Assembly (NCBI RefSeq): GCF_988242995.1 | Contig: NZ_OZ547043.1 | Length of the DNA: 64,000 nucleotides | Reading direction: 5' to 3' (one strand) | Shown: positions 1-64,000 of the stretch, piece after piece | How the letters are laid out: each line of letters begins with the position of its first letter | Numbering within the stretch: the stretch's first letter is position 1 | Position numbers and translations under genes: made by a program | Notes under the pieces: generated by a model | What the model was told of the DNA's origin: nothing | The model's input: the letters and a program-made list of their open reading frames with translations, nothing else | Databases searched by the model: none

Positions 1-197
1 TATGCGGGATTATTACTTCGCTGATCGCACCGTTCCTTTTCCCGATAATTCTGGCAGTAATGGGCTAAAATTTGCGATGCGTCGCGCATTTTTGATGTAA
101 GTTTCACGCGTTGCATAATTAATGAGATTCAGATCACATATAAAGCCATAACGGGTTCGTAAACTGTTATCCCATTACATGAATATGAGGCAACGCC

Positions 198-2193
<1,996 letters not shown>

Positions 2194-2386
2194 TATTTTC
2201 TCTTTTCTGTTAATTATTGAGAATAATTATTACTTCACTCAACAAGCTGCGGATATAACATTCTGAACCGCAGCTATTTGTGAATCCTTTCACAGTTTAA
2301 ATTTCCCCACGCGCATAGCCTTAATATCAGCACGCAATATTTATTTAGCGTTCGCCTTAATTACTCATAGCATTAAGGAAGATCAC

Positions 2387-3625
2387 ATGCCGCAACAAAA
2401 TTATCTGGATGAACTCACTCCGGCTTTTACGCCTTTACTGGCGATTAAAGAAGCCTCTCGCTGCTTATTATGTCATGACGCTCCCTGTAGTCAGGCTTGC
2501 CCGGCACAGAGCGATCCGGGGAAATTTATTCGCTCAATCTACTTTCGTAATTTTAAAGGCGCTGCCGAGACAATTCGTGAAAATAATGCCCTCGGTGCCG
2601 TTTGTGCCAGAGTGTGCCCGACGGAGAAATTATGCCAAAGCGGTTGTATCCGTGCCGGTGTTGATACTCCCATTGATATCGGTCGCTTACAGCGTTTTGT
2701 TACTGATTTTGAACAACAAACTGGGATGGAAATTTATCAGCCCGGTACTAAAACGCTCGGCAAAGTCGCCATTATTGGCGCGGGTCCTGCCGGATTGCAG
2801 GCCAGTGTGACACTGACAAACCAGGGTTATGACGTCACGATCTATGAGAAAGAAGCACAACCCGGTGGCTGGTTGCGTAACGGCATTCCGCAATTCCGGT
2901 TACCGCAATCAGTACTGGATGCAGAAATCGCCCGTATTGAAAAAATGGGCGTGACCATTAAATGCAATAACGAAATCGGTAACACACTCACCCTGGAGCA
3001 ACTGAAAGCGGAAAACCGCGCGGTACTGGTCACTGTGGGGTTATCGAGCGGTTCGGGGCTACCACTGTTTGAGCATAGCGACGTTGAGATTGCCGTCGAC
3101 TTCTTGCAACGTGCACGACAGGCGCAAGGCGATATCAGCATTCCACAAAGCGCATTAATTATCGGCGGCGGTGATGTCGCGATGGACGTAGCCAGCACGC
3201 TGAAAGTTCTCGGCTGTCAGGCAGTAACTTGCGTAGCGCGTGAAGAGTTAGATGAGTTTCCGGCAAGCGAAAAAGAGTTTGCCAGCGCCCGGGAGCTGGG
3301 CGTTTCGATCATCGATGGATTCACGCCAGTAGCCGTGGAAGGCAATAAAGTCACGTTTAAGCATGTACGGTTACCGGGCGAACTGACGATGGCGGCAGAT
3401 AAAATTATTCTCGCCGTCGGTCAGCATGCCAGACTGGATGCCTTTGCGGAGTTAGAGCCGCAGCGTAACACCATCAATACACAAAATTACCAGACCCGCG
3501 ATCCGCAAGTCTTTGCTGCTGGCGATATTGTTGAGGGTGACAAAACCGTGGTCTATGCCGTGAAAACCGGGAAAGAAGCCGCCGAGGCGATTCATCACTA
3601 TTTAGAGGGAGCTTGCTCATGTTAA
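2387..3625 (+). CDS. preT: NAD-dependent dihydropyrimidine dehydrogenase subunit PreT
   Basis: 412-aa ORF with Fe-S cysteine clusters and GAGPAG dinucleotide-binding motif; overlaps preA start. Confidence 0.9.
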
Positions 3626-4854
3626 CGAAAGATCTTTCGATTACTTTTTGCGGCGTGAAGTTTCCCAATCCGTTCTGCCTCTCTTCTTCGCCTGTAGGCA
3701 ACTGCTATGAGATGTGTGCCAAAGCCTACGACACAGGTTGGGGCGGCGTGGTGTTTAAAACGATCGGCTTTTTTATCGCCAACGAAGTCTCGCCGCGTTT
3801 TGATCATCTGGTGAAAGAAGATACCGGTTTTATCGGCTTCAAAAATATGGAGCAGATTGCTGAACATCCGTTGGAAGAGAATCTGGCCGCCCTGCGTCGG
3901 CTGAAGGAAGATTACCCGGACAAAGTATTGATCGCTTCGATCATGGGGGAAAATGAGCAGCAATGGGAGGAGCTGGCGCGCCTGGTGCAAGAAGCTGGCG
4001 CGGATATGATCGAGTGTAACTTCTCCTGTCCGCAAATGACTTCTCATGCGATGGGTAGCGATGTCGGGCAAAGCCCGGAGCTGGTCGAAAAATATTGTCG
4101 GGCAGTGAAACGCGGTTCTACGCTGCCGATGCTGGCGAAGATGACGCCGAATATCGGTGATATGTGCGAAGTGGCGCTGGCGGCGAAGCGCGGCGGCGCA
4201 GATGGCATTGCGGCGATTAACACCGTTAAATCCATCACCAATATCGATCTTAATCAGAAAATCGGTATGCCGATCGTTAACGGTAAATCGAGTATTTCCG
4301 GATATTCCGGTAAAGCGGTAAAACCGATCGCCCTGCGCTTCATTCAGCAAATGCGTACCCATCCAGAGCTGCGCGATTTCCCGATCAGCGGTATTGGCGG
4401 TATTGAAACCTGGGAAGATGCGGCGGAGTTTTTATTGCTCGGCGCAGCAACGTTACAGGTGACCACCGGCATTATGCAGTACGGGTATCGGATAGTGGAA
4501 GATATGGCGAGCGGATTGTCGCATTATCTCGCCGATCAGGGATTTGATTCGTTGCAGGATATGGTAGGTCTGGCGAATCACAATATTGTTCCGGCGGAAG
4601 ATTTAGACCGCAGTTATATTGTCTATCCCAACATCAACCTCGATAAATGTGTTGGCTGTGGACGCTGTTATATTTCCTGTTACGACGGCGGTCACCAGGC
4701 GATGGAATGGAGCGAGAAAACCCGTACACCGCATTGTAATACCGAGAAATGTGTTGGTTGCCTGCTTTGTGGTCACGTCTGCCCGGTGGGTTGTATTGAT
4801 CTCGGAGAAGTGAAGTTTAAGAAGGGAGAGAAAGAACACCCGGTAACGTTGTAA
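3619..4854 (+). CDS. preA: NAD-dependent dihydropyrimidine dehydrogenase subunit PreA
   Basis: 411-aa product from ATG at 3619 (the listed ORF starts 2 codons upstream at TTG); DHODH-like TIM barrel plus C-terminal 4Fe-4S ferredoxin cysteines. Confidence 0.9.
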
Positions 4855-4924
4855 AACCAGAGACGCATCCGGCATTTGGCACCGATTGCCGGATGCAGCG
4901 CATCCGGCAATACCCACATTCACA

Positions 4925-5935
4925 TCATTTCTTACGCGCGTATTTCAGTGAATCCAGCGCTACGGCGAAGATAATAATCGCCCCTTTGATGATGTACTGC
5001 CAGTATGGGTTTACGCCGATGTACGTCAGGCCATAGTTGATGACGGTAAAAATAATCACCCCGGTCACCACACCAATCACCGTCCCCACACCGCCGCTGA
5101 ACGATACGCCGCCCACCACACACGCCGCGATAGCATCCAACTCATACATAAAGCCGAGGTTGTTGGTGGCAGAGCCGATACGTCCGGCTTCTAACATCCC
5201 GCCGAAGGCATAGAACACACCAGACAACGCGTAGATCATCAGCAGGTTCAGGCCGACGTTGACACCAGAAACTTTCGCCGCTTCCGGGTTACCGCCGATA
5301 GCAAAAATGTTCTTGCCGAAGCGGGTTTTGTTCCACAACACCCAGACGAACGCCACCGCAATCAGCGCGTAGAAGGTGATGTAAGAGAGACGGAAACTCC
5401 CCAGCGCGACAAAGCCCTGAGCAAAGGTAGAGAAGCCACTGTCAAAACCAGAAATTGGCGACGCCCCGACAAAGTCGTAATAGAGCGAGTTGATGCCATA
5501 GACGATGATCATCGTGCCGAGCGTGGTAATGAACGGCGTCACGTTGAGATAAGCGATAATCAGGCCGTTGATCAAACCGATCACCGCACCAATGGCACAG
5601 ACAATCAGAATAACCAGCGCAATCGGCATCGTCGCCATTTCCGGGAACACTTTGTTGGCGTTATCCATGGACTGCAATAATGTCGCTGCCACCACTGCCG
5701 CCAGCCCTACCTGACGCCCCGCAGAAAGGTCGGTCCCTTGGGTGACAATTAACCCTGCCACACCGAGCGCGATAATAATACGCACCGATGACTGGGTGAG
5801 AATATTACTTAAGTTCAACAGACTTAAAAATGTTGGGTCCTGGAAAATAATAATCGCCAGCAAAACTAAAAGAACGACGTAAATACCGCCCTCTTTCAGG
5901 TAAGTAAGAAAACTTTTCTTATTTAACGCACTCAT
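4925..5935 (-). CDS. mglC: galactose/methyl-galactoside ABC transporter permease
   Basis: 336-aa polytopic membrane ORF; mglBAC operon order. Confidence 0.9.
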   Translation of the reverse strand: MSALNKKSFLTYLKEGGIYVVLLVLLAIIIFQDPTFLSLLNLSNILTQSSVRIIIALGVAGLIVTQGTDLSAGRQVGLAAVVAATLLQSMDNANKVFPEMATMPIALVILIVCAIGAVIGLINGLIIAYLNVTPFITTLGTMIIVYGINSLYYDFVGASPISGFDSGFSTFAQGFVALGSFRLSYITFYALIAVAFVWVLWNKTRFGKNIFAIGGNPEAAKVSGVNVGLNLLMIYALSGVFYAFGGMLEAGRIGSATNNLGFMYELDAIAACVVGGVSFSGGVGTVIGVVTGVIIFTVINYGLTYIGVNPYWQYIIKGAIIIFAVALDSLKYARKK

Positions 5936-5950
5936 GGGAAGCCCCTAATC

Positions 5951-7471
5951 TTAAAGGTGCAAAGACGCAAGACGCAGAATTTCGTTTTGCGTTGTTGTTT
6001 TTGTATCGACAATTCCAGAAACGAGACCATTGCTCATAACCAGAATACGGTCTGTTATCCCTAACAACTCTGGCATTTCGGAGGAGATAATAATAATCCC
6101 CTTGCCTTTCTTCGCCAGCTCGGCAATTAACTGATAGATCTCAAACTTCGCCCCGACATCAATACCGCGCGTCGGTTCATCGAGCATTAATATTTCTGGT
6201 TGCGTTAGTAGCCAGCGACCAATAATCACCTTTTGCTGATTACCGCCGGAGAGCGAACCAATTTGCGTCCGATGCCCCGGTGTTTTTACCCGCATCGAAT
6301 CAATCACCCACTGGGTATCGCTTTTCATCCGCGAGTTATCCAGTAAACCAACTTTATTTTTGTAGTTGCGAATATTGGAAATTAACGAGTTAAAACCGAT
6401 ATCCAGATAGGCATAAATTCCCGTTGAGCGGCGCTCCTCAGTTACCAGTGCAAATCCGTGGTTTATGGCTTCGTTGGCATTATGGTTATTGATCTTTTTG
6501 CCGTGCAACGTAATAGTGCCAGCCGATTTCTCGCGAATACCAAATAACGTCTCAACAATATCGGTACGTTTCGCCCCCACCAGACCGGCAATACCGAGGA
6601 TCTCCCCTTTATGCAGATCAAACGAGACATCGCGAATCGACGGCTGGCGCAGCGACGTCAGGTTACGCACTTCAAGAATCACTTCGCCCGGCTTGTTTTC
6701 TTTGTCAGGGAAACGTTGGTTAAGAGAACGCCCAACCATCATGGCGATGATCTTGTCCATCGTCAGTCCTGCCAGCGGTTCAGTGGCGATCCACTGACCG
6801 TCGCGCAATACGGTAACTTCATCACATAACTGGAAGATTTCTTCCATTTTATGTGAGATATAAACAATACCACAGCCGCGCTCTTTTAATTTACGAATAA
6901 TAGTAAACAGATGATTAACTTCTTTTTCGGTTAACGAAGAAGTCGGTTCATCCATAATCACAATTTTCGCGTTATAGGAAAACGCTTTGGCGATTTCGAT
7001 CATCTGCATTTGCGAAACGGATAATGTGCCGACGCGCGCACGCGGATCGATATCAATATCCAGTTCATCAAAAATCGCTTTGGTTTCGCGGTACATTTTG
7101 TCCTGATCGACAAACATGCCTTTGGTGGGATATCGCCCCAGCCACATGTTATCCATCACCGAACGTTGTAATACCAGGTTTAACTCCTGGTGTACCATCG
7201 AAATACCATTTTCCAGCGCTTCTTTTGCAGAATGGAAATCGATCTCTTTACCCTGGAATAAAATGGTGCCGGAGTCTTTTTGATAAATACCAAACAGGCA
7301 TTTTAATAATGTTGATTTTCCTGCGCCGTTTTCCCCCATTAATGCATGGATAGAATGTGGCCGGACTTTTAAATTAACGTTATCAAGTGCCTTAACACCA
7401 GGAAAAGACTTGTTGATACCGCTCATTTCCAACAAGTATTCCCCGGAAGACGGAGTCGTTGAGCTGACCAT
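5951..7471 (-). CDS. mglA: galactose/methyl-galactoside ABC transporter ATP-binding protein
   Basis: 506-aa ORF with two ABC cassettes ([17 protein letters not shown]). Confidence 0.92.
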
Positions 7472-7531
7472 ATAATTTTACCTTGTTGGCCATACAATAA
7501 GGGCGCAGTAAACGACTGCGCCCAATCAGTC

Positions 7532-8530
7532 TTATTTCTTGCTGAATTCAGCCAGGTTGTCTTTATCTACGCCAACATAAGGTACGCGGACCACTTTGTT
7601 GTCGATTTTCCAGTTGGTGCCATCAGCCGCACCTTTGCCATCGGCCAGGTTTTTCGCCAAATCAAAGGTCGCTTTCGCCTGGTTGTTAGCATCGTTCAGT
7701 ACGGTGCCCGCCAGTGCACCGGATTTCACCAGCGCCAGCGCTTCTGGCAGCGCATCGACGCCAAACACCGGAATGCTGGACTTGTTGTGTGCTTTCAGTG
7801 CTTCTACCGCGCCCATTGCCATCGCATCGTTGTTGGCGATAACCACTTCGATTTTGTTGGCGTTCGGGCCAGACAGCCAGGCGTCCATCTTATCTTTCGC
7901 CTGAGCGGTATCCCACATAGCGGTATCTAACTGTAACTGTTCAGTTTTGATGCCTTTGTCGTTCAATTCTTTAATCACGTAAGTGGTACGTGCTTCTGCA
8001 TCCGGATGGCCCGGCTCACCTTTCAGCAGTACGAACTGAATCTGACCGTCTTTGTTCAGATCCCAACCCTGATTCGCCGCCCAGTGTTTAGCAATCAAAT
8101 CGCCCTGAATAATGCCGGACTCTTTGGAGTCAGTGCCAACGTAGTAGGCTTTGTCGTAGCTATCCAGCGCCTTACGAGACGGTTCTTTGTTGAAGAAAAC
8201 CACCGGCACATTTTGCCCACGCGCTTTCTCAATCACCGTACCCGCAGCTGCCGGGTCAACCAGGTTGATTGCCAGTGCCTTCACCCCTTTCGCCAGCAAT
8301 ACGTCGATCTGATCGTTCTGCTTGGACTGGTCATTCTGAGAATCATTCATCAGCAGCTGAACATCTGGCGCGGCTTTCGCATCTTGCTCAATAGCCTTGC
8401 GCACTACAGACATAAAGTTATCGTCGTACTTATAGATTGTTACACCAATGCGAGTATCAGCAGCGTGTGCAGCGGCACCGAATAACATGCTGGCCATCAC
8501 AGCAGACAGGGTTAACACCTTCTTATTCAT
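7532..8530 (-). CDS. mglB: D-galactose/D-glucose periplasmic binding protein
   Basis: 332-aa ORF with signal peptide (…AAAHA/AD); recognised MglB sequence. Confidence 0.92.
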
Positions 8531-8809
8531 GGTATCTCCGGTTTTTCTTATGCAGGGTAGTGCTTGAGATAAATGCTCGGCGGGGCAGTAGAGTTAATGA
8601 AGTGTTACTGAACGCCGAAGCTCACTTTTTAAAATTCGTTCTTCCATGCCCGGTAACGCTCCAGAAAACGGCTTTAATTGTTGTTATGACGCTATTACCT
8701 CGGTGAAAGTGATTATTCACTGTTACATACGGGTTACAACGTTAAAACGGTGCAATCATAGCTATCACATTGTTAAGATACTGTGAAATCACTCACAGAT
8801 TGAAAGCGG

Positions 8810-9850
8810 TTACATCGCCTGATTTGTTGAGTTAGTGATCGCCGCCGCATTCTGGCGCGTTGCGACAGAATGGCGACGCACTAACGTCGGCATAAAACAG
8901 TGGCTAGCACGAGGATCAATATTGCCTGCTGCCCCCTGCAAGGCCAGTTCGGTGGCTAATTTAGCCATTGAAGCAATGGGATAACGCACAGTCGTTAATT
9001 GCGGGTCGGTGTAACGGGCGATGGGAATATCATCGAAACCGATGATTGAGAGATGTAACGGAATCGCAATGCCATTATCTTTTAATGCTGTCAGTGCGCC
9101 AGCGGCCATATTGTCGTTATAAGCAAATACAGCGGTAAGTTGTAGATTGCGCCCCAGCAGTTCAACCATCGCCGCCTCACCACCCGGCATGTCCGGCGTG
9201 CCAGTGCCAATCCAGCTTTCCGGCGGAATAAGATCCTGCTCTTTCAACGCACTCATCCAGCCTGCTTTACGCATGGCGTCATCTTCAATGCCGTGACTGG
9301 AAGAAAGATAACCAATACGTTGATGACCGTTATTCAGCAACATGCGCGTCGCCATTCGGGCACCGCTGAGATTATCCAGGCAAACGCAACGATGGGCGTA
9401 CCCCGGCACAACGCGGTTGATTAACACCATACCGGGAATGTTATCCATAAATTGTGCCAGTTCATCGTCACTCAATGCTTTTGAGTGAACAATCAATGCA
9501 TTACAACGCTGGCGAATTAACACCTCAATGGCGTGACGCTCTTTTTCCGCTTCATGATAGCTATTGCCGATTAGCACGTATTTCTGATGCTGCTGGGCGA
9601 CCAGATCCACCGCTTTTACCAGCGCGCCGAAAAACGCATCAGAAACGTCCATCACCACCACGCCAATGGTGTCGCTAACCTGAGTTGCCAGCGCCTGGGC
9701 ATTGGCATTTGGTCGATAATCCAGCTCACTCACGGCTTTCATTACTGCTTCACGCGTGTCGGCACTGACCAGCGTGCTGTTATTGAGCACTCGGGAAACC
9801 GTTGCCACAGAGACGCCAGCCTGACGCGCTACATCACGAATGGTGATCAT
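8810..9850 (-). CDS. galS: LacI-family repressor GalS
   Basis: N-terminal HTH ([23 protein letters not shown]); start taken at internal ATG to match the 346-aa product. Confidence 0.88.
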
Positions 9851-9991
9851 ATTCACTACCTGTTATGAGATTGCAGTAAATGACTGCTTGCTGGCGGCTA
9901 TTTTGTCAGCACTGAATACAGGACTTCGTGAATCGAGTCACAGCAATGGAAACGGTTACAGCCGTTTTGTTAACGAATGTGATCCAGATCG

Positions 9992-11149
9992 TTATCTTGA
10001 TGTTTTAGATCTTGCCGGCCCAGCTGCACGCAAAGTTAACTGACGCCAGAGCCATTCCACCGGCCCCTGGCGGAAGTAATGCAGCCAGATAACAGAGAAG
10101 AGGATATTCGCCAGCCATACCGGAATAACAAACGCCAGCAGCTCCAGGCGGTCAAAATGCATAAACAAACCGAGGTGGTAAAAAAGCGTGGTACAAATCA
10201 GCGTTTGCAATAGATAGTTGGTCAGCGCCATCCGTCCGACGCAGGCGATCGCAAGCACCAGCTTAAAGCGGCTTAATTGCGGCCAGAAACCATAAAACAG
10301 CGACGCATAGCCAATCGCCTGAAACGGCGCACTCAGTTCCCGCGGCATTTGAAGTAAGAATGCACACCAGCGATACGCCCAGTCCAGTCGCCATTGCAGG
10401 GCGATGGCAGGAAGGTTAATGATCACCCCAATCGCCACCAGCACAAAACCAGTACGACGATAGTGACGTAAGCTGAACTGCCCTTTCAGCCAGCCGCTGC
10501 GCATCAGCGCCGCACCAATGAGCATCATCCCTGCCAGTTGCCAGCCATACTGTGCGCCCAGTGCCAGTAAACTGTTCCCAACACCATCGGCACGATTACT
10601 GATCGCTTCAACGCCGCCGTGAAGCTTCCAGTATTTTTCATACAAAATAGCCGATGCATCCGGCGTCCAGGCGCGGCTGGTCTGGCTGTCGGAAATCAGC
10701 CCCAATAACATCAAAACGCCAAGCCCCACCAGATAAAGCATGACGCCTGTATTAAACAGGCTTTTTACCGATGGCGCATCGCGCACCAGCCGCCAGCAGA
10801 TTAAGCCCACCAGCCCGTAAGCCAGCAGAATATCGCCGTCCCAGAACAATAAACCGTGAATAAAGCCCAGCAAGACTAACAGCGTTAACCGCGACTGGAT
10901 CCAGCGTCTGCCACGGGGCAGCAACATTTGCAGGCCAGCACCAAACAGCAGCGCAAAAAGCGTGAGGAATTTCACCTGGCCGATGAGATCGAGAAATGCC
11001 CAGGTCCATGCATCCTGCGGCGTAATAGCGCCGTACCAGGCGGGATTAAGATAAGCCGCCTTTGGTAGCCCAAAGGCGCTGATGTTTAATAGCAGGATCC
11101 CCAGAATGGCGACGCCGCGAACAAAATCGAGCGTGACGTTGCGCTCCAT
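9992..11149 (-). CDS. yeiB: DUF418-family inner membrane protein
   Basis: 385-aa polytopic membrane ORF; position between galS and folE. Confidence 0.8.
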   Translation of the reverse strand: MERNVTLDFVRGVAILGILLLNISAFGLPKAAYLNPAWYGAITPQDAWTWAFLDLIGQVKFLTLFALLFGAGLQMLLPRGRRWIQSRLTLLVLLGFIHGLLFWDGDILLAYGLVGLICWRLVRDAPSVKSLFNTGVMLYLVGLGVLMLLGLISDSQTSRAWTPDASAILYEKYWKLHGGVEAISNRADGVGNSLLALGAQYGWQLAGMMLIGAALMRSGWLKGQFSLRHYRRTGFVLVAIGVIINLPAIALQWRLDWAYRWCAFLLQMPRELSAPFQAIGYASLFYGFWPQLSRFKLVLAIACVGRMALTNYLLQTLICTTLFYHLGLFMHFDRLELLAFVIPVWLANILFSVIWLHYFRQGPVEWLWRQLTLRAAGPARSKTSR

Positions 11150-11165
11150 GGTTCCTGCCTTTTAA

Positions 11166-11834
11166 TCAGTTGTGATGACGCACAGCGCGCAGAAATTCGT
11201 GGCGCGTATTCTGACTGGATTTGAACAATCCACCAAGAGAGGTCGTTGTTGTGGCACTGGTTGCGTCGCGGATGCCACGCGCTTTCACGCAGTAATGCAC
11301 CGCGTCGATAGAGACAGCCACGTTATTGGTGCCCAGCAGCGTTTGTAGCGCAATGAGAATTTGCTGGGTCAGACGTTCCTGCACCTGCGGACGCTGGGCA
11401 AAGAACTGCACAATACGGTTAATTTTTGACAGACCGATCACCGAATCTTTCGGGATATAAGCCACCGTCGCTTTGCCATCGATGGTAACAAAATGGTGTT
11501 CACAGGTGCTGGTCAGGGTGATATCGCGCACGGTGACCATTTCATCGACCTTCATTTTGTTTTCAATGAGGGTGATTTTCGGGAAATTGACGTAATCCAG
11601 ACCGGAGAAAATTTCATCGACATACATTTTAGCGATGCGATGCGGCGTTTCCATCAAACTGTCATCAGCCAGGTCGAGATTCAGCAGCTGCATGATTTCG
11701 GTCATATGACCAGCAATAAGGCTTTTGCGCGTTTCGTTATCCATTTCATGCACGGGCGGGCGCAGCGGTGTTTCCAGTCCTCGCGCAACTAACGCTTCAT
11801 GAACCAGGGCCGCTTCTTTACTGAGTGATGGCAT
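11166..11834 (-). CDS. folE: GTP cyclohydrolase I
   Basis: 222-aa ORF; recognised FolE sequence (…[18 protein letters not shown]…). Confidence 0.92.
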
Positions 11835-12058
11835 TTATGATTTCTCCTGCAGGTGTGACGCCTCCGCCCTGCGTGGGGGCAAAGTTATTAAGCTGATTTA
11901 CAGCCTGATTATTGTGCGTGAGGCGGCGCACATAATCCAGTATTCACAGCGATAATTATTGTAATTGCCGCTGCCTTTCATCAGCAGATGTTAAAACATC
12001 GTTATGCAAATACGGAAGTGAAAGTTACTCACAGCACATTGAATAAACGGTATGATGA

Positions 12059-12928
<870 letters not shown>

Positions 12929-12959
12929 AAGTCCGCCCGGTTCGCCGGGCATCTTCTCA

Positions 12960-14951
12960 TCAGAAGCGATAATCCACTGCCATAAAGTAACGACGTCCGT
13001 CTTCGTTATAGCTGTAGTCGTCACGACTGAGATCCTTGTCGCCAAGGTTCAGCACGCCTGCGCGCAGTTTGACGTCTTTAGTCACCTTCCAGGCCGCGCC
13101 GGTATTCCAGATGGTATAACCGCCCGGTGTTTTAGCCGTCGCGCTGTCGGCGCGTTTCTGCCCGGTATAGTGTCCGGAAACATAGAATGACCAGTCTTCC
13201 AGTGCCAGCGGTTTCCAGTCCAGCGTACCGTTAGCAGTATGGAACGGCAGATCGGATAGCGGTTTGTTTTCGCCGTTGCTGACATCACGACCATCGTTGT
13301 AGGTGTAGTTGATCGACAGTTTCCATTCATCGTTGAACGGAATTTTCAGTTCGGTTTCCACGCCCTGAATACGAGCTTTGTTAACGTTGTAGTAGCTAAA
13401 TACCGGTATGCGCCGTCCGTTAGCGCCCGTCTCAAAACCGACAAAGTTTTGGTAGCCCGGTGCAGCGTTGACGTCAGACGTACGGCTAATGCTGATACGA
13501 TCTTTCACATCGTTACGGAAAACGGTCACGCTGGATTCAACCCCTTCCAGCCAGCCTTCTTCACCCATGTAGTAAAGCCCCAGCTCCCAACTTTCGCTGG
13601 TTTCAGGTTTCAGATCCGGGCTACCCACAATCTTACATGCGCCACGGCAGGAATTGCTCGTCCAGTCAGGGCTAAGTTGCAACAGAGAAGGCGCTTTAAA
13701 TGCCGTCGCCCAGCCCCCTTTCACCGTTACGGTGTCGGTGGCGTTATAAACCAGGTAGGCACGCGGACTCCAGTGTTCACCGTAGGTTTCATGATCGTCC
13801 ATACGTACGCCGGTCGTCAGCGCCAGCGGCTCGAAGATCCGCCATTCATCTTCCACAAATAGCGCGTACTGGCTGGCAGACGTTTTGGAGCTGGTTCCCC
13901 CGGTCAGGTTCACCGCATCACTAAGTTTGTCGTGACGCCATTCACCGCCAACCGTGAGAAACTGATTAATCGCCGTCAGCGGCAACGTGTATTTACCGTC
14001 GACCGTATTGCTTTCGGAAGTTATCGGGCTGCTGTTGCCAGGGTTTTTGTTCTCGACTTTCTCACCGTAGTATTTCAGTTCGCTGGTGCCGTAATCCCAA
14101 CGCCCATTATGGCTGACGGAGTAGTTCTGGCGTTCCAGACGGTTTTTGTCCAGCGAGTCGGAATCACGATCCTGACGGTCGAAACCGTATCCGGCAGTAA
14201 AATCGTGATTTTGATTCGGTGTCCAGGCAAATTCGACATTGCCGTCGCGGCTGGAGAATCCTTCAATACGCGGCGTTTCTCCGGTATCGGTGGTCGTTGA
14301 GTTTTGCGGGTCATCCTTTTCACGTTTTGCCAGGCTGCCGTAAGCTTTCATTCCCAGCACACCATCAATTAATGGTCCACTGGTAAAGAACTGACCGTTA
14401 TAGGTATCACCGCGATCGCGATGTTCCTGAATGGTGGTATCGACGGTAACGGTACCCGACCATTTCTGACCGATTTTTTTGGTGATGATATTCACTACAC
14501 CGCCGAGCGCATCGGAGCCGTACAGCGACGACATCGGGCCACGAACCACTTCAATACGTTCGATGGAATCGACCGGGATCCAGTTCAGATCGAAATCATT
14601 GTGGCGGAAGACGGCATTGCGGGAGTTAACGCGTTTACCGTCGACGAGAATCAGGGTGTAGCTGCTGTCCAGACCACGAATACTAACGCCCTTACGGTTA
14701 TCCCCTTCGTTCGTCAGTTGTACGCCAGGCACTTCTTTGAGGACATCCTTCAGATTCTGTACCGGTTTTCGCTGCAGGTCTTCCTGGGTAATGACGCTGA
14801 TACTGGCAGGTGCATCTTTAAGGTTTTGTTCAACGGAAGATGCAGTGACAACCATCGTTTCGCTATCATCATCGACCGCTAACACAGGCCATGCACAAGA
14901 AATAGCGGACAAACACAGCCCGACCCGTACGAAAGGGTTCAACCTAAACAT
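12960..14951 (-). CDS. cirA: TonB-dependent catecholate siderophore / colicin I receptor
   Basis: listed ORF is 728 aa, but the signal peptide begins at internal Met ([25 protein letters not shown]), giving a 663-aa product; TonB box and C-terminal …AVDYRF barrel terminus. Confidence 0.88.
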
Positions 14952-15117
14952 TCCATATCTCCATGAGGTAACTACGAAAATAAAATGGGTATCGCTCACA
15001 TCTTCTTTACGTCCCCTTGCGTACGGCAGCATCGCGGTGGACTTATTTGTATGCAGGTGATCATCCCAGAAAGCCGGAACAGCCTCTGATTTGTCAGCCT
15101 TTTTTGATTGCGGCGTA

Positions 15118-15148
15118 ACGATAATGCAAACGATAACAATTATCAATC
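15118..15148 (-). promoter_or_regulatory. Fur box upstream of cirA
   Basis: minus-strand reading GATAATTGTTATCGTTTGCATTATCG matches the Fur consensus GATAATGATAATCATTATC; lies in the cirA promoter region. Confidence 0.6.
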
Positions 15149-15194
15149 CAAATGTTAAATTTTATATCCGCATGATTTGTCAGGGAAATGGAAT

Positions 15195-15223
15195 TGAAAA
15201 AGCCCTCTCGGTTGAGAGGGCTT
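15195..15223 (-). terminator. rho-independent terminator of lysP
   Basis: GC hairpin AGCCCTCTC-GGTT-GAGAGGGCT followed by a T-run on the minus strand, just 3' of the lysP stop. Confidence 0.6.
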
Positions 15224-15242
15224 AGCAAGGAAGGGAGGAAAC

Positions 15243-16712
15243 TTATTTCTTATCGTTCTGCGGGAACTTCATTTCGCTGTAGCGTACGAAGTGAGTTCCT
15301 TTAATCAGCTTGTAGCCGAACCAAATAATCAGGAACAGCGGGATACCAATATACGTTGCCGCTACGCCGCCCCAGTCAATGGTATCTTTAAGGAACGCTT
15401 CGTAGTTCTGGCCCAAAGTGATAATCAGACACAGAATGAATGCGAAGATCGGCCCCAATGGGAAGAAACCTGAACGGTACGGCAGATCGTTAATGTCGTG
15501 TCCCTGCAATACGTAACCGCGACGGAAGCGATAGTGGCTAATGGCAATCCCCAGCCAGGCGATAAAACCGGTCATCCCGGAGGTGTTCAGCAGCCACAGG
15601 TATACCGTCTGGTTGCCAAACATGGAGGTCAGGAAGCACAGACCGGCAATCACCGTCGTCGCATACAGCGCATTACGCGGCACGCCACCACGCGACAGTT
15701 TAGCGAAAATGCGCGGCGCTTTACCGTCACACGCCAGGGTGTACAGCATACGAGTAGACGCATACATACCGGAGTTACCCGCTGACAGCACCGCCGTCAG
15801 AATAACTGCGTTCATCACCGCCGCCGCAGAGAGCAGACCCGCGTGCTGGAACACCAGGGTGAACGGACTGACGCTGATGTCTTTAACATCGTTACGCAGC
15901 AGGCTCGGATCGGTGTACGGAATAATCAGGCTGATAATCAGGATCGCGAACACATAGAACAACAGGATTCGCCAGAACACCTGACGTACCGCGCGTGGAA
16001 TGTTTTTCGCCGGATCTTCGGACTCGCCTGCAGCAATACCGATCAGCTCGGTTCCCTGGAAAGAGAAGCCGACAATCATAGCTACGCCGATCATCGCCGC
16101 AAAACCACCAGCAAACGGCGCTTCGCCGATTGTCCAGTTGCTCCAGCCCGCAGGCTGCGCGCCTTTGAAGATACCGATAATCATCAGCACGCCAACGATG
16201 ATAAAGACAATAACTGTCGTGACTTTGATCAGTGAGAACCAGTATTCCGCTTCACCAAAGCCGCGAACTGAGATGTAGTTCAGCAGGAAGATAACGCCGA
16301 GGAACAGCGCACTCCAGATCCAGCCCGGTGTATCCGGGAACCACCAGCTCATGACCAGCTGAGCTGCAACCAGGTCAACGGCGATAGTCACCGCCCAGTT
16401 GTACCAGTAGTTCCAGCCCAGCGCGAAGCCAAAGCCTTCTTCAACATAGTTCTGACCGTAAGTGGCAAACGAACCGGAAACCGGCATATATGCAGCCAGT
16501 TCACCGAGACTGGTCATCAGGAAGTAAACCATCAGGCCAATCAACATATACGAGAGCAATGCCCCGCCCGGACCTGCCTGAGAAATCGTTGCGCCAGAGG
16601 CAACAAAAAGACCTGTACCGATGGAACCGCCAATGGCAATCATCGTCAGGTGACGCGCCTTTAATTCACGGCGTAAGCCCGGCGCTTCTGTAGTTTTAGT
16701 TTCGGAACCCAT
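15243..16712 (-). CDS. lysP: lysine-specific permease (APC family)
   Basis: 489-aa ORF with 12 TM segments; recognised LysP sequence. Confidence 0.9.
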   Translation of the reverse strand: MGSETKTTEAPGLRRELKARHLTMIAIGGSIGTGLFVASGATISQAGPGGALLSYMLIGLMVYFLMTSLGELAAYMPVSGSFATYGQNYVEEGFGFALGWNYWYNWAVTIAVDLVAAQLVMSWWFPDTPGWIWSALFLGVIFLLNYISVRGFGEAEYWFSLIKVTTVIVFIIVGVLMIIGIFKGAQPAGWSNWTIGEAPFAGGFAAMIGVAMIVGFSFQGTELIGIAAGESEDPAKNIPRAVRQVFWRILLFYVFAILIISLIIPYTDPSLLRNDVKDISVSPFTLVFQHAGLLSAAAVMNAVILTAVLSAGNSGMYASTRMLYTLACDGKAPRIFAKLSRGGVPRNALYATTVIAGLCFLTSMFGNQTVYLWLLNTSGMTGFIAWLGIAISHYRFRRGYVLQGHDINDLPYRSGFFPLGPIFAFILCLIITLGQNYEAFLKDTIDWGGVAATYIGIPLFLIIWFGYKLIKGTHFVRYSEMKFPQNDKK

Positions 16713-16916
16713 ACAAAAATGCTATCCATCTTAAAAATGAGGCGCGATTGTAGCAGACGATTGGCAATCCTTCCGGCAGAAATACACGGTTATAAGACAC
16801 CTTCATGATCGCCCAGGGATTATAAGTAAAGCAGCCAATCTCTTTTCTGGCGAATGCATGCTGAGGGCGCTGCGTCACGAAATCGACACAGCACCAGCAT
16901 GTTCTTGTACAGCAAC

Positions 16917-17798
16917 TTAACGCGGTACATTCGCGGGATCGCAATAGTCCAGAAAGCGCCGTAGCGCGTTGGAAAGGTGTTTTTGCCGATGATGTATACG
17001 CCACAACGTACGCATCAGGCGCGGCAGAGGGACCGCAACTTCACTTAATGTGCCTGCCTGCAATTGATCTTCAATCACCCGCCGCGACAGGCAACTAATT
17101 CCCAACCCATGACGCACCGCATGTTTGATTGCCTCGGAGTTACCTAATTCCATCGCCATCTCAAACTTCGGTAAATGTGACAGCAACAGATAATCGACAA
17201 TCTCCCGCGTGCCGGAGCCGCGTTCACGCAGGATCCACGGCGCAGCGGCCAGCTGTTCTAAGGTGACCGGACCACGAGCCAATGGCGAAGTCGGCGCGGC
17301 GAAAACCACCAGCTCGTCTTCCAGCCACGGTTCAGAAATGATTTCAGTGCTGTGGCACGGTCCTTCAATAAAGCCAATATCAACGCGGAAATCCAGCACC
17401 GCTTGCATCACGTCCTGGCTGTTCCCAACGCTAAGTTCAATCGGCAACTGCGGATAATCATGGCGATAACGGGCAATGACTGCAGGCAGAATGTAGTTAC
17501 CGATGGTACTACTGGCATAGATACGAATCGCACCGTTGTCTTCGCGAAACAGTTGTTCGATTTCGATCGCCTGTTCAAGCAGTGCCAACGCACGCGGATA
17601 GAGCAGTCGCCCGTGTTCATTAACTACCAGTCTTTTCCCCACGCGATCAAACAGTTGCACGCCAAGCTGCCCTTCCAGGTCGGTCAAGGCTGCGCTCACT
17701 GCTGATTGCGACAACGCCAGCATCACCGACGCCTGGGTGGTTGATCCACTTTTCAATACTTCTGCAAAAACTTCCAACTGCCGGAGGGTGATGTGCAT
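16917..17798 (-). CDS. yeiE: LysR-family transcriptional regulator
   Basis: 293-aa ORF with N-terminal HTH; divergent from yeiH. Confidence 0.85.
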
Positions 17799-17896
17799 AG
17801 TCGCTTACCACTTATAAAGATTAATTATAAATATATAATCAATTTTATTTTTAAACCAGTTAGTCGTAACCTTATGCCCGGTTAAAGGAGAGGGTT

Positions 17897-18946
17897 ATGA
17901 CGAATATCACCTTACAGAAACAACATCGTACACTGTGGCATTTTATTCCGGGGTTAGCCCTGAGTGCAGTTATCACCGGGGTCGCCCTGTGGGGTGGTTC
18001 CATTCCCGCGGTTGCGGGTGCCGGGTTTAGTGCCCTCACCCTCGCAATCTTGTTGGGGATGGTTTTAGGCAACACCATCTATCCGCACATCTGGAAAAGC
18101 TGTGACGGTGGTGTGCTGTTTGCCAAGCAATATTTATTACGTCTGGGTATCATTCTTTATGGCTTCCGTCTGACGTTCTCGCAAATTGCCGATGTCGGTA
18201 TCAGTGGGATCATCATTGACGTGTTGACGCTGTCCAGTACCTTCCTGCTGGCTTGCTTCCTGGGGCAGAAAGTGTTTGGTCTGGATAAGCACACCAGCTG
18301 GTTGATCGGTGCCGGTAGCAGTATTTGTGGTGCTGCCGCGGTACTGGCGACTGAGCCGGTAGTGAAAGCGGAAGCCAGTAAAGTAACCGTGGCTGTTGCA
18401 ACCGTTGTTATCTTCGGGACCGTCGCGATTTTCCTCTACCCGGCGATATATCCGCTGATGTCTCAATGGTTTAGTCCGGAAACTTTCGGTATCTACATTG
18501 GTTCTACTGTGCACGAAGTGGCGCAGGTGGTGGCGGCAGGTCATGCCATCAGCCCGGATGCGGAAAACGCAGCAGTTATTTCCAAAATGCTGCGCGTGAT
18601 GATGCTGGCTCCGTTCCTCATCCTGCTGGCGGCGCGTGTTAAACAGCTGTCTGGGGCGAACAGCGGCGAGAAAAGCAAAATCACTATTCCGTGGTTTGCC
18701 ATCTTGTTCATCGTAGTTGCCATCTTTAACTCGTTCCACCTGTTACCGCAGAGCGTGGTGAACATGCTGGTAACGCTGGATACCTTCCTGCTGGCAATGG
18801 CGATGGCGGCGCTGGGTCTGACCACTCACGTCAGCGCACTGAAAAAAGCCGGGGCGAAACCTCTGCTGATGGCACTGGTACTGTTTGCCTGGCTGATTGT
18901 TGGTGGTGGTGCGATTAACTATGTGATTCAAAGCGTCATCGCATAA
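17897..18946 (+). CDS. yeiH: UPF0324-family inner membrane protein
   Basis: 349-aa polytopic membrane ORF divergent from yeiE. Confidence 0.8.
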
Positions 18947-19019
18947 ACCACTACATCTTGCTCCTGTTAACCCGCTATCATTACCGTTTTCCTCCAGCGG
19001 GTTTAACAGGAGTCCTCGC

Positions 19020-19877
19020 ATGAAATACATTGGAGCGCACGTTAGTGCTGCTGGCGGTCTGGCAAATGCCGCAATTCGCGCCGCCGAAATCGACGCAACC
19101 GCGTTTGCCTTGTTCACCAAAAACCAACGTCAGTGGCGTGCCGCACCGCTCACGACGCAAACCATCGATGAATTCAAAGCCGCCTGTGAAAAATATCACT
19201 ACACATCGGCGCAAATTCTTCCCCACGACAGTTATCTGATTAACCTCGGACATCCGGTCGCTGAAGCTCTGGAAAAATCGCGCGATGCGTTTATAGATGA
19301 AATGCAGCGTTGCGAACAGCTGGGGCTTTCTTTGCTCAACTTCCACCCTGGCAGCCATCTGATGCAGATTTCAGAAGAGGATTGCCTTGCGCGTATTGCC
19401 GAATCCATCAACATTGCGCTGGATAAAACTCATGGTGTGACAGCGGTGATTGAAAACACCGCCGGTCAGGGCAGTAACTTAGGGTTTAAATTCGAACATC
19501 TCGCGGCGATTATCGACGGCGTTGAAGATAAATCCCGCGTCGGCGTCTGCATTGATACCTGCCATGCTTTCGCTGCCGGGTATGATTTGCGTACTCCAGC
19601 CGAATGCGAGAAAACGTTCGCTGATTTTGCCCGTATTGTTGGCTTTAAGTATCTGCGCGGGATGCACCTTAACGATGCGAAAAGCACCTTTGGCAGCCGC
19701 GTTGACCGCCATCATAGCCTTGGTGAAGGCAATATCGGTCATGATGCGTTCCGCTGGATCATGCAGGACGACCGTTTCGACGGCATTCCGCTGATCCTTG
19801 AAACCATCAACCCGGATATCTGGGCAGAAGAGATCGCCTGGCTGAAAGCGCAACAAACTGAAAAAGCGGTAGCCTGA
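19020..19877 (+). CDS. nfo: endonuclease IV (AP endonuclease)
   Basis: 285-aa ORF; recognised Nfo sequence ([13 protein letters not shown]…). Confidence 0.92.
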
Positions 19878-19879
19878 AG

Positions 19880-20968
19880 ATGAATAACCGGGAAAAGGAG
19901 ATCCTTGTAATTTTACGGCGTAACCCGCTGATTCAGCAGAACGAAATTGCGGATATGCTGCAAATCAGCCGTTCGCGTGTTGCGGCGCATATTATGGATT
20001 TAATGCGCAAAGGTCGGATTAAAGGCAAAGGTTACATTCTCACCGAGCAGGAATACTGCGTAGTGGTGGGGACAATCAATATGGATATTCGCGGGATGGC
20101 GGATATCCGTTACCCGCAAGCGGCTTCTCATCCCGGTACAATTCATTGCTCGGCAGGCGGCGTTGGACGCAATATCGCCCACAATCTGGCGCTGTTAGGC
20201 CGCGACGTCCATTTGCTTTCAGTGATTGGCGATGACTTTTATGGCGAAATGCTCCTGGAAGAAACGCGCCGCACCGGCGTGAATGTCTCCGGCTGCGTTC
20301 GTTTACATGGTCAAAGCACATCGACGTATCTGGCAATTGCCAATCGAGACGATCAAACCGTGCTGGCGATTAACGATACCCATCTGCTGGAACAGTTGAC
20401 ACCGCAACTACTGAACGGGTCGCGCGATTTACTTCGTCATGCGGGCGTGGTACTGGCTGATTGCAACCTGACAGCCGAGGCGCTGGAGTGGGTCTTTACC
20501 CTCGCTGATGAAATCCCGGTGTTTGTCGATACCGTTTCAGAATTCAAAGCGGGCAAAATCAAACACTGGCTGGCGCATATTCACACCCTGAAACCCACTT
20601 TACCGGAGCTGGAAATTTTATGGGGACAGGCGATCACCAGCGATGCTGACCGTAATGCCGCAGTGAATGCGTTGCATCAGCAAGGCGTTCAGCAACTGTT
20701 TGTTTATTTGCCCGATGAGTCAGTTTATTGCAGCGAAAAGGATGGAGAACAATTTTTGCTGACCGCACCAGCGCATACGACAGTAGACAGTTTTGGTGCT
20801 GACGATGGTTTTATGGCGGGTCTGGTATATAGCTTTCTGGAAGGAAACAATTTCCGTGACAGCGCCCGTTTTGCGATGGCCTGCGCGGCAATTTCACGCG
20901 CCAGCGGCAGCTTAAACAACCCTACCCTGTCTGCCGAAAACGCGCTTTCATTAGTGCCGATGGTGTAA
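19880..20968 (+). CDS. yeiI: sugar kinase with N-terminal HTH domain
   Basis: 362-aa ORF; PfkB/ribokinase-like motifs; paralogous to psuK. Confidence 0.8.
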   Translation: MNNREKEILVILRRNPLIQQNEIADMLQISRSRVAAHIMDLMRKGRIKGKGYILTEQEYCVVVGTINMDIRGMADIRYPQAASHPGTIHCSAGGVGRNIAHNLALLGRDVHLLSVIGDDFYGEMLLEETRRTGVNVSGCVRLHGQSTSTYLAIANRDDQTVLAINDTHLLEQLTPQLLNGSRDLLRHAGVVLADCNLTAEALEWVFTLADEIPVFVDTVSEFKAGKIKHWLAHIHTLKPTLPELEILWGQAITSDADRNAAVNALHQQGVQQLFVYLPDESVYCSEKDGEQFLLTAPAHTTVDSFGADDGFMAGLVYSFLEGNNFRDSARFAMACAAISRASGSLNNPTLSAENALSLVPMV

Positions 20969-21023
20969 CAATGTTGCCGGATTCGACGCTTGACCGCGTC
21001 TTATCCGGCTCATAACTCGCGCA

Positions 21024-22274
21024 CTACGCTAAGCCAATAAAAAATCCGGCAATGGTAGCGCTCATCAGGTTAGAAAGTGTCGCCGCTGCCAGCGCCCGTA
21101 AACCAAGCTGGGCGATTTCCGGTGCACGGTGTGGCGCAACCGCAGAAAACGCCCCCACCACCACCCCGATAGAACCAAAGTTAGCGAAACCGCACAACGC
21201 GAAAGAAATAATCGCCACGGTTTTAGCATCCAGAGTGCCAGCTGTTTGCAGATAAGGTGAGAAATTGAGGTAAGCGACAAATTCATTAATCGCCAGTTTC
21301 TGTCCAATCAAACTCCCGGCAAGATTCGCATCAGTCCAGTCAACACCCATTACCCACGCCAGTGGGGCCAGCAGGTAACCTAAAATGGACTCCAGCGAGG
21401 CATGTTCAAAACCAAACCAGCCGCCAACGCCGCCGATAATACCGTTAATTAACGCAATGATGGCGACAAATGCCATCACTACTGTCGCCACACCTGCGGC
21501 GATTTTCAGTCCGGTCATTGCCCCTGTAGCGGCGGCTTCAATAATGCTTTTTGGCGGTGTTTCGGTGAAAGAGAGGTTATTAAAGGAAACCTGCGAAGAT
21601 TCGGTAGCCGGGCTTAACAGGCGGGCAAACAAGATCCCGCCGGGGATCGCCATTAACGATGCCGCTAGCAGATATTCCACAGGCACGCCCAGTGCGGCGT
21701 AACCAATCATTGTCGAACCAGCAATCGAGGCCATGCCACTACAAATAGCCGTAAATAATTCATTGCGATTCAGACGATCGATAAAGGGTTTGACGATTGC
21801 CGGAATTTCGTTTTGCCCGAGGAAAATGGTAGTGACAGCGACGAATGACTCAATCTTGCTGATATTCAATGCTTTCTGGAATATACCGCCGAGAATGCGA
21901 ATTAAGATCCCCATCACACCGATGTAGTAGAGAATACTCACCAGTGCTGTAACGAAGATAATTGCCGGTAATACCCTGAAACCAAAGATAAATCCTGCGC
22001 CATCAAACAGCGTGTCCATTTTCGGCCCGACCAGCGAACCGAAGATAAATGCGCTACCCGCGTCGCTGTACGCCATCACTTTATGCACGCCAAAAGCGAC
22101 TTTTTCAGCGACCCAACGCCCTGGCGGTAACCAAAGCATAATGCCGCCAATCACGACCTGTAACACTAACCCCGCGCCAACGGTACGCAGGCTGATCTTC
22201 TTCTTGTTTACTGACAGCAAAAACGCAATTGCCAGCAATACCACCATTCCCAGAACACTTCTCATGACATCCAT
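21024..22274 (-). CDS. nupX: nucleoside permease (CNT family)
   Basis: 416-aa membrane ORF; close paralog of psuT at 24211..25461. Confidence 0.85.
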   Translation of the reverse strand: MDVMRSVLGMVVLLAIAFLLSVNKKKISLRTVGAGLVLQVVIGGIMLWLPPGRWVAEKVAFGVHKVMAYSDAGSAFIFGSLVGPKMDTLFDGAGFIFGFRVLPAIIFVTALVSILYYIGVMGILIRILGGIFQKALNISKIESFVAVTTIFLGQNEIPAIVKPFIDRLNRNELFTAICSGMASIAGSTMIGYAALGVPVEYLLAASLMAIPGGILFARLLSPATESSQVSFNNLSFTETPPKSIIEAAATGAMTGLKIAAGVATVVMAFVAIIALINGIIGGVGGWFGFEHASLESILGYLLAPLAWVMGVDWTDANLAGSLIGQKLAINEFVAYLNFSPYLQTAGTLDAKTVAIISFALCGFANFGSIGVVVGAFSAVAPHRAPEIAQLGLRALAAATLSNLMSATIAGFFIGLA

Positions 22275-22373
22275 AGTTATTATCTCTTCATGTCATTTTG
22301 GGCGACGGCTTTCTGCCCATCAGAAATAGCCGGGCCTGCATCTTGCGATACTGACCCGGCTTGTTATCAACAC

Positions 22374-23315
22374 TTAATGGGTTTTGATGTAGCCGCGCAC
22401 GCACTCTTCGACTAATCCCCAGAACCAGTCAGTATCAATAGTGATGCCGACTTTGGTATTGGCGGGCTTGCCAAGAACGCCCAGTTCGTCGCAGACCGTA
22501 CGCCCATAGCAAGGGCCGCTGTTGACGTCCACTTCGACGTACATATCCTGGGTTTTAATGCCATCAGGGTTGATCAGATAACCGATGCAGGTGGCGTCGT
22601 GCACCGGGCCGCCAGCCAGGCCATAGTTTTCGAACTGGGTTTTGAGAGTGAAGTTCATGATGTCGCTGAACAGCTCTCCGGCAGGGCCGCCTGCCCTTTC
22701 CATCCGAGCAATCACGTCCGGGGTGCAAACGGTCTGGTTGGTGAGATCGAGGCCCATCATCACCAACGGAACGCCGGAGGTGAACACCACGCGTGCGGCT
22801 TCCGGGTCAGCAAAGATGTTGAACTCGGCAGATGGGGTGAAGTTGCCAGTACCGTAAGCGCCGCCCATCAGCACAATTTCACGGATTTTCGGCAGGATCG
22901 CGGGTTGCATACGCATTGCCACCGCGATGTTTGAAAGTGGGCCAACCGGCACCAGAGTGATATCGCCATCGCTTGCCATCAGGGTATCAATGATGTATTT
23001 CACCGCATGGGTACTTTCTGCCTGGCGGGTCAGCGGCTCGAATACCGGGCCATCAAGTCCGGTTTCACCGTGAATATTATCGGCAACGATTTGTTGCCGC
23101 ATAATGGGCTGAGGCATCCCCGCATAAACCGGAACATTAATCTCCAGTTTCTGGCAAACATTCAGGCCATTAATTAATGTTTTATCAAGCGTCTGATTAC
23201 CCGCCACAATGGTGATGCCTAATAAATCAATCACCGGATGTTTCGCGGCCATCATTATGGCAATAGCATCATCATGACCCGGATCACAATCCAGAATAAT
23301 TTTTCTCTTTTCCAT
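22374..23315 (-). CDS. rihB: pyrimidine-specific ribonucleoside hydrolase
   Basis: 313-aa ORF with N-terminal DCDPGHDDA nucleoside-hydrolase motif. Confidence 0.9.
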
Positions 23316-23483
23316 TGTTTATTTCCTCTGTTTCCAGTTGCGTTATTTTTTCTACAGCAAAGAAAATTCGACCGGGCCGATGATTGAATCTTAACAACAG
23401 CGTAAGTATGCTAAATATGAGAAATCTCATAGCGGATAAACATCGTGAAAGAAATCCACAATAATGACCTTAAGCAGCAATTG

Positions 23484-24143
23484 ATGAGTGAATCTGCGTT
23501 TAAGGATTGCTTTTCAACGGATGTTTCAGCCGATACGCGGCTGTTTCATTTTTTAGCGCGTGACTACATTGTGCAGGAAGGGCAACAGCCGTCATGGCTG
23601 TTTTATCTGACGCGAGGCCGCGCCAGGCTTTACGCCACGCTTGCTAATGGTCGCGTGTCGCTGATCGATTTCTTTGCCGCCCCCTGTTTTATTGGTGAGA
23701 TTGAGTTAATCGATAAAGACCATGAACCGCGTGCGGTGCAGGCTATTGAAGAGTGTTGGTGCCTTGCGCTCCCTATGAAACATTACCGTCCGCTGTTATT
23801 AAACGACACACTATTTTTACGAAAACTCTGCGTTAGTTTAAGCCATAAAAATTATCGCAATATTGTTTCTTTAACTCAGAATCAATCATTTCCGTTAGTG
23901 AATCGCCTGGCAGCTTTTATATTACTCTCACAAGAAGGTGATCTTTATCACGAAAAACATACCCAGGCAGCAGAGTATTTAGGTGTTACTTATCGTCACT
24001 TGCTATATGTGATCGCTCAACTCATTCACGACGGTTTATTAATTAAAAGTAAGAAAGGGTATTTAATTAAAAACAGAAAGCAGTTGTCAGGACTGGCGCT
24101 GGAGATGGACCCGGAGAATAAATTCTCCGGGATGATGCAGTAA
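23484..24143 (+). CDS. yeiL: CRP/FNR-family transcriptional regulator
   Basis: 219-aa product from ATG at 23484 (the listed ORF extends 13 codons upstream); cNMP-binding-like domain plus C-terminal HTH. Confidence 0.8.
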
Positions 24144-24210
24144 AAAATAATCTGCAATAGCGCGATTGCCGGATGCAACGCTTAATAAGGCGTACATCCG
24201 GCAATGAAAC

Positions 24211-25461
24211 TCAAGCTAAACCAATAAAGAACCCGGCAATGGTCGCGCTCATCAGGTTGGAAAGCGTTGCTGCTGCCAGCGCCCGTAAACCAAGCTGGGC
24301 GATTTCCGGAGCACGTTTTGGCGAAATAGCCGAAAATGCCCCAACGACAACACCGATAGAACCAAAGTTAGCAAAACCACAAAGCGCAAAGGAGATAATC
24401 GCAATGGTTTTCACTTCCAGCGTGCCGCCCGTTTGCAGGTATGGGGAGAAACTCAGGTAAGCGACAAATTCGTTAATCGCCAGTTTCTGCCCAATCAGGC
24501 TACCCGCAAGGTTGGCATCACTCCAGTCCACACCCATGATCCACGCCAGCGGTGCCAGCACATAGCCAAAAATACTTTCCAGAGAGGCATTGGCGAAACC
24601 AAACCAGCCGCCAATTCCGCCGATAATGCCGTTGATCAGCGCAATAATTGCGACAAACGCCATTACCACCGTCGCTACACCAGCGGCGATTTTCAACCCG
24701 GTCATTGCCCCTGTAGCGGCGGCTTCAATAATGCTTTTTGGCGGCGTTTCGCTGAACGACAGATTTTCAAATGTGACCTGCGAAGGCTCGGTTGCCGGGC
24801 TAAGAATACGTGCAAACAAAATACCACCAGGGATCGCCATCAGCGATGCCGCTAACAGGTAGTCAATTGGTACGCCCATTCCGGCATAACCAATCATCAT
24901 CGAACCGGCAATGGACGCCATCCCGCTACAAATTGCCGTAAATAGCTCGTTGCGATTCATGCGATCGATAAACGGTTTTACGATCGCCGGGATCTCATTT
25001 TGCCCGAGGAAAATAGTGGTAACCGCAACAAAAGATTCGATTTTGCTGATGTTGAGGGCTTTCTGAAAAATACTGCCAAGAATGCGGATTAGCAGCCCCA
25101 TCACGCCAATGTAGTACAGCAGGCTGATGAGCGCAGTGACGAAGATAATCGCCGGGAGTACGCGAAAGGCGAAGATAAAGCCCGCGCCATCAAACAGGAC
25201 ATCCATTTTCGGCCCGACCAATGAACCAAAAATAAAGGCACTACCGGCATCACTGTAAGACATCACTTTATGAACGCCTAATGCCGCCTGCTCTACCGCC
25301 CATTTTCCTGGTGGAAAATAGAGCATGATGCCGCCAATGGCGATTTGTAGCAGCAGCGCGGCTCCAACCGTGCGCAAACTGATGCTCTTTTTATTCACTG
25401 ACAACAAAAATGCTATTGCCAGTAACACCACCATCCCCACAACACTTCTCATTATATCCAT
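24211..25461 (-). CDS. psuT: putative pseudouridine/nucleoside transporter (CNT family)
   Basis: 416-aa ORF; paralog of nupX; upstream of psuG-psuK. Confidence 0.85.
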   Translation of the reverse strand: MDIMRSVVGMVVLLAIAFLLSVNKKSISLRTVGAALLLQIAIGGIMLYFPPGKWAVEQAALGVHKVMSYSDAGSAFIFGSLVGPKMDVLFDGAGFIFAFRVLPAIIFVTALISLLYYIGVMGLLIRILGSIFQKALNISKIESFVAVTTIFLGQNEIPAIVKPFIDRMNRNELFTAICSGMASIAGSMMIGYAGMGVPIDYLLAASLMAIPGGILFARILSPATEPSQVTFENLSFSETPPKSIIEAAATGAMTGLKIAAGVATVVMAFVAIIALINGIIGGIGGWFGFANASLESIFGYVLAPLAWIMGVDWSDANLAGSLIGQKLAINEFVAYLSFSPYLQTGGTLEVKTIAIISFALCGFANFGSIGVVVGAFSAISPKRAPEIAQLGLRALAAATLSNLMSATIAGFFIGLA

Positions 25462-25554
25462 AATGATTTTCCCTTCATGCCAGTAAACCCGGCGTCAGCG
25501 CCAGGTTTTGGTATGTATGATCAGTACGGGCGACGGCTTTCTGCCCGTCAGAAA

Positions 25555-26493
25555 TTAACCCGCGAGACGCTGGTATTCTTTGGCAATTTCACTCGCCAGA
25601 ATGGCGTTGTTGAACACCAGTTGGATGTTGGATTTCAGGCTGTCACCGCCAGTCAGTTCAGCAACACGAGCCAGCAGGAACGGTGTGCTTTCTTTACCAA
25701 TAACGCCCTGCTCTTCGGCTTCTGCCACTGCCTGATCAATCGCAGCGTTAATGGTCTGTTCCGGCATCGCAAACTGTTCCGGGATCGGGTTCGCTACCAC
25801 GAGGCCACCGTTCAGCCCGCTTTGCCATTTCACCGCCATTGCACGGGCAATTTCGCTGGCGCTGTCGAGACGAATGCTGACGTCAAACGGGCTGGTGCGG
25901 CAGAAAAACGCAGGCAGCGCTTTGGTCTGATAGCCAATTAGTGGCACACCGAAGGTTTCTAAATATTCTGTTGTTAATCCTAAATCGAGAATAGATTTCG
26001 CCCCGGCACAAACAACGGTGACATTAGTATTTGCCAGTTCTTGCAAATCGGCAGAAATATCGAAGGTATGTTCCGCCCCGCGATGCACACCACCAATTCC
26101 CCCGGTGGCAAATACTTTAATTCCGGCAAGCGCCGCAATAATCATCGTTGAAGCCACAGTGGTTGCGCCATTTTTTCCGGCGGCAACAACAAAAGGTAAA
26201 TCGCGACGACTAACTTTGGTCACGTTATGCCCTTCGCGACCCAGTAATTCAATTTCTTCTTTGCTTAAACCCACTTTCATCACGCCGCCAATAATGGCGA
26301 TAGTGGCAGGTACAGCGCCCTGTTTACGAATAGTTTCTTCAACTTCAATTGCGGTCTGGGCATTTTGTGGGAACGGCATCCCGTGAGAAATAATGGTCGA
26401 TTCCAGCGCCACAACCGGTTTTTTGTTTTTTAAAGCGTCCTGCACTTCCGGGGAAATTTGTAATAATTCAGGGGAAATTTTTAATTCAGACAT
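25555..26493 (-). CDS. psuG: pseudouridine-5'-phosphate glycosidase
   Basis: 312-aa ORF; recognised PsuG sequence; overlaps psuK stop. Confidence 0.9.
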   Translation of the reverse strand: MSELKISPELLQISPEVQDALKNKKPVVALESTIISHGMPFPQNAQTAIEVEETIRKQGAVPATIAIIGGVMKVGLSKEEIELLGREGHNVTKVSRRDLPFVVAAGKNGATTVASTMIIAALAGIKVFATGGIGGVHRGAEHTFDISADLQELANTNVTVVCAGAKSILDLGLTTEYLETFGVPLIGYQTKALPAFFCRTSPFDVSIRLDSASEIARAMAVKWQSGLNGGLVVANPIPEQFAMPEQTINAAIDQAVAEAEEQGVIGKESTPFLLARVAELTGGDSLKSNIQLVFNNAILASEIAKEYQRLAG

Positions 26494-27422
26494 TCTGCGT
26501 TCTCCACTAACGATATAACGTTGGCAATCGATAAATCGGGGTTATTGGTGTATTCACAGGAGAGCGCCATTGACGAACATCCCTGTGCGAAACGAACAGA
26601 TTCGGCAAACGGCATTCCGTCTACCCAACACGAAGCAAGTCCCGCCATCATGGCATCGCCCGCTCCGGTAACATTAATGACATTGGTTTTGATCGGCGCA
26701 GACCAACCATTTTCACCGCTGATATCACTGTAATAAACGCCGTCGCCGCCCATGCTCAATACCAGTCGGTTCAGGCCATGTTGATGGAACCAGGCAGCAA
26801 CTATTGCCACATCTTCACGCCCTGACAAAGCAATCCCACTCAGGGTTTCCGCTTCAAGGCGGTTTGGCTTCAGGGTGTGGATCTGATTTAGACGGTCGCG
26901 CACTTTGACACATTTCCATGCCGAAACCGGATCGACAAATACGGGTACGTTGGCGGCATTATCCAGAATCCATGCCAGTGCCTCTTCACTGATATTACAG
27001 TCCGCGACAATGACCTTTGCCCTCTGAATAAATTCACAGTGCTGTGCGAGATATTCAGCTGTAATAGCGTTGCTAATATTCATGTCATTTATAGCAACCA
27101 GCATTTCACCGGTATTATCGAGTAATGATAAATAGCTCGACGTATTTTCTCCCGGCACAATCAGGCATTTATCGACATAAACGCCAGATTGATTGGTTTG
27201 CGTTAGCAGCGATTGACCATAAAAATCACTGCCTACTGCGCTCAGTAGCCAGGCTTTGTTACCCAGCAACGCCAGGTTTTGTGCAATATTTCGCCCGACT
27301 CCACCAGGCGTAAATTTTATTTTACCTGGATTTGAATCCGCATAATTTAATGATTCATGTGAATATCCGGCGATATCAATATTCGCCGAACCTATAATTA
27401 CGACATAATCCTTTTCGCGCAT
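26481..27422 (-). CDS. psuK: pseudouridine kinase (PfkB family)
   Basis: 313-aa ORF; ribokinase-like GAGD motif. Confidence 0.88.
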   Translation of the reverse strand: MREKDYVVIIGSANIDIAGYSHESLNYADSNPGKIKFTPGGVGRNIAQNLALLGNKAWLLSAVGSDFYGQSLLTQTNQSGVYVDKCLIVPGENTSSYLSLLDNTGEMLVAINDMNISNAITAEYLAQHCEFIQRAKVIVADCNISEEALAWILDNAANVPVFVDPVSAWKCVKVRDRLNQIHTLKPNRLEAETLSGIALSGREDVAIVAAWFHQHGLNRLVLSMGGDGVYYSDISGENGWSAPIKTNVINVTGAGDAMMAGLASCWVDGMPFAESVRFAQGCSSMALSCEYTNNPDLSIANVISLVENAECLN

Positions 27423-27845
27423 AGCACGTCCTCTGGTAAAAAATTACCAACCCTGTCAATCCACAAGAATATAGATACTGCAAAGACGGTTTAAACATGT
27501 GTTCATATTTAAACATGTGCTCATAGTATGCATGTTTTACGTAAAGTAAATTACCGCCAGAGAGGCAAAATGGGCAGATTTGAGCAGGCTCACAAAACGC
27601 GATTAAATGCCTGAATTATAAAAACGGGGAATTTGTGACGGGATGCACAGAACAGGAACAATAAAAAAGGGCAGAAATTAATCTGCCCTTGAGGAAATAA
27701 CCTTAGTGTTTGATGAAGGTTTCAGGTTTCTACTAAAAGATAAAACCATTTAAATTCATAAAATTACATTCACAAACCGGTCATTCTCTTTGCGCGCATC
27801 AAATGTTACAGGGCAGGAAATTTCTGCCCTGTAACACACCTTTTA

Positions 27846-29537
27846 TTACGCTGCTTTCGCTACTGCGTCCACTTCCGGACGTTTCAGGAAGGCATAGGCC
27901 AGACCCGCCACCAGCGTACCGGCAATAATGGCTACCAGGTAACCCAGTACCGGCGTAATAGCGCCAGGGATCAGCAGAACAAACAGACCACCGTGCGGTG
28001 CCATCAGTTTCGCACCAATCGCCATTGAGATTGCGCCAGTCAGCGCCCCACCCACGATACAGCACGGCAGCACACGCATCGGATCACGAGCAGCAAACGG
28101 AATTGCACCTTCCGAAATGAAGCACAGTCCCAATACCAGAGCGGCTTTGCCACCTTCCTGCTGCGCTTTGTCGAATTTGCGACGCGCCACCATTGTTGCC
28201 AGGCCCATTGCCAGCGGTGGCACCATACCTGCCGCCATAATCGCCGCCATCGGGCCATAGGTTTGAGTACTCAGCAGACCCACACCGAATGCGTACGCTG
28301 CTTTGTTTACCGGACCGCCCATGTCAGTACACATCATGCCACCGAGGATCGCCCCCAGCAGAACCGCATTCGCAGTCCCCATGGTCTGCAGCCAGTGAGT
28401 CAACCCTTCGAGAATGCCAGCAACCGGTTTACCGATCAGGTAGATCATCGCCAGACCGACCACCAGACTGGAAATTAGCGGAATGATCAGAATCGGTTTC
28501 AGCGCCTCCATACTCTGTGGCAGTTTCAATTGCGTACTGATTAACTTCGCAATGTAACCAGCCAGGAAGCCCGCAATAATACCGCCAATGAAGCCAGAAC
28601 CAGTGCTGACCGCCAGCATACCGCCAATCAGACCCGGCGTGAGACCCGGACGATCGGCAATGGAGAAGGCAATATAACCTGCCAGTACCGGCACCATCAG
28701 CGCAAAGGCTGAACCACCACCAATCTGCATCAGCGCCGCTGCCAACGTACCCGGCTCTTTAAACGCTTCGATACCAAAAGCAAAAGAAAGCGCGATACAC
28801 AGACCACCTGCAACGACCATCGGCAGCATGTAAGAGACGCCCGTCAGCAAGTGACGATAAGCGCCTGCACTCTCTTTCTTACCTTCAGTGGTCGCCGTTT
28901 GAGCTTTGCCCGCCGGTTCATACGGCGTTGCTTCAGCAACCGCTTTATCCAGTTCCTGCGCGGTTTTCTTCAGCGCCAGACCGGTAGAGGTGCGATACAT
29001 CGGTTTACCAGCAAATTTCGCCAGATCCACTTCAATATCTGCCGCCACAATCACCAGATCCGCTGCGGCTACTTCTTCAGGGGTGATTGCATTACCCGCG
29101 CCAACCGAACCACGGGTTTCAACTTTCACCCACCAGCCACGTTTTTTCGCTTCGGTTTCAATGGCTTCAGCCGCCATAAAGGTGTGTGCTACGCCAGTCG
29201 GGCAAGCAGTCACCGCAACTACGCGTTTCGGACCGCTGGCGGCAACCGGTGCTGTCGCAGCGACCGGCGCAGTGTAAGGTTTTGCATGGCCTTTGGCTTC
29301 ACTCAGGAACAGCTCAGGGTGCGCAACTGCCCGGGAAATATCGCCCAGCCAAACATTTTTACCGTTCAGCGCGCTGTCGTTCGGGATGGAATCACCGAGA
29401 ACAATCGCCATTTCAGCGTCGTTCGGATTGTCGATGATTTCCAGTTTTGCTTTTCGCGCCGCCGCGCCCAGCAGGGTCTTCGCCATATAGGCGCGTGCCT
29501 GACCGAGATTAGCGTCAATAATCAGCAGCGTTTTCAT
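27846..29537 (-). CDS. fruA: PTS fructose-specific EIIB'BC component
   Basis: 563-aa ORF; recognised FruA sequence. Confidence 0.92.
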   Translation of the reverse strand: MKTLLIIDANLGQARAYMAKTLLGAAARKAKLEIIDNPNDAEMAIVLGDSIPNDSALNGKNVWLGDISRAVAHPELFLSEAKGHAKPYTAPVAATAPVAASGPKRVVAVTACPTGVAHTFMAAEAIETEAKKRGWWVKVETRGSVGAGNAITPEEVAAADLVIVAADIEVDLAKFAGKPMYRTSTGLALKKTAQELDKAVAEATPYEPAGKAQTATTEGKKESAGAYRHLLTGVSYMLPMVVAGGLCIALSFAFGIEAFKEPGTLAAALMQIGGGSAFALMVPVLAGYIAFSIADRPGLTPGLIGGMLAVSTGSGFIGGIIAGFLAGYIAKLISTQLKLPQSMEALKPILIIPLISSLVVGLAMIYLIGKPVAGILEGLTHWLQTMGTANAVLLGAILGGMMCTDMGGPVNKAAYAFGVGLLSTQTYGPMAAIMAAGMVPPLAMGLATMVARRKFDKAQQEGGKAALVLGLCFISEGAIPFAARDPMRVLPCCIVGGALTGAISMAIGAKLMAPHGGLFVLLIPGAITPVLGYLVAIIAGTLVAGLAYAFLKRPEVDAVAKAA

Positions 29538-29553
29538 TATGCCTCTCCTGCTG

Positions 29554-30492
29554 TCAGTTAAAAGGTTGTAAGTCGACGCGCGCCATCATTGCGGCCAACT
29601 GCGGACGATCGGTAATACCCACATTGCTTTGACTTACCGCCAGGGCTGCAACAGCTGTCGCCAGACGCAGTGTGTGTTCACTGGATTCACGCATCAGCAA
29701 GCCATAAATCAGGCCACCAACCATAGAATCCCCTGCGCCAACGGTGCTTACGACATCGACTGACGGTGGTTTGGCGATCCATTCGCCGGAGGCATTAACC
29801 CAAAGCGCGCCTTCGGCACCCAGTGAAATAACGACATGCGCGATACCTTGTTCACGCAGCGCATGCGCAGCTTCAATCACATCTTTCATTTCAGGCAGTT
29901 TACGGCCCGCCCAGATTTCCAGCTCGCGGCGGTTAGGTTTCACCAGCCACGGTGCCGCTTTCAAACCTGCCACTAACGCTTCACGGCTACTATCAAAGAT
30001 AATGCAAGGACACTGACTACGCAGGCGAGTCATCCAGTCGGTGAACGCTTCCGGGCTGACGCCTGACGGTAAGCTTCCGCTGACACAGACCATATCGAAC
30101 TGACCGAGCCAGCTCAGAGAATCAGTCACAAAGCGTTCCCAGTCGGCGGGGGTAACTTCAAAACCCGAGAAGTTGAAGTCGGTCACTTCGCCGTCTTTTT
30201 CCGTCAGCTTAACGTTAATTCGGGTGCGCCCCTGTACAACCTGGAAACGGTTGGCAATGCCCAGCTCGCTGAACAGTTGCTGAAAACCATCCTGATTGTC
30301 TTTACCGAGGAAGCCGCCAACGGTGACATCAATTCCCAGGTCTTTTAATACTTTGGCCACGTTGATGCCTTTACCCGCCGCATGCAGACCGGTGGTTTTC
30401 ACCAGGTTCACTTCGCCGCGTTCAATTTCCGGGCAGAAACCAACAAGGTCATAAGCCGGATTAAGGGTGATAGTAGCAACACGTCTGCTCAT
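29554..30492 (-). CDS. fruK: 1-phosphofructokinase
   Basis: 312-aa ORF; PfkB family; between fruB and fruA. Confidence 0.92.
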   Translation of the reverse strand: MSRRVATITLNPAYDLVGFCPEIERGEVNLVKTTGLHAAGKGINVAKVLKDLGIDVTVGGFLGKDNQDGFQQLFSELGIANRFQVVQGRTRINVKLTEKDGEVTDFNFSGFEVTPADWERFVTDSLSWLGQFDMVCVSGSLPSGVSPEAFTDWMTRLRSQCPCIIFDSSREALVAGLKAAPWLVKPNRRELEIWAGRKLPEMKDVIEAAHALREQGIAHVVISLGAEGALWVNASGEWIAKPPSVDVVSTVGAGDSMVGGLIYGLLMRESSEHTLRLATAVAALAVSQSNVGITDRPQLAAMMARVDLQPFN

Positions 30493-31622
30493 TATGCGCC
30501 CTCCCCAAGACCAGCAGCGATAGCGTCGCCGATTGCTTTCAGCGCCTGTTCAGCATCTGCACCCTGGGCGGTAAAGCGTAGGCGATGACCTTTCTTAACG
30601 CCAAGTGCCACAACTTTCATCAGACTACGTCCGTTTGCCGGTTTGCCGGTGCCATCAAGGTTTGTCACGGTAATATCACTGTTAAATTGTTTAATGGTAT
30701 TGACCAGCATGGTACCTGGACGAGCATGCAGGCCGTGTTCATTGCGCACCACAAACTCCGCGCTTAACACGTCGTCGGTCGGCGCATCATCGCTGGTCAG
30801 CAACGCCAGCAACGTTGCCGCATCCGCTTTCAGCAAGCGGTCAGCTTTATTGTCGAGTAACAAATCAGCGAGACGCTTTAGAACCGCAATGGGCTGATCG
30901 TCATTCATCGCCACACTCACCAGCATGGCTGCCGTTTCGCCGTCCACATCAAAAGCATTTGCCGCACGGCTTACCGCAATCGCGCTACGCAGATTGCCTT
31001 CGGCACTATCGCTCAGCCAGATACCCTGTCCGAGGTTCAGCGGTTGTTCATTGATGGCTTTGGTGACGAAAGTGGCGTCAACTGCCCCCGCCTCTTTCAG
31101 ACGAGCAGCGTTCAGCGCCTGAAGAGTCAGCAGATCGCTGGCGACGATATCCAGCGTCAGCATTTCGTTGTCGAGCTTCAGCTGCTCACTCTGCTTTTCG
31201 CCCATCAGCAATGCGCGAAGTTCTTCTGCTGTTGTTGCTGACTTCAGTTGTTCAGCAACGGAATCATCGCTCAGTACGTGGGTCAGCTGGCGTAGCAGGC
31301 CCAGATGTTCATCCGAGCTGGCAGCAATACCGATCGCCACGTACGCTACCTGGCCGTCACCCCAGGTGACGCCTTCCGGGAACTGAAATACCTGAACGCC
31401 GGTTTTCAGCACCTGATCGCGGGTGTCGGTAGTGCCGTGTGGAATAGCAATACCATTGCCGAGGAACGTAGAGGTTTGCTGTTCGCGCGCCAGCATGCCA
31501 TTGACGTAGCCTTCAGCTACATTACCGGCCTGCACCAGCGCCGCAGCGACCTGGCGAATCGCCTCTTCTTTGTCTCCGGCCTTTTCGCCCGGATGGATGT
31601 CCTGTACGGATAACTGGAACAT
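30492..31622 (-). CDS. fruB: PTS fructose-specific EIIA/FPr (diphosphoryl transfer protein)
   Basis: 376-aa ORF; C-terminal HPr-like domain (…HGLHARP…). Confidence 0.92.
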
Positions 31623-31635
31623 AGTTCTCCTCTCT

Positions 31636-31657
31636 TGCTGAATTGAAACGATTCAGC
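31636..31657 (-). promoter_or_regulatory. Cra (FruR)-like operator in fruB leader
   Basis: GCTGAATTGAAACGATTCAGC, an imperfect palindrome resembling the Cra box TGAAACGTTTCA. Confidence 0.55.
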
Positions 31658-31707
31658 TTCTATGAGAAAAAAAGCGCCAACCTGGCTTAGGGTTAAAGAC
31701 AAGATCG

Positions 31708-31723
31708 CGCTGAAACGTTTCAA
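31708..31723 (-). promoter_or_regulatory. Cra (FruR) operator in fruBKA promoter
   Basis: GCTGAAACGTTTCAAG, a near-perfect match to the Cra consensus palindrome. Confidence 0.65.
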
Positions 31724-31989
31724 GAAAGCATAATACTTCTGTTTCAGCACGCAAGGAAAGCCGTAAAGTTATGAGCAAAAGTTTGATGTGCTGCACAATT
31801 TTTTGTCATTTTTCCTAATTGCTGATGGGAAAATCCGTTATCAGCAATTTCATTTCAGCAGCGTCAGCAGCCAATCAGCAACAGTGAAATGGCATTTTGA
31901 TTATTCGTGGCGCTTTTGATTTCGCTGTCTGTTTATTTTCTGACAAGCAGCGTAAACTCCGCGTCTTCCTCTTCCAGTGATCGACCAGC

Positions 31990-33171
31990 ATGCATAACTC
32001 CCCCGCAGTCTCCAGCGCGAAATCGTTTGATCTGACCTCGACGGCGTTTTTAATCGTTGCCTTTCTCACCGGTATTGCGGGCGCTCTGCAAACCCCGACA
32101 CTCAGTATTTTTCTTACCGATGAAGTACATGCCCGTCCGGCGATGGTGGGATTCTTCTTTACCGGCAGCGCTGTCATTGGGATTCTGGTGAGTCAGTTTC
32201 TCGCCGGGCGCTCTGATAAGCGCGGCGATCGCAAATCGCTGATTGTCTTTTGCTGCCTGTTAGGCGTGCTGGCCTGCACTCTTTTTGCCTGGAATCGCAA
32301 CTACTTTGTTTTGCTATTCGTTGGCGTCTTTCTTAGCAGCTTTGGCTCGACTGCTAACCCGCAAATGTTTGCCCTCGCCCGTGAACATGCTGACAAAACC
32401 GGACGTGAAGCGGTGATGTTCAGCTCTTTTTTACGCGCTCAGGTTTCACTGGCATGGGTCATTGGCCCGCCGCTGGCTTATGCCTTAGCGATGGGTTTCA
32501 GCTTTACAGTAATGTATCTGAGCGCAGCGGTAGCGTTTATTGTTTGCGGCGTGATGGTGTGGCTGTTTTTACCGTCGATGCAAAAAGAACTTCCACTGGC
32601 GACCGGCACGGTTGAAGCGCCGCGCCGTAACCGTCGCGATACGCTGCTGCTGTTTGTCATTTGTACATTGATGTGGGGCTCGAACAGCCTGTACATCATC
32701 AACATGCCGCTATTTATTATCAACGAACTGCATCTTCCCGAGAAACTGGCCGGTGTGATGATGGGAACCGCCGCCGGGCTGGAAATCCCGACCATGTTGA
32801 TTGCCGGATATTTCGCCAAACGTCTGGGTAAGCGTTTCTTAATGCGCGTTGCTGCCGTGGGTGGCGTCTGTTTTTACGCAGGAATGCTGATGGCGCATTC
32901 ACCTGTCATTCTGTTGGGCTTGCAGCTGCTTAATGCTATTTTTATTGGCATTCTGGGCGGCATCGGGATGCTCTATTTTCAGGATTTGATGCCCGGTCAG
33001 GCAGGTTCAGCCACCACGCTCTATACCAACACGTCGCGCGTGGGCTGGATCATCGCAGGATCAGTGGCGGGCATCGTCGCCGAGATCTGGAATTATCACG
33101 CTGTGTTCTGGTTCGCGATGGTGATGATTATCGCCACTCTGTTTTGCTTACTGCGGATTAAAGATGTTTAA
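31990..33171 (+). CDS. setB: sugar efflux transporter (MFS)
   Basis: 393-aa 12-TM ORF; recognised SetB sequence. Confidence 0.88.
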
Positions 33172-33422
33172 GGCGCGGTCAGCATTTCCAGATCGATAAG
33201 CCAGGTCATTGCCTGCTGACGCGAGTTACCGCACATTTCAGCGCTGGCTTGTAAGCCCGCACAAACTTTCGGTCGCAGTGGCGAGGTGAAAATTTTACAG
33301 CGTTGCTGTTCATCAAGCTGAATGCAGGGCGTATTGGCGGGCTTGCCATCTGGCATACCGGGAATAGGGCTGGAAATTGAAGGGGCAGTGCAACACGCCC
33401 CGCAACCCGGACGGCATTCCAT
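33168..33422 (-). CDS. yeiW: cysteine-rich UPF0153 protein YeiW
   Basis: 84-aa product from internal Met ([11 protein letters not shown]…); the listed 128-aa ORF is an upstream extension; 3' end overlaps setB by 4 nt. Confidence 0.75.
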
Positions 33423-33576
33423 ACGTTGTTCTCTTAAGGTTAACCACCGGATTGATGAGCGCGCACAGTACCACCTTTTTTGCACCAGCAAAAGTGCGAA
33501 TACCACTTGCCCGAAAGGCCCGTCGCGAGTACTTTGTCGCGATATTTTTGACATTTTCGACTACAGGAATTTTTCG

Positions 33577-34149
33577 ATGCCAAGAGCGAACGAAATTAAA
33601 AAAGGTATGGTACTGAATTACAACGGCAAACTGCTGCTGGTTAAGGACATTGATATTCAGTCGCCCACTGCCCGCGGTGCCGCTACGCTGTACAAAATGC
33701 GTTTTTCTGATGTCCGTACCGGGCTGAAAGTAGAAGAGCGTTTCAAAGGAGATGATATCGTTGACACCGTGACTCTGACCCGCCGTTACGTTGACTTCTC
33801 CTATGTCGATGGTAACGAATATGTCTTTATGGATAAAGAAGACTATACCCCGTATACCTTCACCAAAGATCAGATTGAAGAAGAGTTGCTGTTTATGCCA
33901 GAGGGCGGCATGCCGGACATGCAGGTGCTGACCTGGGACGGTCAACTGCTGGCGCTTGAGCTGCCGCAGACCGTTGATCTGGAAATCGTTGAAACCGCAC
34001 CTGGCATCAAAGGGGCATCTGCCAGCGCCCGTAACAAACCGGCGACATTGAGCACTGGTCTGGTGATTCAGGTACCAGAATACTTAAGCCCGGGCGAAAA
34101 AATTCGTATCCATATCGAAGAACGCCGTTATATGGGGCGTGCTGACTAA
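33577..34149 (+). CDS. yeiP: elongation factor P-like protein
   Basis: 190-aa product from ATG at 33577 ([13 protein letters not shown]…); the listed 275-aa ORF is an upstream extension. Confidence 0.88.
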
Positions 34150-34165
34150 CTTCAGCCGCATGCAG

Positions 34166-34196
34166 AAAAGGGATAGCTCAGGCTGTCCCTTTTTTA
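34166..34196 (+). terminator. rho-independent terminator after yeiP
   Basis: hairpin GGGATAGCTCAGGCTGTCCC followed by TTTTTT. Confidence 0.55.
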
Positions 34197-34371
34197 ATTT
34201 ATTATACCAATCTTCTATTTTGCGCTTCCTGAACACCTTACGCCCGCAATATTCACTCGTTGATTGATCGCCCTCACACTTCATCGCATTAACAATCCAG
34301 ACCAATTTCAATTGCTGTCATATAACTTTACACTGTCATTGTTAATTAATCGTTACTAAGACGTGACTCCT

Positions 34372-35838
34372 ATGAATACAATCGCCTCCGTTACGCTCCC
34401 GCATCATGTACACGCTCCACGCTACGATCGCCAGCAGTTGCAATCACGTATCGTTCATTTTGGCTTTGGTGCCTTTCACCGCGCACATCAGGCATTACTG
34501 ACCGATCGTGTGCTGAATGCCCAGGGCGGCGACTGGGGGATCTGTGAAATCAGCTTGTTCAGCGGCGATCAACTGATGAGCCAGCTCCGCGCACAGAACC
34601 ATTTATATACCGTGCTGGAGAAAGGGGCGGACGGCAATCAGGCGATAATTGTCGGTGCCGTTCACGAATGCCTGAATGCAAAACTGGATTCCTTAGCGGC
34701 AATTATTGAGAAATTTTGCGAGCCACAGGTGGCAATTGTTTCCCTGACGATTACCGAAAAAGGCTATTGTATTGACCCAGCCACCGGTGCACTCGACACC
34801 AGCAATCCGCGGATTATTCACGATCTACAAAACCCTGAAGAACCTCACTCCGCACCGGGTATTCTCGTCGAAGCACTGAAACGCCGCCGTGAGCGCGGCC
34901 TTACACCGTTTACCGTGCTCTCCTGCGACAATATTCCCGACAATGGCCATGTGGTGAAAAACGCGGTGCTGGGAATGGCAGAAAAACGTTCGCCAGAACT
35001 CGCCGGGTGGATAAAAGAACACGTCAGTTTTCCGGGAACCATGGTCGACCGTATTGTTCCGGCAGCAACCGACGAATCACTGGCGGAAATCAGCCAGCAT
35101 CTGGGGGTGAATGATCCCTGCGCGATTAGCTGCGAACCGTTTATCCAGTGGGTGGTGGAAGATAACTTCGTCGCTGGGCGTCCTGCCTGGGAAGTCGCAG
35201 GTGTACAAATGGTGAATGATGTCCTGCCATGGGAAGAGATGAAACTGCGGATGCTTAATGGCAGCCACTCTTTTCTCGCTTATCTGGGTTACCTCTCAGG
35301 ATTCGCGCACATCAGTGATTGCATGCAGGATCGCGCATTTCGCCATGCCGCCAGAGCATTAATGCTGGATGAACAAGCGCCGACACTGCGAATTAAAGAT
35401 GTCGATTTAACACAATATGCGGATAAGTTAATTGCACGTTTTGCTAACCCGGCGCTGAAACATAAGACCTGGCAAATCGCAATGGATGGTAGCCAGAAAT
35501 TACCGCAACGCATGCTGGCAGGTATTCGCATACATCTGGGGCGCGAAACGGACTGGTCGATGCTGGCATTAGGCGTTGCAGGCTGGATGCGTTACGTCAG
35601 CGGCGTTGATGATGCCGGAAATGCCATTGATGTTCGCGATCCGCTTAGCGATAAAATTCGCGAACTTGTTGCGGGCAGCAGCAGTGAACAACGCGTCACC
35701 GCCCTGCTTTCTCTGCGTGAAGTTTTCGGTGATGATCTGCCAGATAACCCGCATTTTGTGCAGGCCATCGAACAAGCCTGGCAACAAATCGTACAATTCG
35801 GCGCACATCAGGCGCTATTAAACACCCTCAAAATTTAA
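34372..35838 (+). CDS. yeiQ: mannitol dehydrogenase-family oxidoreductase
   Basis: 488-aa product from ATG at 34372 (the listed ORF starts at an upstream GTG); long-chain mannitol/fructuronate reductase-like. Confidence 0.85.
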   Translation: MNTIASVTLPHHVHAPRYDRQQLQSRIVHFGFGAFHRAHQALLTDRVLNAQGGDWGICEISLFSGDQLMSQLRAQNHLYTVLEKGADGNQAIIVGAVHECLNAKLDSLAAIIEKFCEPQVAIVSLTITEKGYCIDPATGALDTSNPRIIHDLQNPEEPHSAPGILVEALKRRRERGLTPFTVLSCDNIPDNGHVVKNAVLGMAEKRSPELAGWIKEHVSFPGTMVDRIVPAATDESLAEISQHLGVNDPCAISCEPFIQWVVEDNFVAGRPAWEVAGVQMVNDVLPWEEMKLRMLNGSHSFLAYLGYLSGFAHISDCMQDRAFRHAARALMLDEQAPTLRIKDVDLTQYADKLIARFANPALKHKTWQIAMDGSQKLPQRMLAGIRIHLGRETDWSMLALGVAGWMRYVSGVDDAGNAIDVRDPLSDKIRELVAGSSSEQRVTALLSLREVFGDDLPDNPHFVQAIEQAWQQIVQFGAHQALLNTLKI

Positions 35839-35955
35839 CGATTTCTGCGGTTAAAGCGGATGAAGCTCGCCTTCGTCCGCTCTCCCCTTCTCTTTTCTGC
35901 CTTTTTTAGCCAGGATTAACGCTCAGTTAACTTACCAGAGTATTGCGGAGCCGTT

Positions 35956-36942
35956 GTGACCAGGACCAACCTCATCACCGGTTTTCTCGGCAGCGGGAAA
36001 ACCACGTCGATTCTTCATCTGTTAGCCCATAAAGATCCCAACGAAAAATGGGCGGTACTGGTTAATGAATTTGGGGAAGTCGGAATTGATGGTGCTTTGC
36101 TCGCCGATAGCGGCGCATTGCTGAAAGAGATCCCCGGCGGCTGCATGTGCTGCGTTAATGGTTTACCCATGCAGGTAGGGTTGAATACCTTACTGCGTCA
36201 GGGAAAACCAGACCGCTTGTTGATAGAACCGACCGGGCTGGGTCATCCGAAACAGATCCTCGATCTCTTAACCGCGCCAGTCTATGAACCGTGGATAGAT
36301 CTGCGCGCCACCTTGTGCATTCTCGATCCACGCCTGCTGCTGGACGAAAAAAGCGCCAGCAATGAAAACTTCCGTGACCAGCTGGCTGCCGCAGACATTA
36401 TTGTCGCCAATAAATCCGACCGTGCGACGCCCGAAAGTGAGCAAGCGCTACAGCGCTGGTGGCAGCAAAATGGTGGCGATCGACAATTAATTCACAGTGA
36501 GCATGGGAAAGTTGACGGTCATCTTCTGGATTTGCCGCGTCGCAATTTAGCCGAGTTGCCCGCCAGCGCCGCGCATTCTCATCAGCATGGCGTGAAAAAA
36601 GGGTTAGCAGCGTTAAGCCTGCCAGAGCATCAACGCTGGCGTCGCAGTCTGAACAGCGGGCAAGGATATCAGGCCTGCGGCTGGATATTCGACGCTGATA
36701 CGGTATTCGACACCATTGGCATTCTGGAATGGGCGCGACTTGCACCGGTAGAACGCGTCAAAGGCGTGCTGCGTATTCCCGAAGGGCTGGTGCGAATCAA
36801 CCGTCAGGGCGATGACCTGCACATTGAAACGCAAAACGTTGCGCCACCGGACAGTCGTATTGAGCTGATTTCCAGCAGCGAAGCTGACTGGAATGCCTTG
36901 CAGAGCGCGCTGTTGAAGCTTCGTTTAGCGACTACCGCGTAA
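35956..36942 (+). CDS. yeiR: zinc-binding GTPase (COG0523 family)
   Basis: 328-aa ORF; GTG start; Walker A GFLGSGKTT and CxCC metal motif (GGCMCCV). Confidence 0.85.
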   Translation: MTRTNLITGFLGSGKTTSILHLLAHKDPNEKWAVLVNEFGEVGIDGALLADSGALLKEIPGGCMCCVNGLPMQVGLNTLLRQGKPDRLLIEPTGLGHPKQILDLLTAPVYEPWIDLRATLCILDPRLLLDEKSASNENFRDQLAAADIIVANKSDRATPESEQALQRWWQQNGGDRQLIHSEHGKVDGHLLDLPRRNLAELPASAAHSHQHGVKKGLAALSLPEHQRWRRSLNSGQGYQACGWIFDADTVFDTIGILEWARLAPVERVKGVLRIPEGLVRINRQGDDLHIETQNVAPPDSRIELISSSEADWNALQSALLKLRLATTA

Positions 36943-36980
36943 GGTTGCCTGCGTTTTTCAGTAAGATAATTAGAGAAAAT

Positions 36981-37694
36981 ATGATTAAAAATTTGCCGCA
37001 AATAGTGTTGTTGAATATTGTCGGCCTCGCGCTGTTTCTTTCCTGGTATATTCCCGTTAATCATGGATTCTGGTTGCCGATTGATGCGGATATTTTTTAT
37101 TTCTTTAATCAGAAACTGGTCGAAAGTAAGGCCTTTTTGTGGCTGGTTGCATTGACCAACAATCGCGCTTTCGACGGTTGTTCTCTGCTGGCGATGGGAA
37201 TGTTGATGCTGAGTTTCTGGCTGAAAGAAAACGCCCCTGGCAGACGACGTATCGTGATTATTGGTCTGGTCATGCTATTAACTGCAGTGGTATTAAACCA
37301 GCTGGGTCAGGCATTAATTCCTGTAAAACGGGCCAGCCCAACATTGACTTTTACCGATATTAACCGCGTCAGCGAACTGCTCTCTGTCCCCACGAAAGAT
37401 GCCTCACGAGATAGCTTTCCCGGCGATCACGGCATGATGCTGCTTATTTTTTCGGCATTCATGTGGCGTTATTTCGGCAAAGTTGCAGGCCTTATCGCCC
37501 TTATTATTTTTGTGGTTTTTGCATTTCCCAGAGTAATGATTGGCGCACACTGGTTTACTGACATCATTGTCGGTTCGATGACCGTGATATTGATCGGTTT
37601 GCCCTGGGTGTTGCTGACGCCATTAAGTGATCGATTAATCACCTTTTTTGACAAATCACTACCGGGAAAAAACAAACATTTCCAAAACAAATAA
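36981..37694 (+). CDS. lpxT: lipid A 1-diphosphate synthase (PAP2 family)
   Basis: 237-aa product from ATG at 36981 (MIKNLPQIV…); membrane PAP2 phosphatase motifs. Confidence 0.85.
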   Translation: MIKNLPQIVLLNIVGLALFLSWYIPVNHGFWLPIDADIFYFFNQKLVESKAFLWLVALTNNRAFDGCSLLAMGMLMLSFWLKENAPGRRRIVIIGLVMLLTAVVLNQLGQALIPVKRASPTLTFTDINRVSELLSVPTKDASRDSFPGDHGMMLLIFSAFMWRYFGKVAGLIALIIFVVFAFPRVMIGAHWFTDIIVGSMTVILIGLPWVLLTPLSDRLITFFDKSLPGKNKHFQNK

Positions 37695-38105
37695 CTCACA
37701 GTAATTAACATCATCAGGGTTATTTTTATAGTGAGGATAATCCTGATGATGCGCACCGTGCTTTCATCCATCGCGCGCAAAAATCATTCTCTAAGTAAAT
37801 GAATGGATTGCATGCGTTTCACTCAATCGTACTTTAATTGACCAATCCCGTTTATTAACTTTCTGTATCACTTTTTCTTATAAAAAATCATGTAAAACCG
37901 CTCGCCAAGACCGCACCAATCGGGTAATCTCGAACTCGTTTTGCCTCGGCGGTAGATTATCCTCACAGCATATAATTTTGTGCGTTAGTCCACAGATTTG
38001 GCCTTAAGGAATTGTTTCAACATGCCCAGGTAATTAGTCTCGTGTCGCTTGGCATTTTTTTATAACGATATTTGTCGTTAAGGACTTCAAGGGAAAACAA
38101 ACAAC

Positions 38106-38672
38106 ATGGTCAAATCTCAACCGATTTTGAGATATATCTTGCGCGGGATCCCCGCGATTGCAGTAGCGGTTCTGCTTTCTGCATGTAGTGCAAATAACAC
38201 CGCAAAGAATATGCATCCTGAGACACGTGCAGTGGGTAGTGAAACATCATCACTGCAAGCTTCTCAGGATGAATTTGAAAACCTGGTTCGTAATGTCGAC
38301 GTAAAATCGCGAATTATGGATCAGTATGCTGACTGGAAAGGCGTACGCTATCGTCTGGGCGGCAGCACTAAAAAAGGTATCGATTGTTCTGGTTTCGTAC
38401 AGCGTACATTCCGTGAGCAATTTGGCTTAGAACTTCCGCGTTCGACTTACGAACAGCAGGAAATGGGTAAATCTGTTTCCCGCAGTAATTTGCGTACGGG
38501 TGATTTAGTTCTGTTCCGTGCCGGTTCAACGGGACGCCATGTCGGTATTTATATCGGCAACAATCAGTTTGTCCATGCTTCCACCAGCAGTGGTGTTATT
38601 ATTTCCAGCATGAATGAACCGTACTGGAAGAAGCGTTACAACGAAGCACGCCGGGTTCTCAGCCGCAGCTAA
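38106..38672 (+). CDS. mepS: murein DD-endopeptidase / NlpC-P60 lipoprotein
   Basis: 188-aa ORF with lipobox (LLSAC) and NlpC/P60 Cys-His motif (GIDCSGF…HVGIY). Confidence 0.9.
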
Positions 38673-38718
38673 TAAACCGTTTGGATGCAATCCCTTGGCT
38701 ATCCTGACGAGTTAACTG

Positions 38719-38747
38719 AAAGCACTGCTTAGGCAGTGCTTTTTTGT
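38719..38747 (+). terminator. rho-independent terminator after mepS
   Basis: hairpin AGCACTGC-TTAG-GCAGTGCT followed by TTTTTTG. Confidence 0.6.
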
Positions 38748-38852
38748 TTTCATTCATCAGAGAAAATGATGTTTCCGCGTCTTGATCTAGGCTATAGTCC
38801 GGTCATTGTTATCTTTTAAATGTTGTCGTAATTTCAGGAAATTAACGGAATC

Positions 38853-40409
38853 ATGTTCATACGCGCTCCCAATTCTGGACGTAAGCTCCTGCTTACCTGC
38901 ATTGTTGCAGGCGTGATGATTGCGATACTGGTGAGCTGCCTTCAGTTTTTAGTGGCCTGGCATAAGCACGAAGTCAAATACGACACACTGATTACCGACG
39001 TACAAAAGTATCTCGATACCTATTTTGCCGACCTGAAATCCACTACTGACCGGCTCCAGCCGCTGACCTTAGATACCTGCCAGCAGGCTAACCCCGAACT
39101 GACTGCCCGCGCGGCGTTTAGCATGAATGTCCGTACGTTTGTGCTGGTAAAAGATAAAAAAACATTCTGTTCATCTGCGACTGGTGAGATGGACATTCCA
39201 CTCAATGAATTGATTCCGGCGCTCGACATTAATAAAAACGTCGATATGGCGATCTTACCCGGCACGCCGATGGTGCCGAACAAACCCGCAATCGTCATTT
39301 GGTATCGCAACCCGTTGTTGAAAAATAGCGGCGTCTTTGCCGCGCTGAATCTCAACCTGACGCCTTCACTCTTTTATAGTTCACGGCAGGAAGATTACGA
39401 TGGCGTCGCCCTCATTATTGGCAATACTGCGCTATCTACCTTTTCTTCACGTTTGATGAACGTTAATGAATTAACCGACATGCCAGTCCGTGAAACTAAA
39501 ATTGCGGGCATTCCTCTGACCGTTCGGCTTTATGCGGATGACTGGACATGGAACGATGTGTGGTACGCATTTTTACTGGGCGGCATGAGTGGAACTGTCG
39601 TTGGCCTGCTTTGCTATTACCTGATGAGCGTACGTATGCGCCCCGGCAGAGAAATCATGACCGCCATCAAGCGCGAACAATTTTACGTGGCGTATCAACC
39701 GGTGGTGGATACACAAGCTTTGCGGGTAACGGGCCTGGAAGTACTGCTACGCTGGCGGCATCCTGTAGCGGGAGAAATTCCCCCGGATGCCTTCATTAAC
39801 TTTGCCGAATCGCAAAAGATGATTGTGCCGCTGACTCAGCACCTGTTTGAGTTAATTGCCCGCGATGCCGCAGAATTAGAAAAAGTACTGCCGGTAGGCG
39901 TCAAATTTGGCATTAACATTGCGCCGGACCATCTGCACAGCGAAAGCTTTAAAGCTGATATCCAGAAACTGCTCACTTCCCTGCCCGCTCACCATTTCCA
40001 GATTGTGCTGGAAATTACCGAGCGCGATATGCTGAAAGAGCAAGAAGCCACACAACTCTTCGCCTGGCTGCACTCGGTCGGCGTAGAAATTGCTATTGAT
40101 GACTTCGGTACCGGGCACAGCGCGCTTATCTACCTTGAGCGTTTTACGCTCGATTATCTGAAAATTGACCGTGGATTTATCAACGCCATCGGTACGGAAA
40201 CGATCACTTCACCCGTACTTGACGCGGTGCTGACGCTGGCGAAACGCCTCAATATGCTGACGGTTGCTGAAGGGGTCGAAACGCCGGAACAGGCGCGATG
40301 GCTAAGCGAACGCGGCGTTAATTTCATGCAAGGCTACTGGATTAGTCGCCCGTTACCGCTGGACGATTTTGTCCGCTGGCTGAAGAAACCGTATACGCCG
40401 CAGTGGTAA
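38853..40409 (+). CDS. pdeN: c-di-GMP phosphodiesterase (CSS-motif sensor + EAL domain)
   Basis: 518-aa ORF; N-terminal TM/periplasmic domain and C-terminal EAL domain (…QPVVD…EVLLRW…). Confidence 0.85.
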   Translation: MFIRAPNSGRKLLLTCIVAGVMIAILVSCLQFLVAWHKHEVKYDTLITDVQKYLDTYFADLKSTTDRLQPLTLDTCQQANPELTARAAFSMNVRTFVLVKDKKTFCSSATGEMDIPLNELIPALDINKNVDMAILPGTPMVPNKPAIVIWYRNPLLKNSGVFAALNLNLTPSLFYSSRQEDYDGVALIIGNTALSTFSSRLMNVNELTDMPVRETKIAGIPLTVRLYADDWTWNDVWYAFLLGGMSGTVVGLLCYYLMSVRMRPGREIMTAIKREQFYVAYQPVVDTQALRVTGLEVLLRWRHPVAGEIPPDAFINFAESQKMIVPLTQHLFELIARDAAELEKVLPVGVKFGINIAPDHLHSESFKADIQKLLTSLPAHHFQIVLEITERDMLKEQEATQLFAWLHSVGVEIAIDDFGTGHSALIYLERFTLDYLKIDRGFINAIGTETITSPVLDAVLTLAKRLNMLTVAEGVETPEQARWLSERGVNFMQGYWISRPLPLDDFVRWLKKPYTPQW

Positions 40410-40490
40410 GGTGTGCTTACGTCCCTTATTATTCATAGTGAAAGCATGCCGGATTGCGGCTAATGATGAGTAAAAGGAAATCCGTTGCAG

Positions 40491-42305
40491 ATGATTGTGC
40501 GCATACTGCTGCTGTTTATCGCTCTGTTCACCTTCGGTGCGCAGGCGCAGGCTATCAAGGAAAGCTATGCCTTTGCCGTGCTGGGCGAACCCCGGTACGC
40601 GTTTAATTTCAACCATTTTGATTATGTGAACCCCGCGGCGCCAAAAGGTGGGCAGATAACGTTGTCAGCCCTCGGCACCTTCGATAATTTCAACCGCTAT
40701 GCACTGCGCGGCAACCCGGGCGCACGCACCGAGCAGCTGTACGACACGCTATTTACGACTTCCGATGACGAACCAGGCAGTTATTACCCGCTGATTGCTG
40801 AAAGCGCACGCTATGCTGACGATTATTCCTGGGTGGAGGTCGCTATTAATCCGCGCGCCCGTTTTCATGATGGTTCTCCCATTACTGCCCGCGATGTAGA
40901 GTTTACTTTTCAAAAATTTATGACCGAAGGCGTGCCGCAATTTCGTCTGGTCTACAAAGGCACCACCGTCAAAGCCATTGCGCCGTTAACCGTGCGCATT
41001 GAGTTAGCTAAACCCGGCAAAGAAGATATGCTGAGTCTGTTTTCGCTGCCGGTATTTCCAGAAAAGTACTGGAAGAATCACAAACTTAGCGACCCGCTCG
41101 CCACGCCTCCGCTTGCCAGTGGTCCGTACCGAATTACGTCCTGGAAAATGGGGCAAAATATTGTCTATTCCCGCGTGAAAGATTACTGGGCAGCAAACTT
41201 ACCGGTAAACCGTGGACGCTGGAATTTCGACACCATTCGCTACGATTATTACCTCGATGATAATGTCGCCTTTGAAGCGTTTAAAGCCGGTGCCTTTGAT
41301 TTGCGTATGGAAAACGACGCCAAAAACTGGGCCACGCGCTATACCGGTAAAAATTTCGATAAAAAATACATCATCAAAGATGAGCAAAAGAACGAATCAG
41401 CCCAGGATACGCGCTGGCTGGCGTTTAATATCCAACGTCCGGTATTCAGCGATCGCCGGGTGCGGGAAGCAATCACTCTCGCCTTTGACTTTGAATGGAT
41501 GAACAAAGCGTTGTTTTACAATGCCTGGAGTCGCACGAACAGTTATTTTCAGAATACCGAATACGCGGCCAGAAATTACCCCGACGCCGCGGAGCTGGTG
41601 CTTCTGGCACCAATGAAAAAAGATCTACCGCCAGAAGTCTTCACGCAAATCTACCAGCCGCCGGTATCCAAAGGCGATGGCTACGATCGTGACAACCTGT
41701 TAAAAGCCGACAAACTTCTCAACGAAGCGGGCTGGGTGCTGAAGGGTCAGCAACGCGTAAATGCCACAACGGGTCAGCCGCTCAGCTTTGAGTTATTGCT
41801 ACCTTCGAGCAGCAATAGTCAGTGGGTATTGCCGTTCCAGCACAGCCTGCAACGGCTGGGTATCAACATGGACATTCGCAAAGTGGATAACTCGCAAATC
41901 ACCAACCGCATGCGCAGTCGCGACTATGACATGATGCCGCGCCTATGGCGGGCGATGCCGTGGCCCAGTTCCGATTTACAGATTTCCTGGTCATCGGAAT
42001 ATATCAATTCCACTTATAATGCCCCCGGCGTGCAAAGTCCGGTTATCGACTCGCTGATCAACCAAATTATTGCCGCGCAGGGAAATAAAGAAAAATTACT
42101 GCCGTTGGGGCGAGCACTGGATCGCGTATTAACGTGGAATTATTACATGCTGCCAATGTGGTACATGGCGGAAGACCGTCTCGCCTGGTGGGATAAATTC
42201 TCCCAACCCGCTGTACGCCCTGTTTACAGCCTGGGTATCGATACCTGGTGGTATGACGTTAATAAAGCGGCCAAACTGCCGTCAGCCAGACAACAGGGAG
42301 AGTAG
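40491..42305 (+). CDS. yejA: ABC transporter periplasmic substrate-binding protein (microcin C / oligopeptide family)
   Basis: 604-aa product from internal ATG (MIVRILLLF…); signal peptide; heads the yejABEF operon. Confidence 0.88.
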
Positions 42306-43400
42306 ATGGGCGCTTATCTGATTCGCCGTCTGTTGCTGGTGATCCCAACGTTATGGGCGATTATCACTATCAACTTTTTCATCGTGCAAATTGCGCCTGG
42401 CGGTCCGGTCGACCAGGCCATCGCCGCCATTGAGTTTGGTAATGCCGGAGTATTACCCGGCGCAGGCGGTGAAGGTGTTCGCGCCAGCCATGCGCAAACG
42501 GGCGTCGGCAATATCAGCGACAGTAATTACCGTGGCGGACGCGGATTAGATCCAGAAGTGATCGCCGAGATCACTCATCGCTACGGTTTCGATAAGCCGA
42601 TCCACGAACGTTACTTCAAAATGCTCTGGGACTACATCCGCTTTGATTTTGGCGATAGCCTGTTTCGCAGCGCCTCGGTGCTGACGCTGATTAAAGACAG
42701 TCTGCCGGTTTCCATCACCCTCGGATTGTGGAGCACGCTGATTATCTATCTGGTGTCGATTCCGTTAGGCATTCGCAAAGCTGTTTATAATGGGAGCCGC
42801 TTTGACGTCTGGAGTAGCGCATTTATCATCATCGGCTACGCCATTCCGGCCTTTTTGTTTGCCATCCTGCTGATTGTCTTCTTCGCGGGCGGCAGCTATT
42901 TCGACCTGTTCCCTCTACGCGGCCTGGTTTCCGCTAACTTTGATTCGCTGCCGTGGTATCAGAAAATCACCGATTATCTGTGGCATATCACGCTGCCGGT
43001 GCTGGCGACAGTGATTGGCGGCTTTGCGGCGCTGACCATGCTGACAAAAAACTCATTCCTTGATGAAGTGCGCAAGCAATACGTGGTGACCGCCCGTGCG
43101 AAAGGGGTAAGTGAAAAAAATATTCTCTGGAAACATGTGTTCCGCAACGCCATGCTGCTGGTGATTGCCGGTTTTCCGGCGACGTTTATCAGCATGTTTT
43201 TTACCGGCTCGCTGCTGATTGAAGTAATGTTTTCGCTCAATGGTCTTGGCTTACTGGGCTACGAAGCGACCGTCTCGCGCGATTATCCTGTAATGTTTGG
43301 TACTTTGTATATTTTCACCCTGATTGGCCTGCTGCTGAATATTGTCAGTGATATCAGCTATACGCTGGTCGATCCGCGTATAGATTTTGAGGGACGTTAA
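42306..43400 (+). CDS. yejB: ABC transporter permease
   Basis: 364-aa membrane ORF; operon position. Confidence 0.88.
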
Positions 43401-44425
43401 TGTCGCGACTCAGCCCCGTCAATCAGGCCCGTTGGGCGCGTTTTCGTCATAACCGTCGCGGCTACTGGTCGTTATGGATTTTCCTCGTCTTGTTTGGTTT
43501 GAGTTTGTGTTCTGAACTTATCGCCAACGATAAACCGTTGCTGGTGCGTTATGACGGCAGTTGGTATTTCCCGTTGTTGAAAAACTACAGCGAAAGCGAT
43601 TTTGGCGGTCCGCTGGCAAGTCAGGCTGATTATCAGGACCCGTGGCTGAAACAACGGCTGGAAAATAACGGCTGGGTACTGTGGGCACCGATTCGCTTTG
43701 GCGCTACCAGTATCAACTTTTCTACCGACAAGCCCTTCCCCTCCCCACCCTCCCGGCAAAACTGGCTGGGAACGGATGCCAATGGCGGCGATGTGCTGGC
43801 ACGTATTCTCTATGGCACGCGGATCTCAGTTCTGTTTGGCCTGATGCTGACCCTCTGCTCCAGCGTGATGGGCGTGCTGGCGGGGGCGCTACAAGGCTAT
43901 TACGGCGGTAAAGTCGATCTCTGGGGGCAACGTTTTATTGAAGTATGGTCGGGGATGCCGACGCTGTTTTTGATTATTTTACTTTCCAGCGTCGTACAGC
44001 CTAACTTCTGGTGGCTGCTGGCAATTACCGTCTTGTTTGGCTGGATGAGTCTGGTCGGCGTGGTGCGGGCGGAGTTTTTACGTACCCGTAATTTCGACTA
44101 CATCCGCGCGGCGCAGGCGCTTGGCGTCAGCGATCGCAGTATCATCCTGCGTCATATGTTGCCAAATGCCATGGTCGCTACCCTCACCTTTTTACCGTTT
44201 ATTTTATGTAGTTCGATAACCACCCTGACCTCACTCGATTTCCTCGGCTTCGGTCTGCCGCTCGGTTCACCGTCACTCGGCGAACTGCTGTTACAAGGGA
44301 AAAATAACCTTCAGGCCCCGTGGCTTGGGATCACCGCCTTCTTGTCGGTGGCGATATTGTTGTCTTTGCTGATCTTTATTGGTGAAGCCGTCCGCGACGC
44401 ATTTGATCCTAATAAGGCGGTGTAG
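43400..44425 (+). CDS. yejE: ABC transporter permease
   Basis: 341-aa membrane ORF; start overlaps yejB stop. Confidence 0.88.
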   Translation: MSRLSPVNQARWARFRHNRRGYWSLWIFLVLFGLSLCSELIANDKPLLVRYDGSWYFPLLKNYSESDFGGPLASQADYQDPWLKQRLENNGWVLWAPIRFGATSINFSTDKPFPSPPSRQNWLGTDANGGDVLARILYGTRISVLFGLMLTLCSSVMGVLAGALQGYYGGKVDLWGQRFIEVWSGMPTLFLIILLSSVVQPNFWWLLAITVLFGWMSLVGVVRAEFLRTRNFDYIRAAQALGVSDRSIILRHMLPNAMVATLTFLPFILCSSITTLTSLDFLGFGLPLGSPSLGELLLQGKNNLQAPWLGITAFLSVAILLSLLIFIGEAVRDAFDPNKAV

Positions 44426-44426
44426 C

Positions 44427-46016
44427 ATGACGCAAACTCTGTTAGCGATTGAAAATTTGTCGGTGGGTTTTCGCCATCAGCAAACCGTACGTACAGTAGT
44501 CAATGATGTTTCACTTCAGATTGAGGCTGGCGAAACGCTGGCGCTGGTGGGTGAGTCAGGTTCAGGCAAAAGCGTTACCGCGCTGTCAATTTTACGCCTG
44601 CTCCCTTCCCCGCCGGTTGAATATCTCTCCGGCGATATTCGTTTTCATGGCGAATCGCTGCTTCATGCCAGCGATCAAACGTTGCGCGGTGTACGCGGTA
44701 ATAAGATCGCCATGATTTTTCAGGAGCCGATGGTGTCATTAAATCCATTGCATACCCTGGAAAAACAGCTTTATGAAGTGCTTTCACTCCACCGCGGGAT
44801 GCGTCGGGAAGCGGCTCGTGGCGAAATTCTTAACTGCCTTGATCGCGTCGGTATCCGCCAGGCGGCAAAACGGCTGACAGATTATCCGCATCAGCTCTCC
44901 GGCGGCGAACGCCAGCGGGTGATGATTGCGATGGCGCTGTTAACGCGACCGGAATTATTAATTGCCGATGAACCAACCACCGCACTGGACGTCTCTGTCC
45001 AGGCGCAGATTTTACAGCTGTTGCGCGAACTGCAAGGCGAGCTGAATATGGGCATGCTGTTTATTACTCATAACCTCAGCATTGTCAGAAAACTGGCCCA
45101 TCGCGTGGCGGTAATGCAAAACGGTCGCTGTGTCGAGCAAAATAACGCCGCTACGCTATTTGCCTCACCCACTCATCCTTACACACAAAAGTTACTCAAC
45201 AGTGAACCGTCAGGCGACCCGGTGCCATTGCCAGAACCTGCCTCAACGTTGCTGAATGTTGAACAGCTTCAGGTTGCCTTCCCCATTCGCAAAGGGATTT
45301 TGAAGCGCATTGTGGATCATAATGTGGTGGTGAAAAACATCAGTTTTACGCTACGAGCGGGTGAAACACTGGGTTTAGTGGGCGAGTCCGGTTCCGGGAA
45401 AAGCACGACGGGACTGGCGCTGCTGCGACTGATTAATTCTCAGGGCAGCATCATCTTTGACGGTCAGCCACTGCAAAATTTAAATCGCCGCCAGCTGTTA
45501 CCTATTCGTCATCGCATTCAGGTGGTATTTCAGGATCCAAACTCCTCGCTCAACCCACGACTCAACGTTTTGCAGATTATTGAGGAAGGCTTACGGGTTC
45601 ACCAGCCGACGCTTTCTGCCGCACAACGCGAACAACAAGTGATAGCCGTGATGCATGAAGTGGGATTAGATCCTGAAACACGCCACCGTTATCCGGCGGA
45701 GTTCTCTGGTGGTCAGCGGCAACGTATTGCGATTGCCAGGGCGTTAATTCTTAAGCCCTCGCTGATCATTCTTGATGAACCAACATCATCGCTCGACAAA
45801 ACGGTACAGGCGCAAATATTGACGCTATTGAAATCATTGCAACAGAAGCATCAATTGGCCTATTTGTTTATCAGTCACGATTTGCACGTTGTCCGCGCGT
45901 TATGTCATCAGGTTATCGTACTGCGACAAGGGGAAGTAGTGGAACAAGGACCGTGCGCGCGCGTGTTTGCCGCACCGCAGCAGGAGTATACGCGTCAGCT
46001 ACTGGCGTTGAGCTGA
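44427..46016 (+). CDS. yejF: ABC transporter ATP-binding protein (two fused ABC cassettes)
   Basis: 529-aa product from ATG at 44427 ([11 protein letters not shown]…); two Walker A motifs (GESGSGKS x2) and LSGG signatures. Confidence 0.9.
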
Positions 46017-46019
46017 CGC

Positions 46020-46364
46020 TTAAAAAGGATTGTAGTTTGAAAAGGGTTCGGCAATTGCCACACCAAAATTTTTCAATCGGCATGTTGCTGCAAACTCGTC
46101 CTGGCGATTTACAAACAGGCACGGCTCACCTTCACACTCCAGCACCGAGCATGGAACTTCGATGTCGCTTAACGCCTGGCTTAGTTTGTACATCACCGAC
46201 CATGCATTATCACCATCCGGGCTAAGCAATTTAAGCGCCACCAGGCTGTTGTCACCGCACGGTCCATTTTGCGGAATCGGTTCAACCTTCGAACCTGCGA
46301 AACCAGCAGACCAGCGATAGTTCTGCGGCAGTCGATGGACGATTGAGAGTTGTAATGAAGTCAC
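46020..46364 (-). CDS. yejG: uncharacterized protein YejG
   Basis: 114-aa ORF; position between yejF and bcr. Confidence 0.75.
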
Positions 46365-46696
46365 TTATTTTCCCCGGAAGCACATTTACTTCACAATTTG
46401 TTCACATCAATTTTAACACATCATCAACAATCCGTCTTTATACAGATCGTAAAGATTGATGCCTCGCCAGCGTGGCCTCTATGGCTCTGATTTAAATAAT
46501 ATCTGCGGGCGTGGTCACGTTTGCGGGGCTATATGTACCCGTTTCTGCGATCTAACTCAACCTTTTTAACTACAATGATGTGACTTTTTACATAAATTGA
46601 TTTTACATAAAATAAACATATATCGGGGGAATGATGGATTTGTGGTTGACATGCATCAACAAAGGAAGCCTTTTAGCTTCCTCGTTGTGCAATAGA

Positions 46697-47887
46697 TCAC
46701 CGTTTTTTCGGCCGACTGGCGTACAGACAGAAGAGAATGGAGCTGGTTGCGCAGAATGCAATTGACCAAATCATCGGCCATGCAGAGTTAAAGGTCGCAA
46801 GAGAAAGTAATGCGCCAACAATTGCCCCTATGCCGAAACGGAAGGTTCCTGCCAGCGAAGATGCCGTTCCCGCCATATGGGGAAACTCATCAAGAATGAC
46901 CGCCATCGCATTAGATGACACCATCGACACGCAGCCCACAAACGCCGCAACGCCAACCACCAGCGACCAGAATCCCAGCCCCAGCAGCGCACTGATGACC
47001 ATCCACGCCGCCATAATAAACTGTATCCACAACCCCGAGCGGAACATATTTAACGCGCCAATTCGGCGGACGAAGCGGCTGTTAAAGATGGTCATCACGA
47101 ACAGGAAAACAATGTTTAGCGCAAAGTAATAACCAAAGTTTTCCGGCGCGACGTGGTTAATTTCAATATAGACAAACGGTCCGGCGCTCAGGAACGAGAA
47201 CATCCCGGCAAAGCTGAAACCGCTGGCCAGCATATAACTCAGGACACGCTTATGACGGAACAGCGCCGCAAAGTTACCAATAGTGGTACGAATGTGAAAA
47301 GGCTGGCGACGCTCCGGTGGTAAGGTTTCTTTGATCAGAAAGAAGATCATTGCCGAAGCCAGAATCGCCGCCACGGCGAGGATCCAGAAGATGTAATGCC
47401 AGCTCAGCCACACCAGTACCCAGCCGCCAACTATCGGTGCCATCAGCGGTGCAATGGTCGTCACCAGCATGACAAACGACATCATCCGCGAGAACTCTTC
47501 TTTCGGGTAGATATCACGCATTAAAGCGTTGATAACCACGCTGGCCGCAGCAGCCGCCAGTCCGTGGAAGAAACGCATCACAATCAGCTGCTCGATAGTT
47601 TGTGCCAACGCACACGCCACCGCGGCGGCGGCAAACACCAGCGTACCGCCAAGAACCACCGGCTTACGCCCGAAGCTGTCTGCCATCGGCCCGTAGATTA
47701 ACTGCCCCAACGCAAAGCCCAGAATATAAGTACTGAGGGTCATCTGCGTACTGCCCGCCGGTACGCCAAACTGAGCTGAAATTACCGGTAGCGCAGGCAG
47801 ATACATATCAATCGACAGCGGCATCAACATGGCCAGCAGGCCAAGGATAAAAACAATAGCAAACGACGAATGCTGTCGGGTGGTCAC
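46697..47887 (-). CDS. bcr: bicyclomycin/multidrug efflux MFS transporter
   Basis: 396-aa 12-TM ORF; recognised Bcr sequence. Confidence 0.9.
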
Positions 47888-47914
47888 AACGGGCTCCTGA
47901 AAGTCATTGAAAAG

Positions 47915-48610
47915 TTAGACGACGCTGGCAATTTCTTCTTCAGTTAACGGACGATATTCACCGGGGGCTAAATCAGCATCCAGCGTAATGCCGCCAATAC
48001 GTTCACGATGCAGCTCAACCACATGGTTACCCACGGCGGCGAACATACGTTTCACCTGATGATAACGCCCTTCGCTGATGGTCAGACGAACCTGCGTTGG
48101 GGTAATCACTTCCAGCACCGCCGGCTTAGTGAGATCTTTTTCGTTATGCAGCTGCACGCCTTTAGCAAATTGCTCTGCCGTATCGTCAGCTACGGGTGAT
48201 TCCAGCGTCACCAGATAGGTCTTCTCGCAATGATGGCGCGGGGAAGTAATGCGGTGCGACCACTGACCATCATCTGTCATTAGTACCAGACCGGTGGTAT
48301 CGATATCCAGACGCCCTGCGGCGTGCAGTTTCCACGCTACCGGTTCATCCAGAAAATAGAGCACCGTTGGGTGATCCGGGTCGTCCGTGGAGCAAACATA
48401 GCCCTGAGGCTTATTGAGCATGAAGTAACGTGGACCGTGTTGCTGCGCCAGCGGGTTGCCATCGTAAGCGACATCATGTTCAGGGAGCAGTTTGAACGCT
48501 GCATTACGGACGATTTCGCCATCGACCGTGACACGATTGCCGCGGATTTCACGCCCGGCAATAGCACGGCTAACGCCGAGTTGCTGTGCGATAAATTTAT
48601 CAAGTCGCAT
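47915..48610 (-). CDS. rsuA: 16S rRNA pseudouridine(516) synthase
   Basis: 231-aa product from internal Met ([15 protein letters not shown]…); S4 domain plus pseudouridine synthase core; the listed 263-aa ORF is an upstream extension. Confidence 0.9.
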
Positions 48611-48759
48611 GTGTGTGATTTTGCCTGTAAAAAACGGAGGTCGGGTAATTACCCGAAAATCTGAACTGTTGTCTGCCCAGTATAGCGGTCTAATAACTTC
48701 CCTCAAGGGAAAAAGAACCGTGGCATACTATTAGCAGAATAATCTACCTACGCGAGACC

Positions 48760-50520
48760 ATGATTTTTACACTCCGCCCATATCAGCAAGAAGCCGTGGA
48801 TGCCACGCTCAACCATTTTCGTCGTCATAAAACCCCTGCCGTCATCGTGCTGCCCACCGGTGCAGGTAAAAGCCTGGTGATAGCGGAACTGGCGCGGCTG
48901 GCTCGTGGTCGCGTGCTGGTGCTGGCACACGTTAAAGAACTGGTGGCGCAAAACCATGCAAAATATCAGGCGCTGGGGCTGGAAGCCGATATTTTTGCCG
49001 CCGGGCTAAAGCGCAAAGAGAGCCACGGTAAAGTGGTATTTGGCAGCGTGCAGTCGGTCGCCCGTAATCTTGATGCCTTTCAGGGTGAATTCTCGCTGTT
49101 GATTGTCGATGAATGTCACCGTATTGGTGACGATGAAGAGAGCCAGTATCAGCAAATCCTCACTCACCTGACCAAAGTGAATCCCCACTTACGCCTGCTG
49201 GGGCTGACTGCCACGCCTTTTCGACTGGGCAAAGGCTGGATTTATCAGTTCCATTATCACGGCATGGTACGCGGGGATGAGAAAGCCCTTTTCCGTGACT
49301 GCATTTATGAGCTGCCGCTGCGTTATATGATTAAACACGGCTATCTGACGCCGCCAGAACGGCTGGATATGCCGGTAGTGCAATACGATTTCAGCCGCTT
49401 GCAGGCACAGAGTAACGGGCTTTTCAGCGAAGCCGATCTCAACCGCGAGCTGAAAAAACAGCAACGTATTACCCCGCACATCATCAGCCAGATTATGGAG
49501 TTCGCCGAAAAGCGTAAAGGAGTGATGATTTTCGCCGCCACCGTTGAACACGCCAAGGAGATAGTGGGACTGCTGCCTGCCGAAGATGCAGCACTGATTA
49601 CTGGCGACACACCCGGCGCTGAGCGCGATGTGTTAATTGAAGATTTTAAAGCCCAGCGTTTTCGCTATCTGGTCAACGTCGCGGTACTGACCACTGGATT
49701 TGACGCCCCGCACGTCGATCTTATTGCTATTCTGCGCCCTACCGAATCGGTGAGTCTTTACCAACAAATTGTCGGGCGCGGTCTGCGTCTCGCTCCAGGC
49801 AAGACTGATTGCTTAATTCTTGATTATGCGGGTAACCCTCACGATCTCTACGCGCCGGAAGTTGGTACACCGAAAGGCAAAAGTGACAACGTTCCGGTAC
49901 AGGTTTTCTGCCCTGCCTGCGGTTTTGCCAACACCTTTTGGGGGAAAACGACCGCCGACGGGACATTGATTGAACACTTTGGTCGCCGCTGTCAGGGATG
50001 GTTTGAAGATGACGACGGTCATCGAGAACAGTGTGATTTCCGTTTCCGTTTTAAAAATTGCCCGCAATGTAACGCGGAAAACGATATTGCCGCCCGCCGC
50101 TGCCGCGAATGTGACACCGTACTGGTTGATCCGGATGATATGTTAAAAGCGGCGCTACGACTGAAAGACGCGCTGGTATTACGCTGTAGCGGCATGTCTT
50201 TGCAGCATGGGCACGACGAGAAAGGCGAATGGTTGAAAATCACCTATTACGATGAAGACGGCGCGGATGTGAGTGAGCGTTTCCGTCTGCAAACGCCCGC
50301 TCAGCGTACCGCCTTCGAGCAGCTTTTTATCCGCCCGCATACGCGCACACCGGGCATCCCTCTGCGCTGGATCACCGCCGCCGATATCCTCGCCCAGCAA
50401 GCCTTACTGCGACACCCGGATTTTGTCGTCGCCCGCATGAAAGGTCAGTACTGGCAAGTGCGTGAAAAAGTGTTCGATTACGAAGGTCGTTTTCGTCGGG
50501 CGCACGAATTACGCGGTTAA
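48760..50520 (+). CDS. radD: superfamily-2 DNA repair helicase RadD
   Basis: 586-aa ORF; Walker A (PTGAGKS), DECH box, C-terminal zinc-finger cysteines. Confidence 0.9.
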
Positions 50521-50536
50521 TGGTAGTTTTGATTGA

Positions 50537-50929
<393 letters not shown>

Positions 50930-50945
50930 TTGCTGAATAAGTTGT

Positions 50946-50975
50946 AAAAAACCCCGCTCCGGCGGGGTTTTTTGT
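50946..50975 (+). terminator. rho-independent terminator of rplY
   Basis: AAAAAACCCCGCTCCGGCGGGGTTTTTTG: GC-rich hairpin flanked by A-run and T-run. Confidence 0.8.
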
Positions 50976-51067
50976 CTCTGCAAATTATGCCTGATTACGG
51001 TATTGCTATTTTTTGCAGGCCAGATAAGGCGTTCACGCCGCATCTGGCATTCAGAACACAAAACCGA

Positions 51068-52075
51068 TTAATTGCCGCCGGACGTCCGGCGCTGCAATTG
51101 ATCGCGCAGGTTCGGCGGCGTGCCTTTAATAGTCAGGGTATCGGTCGCCGGATCCCAGAAAATCCGTTCGCCCAACAGCATCGCATCAAAGTTAATAGTC
51201 AAGCCACCGCCGCTACCGGCAAACTTCGTCAACTGACGCAGTGTGCTACGGTCTGCCGGGAAGCTCTCTTCCAGTTCGTAGCCTTTTTCAGCCGCAAACT
51301 CCGTGAAGCTCACTTCGCTGACGCCTGCCAGCTCTTTCGACAGCGATTCCAGTTCAATCTCTTCACCTGCCTGTAGCTGCTCATTACAGTAGCTATAAAC
51401 CTGCTGGCGCACGTTCTGTCGCTCTGCTTTATCCAGTTGTGCTTCGGCAGTGAAATCATCGACCGCTTGCAACAGCCCACGGTTTTGCGCTTTCGCGTTT
51501 AACCCTTCGCTGGCACCGAGGAAATCCATAAAGAAATCTGCCACTTTGCGCCCTACTCGCCCTTTCAGGAAAGTGAGATAGCGGGTCGACTCTGGATTGG
51601 TTTCCCATTCGGTTAAATCGATACGCGCAACAATATCTGCATGATTGATATCAAGATAATGGGTTGGATTGATGTCGAGATTTTCGTTAACGCGCATACT
51701 GCTCAGGTTGCTCAGGACTGCCACCAGCAGATACTCCACCGCCAGATAGCGATAGTGGCAAAACAGCACGAATCCACCGTCAGCAAAAGGATATTTCGCT
51801 AATTCGTCACGCAGGCGACCGGTTGCCGCGCGGCTAAATGCCAGAAAGTCCTCTTCGCCCTGACGCTGTAAGCGCAGCGTCTGCGCCAGTTCACTCTCTT
51901 CGCTAAACAAGCCGTAAGCTTTATTTTTGGCGCTATAGACCCGATGCAGTTCTGCCACCATCTCAACGACGGTTTCCGTCGGTTCCAGCAATGAATCGCG
52001 CAACACCAGCTCAAGGTTCTGCTCATCACGCTTGATAAGCTGGTGCAGAGCAATCTGGTTGATATCCAGACTCAT
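51068..52075 (-). CDS. yejK: nucleoid-associated protein NdpA
   Basis: 335-aa ORF; recognised YejK sequence. Confidence 0.9.
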
Positions 52076-52256
52076 GATAAACTCTCCTTTAAGACCGGGC
52101 GGTATTCAACCACCGCCGGTTAAGCGACGCAATAAAAGATGGCGGTCATTTTACAGAAGGCAGCGTAACGAGAATGATTTAACGCATAAAAAAGCAGAAA
52201 AAAAACCGTTGCTACGGTAATATGTTGCCCTTTCATCAACTAACTGATTTCGATTT

Positions 52257-52484
52257 ATGCCACAAATTTCCCGCTACAGTGATGAACAGGTTGAACAATT
52301 GCTCGCAGAGCTGCTCAACGTACTGGAAAAACATAAGGCTCCGACCGACCTTTCCCTGATGGTGTTAGGCAACATGGTCACTAACCTTATCAACACCAGC
52401 ATTGCCCCGGCCCAACGCCAGGCAATTGCCAACTCTTTTGCCCGCGCCTTACAGTCCTCTATCAACGAAGACAAAGCGCACTAA
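52257..52484 (+). CDS. yejL: UPF0352 protein YejL
   Basis: 75-aa ORF immediately upstream of yejM. Confidence 0.85.
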
Positions 52485-52503
52485 GGGAAACAGATAACAG
52501 GTT

Positions 52504-64000: not shown

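Follow-up and report, generated by a model that had tools for sequence, protein, structure and literature searches.

Do the overlapping open reading frames (ORFs) at five gene junctions in a 64,000-nt stretch of DNA (hereafter the window; contig NZ_OZ547043.1 of RefSeq assembly GCF_988242995.1) mark genuine gene boundaries, and is the translation of the genes that share them coupled? An earlier note, made from the sequence alone, had read all five as ordinary translational coupling and recorded them only to explain why the coordinates on the ORF track overlap. Here we compare the junctions with curated annotation, with complete E. coli genomes and with related loci of other species, and weigh coupling against its alternatives.

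The window is a segment of an E. coli chromosome, collinear with K-12 MG1655 from cdd to lapC. The RefSeq record of K-12 MG1655 (NC_000913.3, 2,230,000-2,300,000) served as reference annotation; of its coding sequences (CDSs) from cdd to lapC, 47 of 47 mapped gaplessly onto the window, every one an intact ORF that keeps its start and stop codons, at identities of 94.8-100%. The preTA stretch had a match in 5,424 of 5,426 complete E. coli genomes, and since the best of these matches reached 99.3% (strain ST2747) and most genomes fell at 95-99%, the window derives from an E. coli other than K-12. A table of all junctions in the core of the window contained exactly five overlaps—four between same-strand neighbours and one between convergent genes—and every overlap length equalled that in NC_000913.3. 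This comparison, which the earlier note had proposed as a check, upheld its coordinates, lengths and gene names, and the junction table returned the same five overlaps, none having been missed. Together, the K-12 mapping and the junction table indicate the overlapping ORF-track coordinates to be correct and expected, with no errors among them.

Table 1. Genes, overlaps and initiation signals at the five junctions (positions refer to the window).
Feature	Position	Strand	Description
preT	2387..3625	+	412 aa, ends EGACSC-TAA; K-12 b2146 at 97.2% identity, no gaps; Pfam Fer4_20, Pyr_redox_2
preA	3619..4854	+	411 aa, ATG 3619; K-12 b2147; Pfam DHO_dh match from residue 6, profile position 2
preT/preA overlap	3619..3625	+	7 nt, ATGTTAA; sequence reading, junction table
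preA Shine-Dalgarno	3605..3611	+	GAGGGAG, within last preT codons, 7 nt before ATG
Possible alternative preA start	3613..3615	+	In-frame TTG, two codons upstream of ATG; first start codon of mechanical ORF
psuK	26481..27422	-	313 aa; K-12 b2166; Pfam PfkB
psuG	25555..26493	-	312 aa; K-12 b2165; Pfam Indigoidine_A
psuK/psuG overlap	26481..26493	-	13 nt, ATGTCTGAATTAA; sequence reading, junction table
psuG Shine-Dalgarno	26502..26505	-	GGAG, within psuK, 8 nt before ATG
fruB	30492..31622	-	376 aa; K-12 b2169; Pfam PTS_EIIA_2, PTS-HPr
fruK	29554..30492	-	312 aa; K-12 b2168
fruB/fruK overlap	30492..30492	-	1 nt (TAATG); sequence reading, junction table
fruK Shine-Dalgarno	30499..30506	-	GGGGAGGG, within fruB
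setB	31990..33171	+	393 aa, MFS sugar exporter; K-12 b2170; Pfam MFS_1
yeiW	33168..33422	-	84 aa, CxxCxxCC cysteine-cluster protein; K-12 b4502; Pfam PF03692
setB/yeiW overlap	33168..33171	both	4 nt, TTAA; two TAA stops on opposite strands
yejB	42306..43400	+	364 aa, ABC transporter permease; K-12 b2178; Pfam BPD_transp_1
yejE	43400..44425	+	341 aa, ABC transporter permease; K-12 b2179; Pfam BPD_transp_1, OppC_N
yejB/yejE overlap	43400..43400	+	1 nt (TAATG); sequence reading, junction table
yejE Shine-Dalgarno	43389..43394	+	GAGGGA, within yejB

With respect to their number, the overlaps are unexceptional. Four of the 32 same-strand pairs in the core overlap (12.5%) and seven (22%) are spaced at -8 to +6 nt, figures that match published ones: ~15% of same-strand pairs overlap in most groups of prokaryotes (PMC6728339), and 707 of 2,987 such pairs (24%) are spaced at -8 to +6 nt in E. 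coli (PMC10666635). The overlap count is therefore neither enriched nor depleted, and the word ‘ordinary’, as applied to these junctions before, fits the published frequencies. Further same-strand pairs nearly abut, namely sanA/yeiS (+2), nfo/yeiI (+2), yejA/yejB (0) and yejE/yejF (+1); the convergent genes yejF and yejG lie 3 nt apart. Overlaps of 4 nt form the commonest class (~45% of all overlaps), followed by those of 1 nt (~15%; PMC3887535). The junction table holds no 4-nt overlap between same-strand pairs in the window core, and its 7-nt and 13-nt overlaps, though in the same reading phase as those of 1 nt and 4 nt, fall in a rarer long tail.

All four same-strand downstream ATGs are preceded by a Shine-Dalgarno (SD) sequence that lies inside the upstream gene. 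SD strength, taken as the pairing energy with the 3' end of 16S rRNA (the anti-SD) and ranked against 6,380 intragenic 20-mers of the same genes, ranged from -6.1 to -11.9 kcal/mol, within the strongest 0-6% of these 20-mers. The SD of fruK was the most stable (-11.9 kcal/mol; 0 of 6,380 20-mers as strong), followed by those of preA (-7.7 kcal/mol; equalled by 1.3%), psuG (-6.4 kcal/mol; 3.7% equally strong) and yejE (-6.1 kcal/mol; matched by 5.7%). psuG, fruK and yejE cannot start further upstream, since no start codon separates the annotated ATG from the preceding in-frame stop, which in yejE lies 12 nt before the ATG. The crystal structure of E. coli PsuG (PDB 4GIJ) is built from the annotated start of psuG, and FruK is identical across residues 1-312 to PDB 9QV0, which was crystallised from the annotated N-terminus. 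The supplements of the TRAINSPOTTER N-terminomics study hold no entry for fruK, preA, psuG, yejE or yeiW.

The start of preA called for separate treatment. The 3' end of preT reads GGA GCT TGC TCA TGT TAA, with the TAA at 3623-3625 and the preA ATG at 3619-3621, in the -1 frame relative to preT. INRI-seq, a cell-free method whose templates are synthetic transcript fragments comprising the start-surrounding region only, assigned 199.8 CPM to an in-frame TTG at position -6 of preA in two of five replicates, with no in-vivo Ribo-RET peak (PMC9825163, Table S3). So strong a peak on an isolated fragment shows that the site can function in the absence of coupling, and its assignment to the TTG rather than to the ATG makes the exact start a little uncertain. 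In-vivo use of the TTG at 3613 would add two residues to PreA and extend the overlap to 13 nt. The earlier note had named start codons other than the assigned ones as the finding that would overturn its reading; this in-vitro signal is the one such case, and it lengthens the overlap rather than removing it. At -6, most Enterobacteriaceae have TTG, Pseudocitrobacter has GTG, three Kluyvera ATG, one Citrobacter CTG and K. cryocrescens GTA. The last two bases of this codon double as the beginning of a conserved PreT cysteine codon, and at the remaining position three of the four possible bases give a canonical start, so this pattern is uninformative.

Other species are more informative about the start. 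A scan for the back-translated PreA motif GVKFPNPFC in one genome per species (GTDB representatives) returned 105 loci, in all of which (105/105, from Enterobacteriaceae to Firmicutes-type metagenome-assembled genomes, MAGs) the PreA frame opens with M-x-x-KDLS(I/V)xF, its first residue matching E. coli Met-1 in position. Many Firmicutes-type genomes have an in-frame stop just 2 to 5 codons ahead of this start. Given the retention of the Met-1 position and these close upstream stops, ATG 3619 represents the conserved preA start; the cross-species data thus favour it over the TTG, of which minor use is possible.

The same loci revealed how the junction itself varies. A PreT homologue lies upstream of PreA in every locus with sufficient contig reach, and adjoining PreT-type and PreA-type genes on the same strand—the features of a split dihydropyrimidine dehydrogenase (DPD)—occur in the window as well as in the related loci. 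Across the 97 species genomes that could be evaluated, which span several phyla, the stop-to-start spacing ranged without exception from -8 to +7 nt, and within these limits the junction adopts at least eight different states in addition to one in-frame fusion. A spacing of -7 with invariant ATGTTAA was found in 19 of 19 species genomes of Escherichia, Citrobacter, Pseudocitrobacter, Raoultella (MAG) and Aeromonas, and a spacing of +2 in four Kluyvera. Among Firmicutes-type MAGs the spacings were +1 (30 genomes), +2 (20), -1 (15), -8 (4), -4 (2), +6 (1) and +7 (1), while Myxococcota and related MAGs had -4 (as ATGA and TTGA), +1 and, in one Myxococcales MAG (L030), a continuous in-frame PreT-PreA ORF. 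By these comparisons, the exact overlap is lineage-specific and the tight spacing universal.

Within E. coli, 60-nt probes centred on the junctions matched in 5,413 of 5,426 genomes for preT/preA (4,931 of them at at least 99% identity), 5,413 for fruB/fruK, 5,358 for yejB/yejE, 4,694 for setB/yeiW and 4,110 for psuK/psuG. The shortfall of the last probe does not reflect gene loss, since a 1.9-kb psuKG query found 5,411 genomes. These fall into two classes, with 4,084 genomes at 95-99% and 1,193 at 80-90% identity, and a representative of the divergent class has an annotated overlap of likewise 13 nt. The psuKG genes of this divergent allele differ from those of the window at 15.4% of positions, yet ATGTCTGAATTAA and the SD are the same, with a single change in ~30 nt at the junction.

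How might such junctions work? In a coupled pair, a ribosome ending the upstream gene would be released atop the next ribosome-binding site, where the ribosome or its 30S subunit could restart; passage of upstream ribosomes may also keep the downstream start site unfolded. Either way, the output of the second protein would be tied to that of the first. Free ribosomes can also load directly at the embedded SD, and their share is probably larger for the longer overlaps (-7 and -13). Local folds of 81 nt around the four junctions were no more stable than shuffled sequences (z = +1.58, +0.61, -0.40 and +0.04), and since local RNA structure at none of them exceeds the shuffled controls, re-initiation seems likelier than unfolding.

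All four pairs are adjacent on the same strand and carry the downstream SD within the upstream gene, as coupled pairs do. PreT/PreA, a heterotetramer, and YejB/YejE, the permeases of one ABC transporter, fall in the class of heteromeric-complex subunits, and fruBKA and yejABEF are operons. For preTA, an operon has been stated, and its activity needs both genes (10.1101/820084). Subunits of heteromeric complexes are 4.5-fold overrepresented among pairs spaced at -8 to +10 nt, a range that has been taken as predictive (PMC10666635); preT/preA (-7), fruB/fruK (-1) and yejB/yejE (-1) lie within it, psuK/psuG (-13) outside. Coupling is most efficient at -4 to +3 nt and declines towards an overlap of 25 nt (-25; PMC12548453), which favours it for the two 1-nt overlaps. 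From the geometry and the embedded SDs, coupling is thus a reasonable proposal as the most likely mechanism at preT/preA, psuK/psuG, fruB/fruK and yejB/yejE, and to this extent the earlier reading holds. It is least certain for psuK/psuG, as coupling loses strength once overlaps exceed 4 nt and has vanished at 25 nt (PMC12548453). The literature yielded no paper testing any of the four junctions, including in a search specifically for fruB/fruK.

Several alternatives bear on whether the overlaps exist at all or serve another purpose. They could be annotation artefacts, the true downstream starts lying at later codons and the genes not overlapping. Genome start-codon calls are indeed sometimes wrong, and the RefSeq protein record of PreA has already reached version 4. 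However, the next in-frame candidates (codon 13 of preA, 17 of psuG, 28 of fruK and 31 of yejE) have weak SDs of -1.7 to -3.5 kcal/mol, and starting at any later candidate codon would remove conserved residues of the Pfam domains. The constancy of the PreA Met-1 position in the 105 loci, many of them bounded by the in-frame stop 2 to 5 codons upstream, likewise speaks against later starts, and the sole experimental hint at another preA start points upstream, to the TTG at -6, which would extend the overlap. We consider an artefact very unlikely. Even less credible is a programmed -1 frameshift at preT/preA that would yield a fused PreT-PreA protein resembling the single-chain animal DPD. The -1 frame of preA, the alignment of PreA with pig DPD (C-terminal half, starting at residue 532), and the in-frame fusion in the Myxococcales MAG would suit this idea. 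Against it, the 3596-3625 interval, which ends in the preT codons given above, contains no slippery heptamer of the form X XXY YYZ, no stable structure lies downstream (194 of 200 shuffled sequences fold better), the conserved preA ATG has its own SD, and relatives place the two genes in other frames, with gaps of +1 or +2 or overlaps of -8. For want of both heptamer and structure, the frameshift fusion was rejected.

A further alternative accepts the overlaps and dispenses with coupling: the downstream genes would be loaded independently at their own strong SDs, and the shared bases would stem from drift of stop and start codons under neutral compaction. The strong SDs and unstructured initiation regions are compatible with this, as are the high initiation that INRI-seq recorded for preA with a synthetic fragment limited to the start region (PMC9825163), the de-novo initiation at one published overlapping pair, bioB/bioF (PMC6728339), and neutral mutation models, in which simulations by mutation only reproduce the observed distribution of overlap lengths without selective benefit (PMC3887535). 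The +2 gap of Kluyvera, where relatives have -7, shows the exact overlap not to be essential. On the other hand, preT-preA spacing has stayed within -8 to +7 nt in the 97 species genomes despite many independent changes of the junction, and four of five tested native overlapping pairs of E. coli are coupled (PMC6728339). The psuK/psuG block, with its one change in ~30 nt at 15% divergence, also argues against drift, though some of that conservation could follow from dual coding alone. On balance, we regard neutral compaction as possible, if rather unlikely. It is doubtful that the 7-nt and 13-nt overlaps act as conserved dual-coding control elements, be it by giving preA two starts (TTG 3613 and ATG 3619) or by a fixed, sub-maximal re-initiation that would tune the PreT:PreA and PsuK:PsuG ratios. 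Such a role, if true, would account for a 13-nt block that is unchanged at 15% divergence and a 7-nt block that is identical from Escherichia to Aeromonas.

Our preferred reading, to which we assign a probability of about 0.8, is that the five overlaps are genuine, conserved and already annotated short gene-boundary overlaps of the E. coli core genome, the four same-strand ones probably acting by translational coupling. The overlaps are already known; there is nothing new here.

Coupling does not extend to the fifth overlap, and on this point the earlier note overreached. setB and yeiW lie on opposite strands and have nothing but their stops in common, which makes translational coupling impossible; the palindromic TTAA contains both stop codons and no amino acid is dual-coded. 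At the level of RNA, each of the two transcripts would have to run into the other gene, which would generate overlapping antisense transcripts. On the plus strand, a simple consensus terminator scan picked out a hairpin with a T-run (33522-33543) past the start of yeiW; on the minus strand, it returned no candidate downstream of the yeiW stop (33168) inside setB. RNA-seq of MG1655 lists setB-yeiW, as well as yejF-yejG, among 165 convergent overlapping-transcript pairs, termed excludons (PMC12288877).

The significance of the overlaps is small and amounts to bookkeeping of overlapping ORF coordinates, in a window that, though not from K-12, retains K-12 gene boundaries exactly. They do matter for strain construction. 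Deletions or insertions at the same-strand junctions, such as a clean deletion of preT, psuK, fruB or yejB, remove the ribosome-binding site of the next gene and may alter its expression through lost coupling. The 3' ends of setB and yeiW cannot be manipulated independently.

The classic coupled pair is trpB/trpA. Also close to the junctions described here are hyfH/hyfI, astD/astB, ydbH/ynbE and menD/menH, for which coupling by termination-reinitiation was demonstrated (PMC6728339) and which are likewise same-strand operon neighbours with overlapping or abutting stop and start codons and an SD in the upstream CDS. The pairs of Huber et al. 2019 differ in that they were tested and have a 4-nt ATGA overlap, whereas ours overlap by 1, 1, 7 and 13 nt and we infer their coupling. 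The convergent excludons reported with ExcludonFinder (PMC12288877) resemble setB/yeiW, a pair on the MG1655 list whose genes converge without intergenic space; in the window, the comparison covered the sequence geometry of the pair, and reciprocal regulation of the two genes is putative. The animal single-chain DPD (PDB 1GT8/1H7W) has the same domains as the E. coli enzyme—Fer4_20 and FAD/NAD domains in PreT, DHO_dh and 4Fe-4S dicluster domains in PreA—but E. coli splits them between two genes, with the 7-nt overlap at the boundary. PreA aligns with residues 532-850 and 918-1002 of pig DPD, PreA residue 5 corresponding to DPD residue 532. By this alignment, the preT/preA boundary falls on a domain boundary of the animal enzyme; it is a fusion/fission point, at which the two genes are fused in one Myxococcales MAG.

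Within E. coli, psuKG (25555-27422 in the window) occurs as two deeply diverged allele classes, the first comprising 4,084 genomes with 95-99% identity to the window and the second 1,193 genomes with 80-90% identity. At the DNA level, 15.4% of positions differ between the window and a class-2 representative (L111 6001-7868), and the corresponding protein identities are 87.6% for PsuK and 97.8% for PsuG. Judged from these sequence comparisons, the pattern of divergence looks like an old recombination import with psuK at its centre. Separately, in a single genome (E. coli strain 167, NZ_CM132942.1; L109 1501-2424), an insertion sequence of the IS903B family lies precisely between psuK and psuG, splitting apart two genes that overlap in the normal arrangement.

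The convergent overlap of setB and yeiW is absent from some strains, since in E. coli EC18, for instance, yeiW is truncated and setB shortened. There, yeiW is a 90-nt fragment without its C-terminus (L110 2049-2138; 33168-33422 in the window), and setB measures 1,176 nt, i.e., it is 6 nt shorter. The 60-nt setB/yeiW junction probe found no match in ~730 genomes.

Inspecting the spacers revealed further length differences between strains. The preA-mglC spacer spans 70 nt in the window (4855-4924) as compared to 242 nt in K-12, and the yeiI-nupX spacer 55 nt (20969-21023) as compared to 106 nt, while the yeiS-preT interval of strain ST2747 (L002 2895-3212) is extended by 125 nt. Such intergenic differences are likely caused by insertions of repeat elements. 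As for nupX itself, only a 66-nt remnant is present in strain WP3-W18-ESBL-07 (L111 11148-11213), located between rihB and yeiI.

With respect to translation initiation, cell-free INRI-seq mapping reported an in-frame alternative yejA start at a TTG at -6 (45 CPM, 4/5 replicates; Table S3 of PMC9825163). This codon corresponds to window positions 40485-40487, 6 nt upstream of the ATG at 40491, and is also where yejA begins in the mechanical ORF list. The same table lists an out-of-frame psuK peak at an ATT at +13, with 171 CPM (PMC9825163).

Between tRNA-Pro(GGG) and yejO, the window carries a P4-like satellite or integrative element, an island of ~9 kb (54339-63460). Besides the features tabulated below, it encodes a helix-turn-helix regulator as well as Ash-family, Icd-like, SSB, ProQ/FinO and PerC-family proteins. 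The sole canonical 4-nt ATGA overlap of the window (57647-57650) falls inside this island, at the DUF4222/DUF927 gene pair. Coverage of window positions 40000-64000 reaches 80% or more in only 73 of the 5,426 genomes.

Coordinates of features in the island between tRNA-Pro(GGG) and yejO
Feature	Window position	Placement
tRNA-Pro(GGG)	54339-54415	one island border
Integrase gene	54622-55866	in island
DUF4222 gene	57363-57650	in island
DUF927 protein gene	57647-59782	in island

Beyond E. coli, the preTA junction of Aeromonas finlandensis (L055) is of the Enterobacteriaceae type, with an identical 7-nt overlap and 81.6% PreT identity, which suggests horizontal transfer. A junction of the Firmicutes type in a MAG labelled Gammaproteobacteria (L038) suggests either transfer or mis-binning. 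In the Myxococcales MAG CSMAG_262 (L030 1-2055), one uninterrupted frame spans PreT-like and PreA-like parts; this fused ORF comprises at least 685 aa and runs off the contig end. At other Myxococcota loci, PreT and PreA meet in a 4-nt ATGA or TTGA overlap, or at a +1 gap. The PreT-PreA ORF of CSMAG_262 is a bacterial single-chain form, resembling the dihydropyrimidine dehydrogenase (DPD) of animals.

Follow-up and report, generated by a model that had tools for sequence, protein, structure and literature searches.

Bacterial paralogs can evolve in concert by gene conversion, as exemplified by tufA and tufB of Salmonella. Repeat-associated conversion is also described in M. tuberculosis (PMC12046097). 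The rules by which tract length, distance, and divergence govern recombination between repeats are summarized in PMC12074656, which, citing primary work, gives a minimal efficient processing segment (MEPS) of 23 to 27 bp for RecA/RecBC and states that divergence and distance each reduce the efficiency of recombination.

E. coli has three CNT-family members, NupX, PsuT, and NupC, of which the first two form one clade apart from NupC (PMC11241209). NupX is an inefficient transporter of uridine and cytidine, and transport of uridine, cytidine, and xanthosine by PsuT was not detected (PMC11241209). Strain engineering work treats PsuT as a pseudouridine importer (PMC13090712). The gene pair is a familiar one, and its recombination behavior as described here is ordinary and expected; a search of the literature on nupX/psuT and yeiJ/yeiM/yeiL/rihB found neither a deletion polymorphism nor conversion products. 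Here, we describe how the locus is built, which deletion and conversion products of it occur in nature, and where their junctions lie, starting from one E. coli allele in the window, i.e., the whole stretch of 64,000 nucleotides that was analyzed.

Two CNT transporter genes flank rihB and yeiL

The K-12 gene order is nfo-yeiI-nupX-rihB-yeiL-psuT-psuG-psuK-fruA. The window has the order of RefSeq-annotated K-12 and is syntenic with DH1, bearing out the original prediction, in which the pair was called a known feature of this locus. Open reading frames and Pfam matches likewise agree with the predicted pair of 416-aa CNT transporters in the same orientation, both on the minus strand:

19880..20968, plus strand: yeiI (HTH and PfkB kinase), left flank; adjoins the chimeric gene in the deletion genomes described below
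21024..22274, minus strand: nupX (yeiJ), 416-aa CNT-family nucleoside transporter, left direct-repeat copy (ORF, Pfam CNT domains)
22374..23315, minus strand: rihB, pyrimidine nucleoside hydrolase (Pfam IU_nuc_hydro, E = 7e-98); absent from deletion genomes L004 to L008
23445..24143, plus strand: yeiL, CRP/FNR-type regulator (Pfam cNMP_binding and HTH_Crp_2); absent from L004 to L008
24211..25461, minus strand: psuT (yeiM), 416-aa CNT-family transporter, right direct-repeat copy and terminal gene of psuK-psuG-psuT (ORF, Pfam, psuT annotation in homologous loci)
25555..26493, minus strand: psuG, pseudouridine-5'-phosphate glycosidase, right flank; kept upstream of the chimeric gene in deletion genomes

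Both proteins match the Pfam families Nucleos_tra2_N, Gate, and Nucleos_tra2_C (E values of 1e-15 to 1e-72), placing them in the CNT family over their full length with 81 to 82, 56, and 241 bits against gathering cutoffs of 27, 29.6, and 32.3, respectively. Window nupX and psuT are 95.1% and 95.7% identical in nucleotide sequence to the K-12 genes, identifying them together with position and orientation as orthologs, and window nupX is 95 to 99% identical to RefSeq-annotated nupX at the equivalent position. From nupX to psuG the identity to K-12 is 95 to 97%, and the top match among 5,426 complete E. coli genomes reaches only 98.6%. The rihB gene is the next gene upstream of nupX and shares its strand. 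As part of an overall explanation that we hold with high confidence, nupX and psuT are functional, long-diverged CNT paralogs, each the last gene of a separate nucleoside-catabolism unit (a putative rihB-nupX unit and psuK-psuG-psuT). It is the operon context that points to a likely substrate for PsuT.

Beyond the coding sequences, similarity on both sides of the two copies is at background (16 to 50%), with the exception of one short upstream element:

22300..22326, minus strand: 27-nt element TTTCTGATGGGCAGAAAGCCGTCGCCC within the leader 5' of nupX; another copy precedes psuT
25528..25554, minus strand: second copy of the 27-nt leader element, directly 3' of the psuG stop codon

No Rfam family was found for this element in a scan of positions 18500 to 28500, which returned sub-threshold matches only, including naRNA4 on a REP-like palindrome.

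nupX and psuT are diverged direct repeats with local tracts of perfect identity

The two genes, both on the minus strand, align in register and without gaps over 1,251 nt as direct repeats, with 999/1251 (79.9%) nucleotide and 88.5% protein identity. They are spaced 3,187 bp from start to start with 1,936 bp between copies, in keeping with the predicted ~1.25 kb of similarity about 2 kb apart around rihB-yeiL. Identity is 89%, 95%, and 55% at the three codon positions. The dS between the copies is 1.17 and dN/dS is 0.06, indicating purifying selection on both. Divergence is uneven along the gene, with a dS of 0.8 in the 3' 40% versus ~1.9 in the 5' half. Within our panel of alleles, pairwise diversity is 6.2% for psuT and 3.8% for nupX.

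The original prediction had named identity below 80% over short tracts as too low to support recombination. The overall value falls just under that line, but 50-nt windows peak at 92% identity, exact tracts reach 47 bp, and natural recombinants exist (see below), so that the objection holds for the average and fails in substance. Two exact tracts stand out in the window (no strand applies to these or the other paired intervals below):

nupX 21511..21557 = psuT 24698..24744: 47-bp exact tract, the longest in the window (alignment)
nupX 21085..21122 = psuT 24272..24309: 38-bp exact tract, near-invariant across strains

Both are longer than the 23 to 27 bp of perfect identity given as MEPS in PMC12074656. 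In the window and in 15 further strains with an intact locus, the longest exact tract ranges from 20 to 47 bp, and it is 98 bp in GCA_029471425.1. The predicted mis-mapping of sequencing reads between the copies is unlikely or minor, as the paralogs differ by at least 9 mismatches per 100-nt read and at least 17 per 150-nt read and share 25 of 1,221 31-mers.

In-register deletions occur in natural genomes

We surveyed the 5,426 complete E. coli genomes for deletions between the repeats, using a synthetic deletion-product query. Single-piece, full-length matches were found in five (~0.1%), which together with many other assemblies confirms the pair as a substrate for deletion. The deletion has the predicted size of 3,187 bp and is in register, with exactly one repeat unit gone. 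All five genomes (L004 to L008; the strains are CFSAN004176, EH10-18-47, SY019, 11PC, and E203449) are annotated with yeiI, one intact 1,251-nt CNT gene, and psuG, without rihB and yeiL. Sequence of rihB-yeiL is present in 5,418 of the 5,426 genomes, a count in which the eight genomes without a match are not individually named. The lost genes are probably dispensable.

The remaining CNT gene is a chimera, combining the 3' part of nupX with the 5' part of psuT in an intact reading frame. Painting at paralog-fixed sites reveals one clean nupX-to-psuT switch per deletion genome, at five different places, all within the 3' 40% of the gene. The L004 chimera is composed of strain 118UI alleles with 0 mismatches and that of L007 of K-12-type alleles, also with 0 mismatches, each switching in a 23-bp tract; the L005 chimera is composed of 2013C-4974 alleles with 1 mismatch and a switch in a 13-bp tract. 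A sixth allele, shared by L051 and L053, consists of K-12-type alleles with 0 mismatches and a switch in a 20-bp tract. Parents of L004 and L005 were matched only after further relatives were added to the first panel, and no parental alleles were matched for L006 or L008 in that extended set. The mapped junctions correspond to the following window positions:

nupX 21496..21518 = psuT 24683..24705: L004 junction position, 23 bp (parental reconstruction)
nupX 21328..21350 = psuT 24515..24537: L007 junction position, 23 bp; the tract is exact in K-12-type alleles, not in the window
21166..21185 = psuT 24353..24372: 20-bp exact tract, the L051/L053 junction interval and right edge of the L052 conversion patch described below

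Junction tracts are thus 13 to 23 bp long, and 5 bp in the two chimeras without a matched parent. Three of them rank 2nd, 3rd, and 9th among ~260 identity tracts (product of chance probabilities, 5e-4).

Further contigs of isolate and metagenome origin, numbering 9, 14, 15, and at least 24, encode identical chimeric proteins in an equivalent deleted context. Allelic recombination can spread deletion alleles between strains, and genetic background alone is not proof of independence. Counting the complete genomes and further alleles in other assemblies, there are at least five distinct junctions, indicating five or more independent events.

Amplification of rihB-yeiL had been predicted as well, and here the survey gave no support. 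A tandem-duplication junction was not found in the 5,426 genomes with two synthetic queries, one joining the yeiL 3' end, psuT, and the rihB 3' end and the other containing a psuT/nupX hybrid; top coverage was 88 to 89%, the level of normal genomes. Transient duplications in culture are invisible in assemblies.

Short conversion patches run in both directions

The closest allele to window psuT, from strain NY1601, differs from it at 13 positions. Nine of these lie at offsets 495 to 521, a span of 27 nt, and all nine carry the base of window nupX, a clustering that we take as a conversion patch. No psuT allele closer than 99.0% to that of the window was found in complete genomes. The patch and its source are as follows:

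24698..24744, no strand: conversion patch in window psuT (minimum extent 24706-24732), nupX haplotype, identical to nupX 21511-21557
21511..21557, no strand: donor tract in nupX for the window patch (identity to the psuT patch)

Judged by its sequence, the 47-bp tract of the window is a private patch in which psuT was copied from nupX. A reciprocal patch is present in nupX of strain NDM_11.16372 (L014), and the 3' end of K-12 nupX is another case of conversion. Further, GCA_029471425.1 (L052), which has an intact locus, carries a 98-bp conversion patch forming a perfect tract at offsets 64 to 161. Conversion patches are therefore short and found in both directions.

One longer candidate, L062, has an intact locus in which psuT is nupX-type over offsets 36 to 471 (~470 nt) and differs by 1 nt from the L004 chimera. 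This record is a 3.8-kb metagenome scaffold of low quality in which yeiL is broken, and it could be an assembly chimera; long conversion of this type was not found among the 5,426 complete genomes. Evidence for conversion was limited to clustered patches. Counts of polymorphic sites that include the paralog base were dropped, since an equal pattern arises from new mutations wherever the paralogs agree.

DISCUSSION

We conclude that nupX/psuT is very probably an imperfect (homeologous) direct repeat that undergoes rare in-register exchange. With the genes in direct orientation and 3,187 bp apart, exchanges would start or resolve where short stretches are perfectly identical, for the most part in the 3' half, which is better conserved. 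One outcome would be a non-crossover conversion patch of tens to ~100 bp in either direction. The other would be the loss of exactly one repeat unit through a crossover or a switch of template, taking out the 5' part of nupX, rihB, yeiL, and the 3' part of psuT, and leaving an intact chimera (psuT 5' plus nupX 3') still joined to psuK-psuG. The 20% divergence would hold the rate low, in agreement with the rarity of deletions (~0.1% of complete genomes). Enzymatically, the exchange is probably homologous recombination, and we prefer to read the sequences as products that would arise by a RecA-dependent route. The absence of the reciprocal duplication product is a point against this explanation. 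Further, the junction tracts are at or below the RecBCD MEPS, so that RecA recombination of the classical kind, acting right at the junction, is not an obvious fit.

These junction lengths (13 to 23 bp, set against the MEPS in PMC12074656) could instead point to a RecA-independent process, in which replication slippage, a template switch from one sister strand to the other, or single-strand annealing would use the identity tracts as microhomology without strand invasion. The repeats are close (3.2 kb), and loss of sequence between short direct repeats without RecA has been described in E. coli K-12 (PMC5426353). However, the bias of junctions to the longest tracts is predicted by both mechanisms, and patches bounded on both sides by recipient sequence fit heteroduplex or strand-invasion intermediates more easily. 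We regard this process as a serious possibility, albeit an unlikely one.

It is also conceivable, but in our view doubtful, that conversion primes deletion in two steps. Copying of nupX into the 3' part of psuT would create a perfect repeat of ~100 to 500 bp, inside which RecA would delete efficiently. The visible junction would then be an old (fossil) conversion boundary rather than the crossover point, with the 20% divergence not crossed by homeologous exchange, a corollary that we consider equally doubtful. Such a sequence of events would account for junctions shorter than MEPS. The right edge of the 98-bp tract of GCA_029471425.1 falls in interval 142 to 162, as does the L051/L053 junction; L051 can be rebuilt from GCA_029471425.1 alleles with 0 mismatches; and the nupX-type psuT of L062 resembles the L004 chimera. 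Yet this coincidence of edges is fairly often expected if both outcomes favor the few longest tracts, and unconverted K-12-type and 118UI-type alleles account equally well for L007, L051, and L004. Intact-locus counterparts of the L005 and L007 chimeras were not seen, and L062 has the uncertain assembly noted above, with no equivalent in complete genomes. Were deletion primed in this way, converted strains (the window, 47 bp; GCA_029471425.1, 98 bp) would be measurably likelier to lose rihB-yeiL, and the deletion would bring back the single-transporter arrangement of Klebsiella and E. albertii.

A collapse of the paralogs during assembly is hardly credible and was rejected: three of the five are WGS records at chromosome level (CM accessions), but repeats that differ by 20% do not collapse, the ORF of every chimera is intact with one clean switch, the number of genomes with rihB-yeiL sequence is consistent with real absence, and independent assemblies of dozens of isolates and metagenomes contain identical chimeras in equal context. 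Nor is it at all probable that the deletion strains never gained nupX-rihB-yeiL, although a single CNT gene is found in the order nfo-yeiI-CNT-psuG-psuK-fruA in Klebsiella grimontii, Enterobacteriaceae UBA3516, and the E. albertii type strain (where it may be ancestral, the gene being psuT-type at all fixed sites from offset 105 on) and adjoins yeiI in three further Klebsiella species, in shorter loci stopping before psuG; the E. coli chimeras are nupX-type at the 3' end and psuT-type at the 5' end, each 0 to 1 mismatches from circulating alleles of intact strains, which leaves recent exchange between the copies as the only possible origin in the E. coli cases.

As to the origin of the pair, we considered Campbell-type integration of a rihB-CNT-yeiL circle, which predicts that the 3' half of nupX is nearer than that of psuT to the single copy of Klebsiella; this gained no support, as identity of the 3' halves to that copy is 77.5 to 78.7% for nupX versus 78 to 81% for psuT.

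Annotation and pangenome work should expect an occasional E. coli genome with a single nupX/psuT chimera and without rihB-yeiL, as well as psuT or nupX alleles with patches of the other gene, which inflate apparent diversity. Together with B2 and IS1 deletions, the nupX-rihB-yeiL unit has been lost repeatedly while psuKGT was kept, which fits reports that rihB is physiologically silent in K-12. As a clean natural case in which 80%-identical repeats have exchanged sequence at mapped junctions, the locus is a possible chromosomal test bed for homeologous recombination and for the proposed priming of deletion by conversion. Its practical value is limited, and the known behavior of such repeats is unchanged by these results.

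The K-12 nupX/psuT locus is like the window in genes, order, orientation, and 416-aa transporters; the window differs as an allele with its own 47-bp conversion patch. The three-domain Pfam architecture of CNT proteins (NupC, vcCNT, and CNTnw) is common to NupX and PsuT over their full length, and both lie on the vcCNT-related branch rather than the NupC branch (PMC11241209). As in direct-repeat deletion in E. coli, whether by RecA/RecBCD or by RecA-independent slippage, the repeats are in direct orientation, one unit is lost in register, and junctions lie in the longest tracts. Those systems involve identical sequences studied in genetic assays, whereas nupX and psuT are functional genes that have diverged by 20%, and their exchanges are known from natural population variants. 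Similarly, the locus shares with systems of conversion between bacterial paralogs short haplotype patches in both directions, here with a lower dS where patches occur. In Citrobacter amalonaticus, the two copies are 92% identical to each other but only 77 to 82% identical to either E. coli copy. In contrast to paralogs under concerted evolution, homogenization of E. coli nupX and psuT is weak and local, and the two remain ~20% diverged and functionally distinct (PMC11241209).

Anatomy and divergence of nupX and psuT

nupX and psuT lie in the same orientation on either side of rihB and yeiL:

21024-22274, minus strand: nupX, CNT-transporter ORF, 416 aa
24211-25461, minus strand: psuT, CNT-transporter ORF, 416 aa

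Nucleos_tra2_N, Gate, and Nucleos_tra2_C domains are all present in both ORFs. The genes align in register without gaps, with 3187 bp from start to start and 1936 bp separating the copies, an interval occupied by rihB (IU_nuc_hydro) and yeiL (cNMP_binding and HTH_Crp_2). RefSeq-annotated K-12 has the same gene order, nfo-yeiI-nupX-rihB-yeiL-psuT-psuG-psuK-fruA. ORF calls, Pfam matches, and alignment all agree with the original description of two 416-aa CNT genes about 2 kb apart flanking rihB-yeiL.

Pairwise alignment within the window gives 79.9% nucleotide identity (999/1251) and 88.5% protein identity, with 89%, 95%, and 55% of sites identical at codon positions 1, 2, and 3, respectively. 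Outside the coding sequences, similarity falls to background except for a 27-nt element common to both 5' leaders. Nucleotide identity under 80% had been proposed as too low for recombination; the overall value is indeed just below this line, but the best 50-nt windows reach 92% identity and two long exact tracts are present:

21511-21557 / 24698-24744: longest exact nupX/psuT tract, 47 bp
21085-21122 / 24272-24309: second-longest exact nupX/psuT tract, 38 bp

Between the copies, dS is 1.17, dN is 0.074, and dN/dS is 0.06; dS is uneven along the gene, at ~1.9-2.0 for codons 1 to 208 versus ~0.8 for codons 209 to 416. The pair is old, with both copies retained. The CNT members of E. coli are NupX, PsuT, and NupC; NupX shows weak uridine and cytidine transport, neither activity was detected for PsuT, and PsuT was named a pseudouridine transporter on operon grounds (PMC11241209). 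In production strains, psuT has been deleted to prevent pseudouridine re-uptake (PMC13090712). The rihB gene of K-12 is reportedly physiologically silent (PMC2898832).

Deletion chimeras in natural genomes

We searched 5,426 complete E. coli genomes with a synthetic deletion product (2961 nt) joining the yeiI 3' end, nupX, and the psuG 3' part, built so that normal genomes cover <80% of it at one place. Five genomes (SY019, CFSAN004176, 11PC, EH10-18-47, and E203449) matched it over its full length in a single piece, and using their loci as queries returned the same five and no others. All five are annotated with yeiI, a single intact 1251-nt CNT gene, psuG, and psuK, and lack rihB and yeiL. 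No two of the loci exceed 97.8% identity. At sites fixed between the paralogs, each single CNT gene changes once, and cleanly, from a nupX-type 3' part to a psuT-type 5' part, the polarity predicted by in-register exchange; no two of the genomes switch at the same position. These natural recombinants confirm the main interpretation, that the repeats recombine and are a substrate for deletion of rihB-yeiL.

Closer intact relatives served as candidate parents in reconstructing the junctions of the five loci (L004 to L008) and of a sixth deletion allele, found at L051 and L053.

Table. Parental alleles and junction tracts of the deletion chimeras (offsets are counted from the 3' end of the gene)
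L004: parents, nupX and psuT of strain 118UI; 0 mismatches; 23-bp tract, offsets 472-495
L007: parents, K-12-type alleles; 0 mismatches; 23-bp tract, offsets 304-327
L005: parents, 2013C-4974 alleles; 1 mismatch; 13-bp tract, offsets 274-287
L006: parents ambiguous; junction at offsets below 54
L008: no parent found (16 mismatches); apparent 5-bp tract, offsets 163-168
L051 = L053 (sixth allele): parents, K-12-type alleles; 0 mismatches; 20-bp tract, offsets 142-162

The junction tracts of L004, L007, and L005 rank 3rd, 2nd, and 9th in length among ~260 identity tracts (product of chance probabilities, 5e-4). Every junction falls within the 40% of the gene nearest its 3' end (P ~0.01 under uniformity), where synonymous divergence is lower.

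Exact chimeric proteins were then looked up in a much larger collection of isolate and metagenome assemblies. The deleted context fruA-psuK-psuG-chimera-yeiI-nfo-yeiH recurs on 9 contigs with the L007-type chimera, on 14 with the L008 type, and on 15 with the L004 type; the L005-type chimera occurs in deleted context on at least 24 other contigs, from both isolates and metagenomes. The sixth allele (L051 = L053) comes from among these contigs, as do further chimeras on other genetic backgrounds that switch within offsets 304-327 and 459-541. The identical deleted context in many other assemblies rules out assembly artefact as the source of the chimeras and means that lineages carry some of the deletion alleles. 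Because ordinary recombination can move deletion alleles between strains, we counted events by distinct junctions only, and this puts independent deletions at five or more.

The chimera retains the psuT 5' end and its position behind psuK-psuG, with an intact 416-aa ORF in 5/5 genomes; the 11PC protein is identical to K-12 PsuT. The nupX 5' part, rihB, and yeiL are lost.

Gene conversion between the paralogs

Across a panel of the window and 15 other intact strains, same-strain nupX/psuT identity is 78.2-79.9% and the longest exact tract is 20-47 bp per strain. The final 105 nt of the gene hold no paralog-fixed sites, and 44 polymorphisms in the panel are common to both paralogs. The window psuT differs from that of its closest relative, NY1601, at 13 positions, 9 of them within 27 nt (offsets 495-521; 24706-24732). 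All nine match the window nupX, which makes the 47-bp tract a conversion patch from nupX to psuT. Among complete genomes, no psuT allele is closer than 99.0% to that of the window.

Direct inspection of strain NDM_11.16372 revealed the reciprocal patch on the same stretch, from psuT to nupX, and in K-12 the last ~55 nt of nupX are psuT-type. In GCA_029471425.1, a nupX-type patch in the psuT of an intact locus creates a 98-bp perfect tract. On a metagenome scaffold (L062; ERZ28644420) the locus is intact and ~470 nt of psuT are converted; the scaffold's quality is poor, it has no counterpart among complete genomes, and we give it little weight.

Amplification and read mapping

The pair had also been proposed to promote amplification of rihB-yeiL, a claim left without support: two synthetic tandem-duplication junctions searched against complete genomes reached 88-89% coverage, no better than in normal genomes. 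No genome has more than two copies of the rihB-yeiL interval, and six matches to it are on plasmid records. Assemblies are blind to transient duplications, and this null result is absence of evidence only. The suggestion that the repeats cause read mis-mapping proved weak. Reads carry at least 9 mismatches to the paralog at 100 nt and at least 17 at 150 nt, and only 25/1221 31-mers are common to both genes; mis-mapping is therefore a minor issue, arising only where very short reads or k-mers fall within the two long tracts.

Other losses at the locus

B2 strains (Nissle 1917, CFT073, ATCC 25922, LF82, and others; ~800-1000 of the 5,426 genomes) carry an internal 1135-bp nupX deletion equivalent to window positions 21073-22207 (3590-3856 in the Nissle 1917 locus, L001), leaving remnants of 49 nt (3') and 67 nt (5'). 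Its junction has ~3 nt of microhomology and bears no relation to paralog exchange. Elsewhere, A25 and 2022H047 have a 476-bp deletion in the nupX 5' region (window-equivalent 21788-22263), IS1 replaces the nupX 5' part and rihB in TOK-001 and these plus yeiL in ET734, and RM9975 has a nupX nonsense allele (internal stop) and a frameshifted yeiI. These are further, independent losses (L009, L012, L010, L011, and L019), likewise unrelated to paralog exchange. Taken together, the losses of nupX suggest that many lineages can dispense with the nupX-rihB-yeiL unit. The psu side also decays in some: psuG is truncated in MOD1-EC7003 (L037) and annotated as frameshifted in Nissle 1917 (L001, 7037-7977).

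Distribution in other species and plasmid-labelled copies

A single degenerate-pattern scan across representative genomes, with tblastn as a second step, found the two-copy arrangement in E. coli, Escherichia sp. E1V33, and Citrobacter amalonaticus. E. whittamii and Escherichia sp. MOD1-EC7003 gave two motif matches each; the E. whittamii locus is split, leaving rihB-yeiL uncaptured, and MOD1-EC7003 lacks psuK wholly and psuT mostly. The single-transporter order nfo-yeiI-CNT-psuG-psuK-fruA occurs in Klebsiella grimontii and Enterobacteriaceae UBA3516 (L041/L036) and in the E. albertii type strain (L027), whose CNT gene is psuT-type at every fixed site from offset 105 on. In three more Klebsiella species the loci are shorter and the CNT gene adjoins yeiI. 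In the 3' half, the two C. amalonaticus copies (L032) share 92% identity, versus 77-82% with either E. coli copy, which suggests concerted evolution or independent origin.

Izhakiella (L040) has a rihB-CNT pair. A plasmid-labelled 64.9-kb record, p98228-contig_1 (L043; NZ_CP173464.1, 46925-51235), carries a diverged (71-81% nucleotide identity) single-transporter module of sugar kinase, CNT, psuG, and psuK. Because this copy adjoins AlpA and inovirus-Gp2-type genes, the psu module may also be capable of mobility. Queries that span psuT-psuG hit plasmid records at 6-7 places.

Leader element and allele classes

The element common to the two leaders, TTTCTGAYGGGCAGAAAGCCGTCGCCC, is located as follows:

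22300-22326, minus strand: 27-nt element, nupX 5' leader
25528-25554, minus strand: 27-nt element, psuT 5' leader

The copies differ by one C/T change that keeps a possible G-C/G-U pair, fold into a small hairpin in both contexts, and have no Rfam match. The 18 nt preceding each ATG are alike, and the psuT leader is 41 nt longer. REP-like palindromes lie downstream of nupX (20969-21023) and psuT (24144-24210), with a weak, sub-threshold naRNA4 match at 20962-21010. Between yeiI and nupX, the spacer measures 55 nt in the window versus 106 nt in K-12-type strains.

YeiI (HTH and PfkB; 19880-20968, plus strand) and PsuK (PfkB; 26481-27422, minus strand) are paralogs (~40% amino acid identity) inverted at the ends of the locus, and the region could be read as two adjacent kinase/transporter/glycosidase-type nucleoside modules. 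Both genes fall into two deeply diverged E. coli allele classes, window/K-12 and B2, ~19% apart in nucleotides; psuG and psuT differ by 11% and 10%, and identity in the flanking yeiH, nfo, and fruA is 97-99%. Compared with E. albertii, the B2 class is 91.5-92% identical, which makes the window/K-12 class the outlier and suggests old introgression or polymorphism older than the species split. The window has no close match over 19880-26493 among complete RefSeq E. coli genomes (best, 98.6%, NY1601 from chicken faeces); most are 88-97% identical, a divergence that seems high relative to that of the flanking genes, for which identity is 97-99% in three comparison strains.

Mechanism of exchange

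Homology-guided in-register exchange between nupX and psuT happens naturally. Such exchange has two products, non-crossover patches and one-unit deletions, and its junctions sit in the better-conserved half of the gene, within the longest identity tracts there. Patches with recipient sequence on both sides point to heteroduplex intermediates, and for this reason we favour RecA-mediated homeologous exchange, an enzymology that we infer. At 13-23 bp, the tracts visible at the junctions equal or fall short of the minimal efficient processing segment for RecA/RecBC, which PMC12074656 gives as 23-27 bp. Their shortness would suit a RecA-independent template switch as the source of the deletions, and E. 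coli is known to delete between short direct repeats RecA-independently (PMC5426353); set against the heteroduplex intermediates suggested by the twice-flanked patches, this route seems possible but rather unlikely. Still less probable, in our judgment, are two steps in which an earlier conversion creates a perfect tract that primes deletion, making the junction a fossil conversion boundary, as might be suggested by the single interval shared by the edge of the 98-bp patch in GCA_029471425.1 and the L051 junction. RecA-mediated exchange remains the preferred reading. The pair itself was already known, and it behaves as recombination biology predicts.
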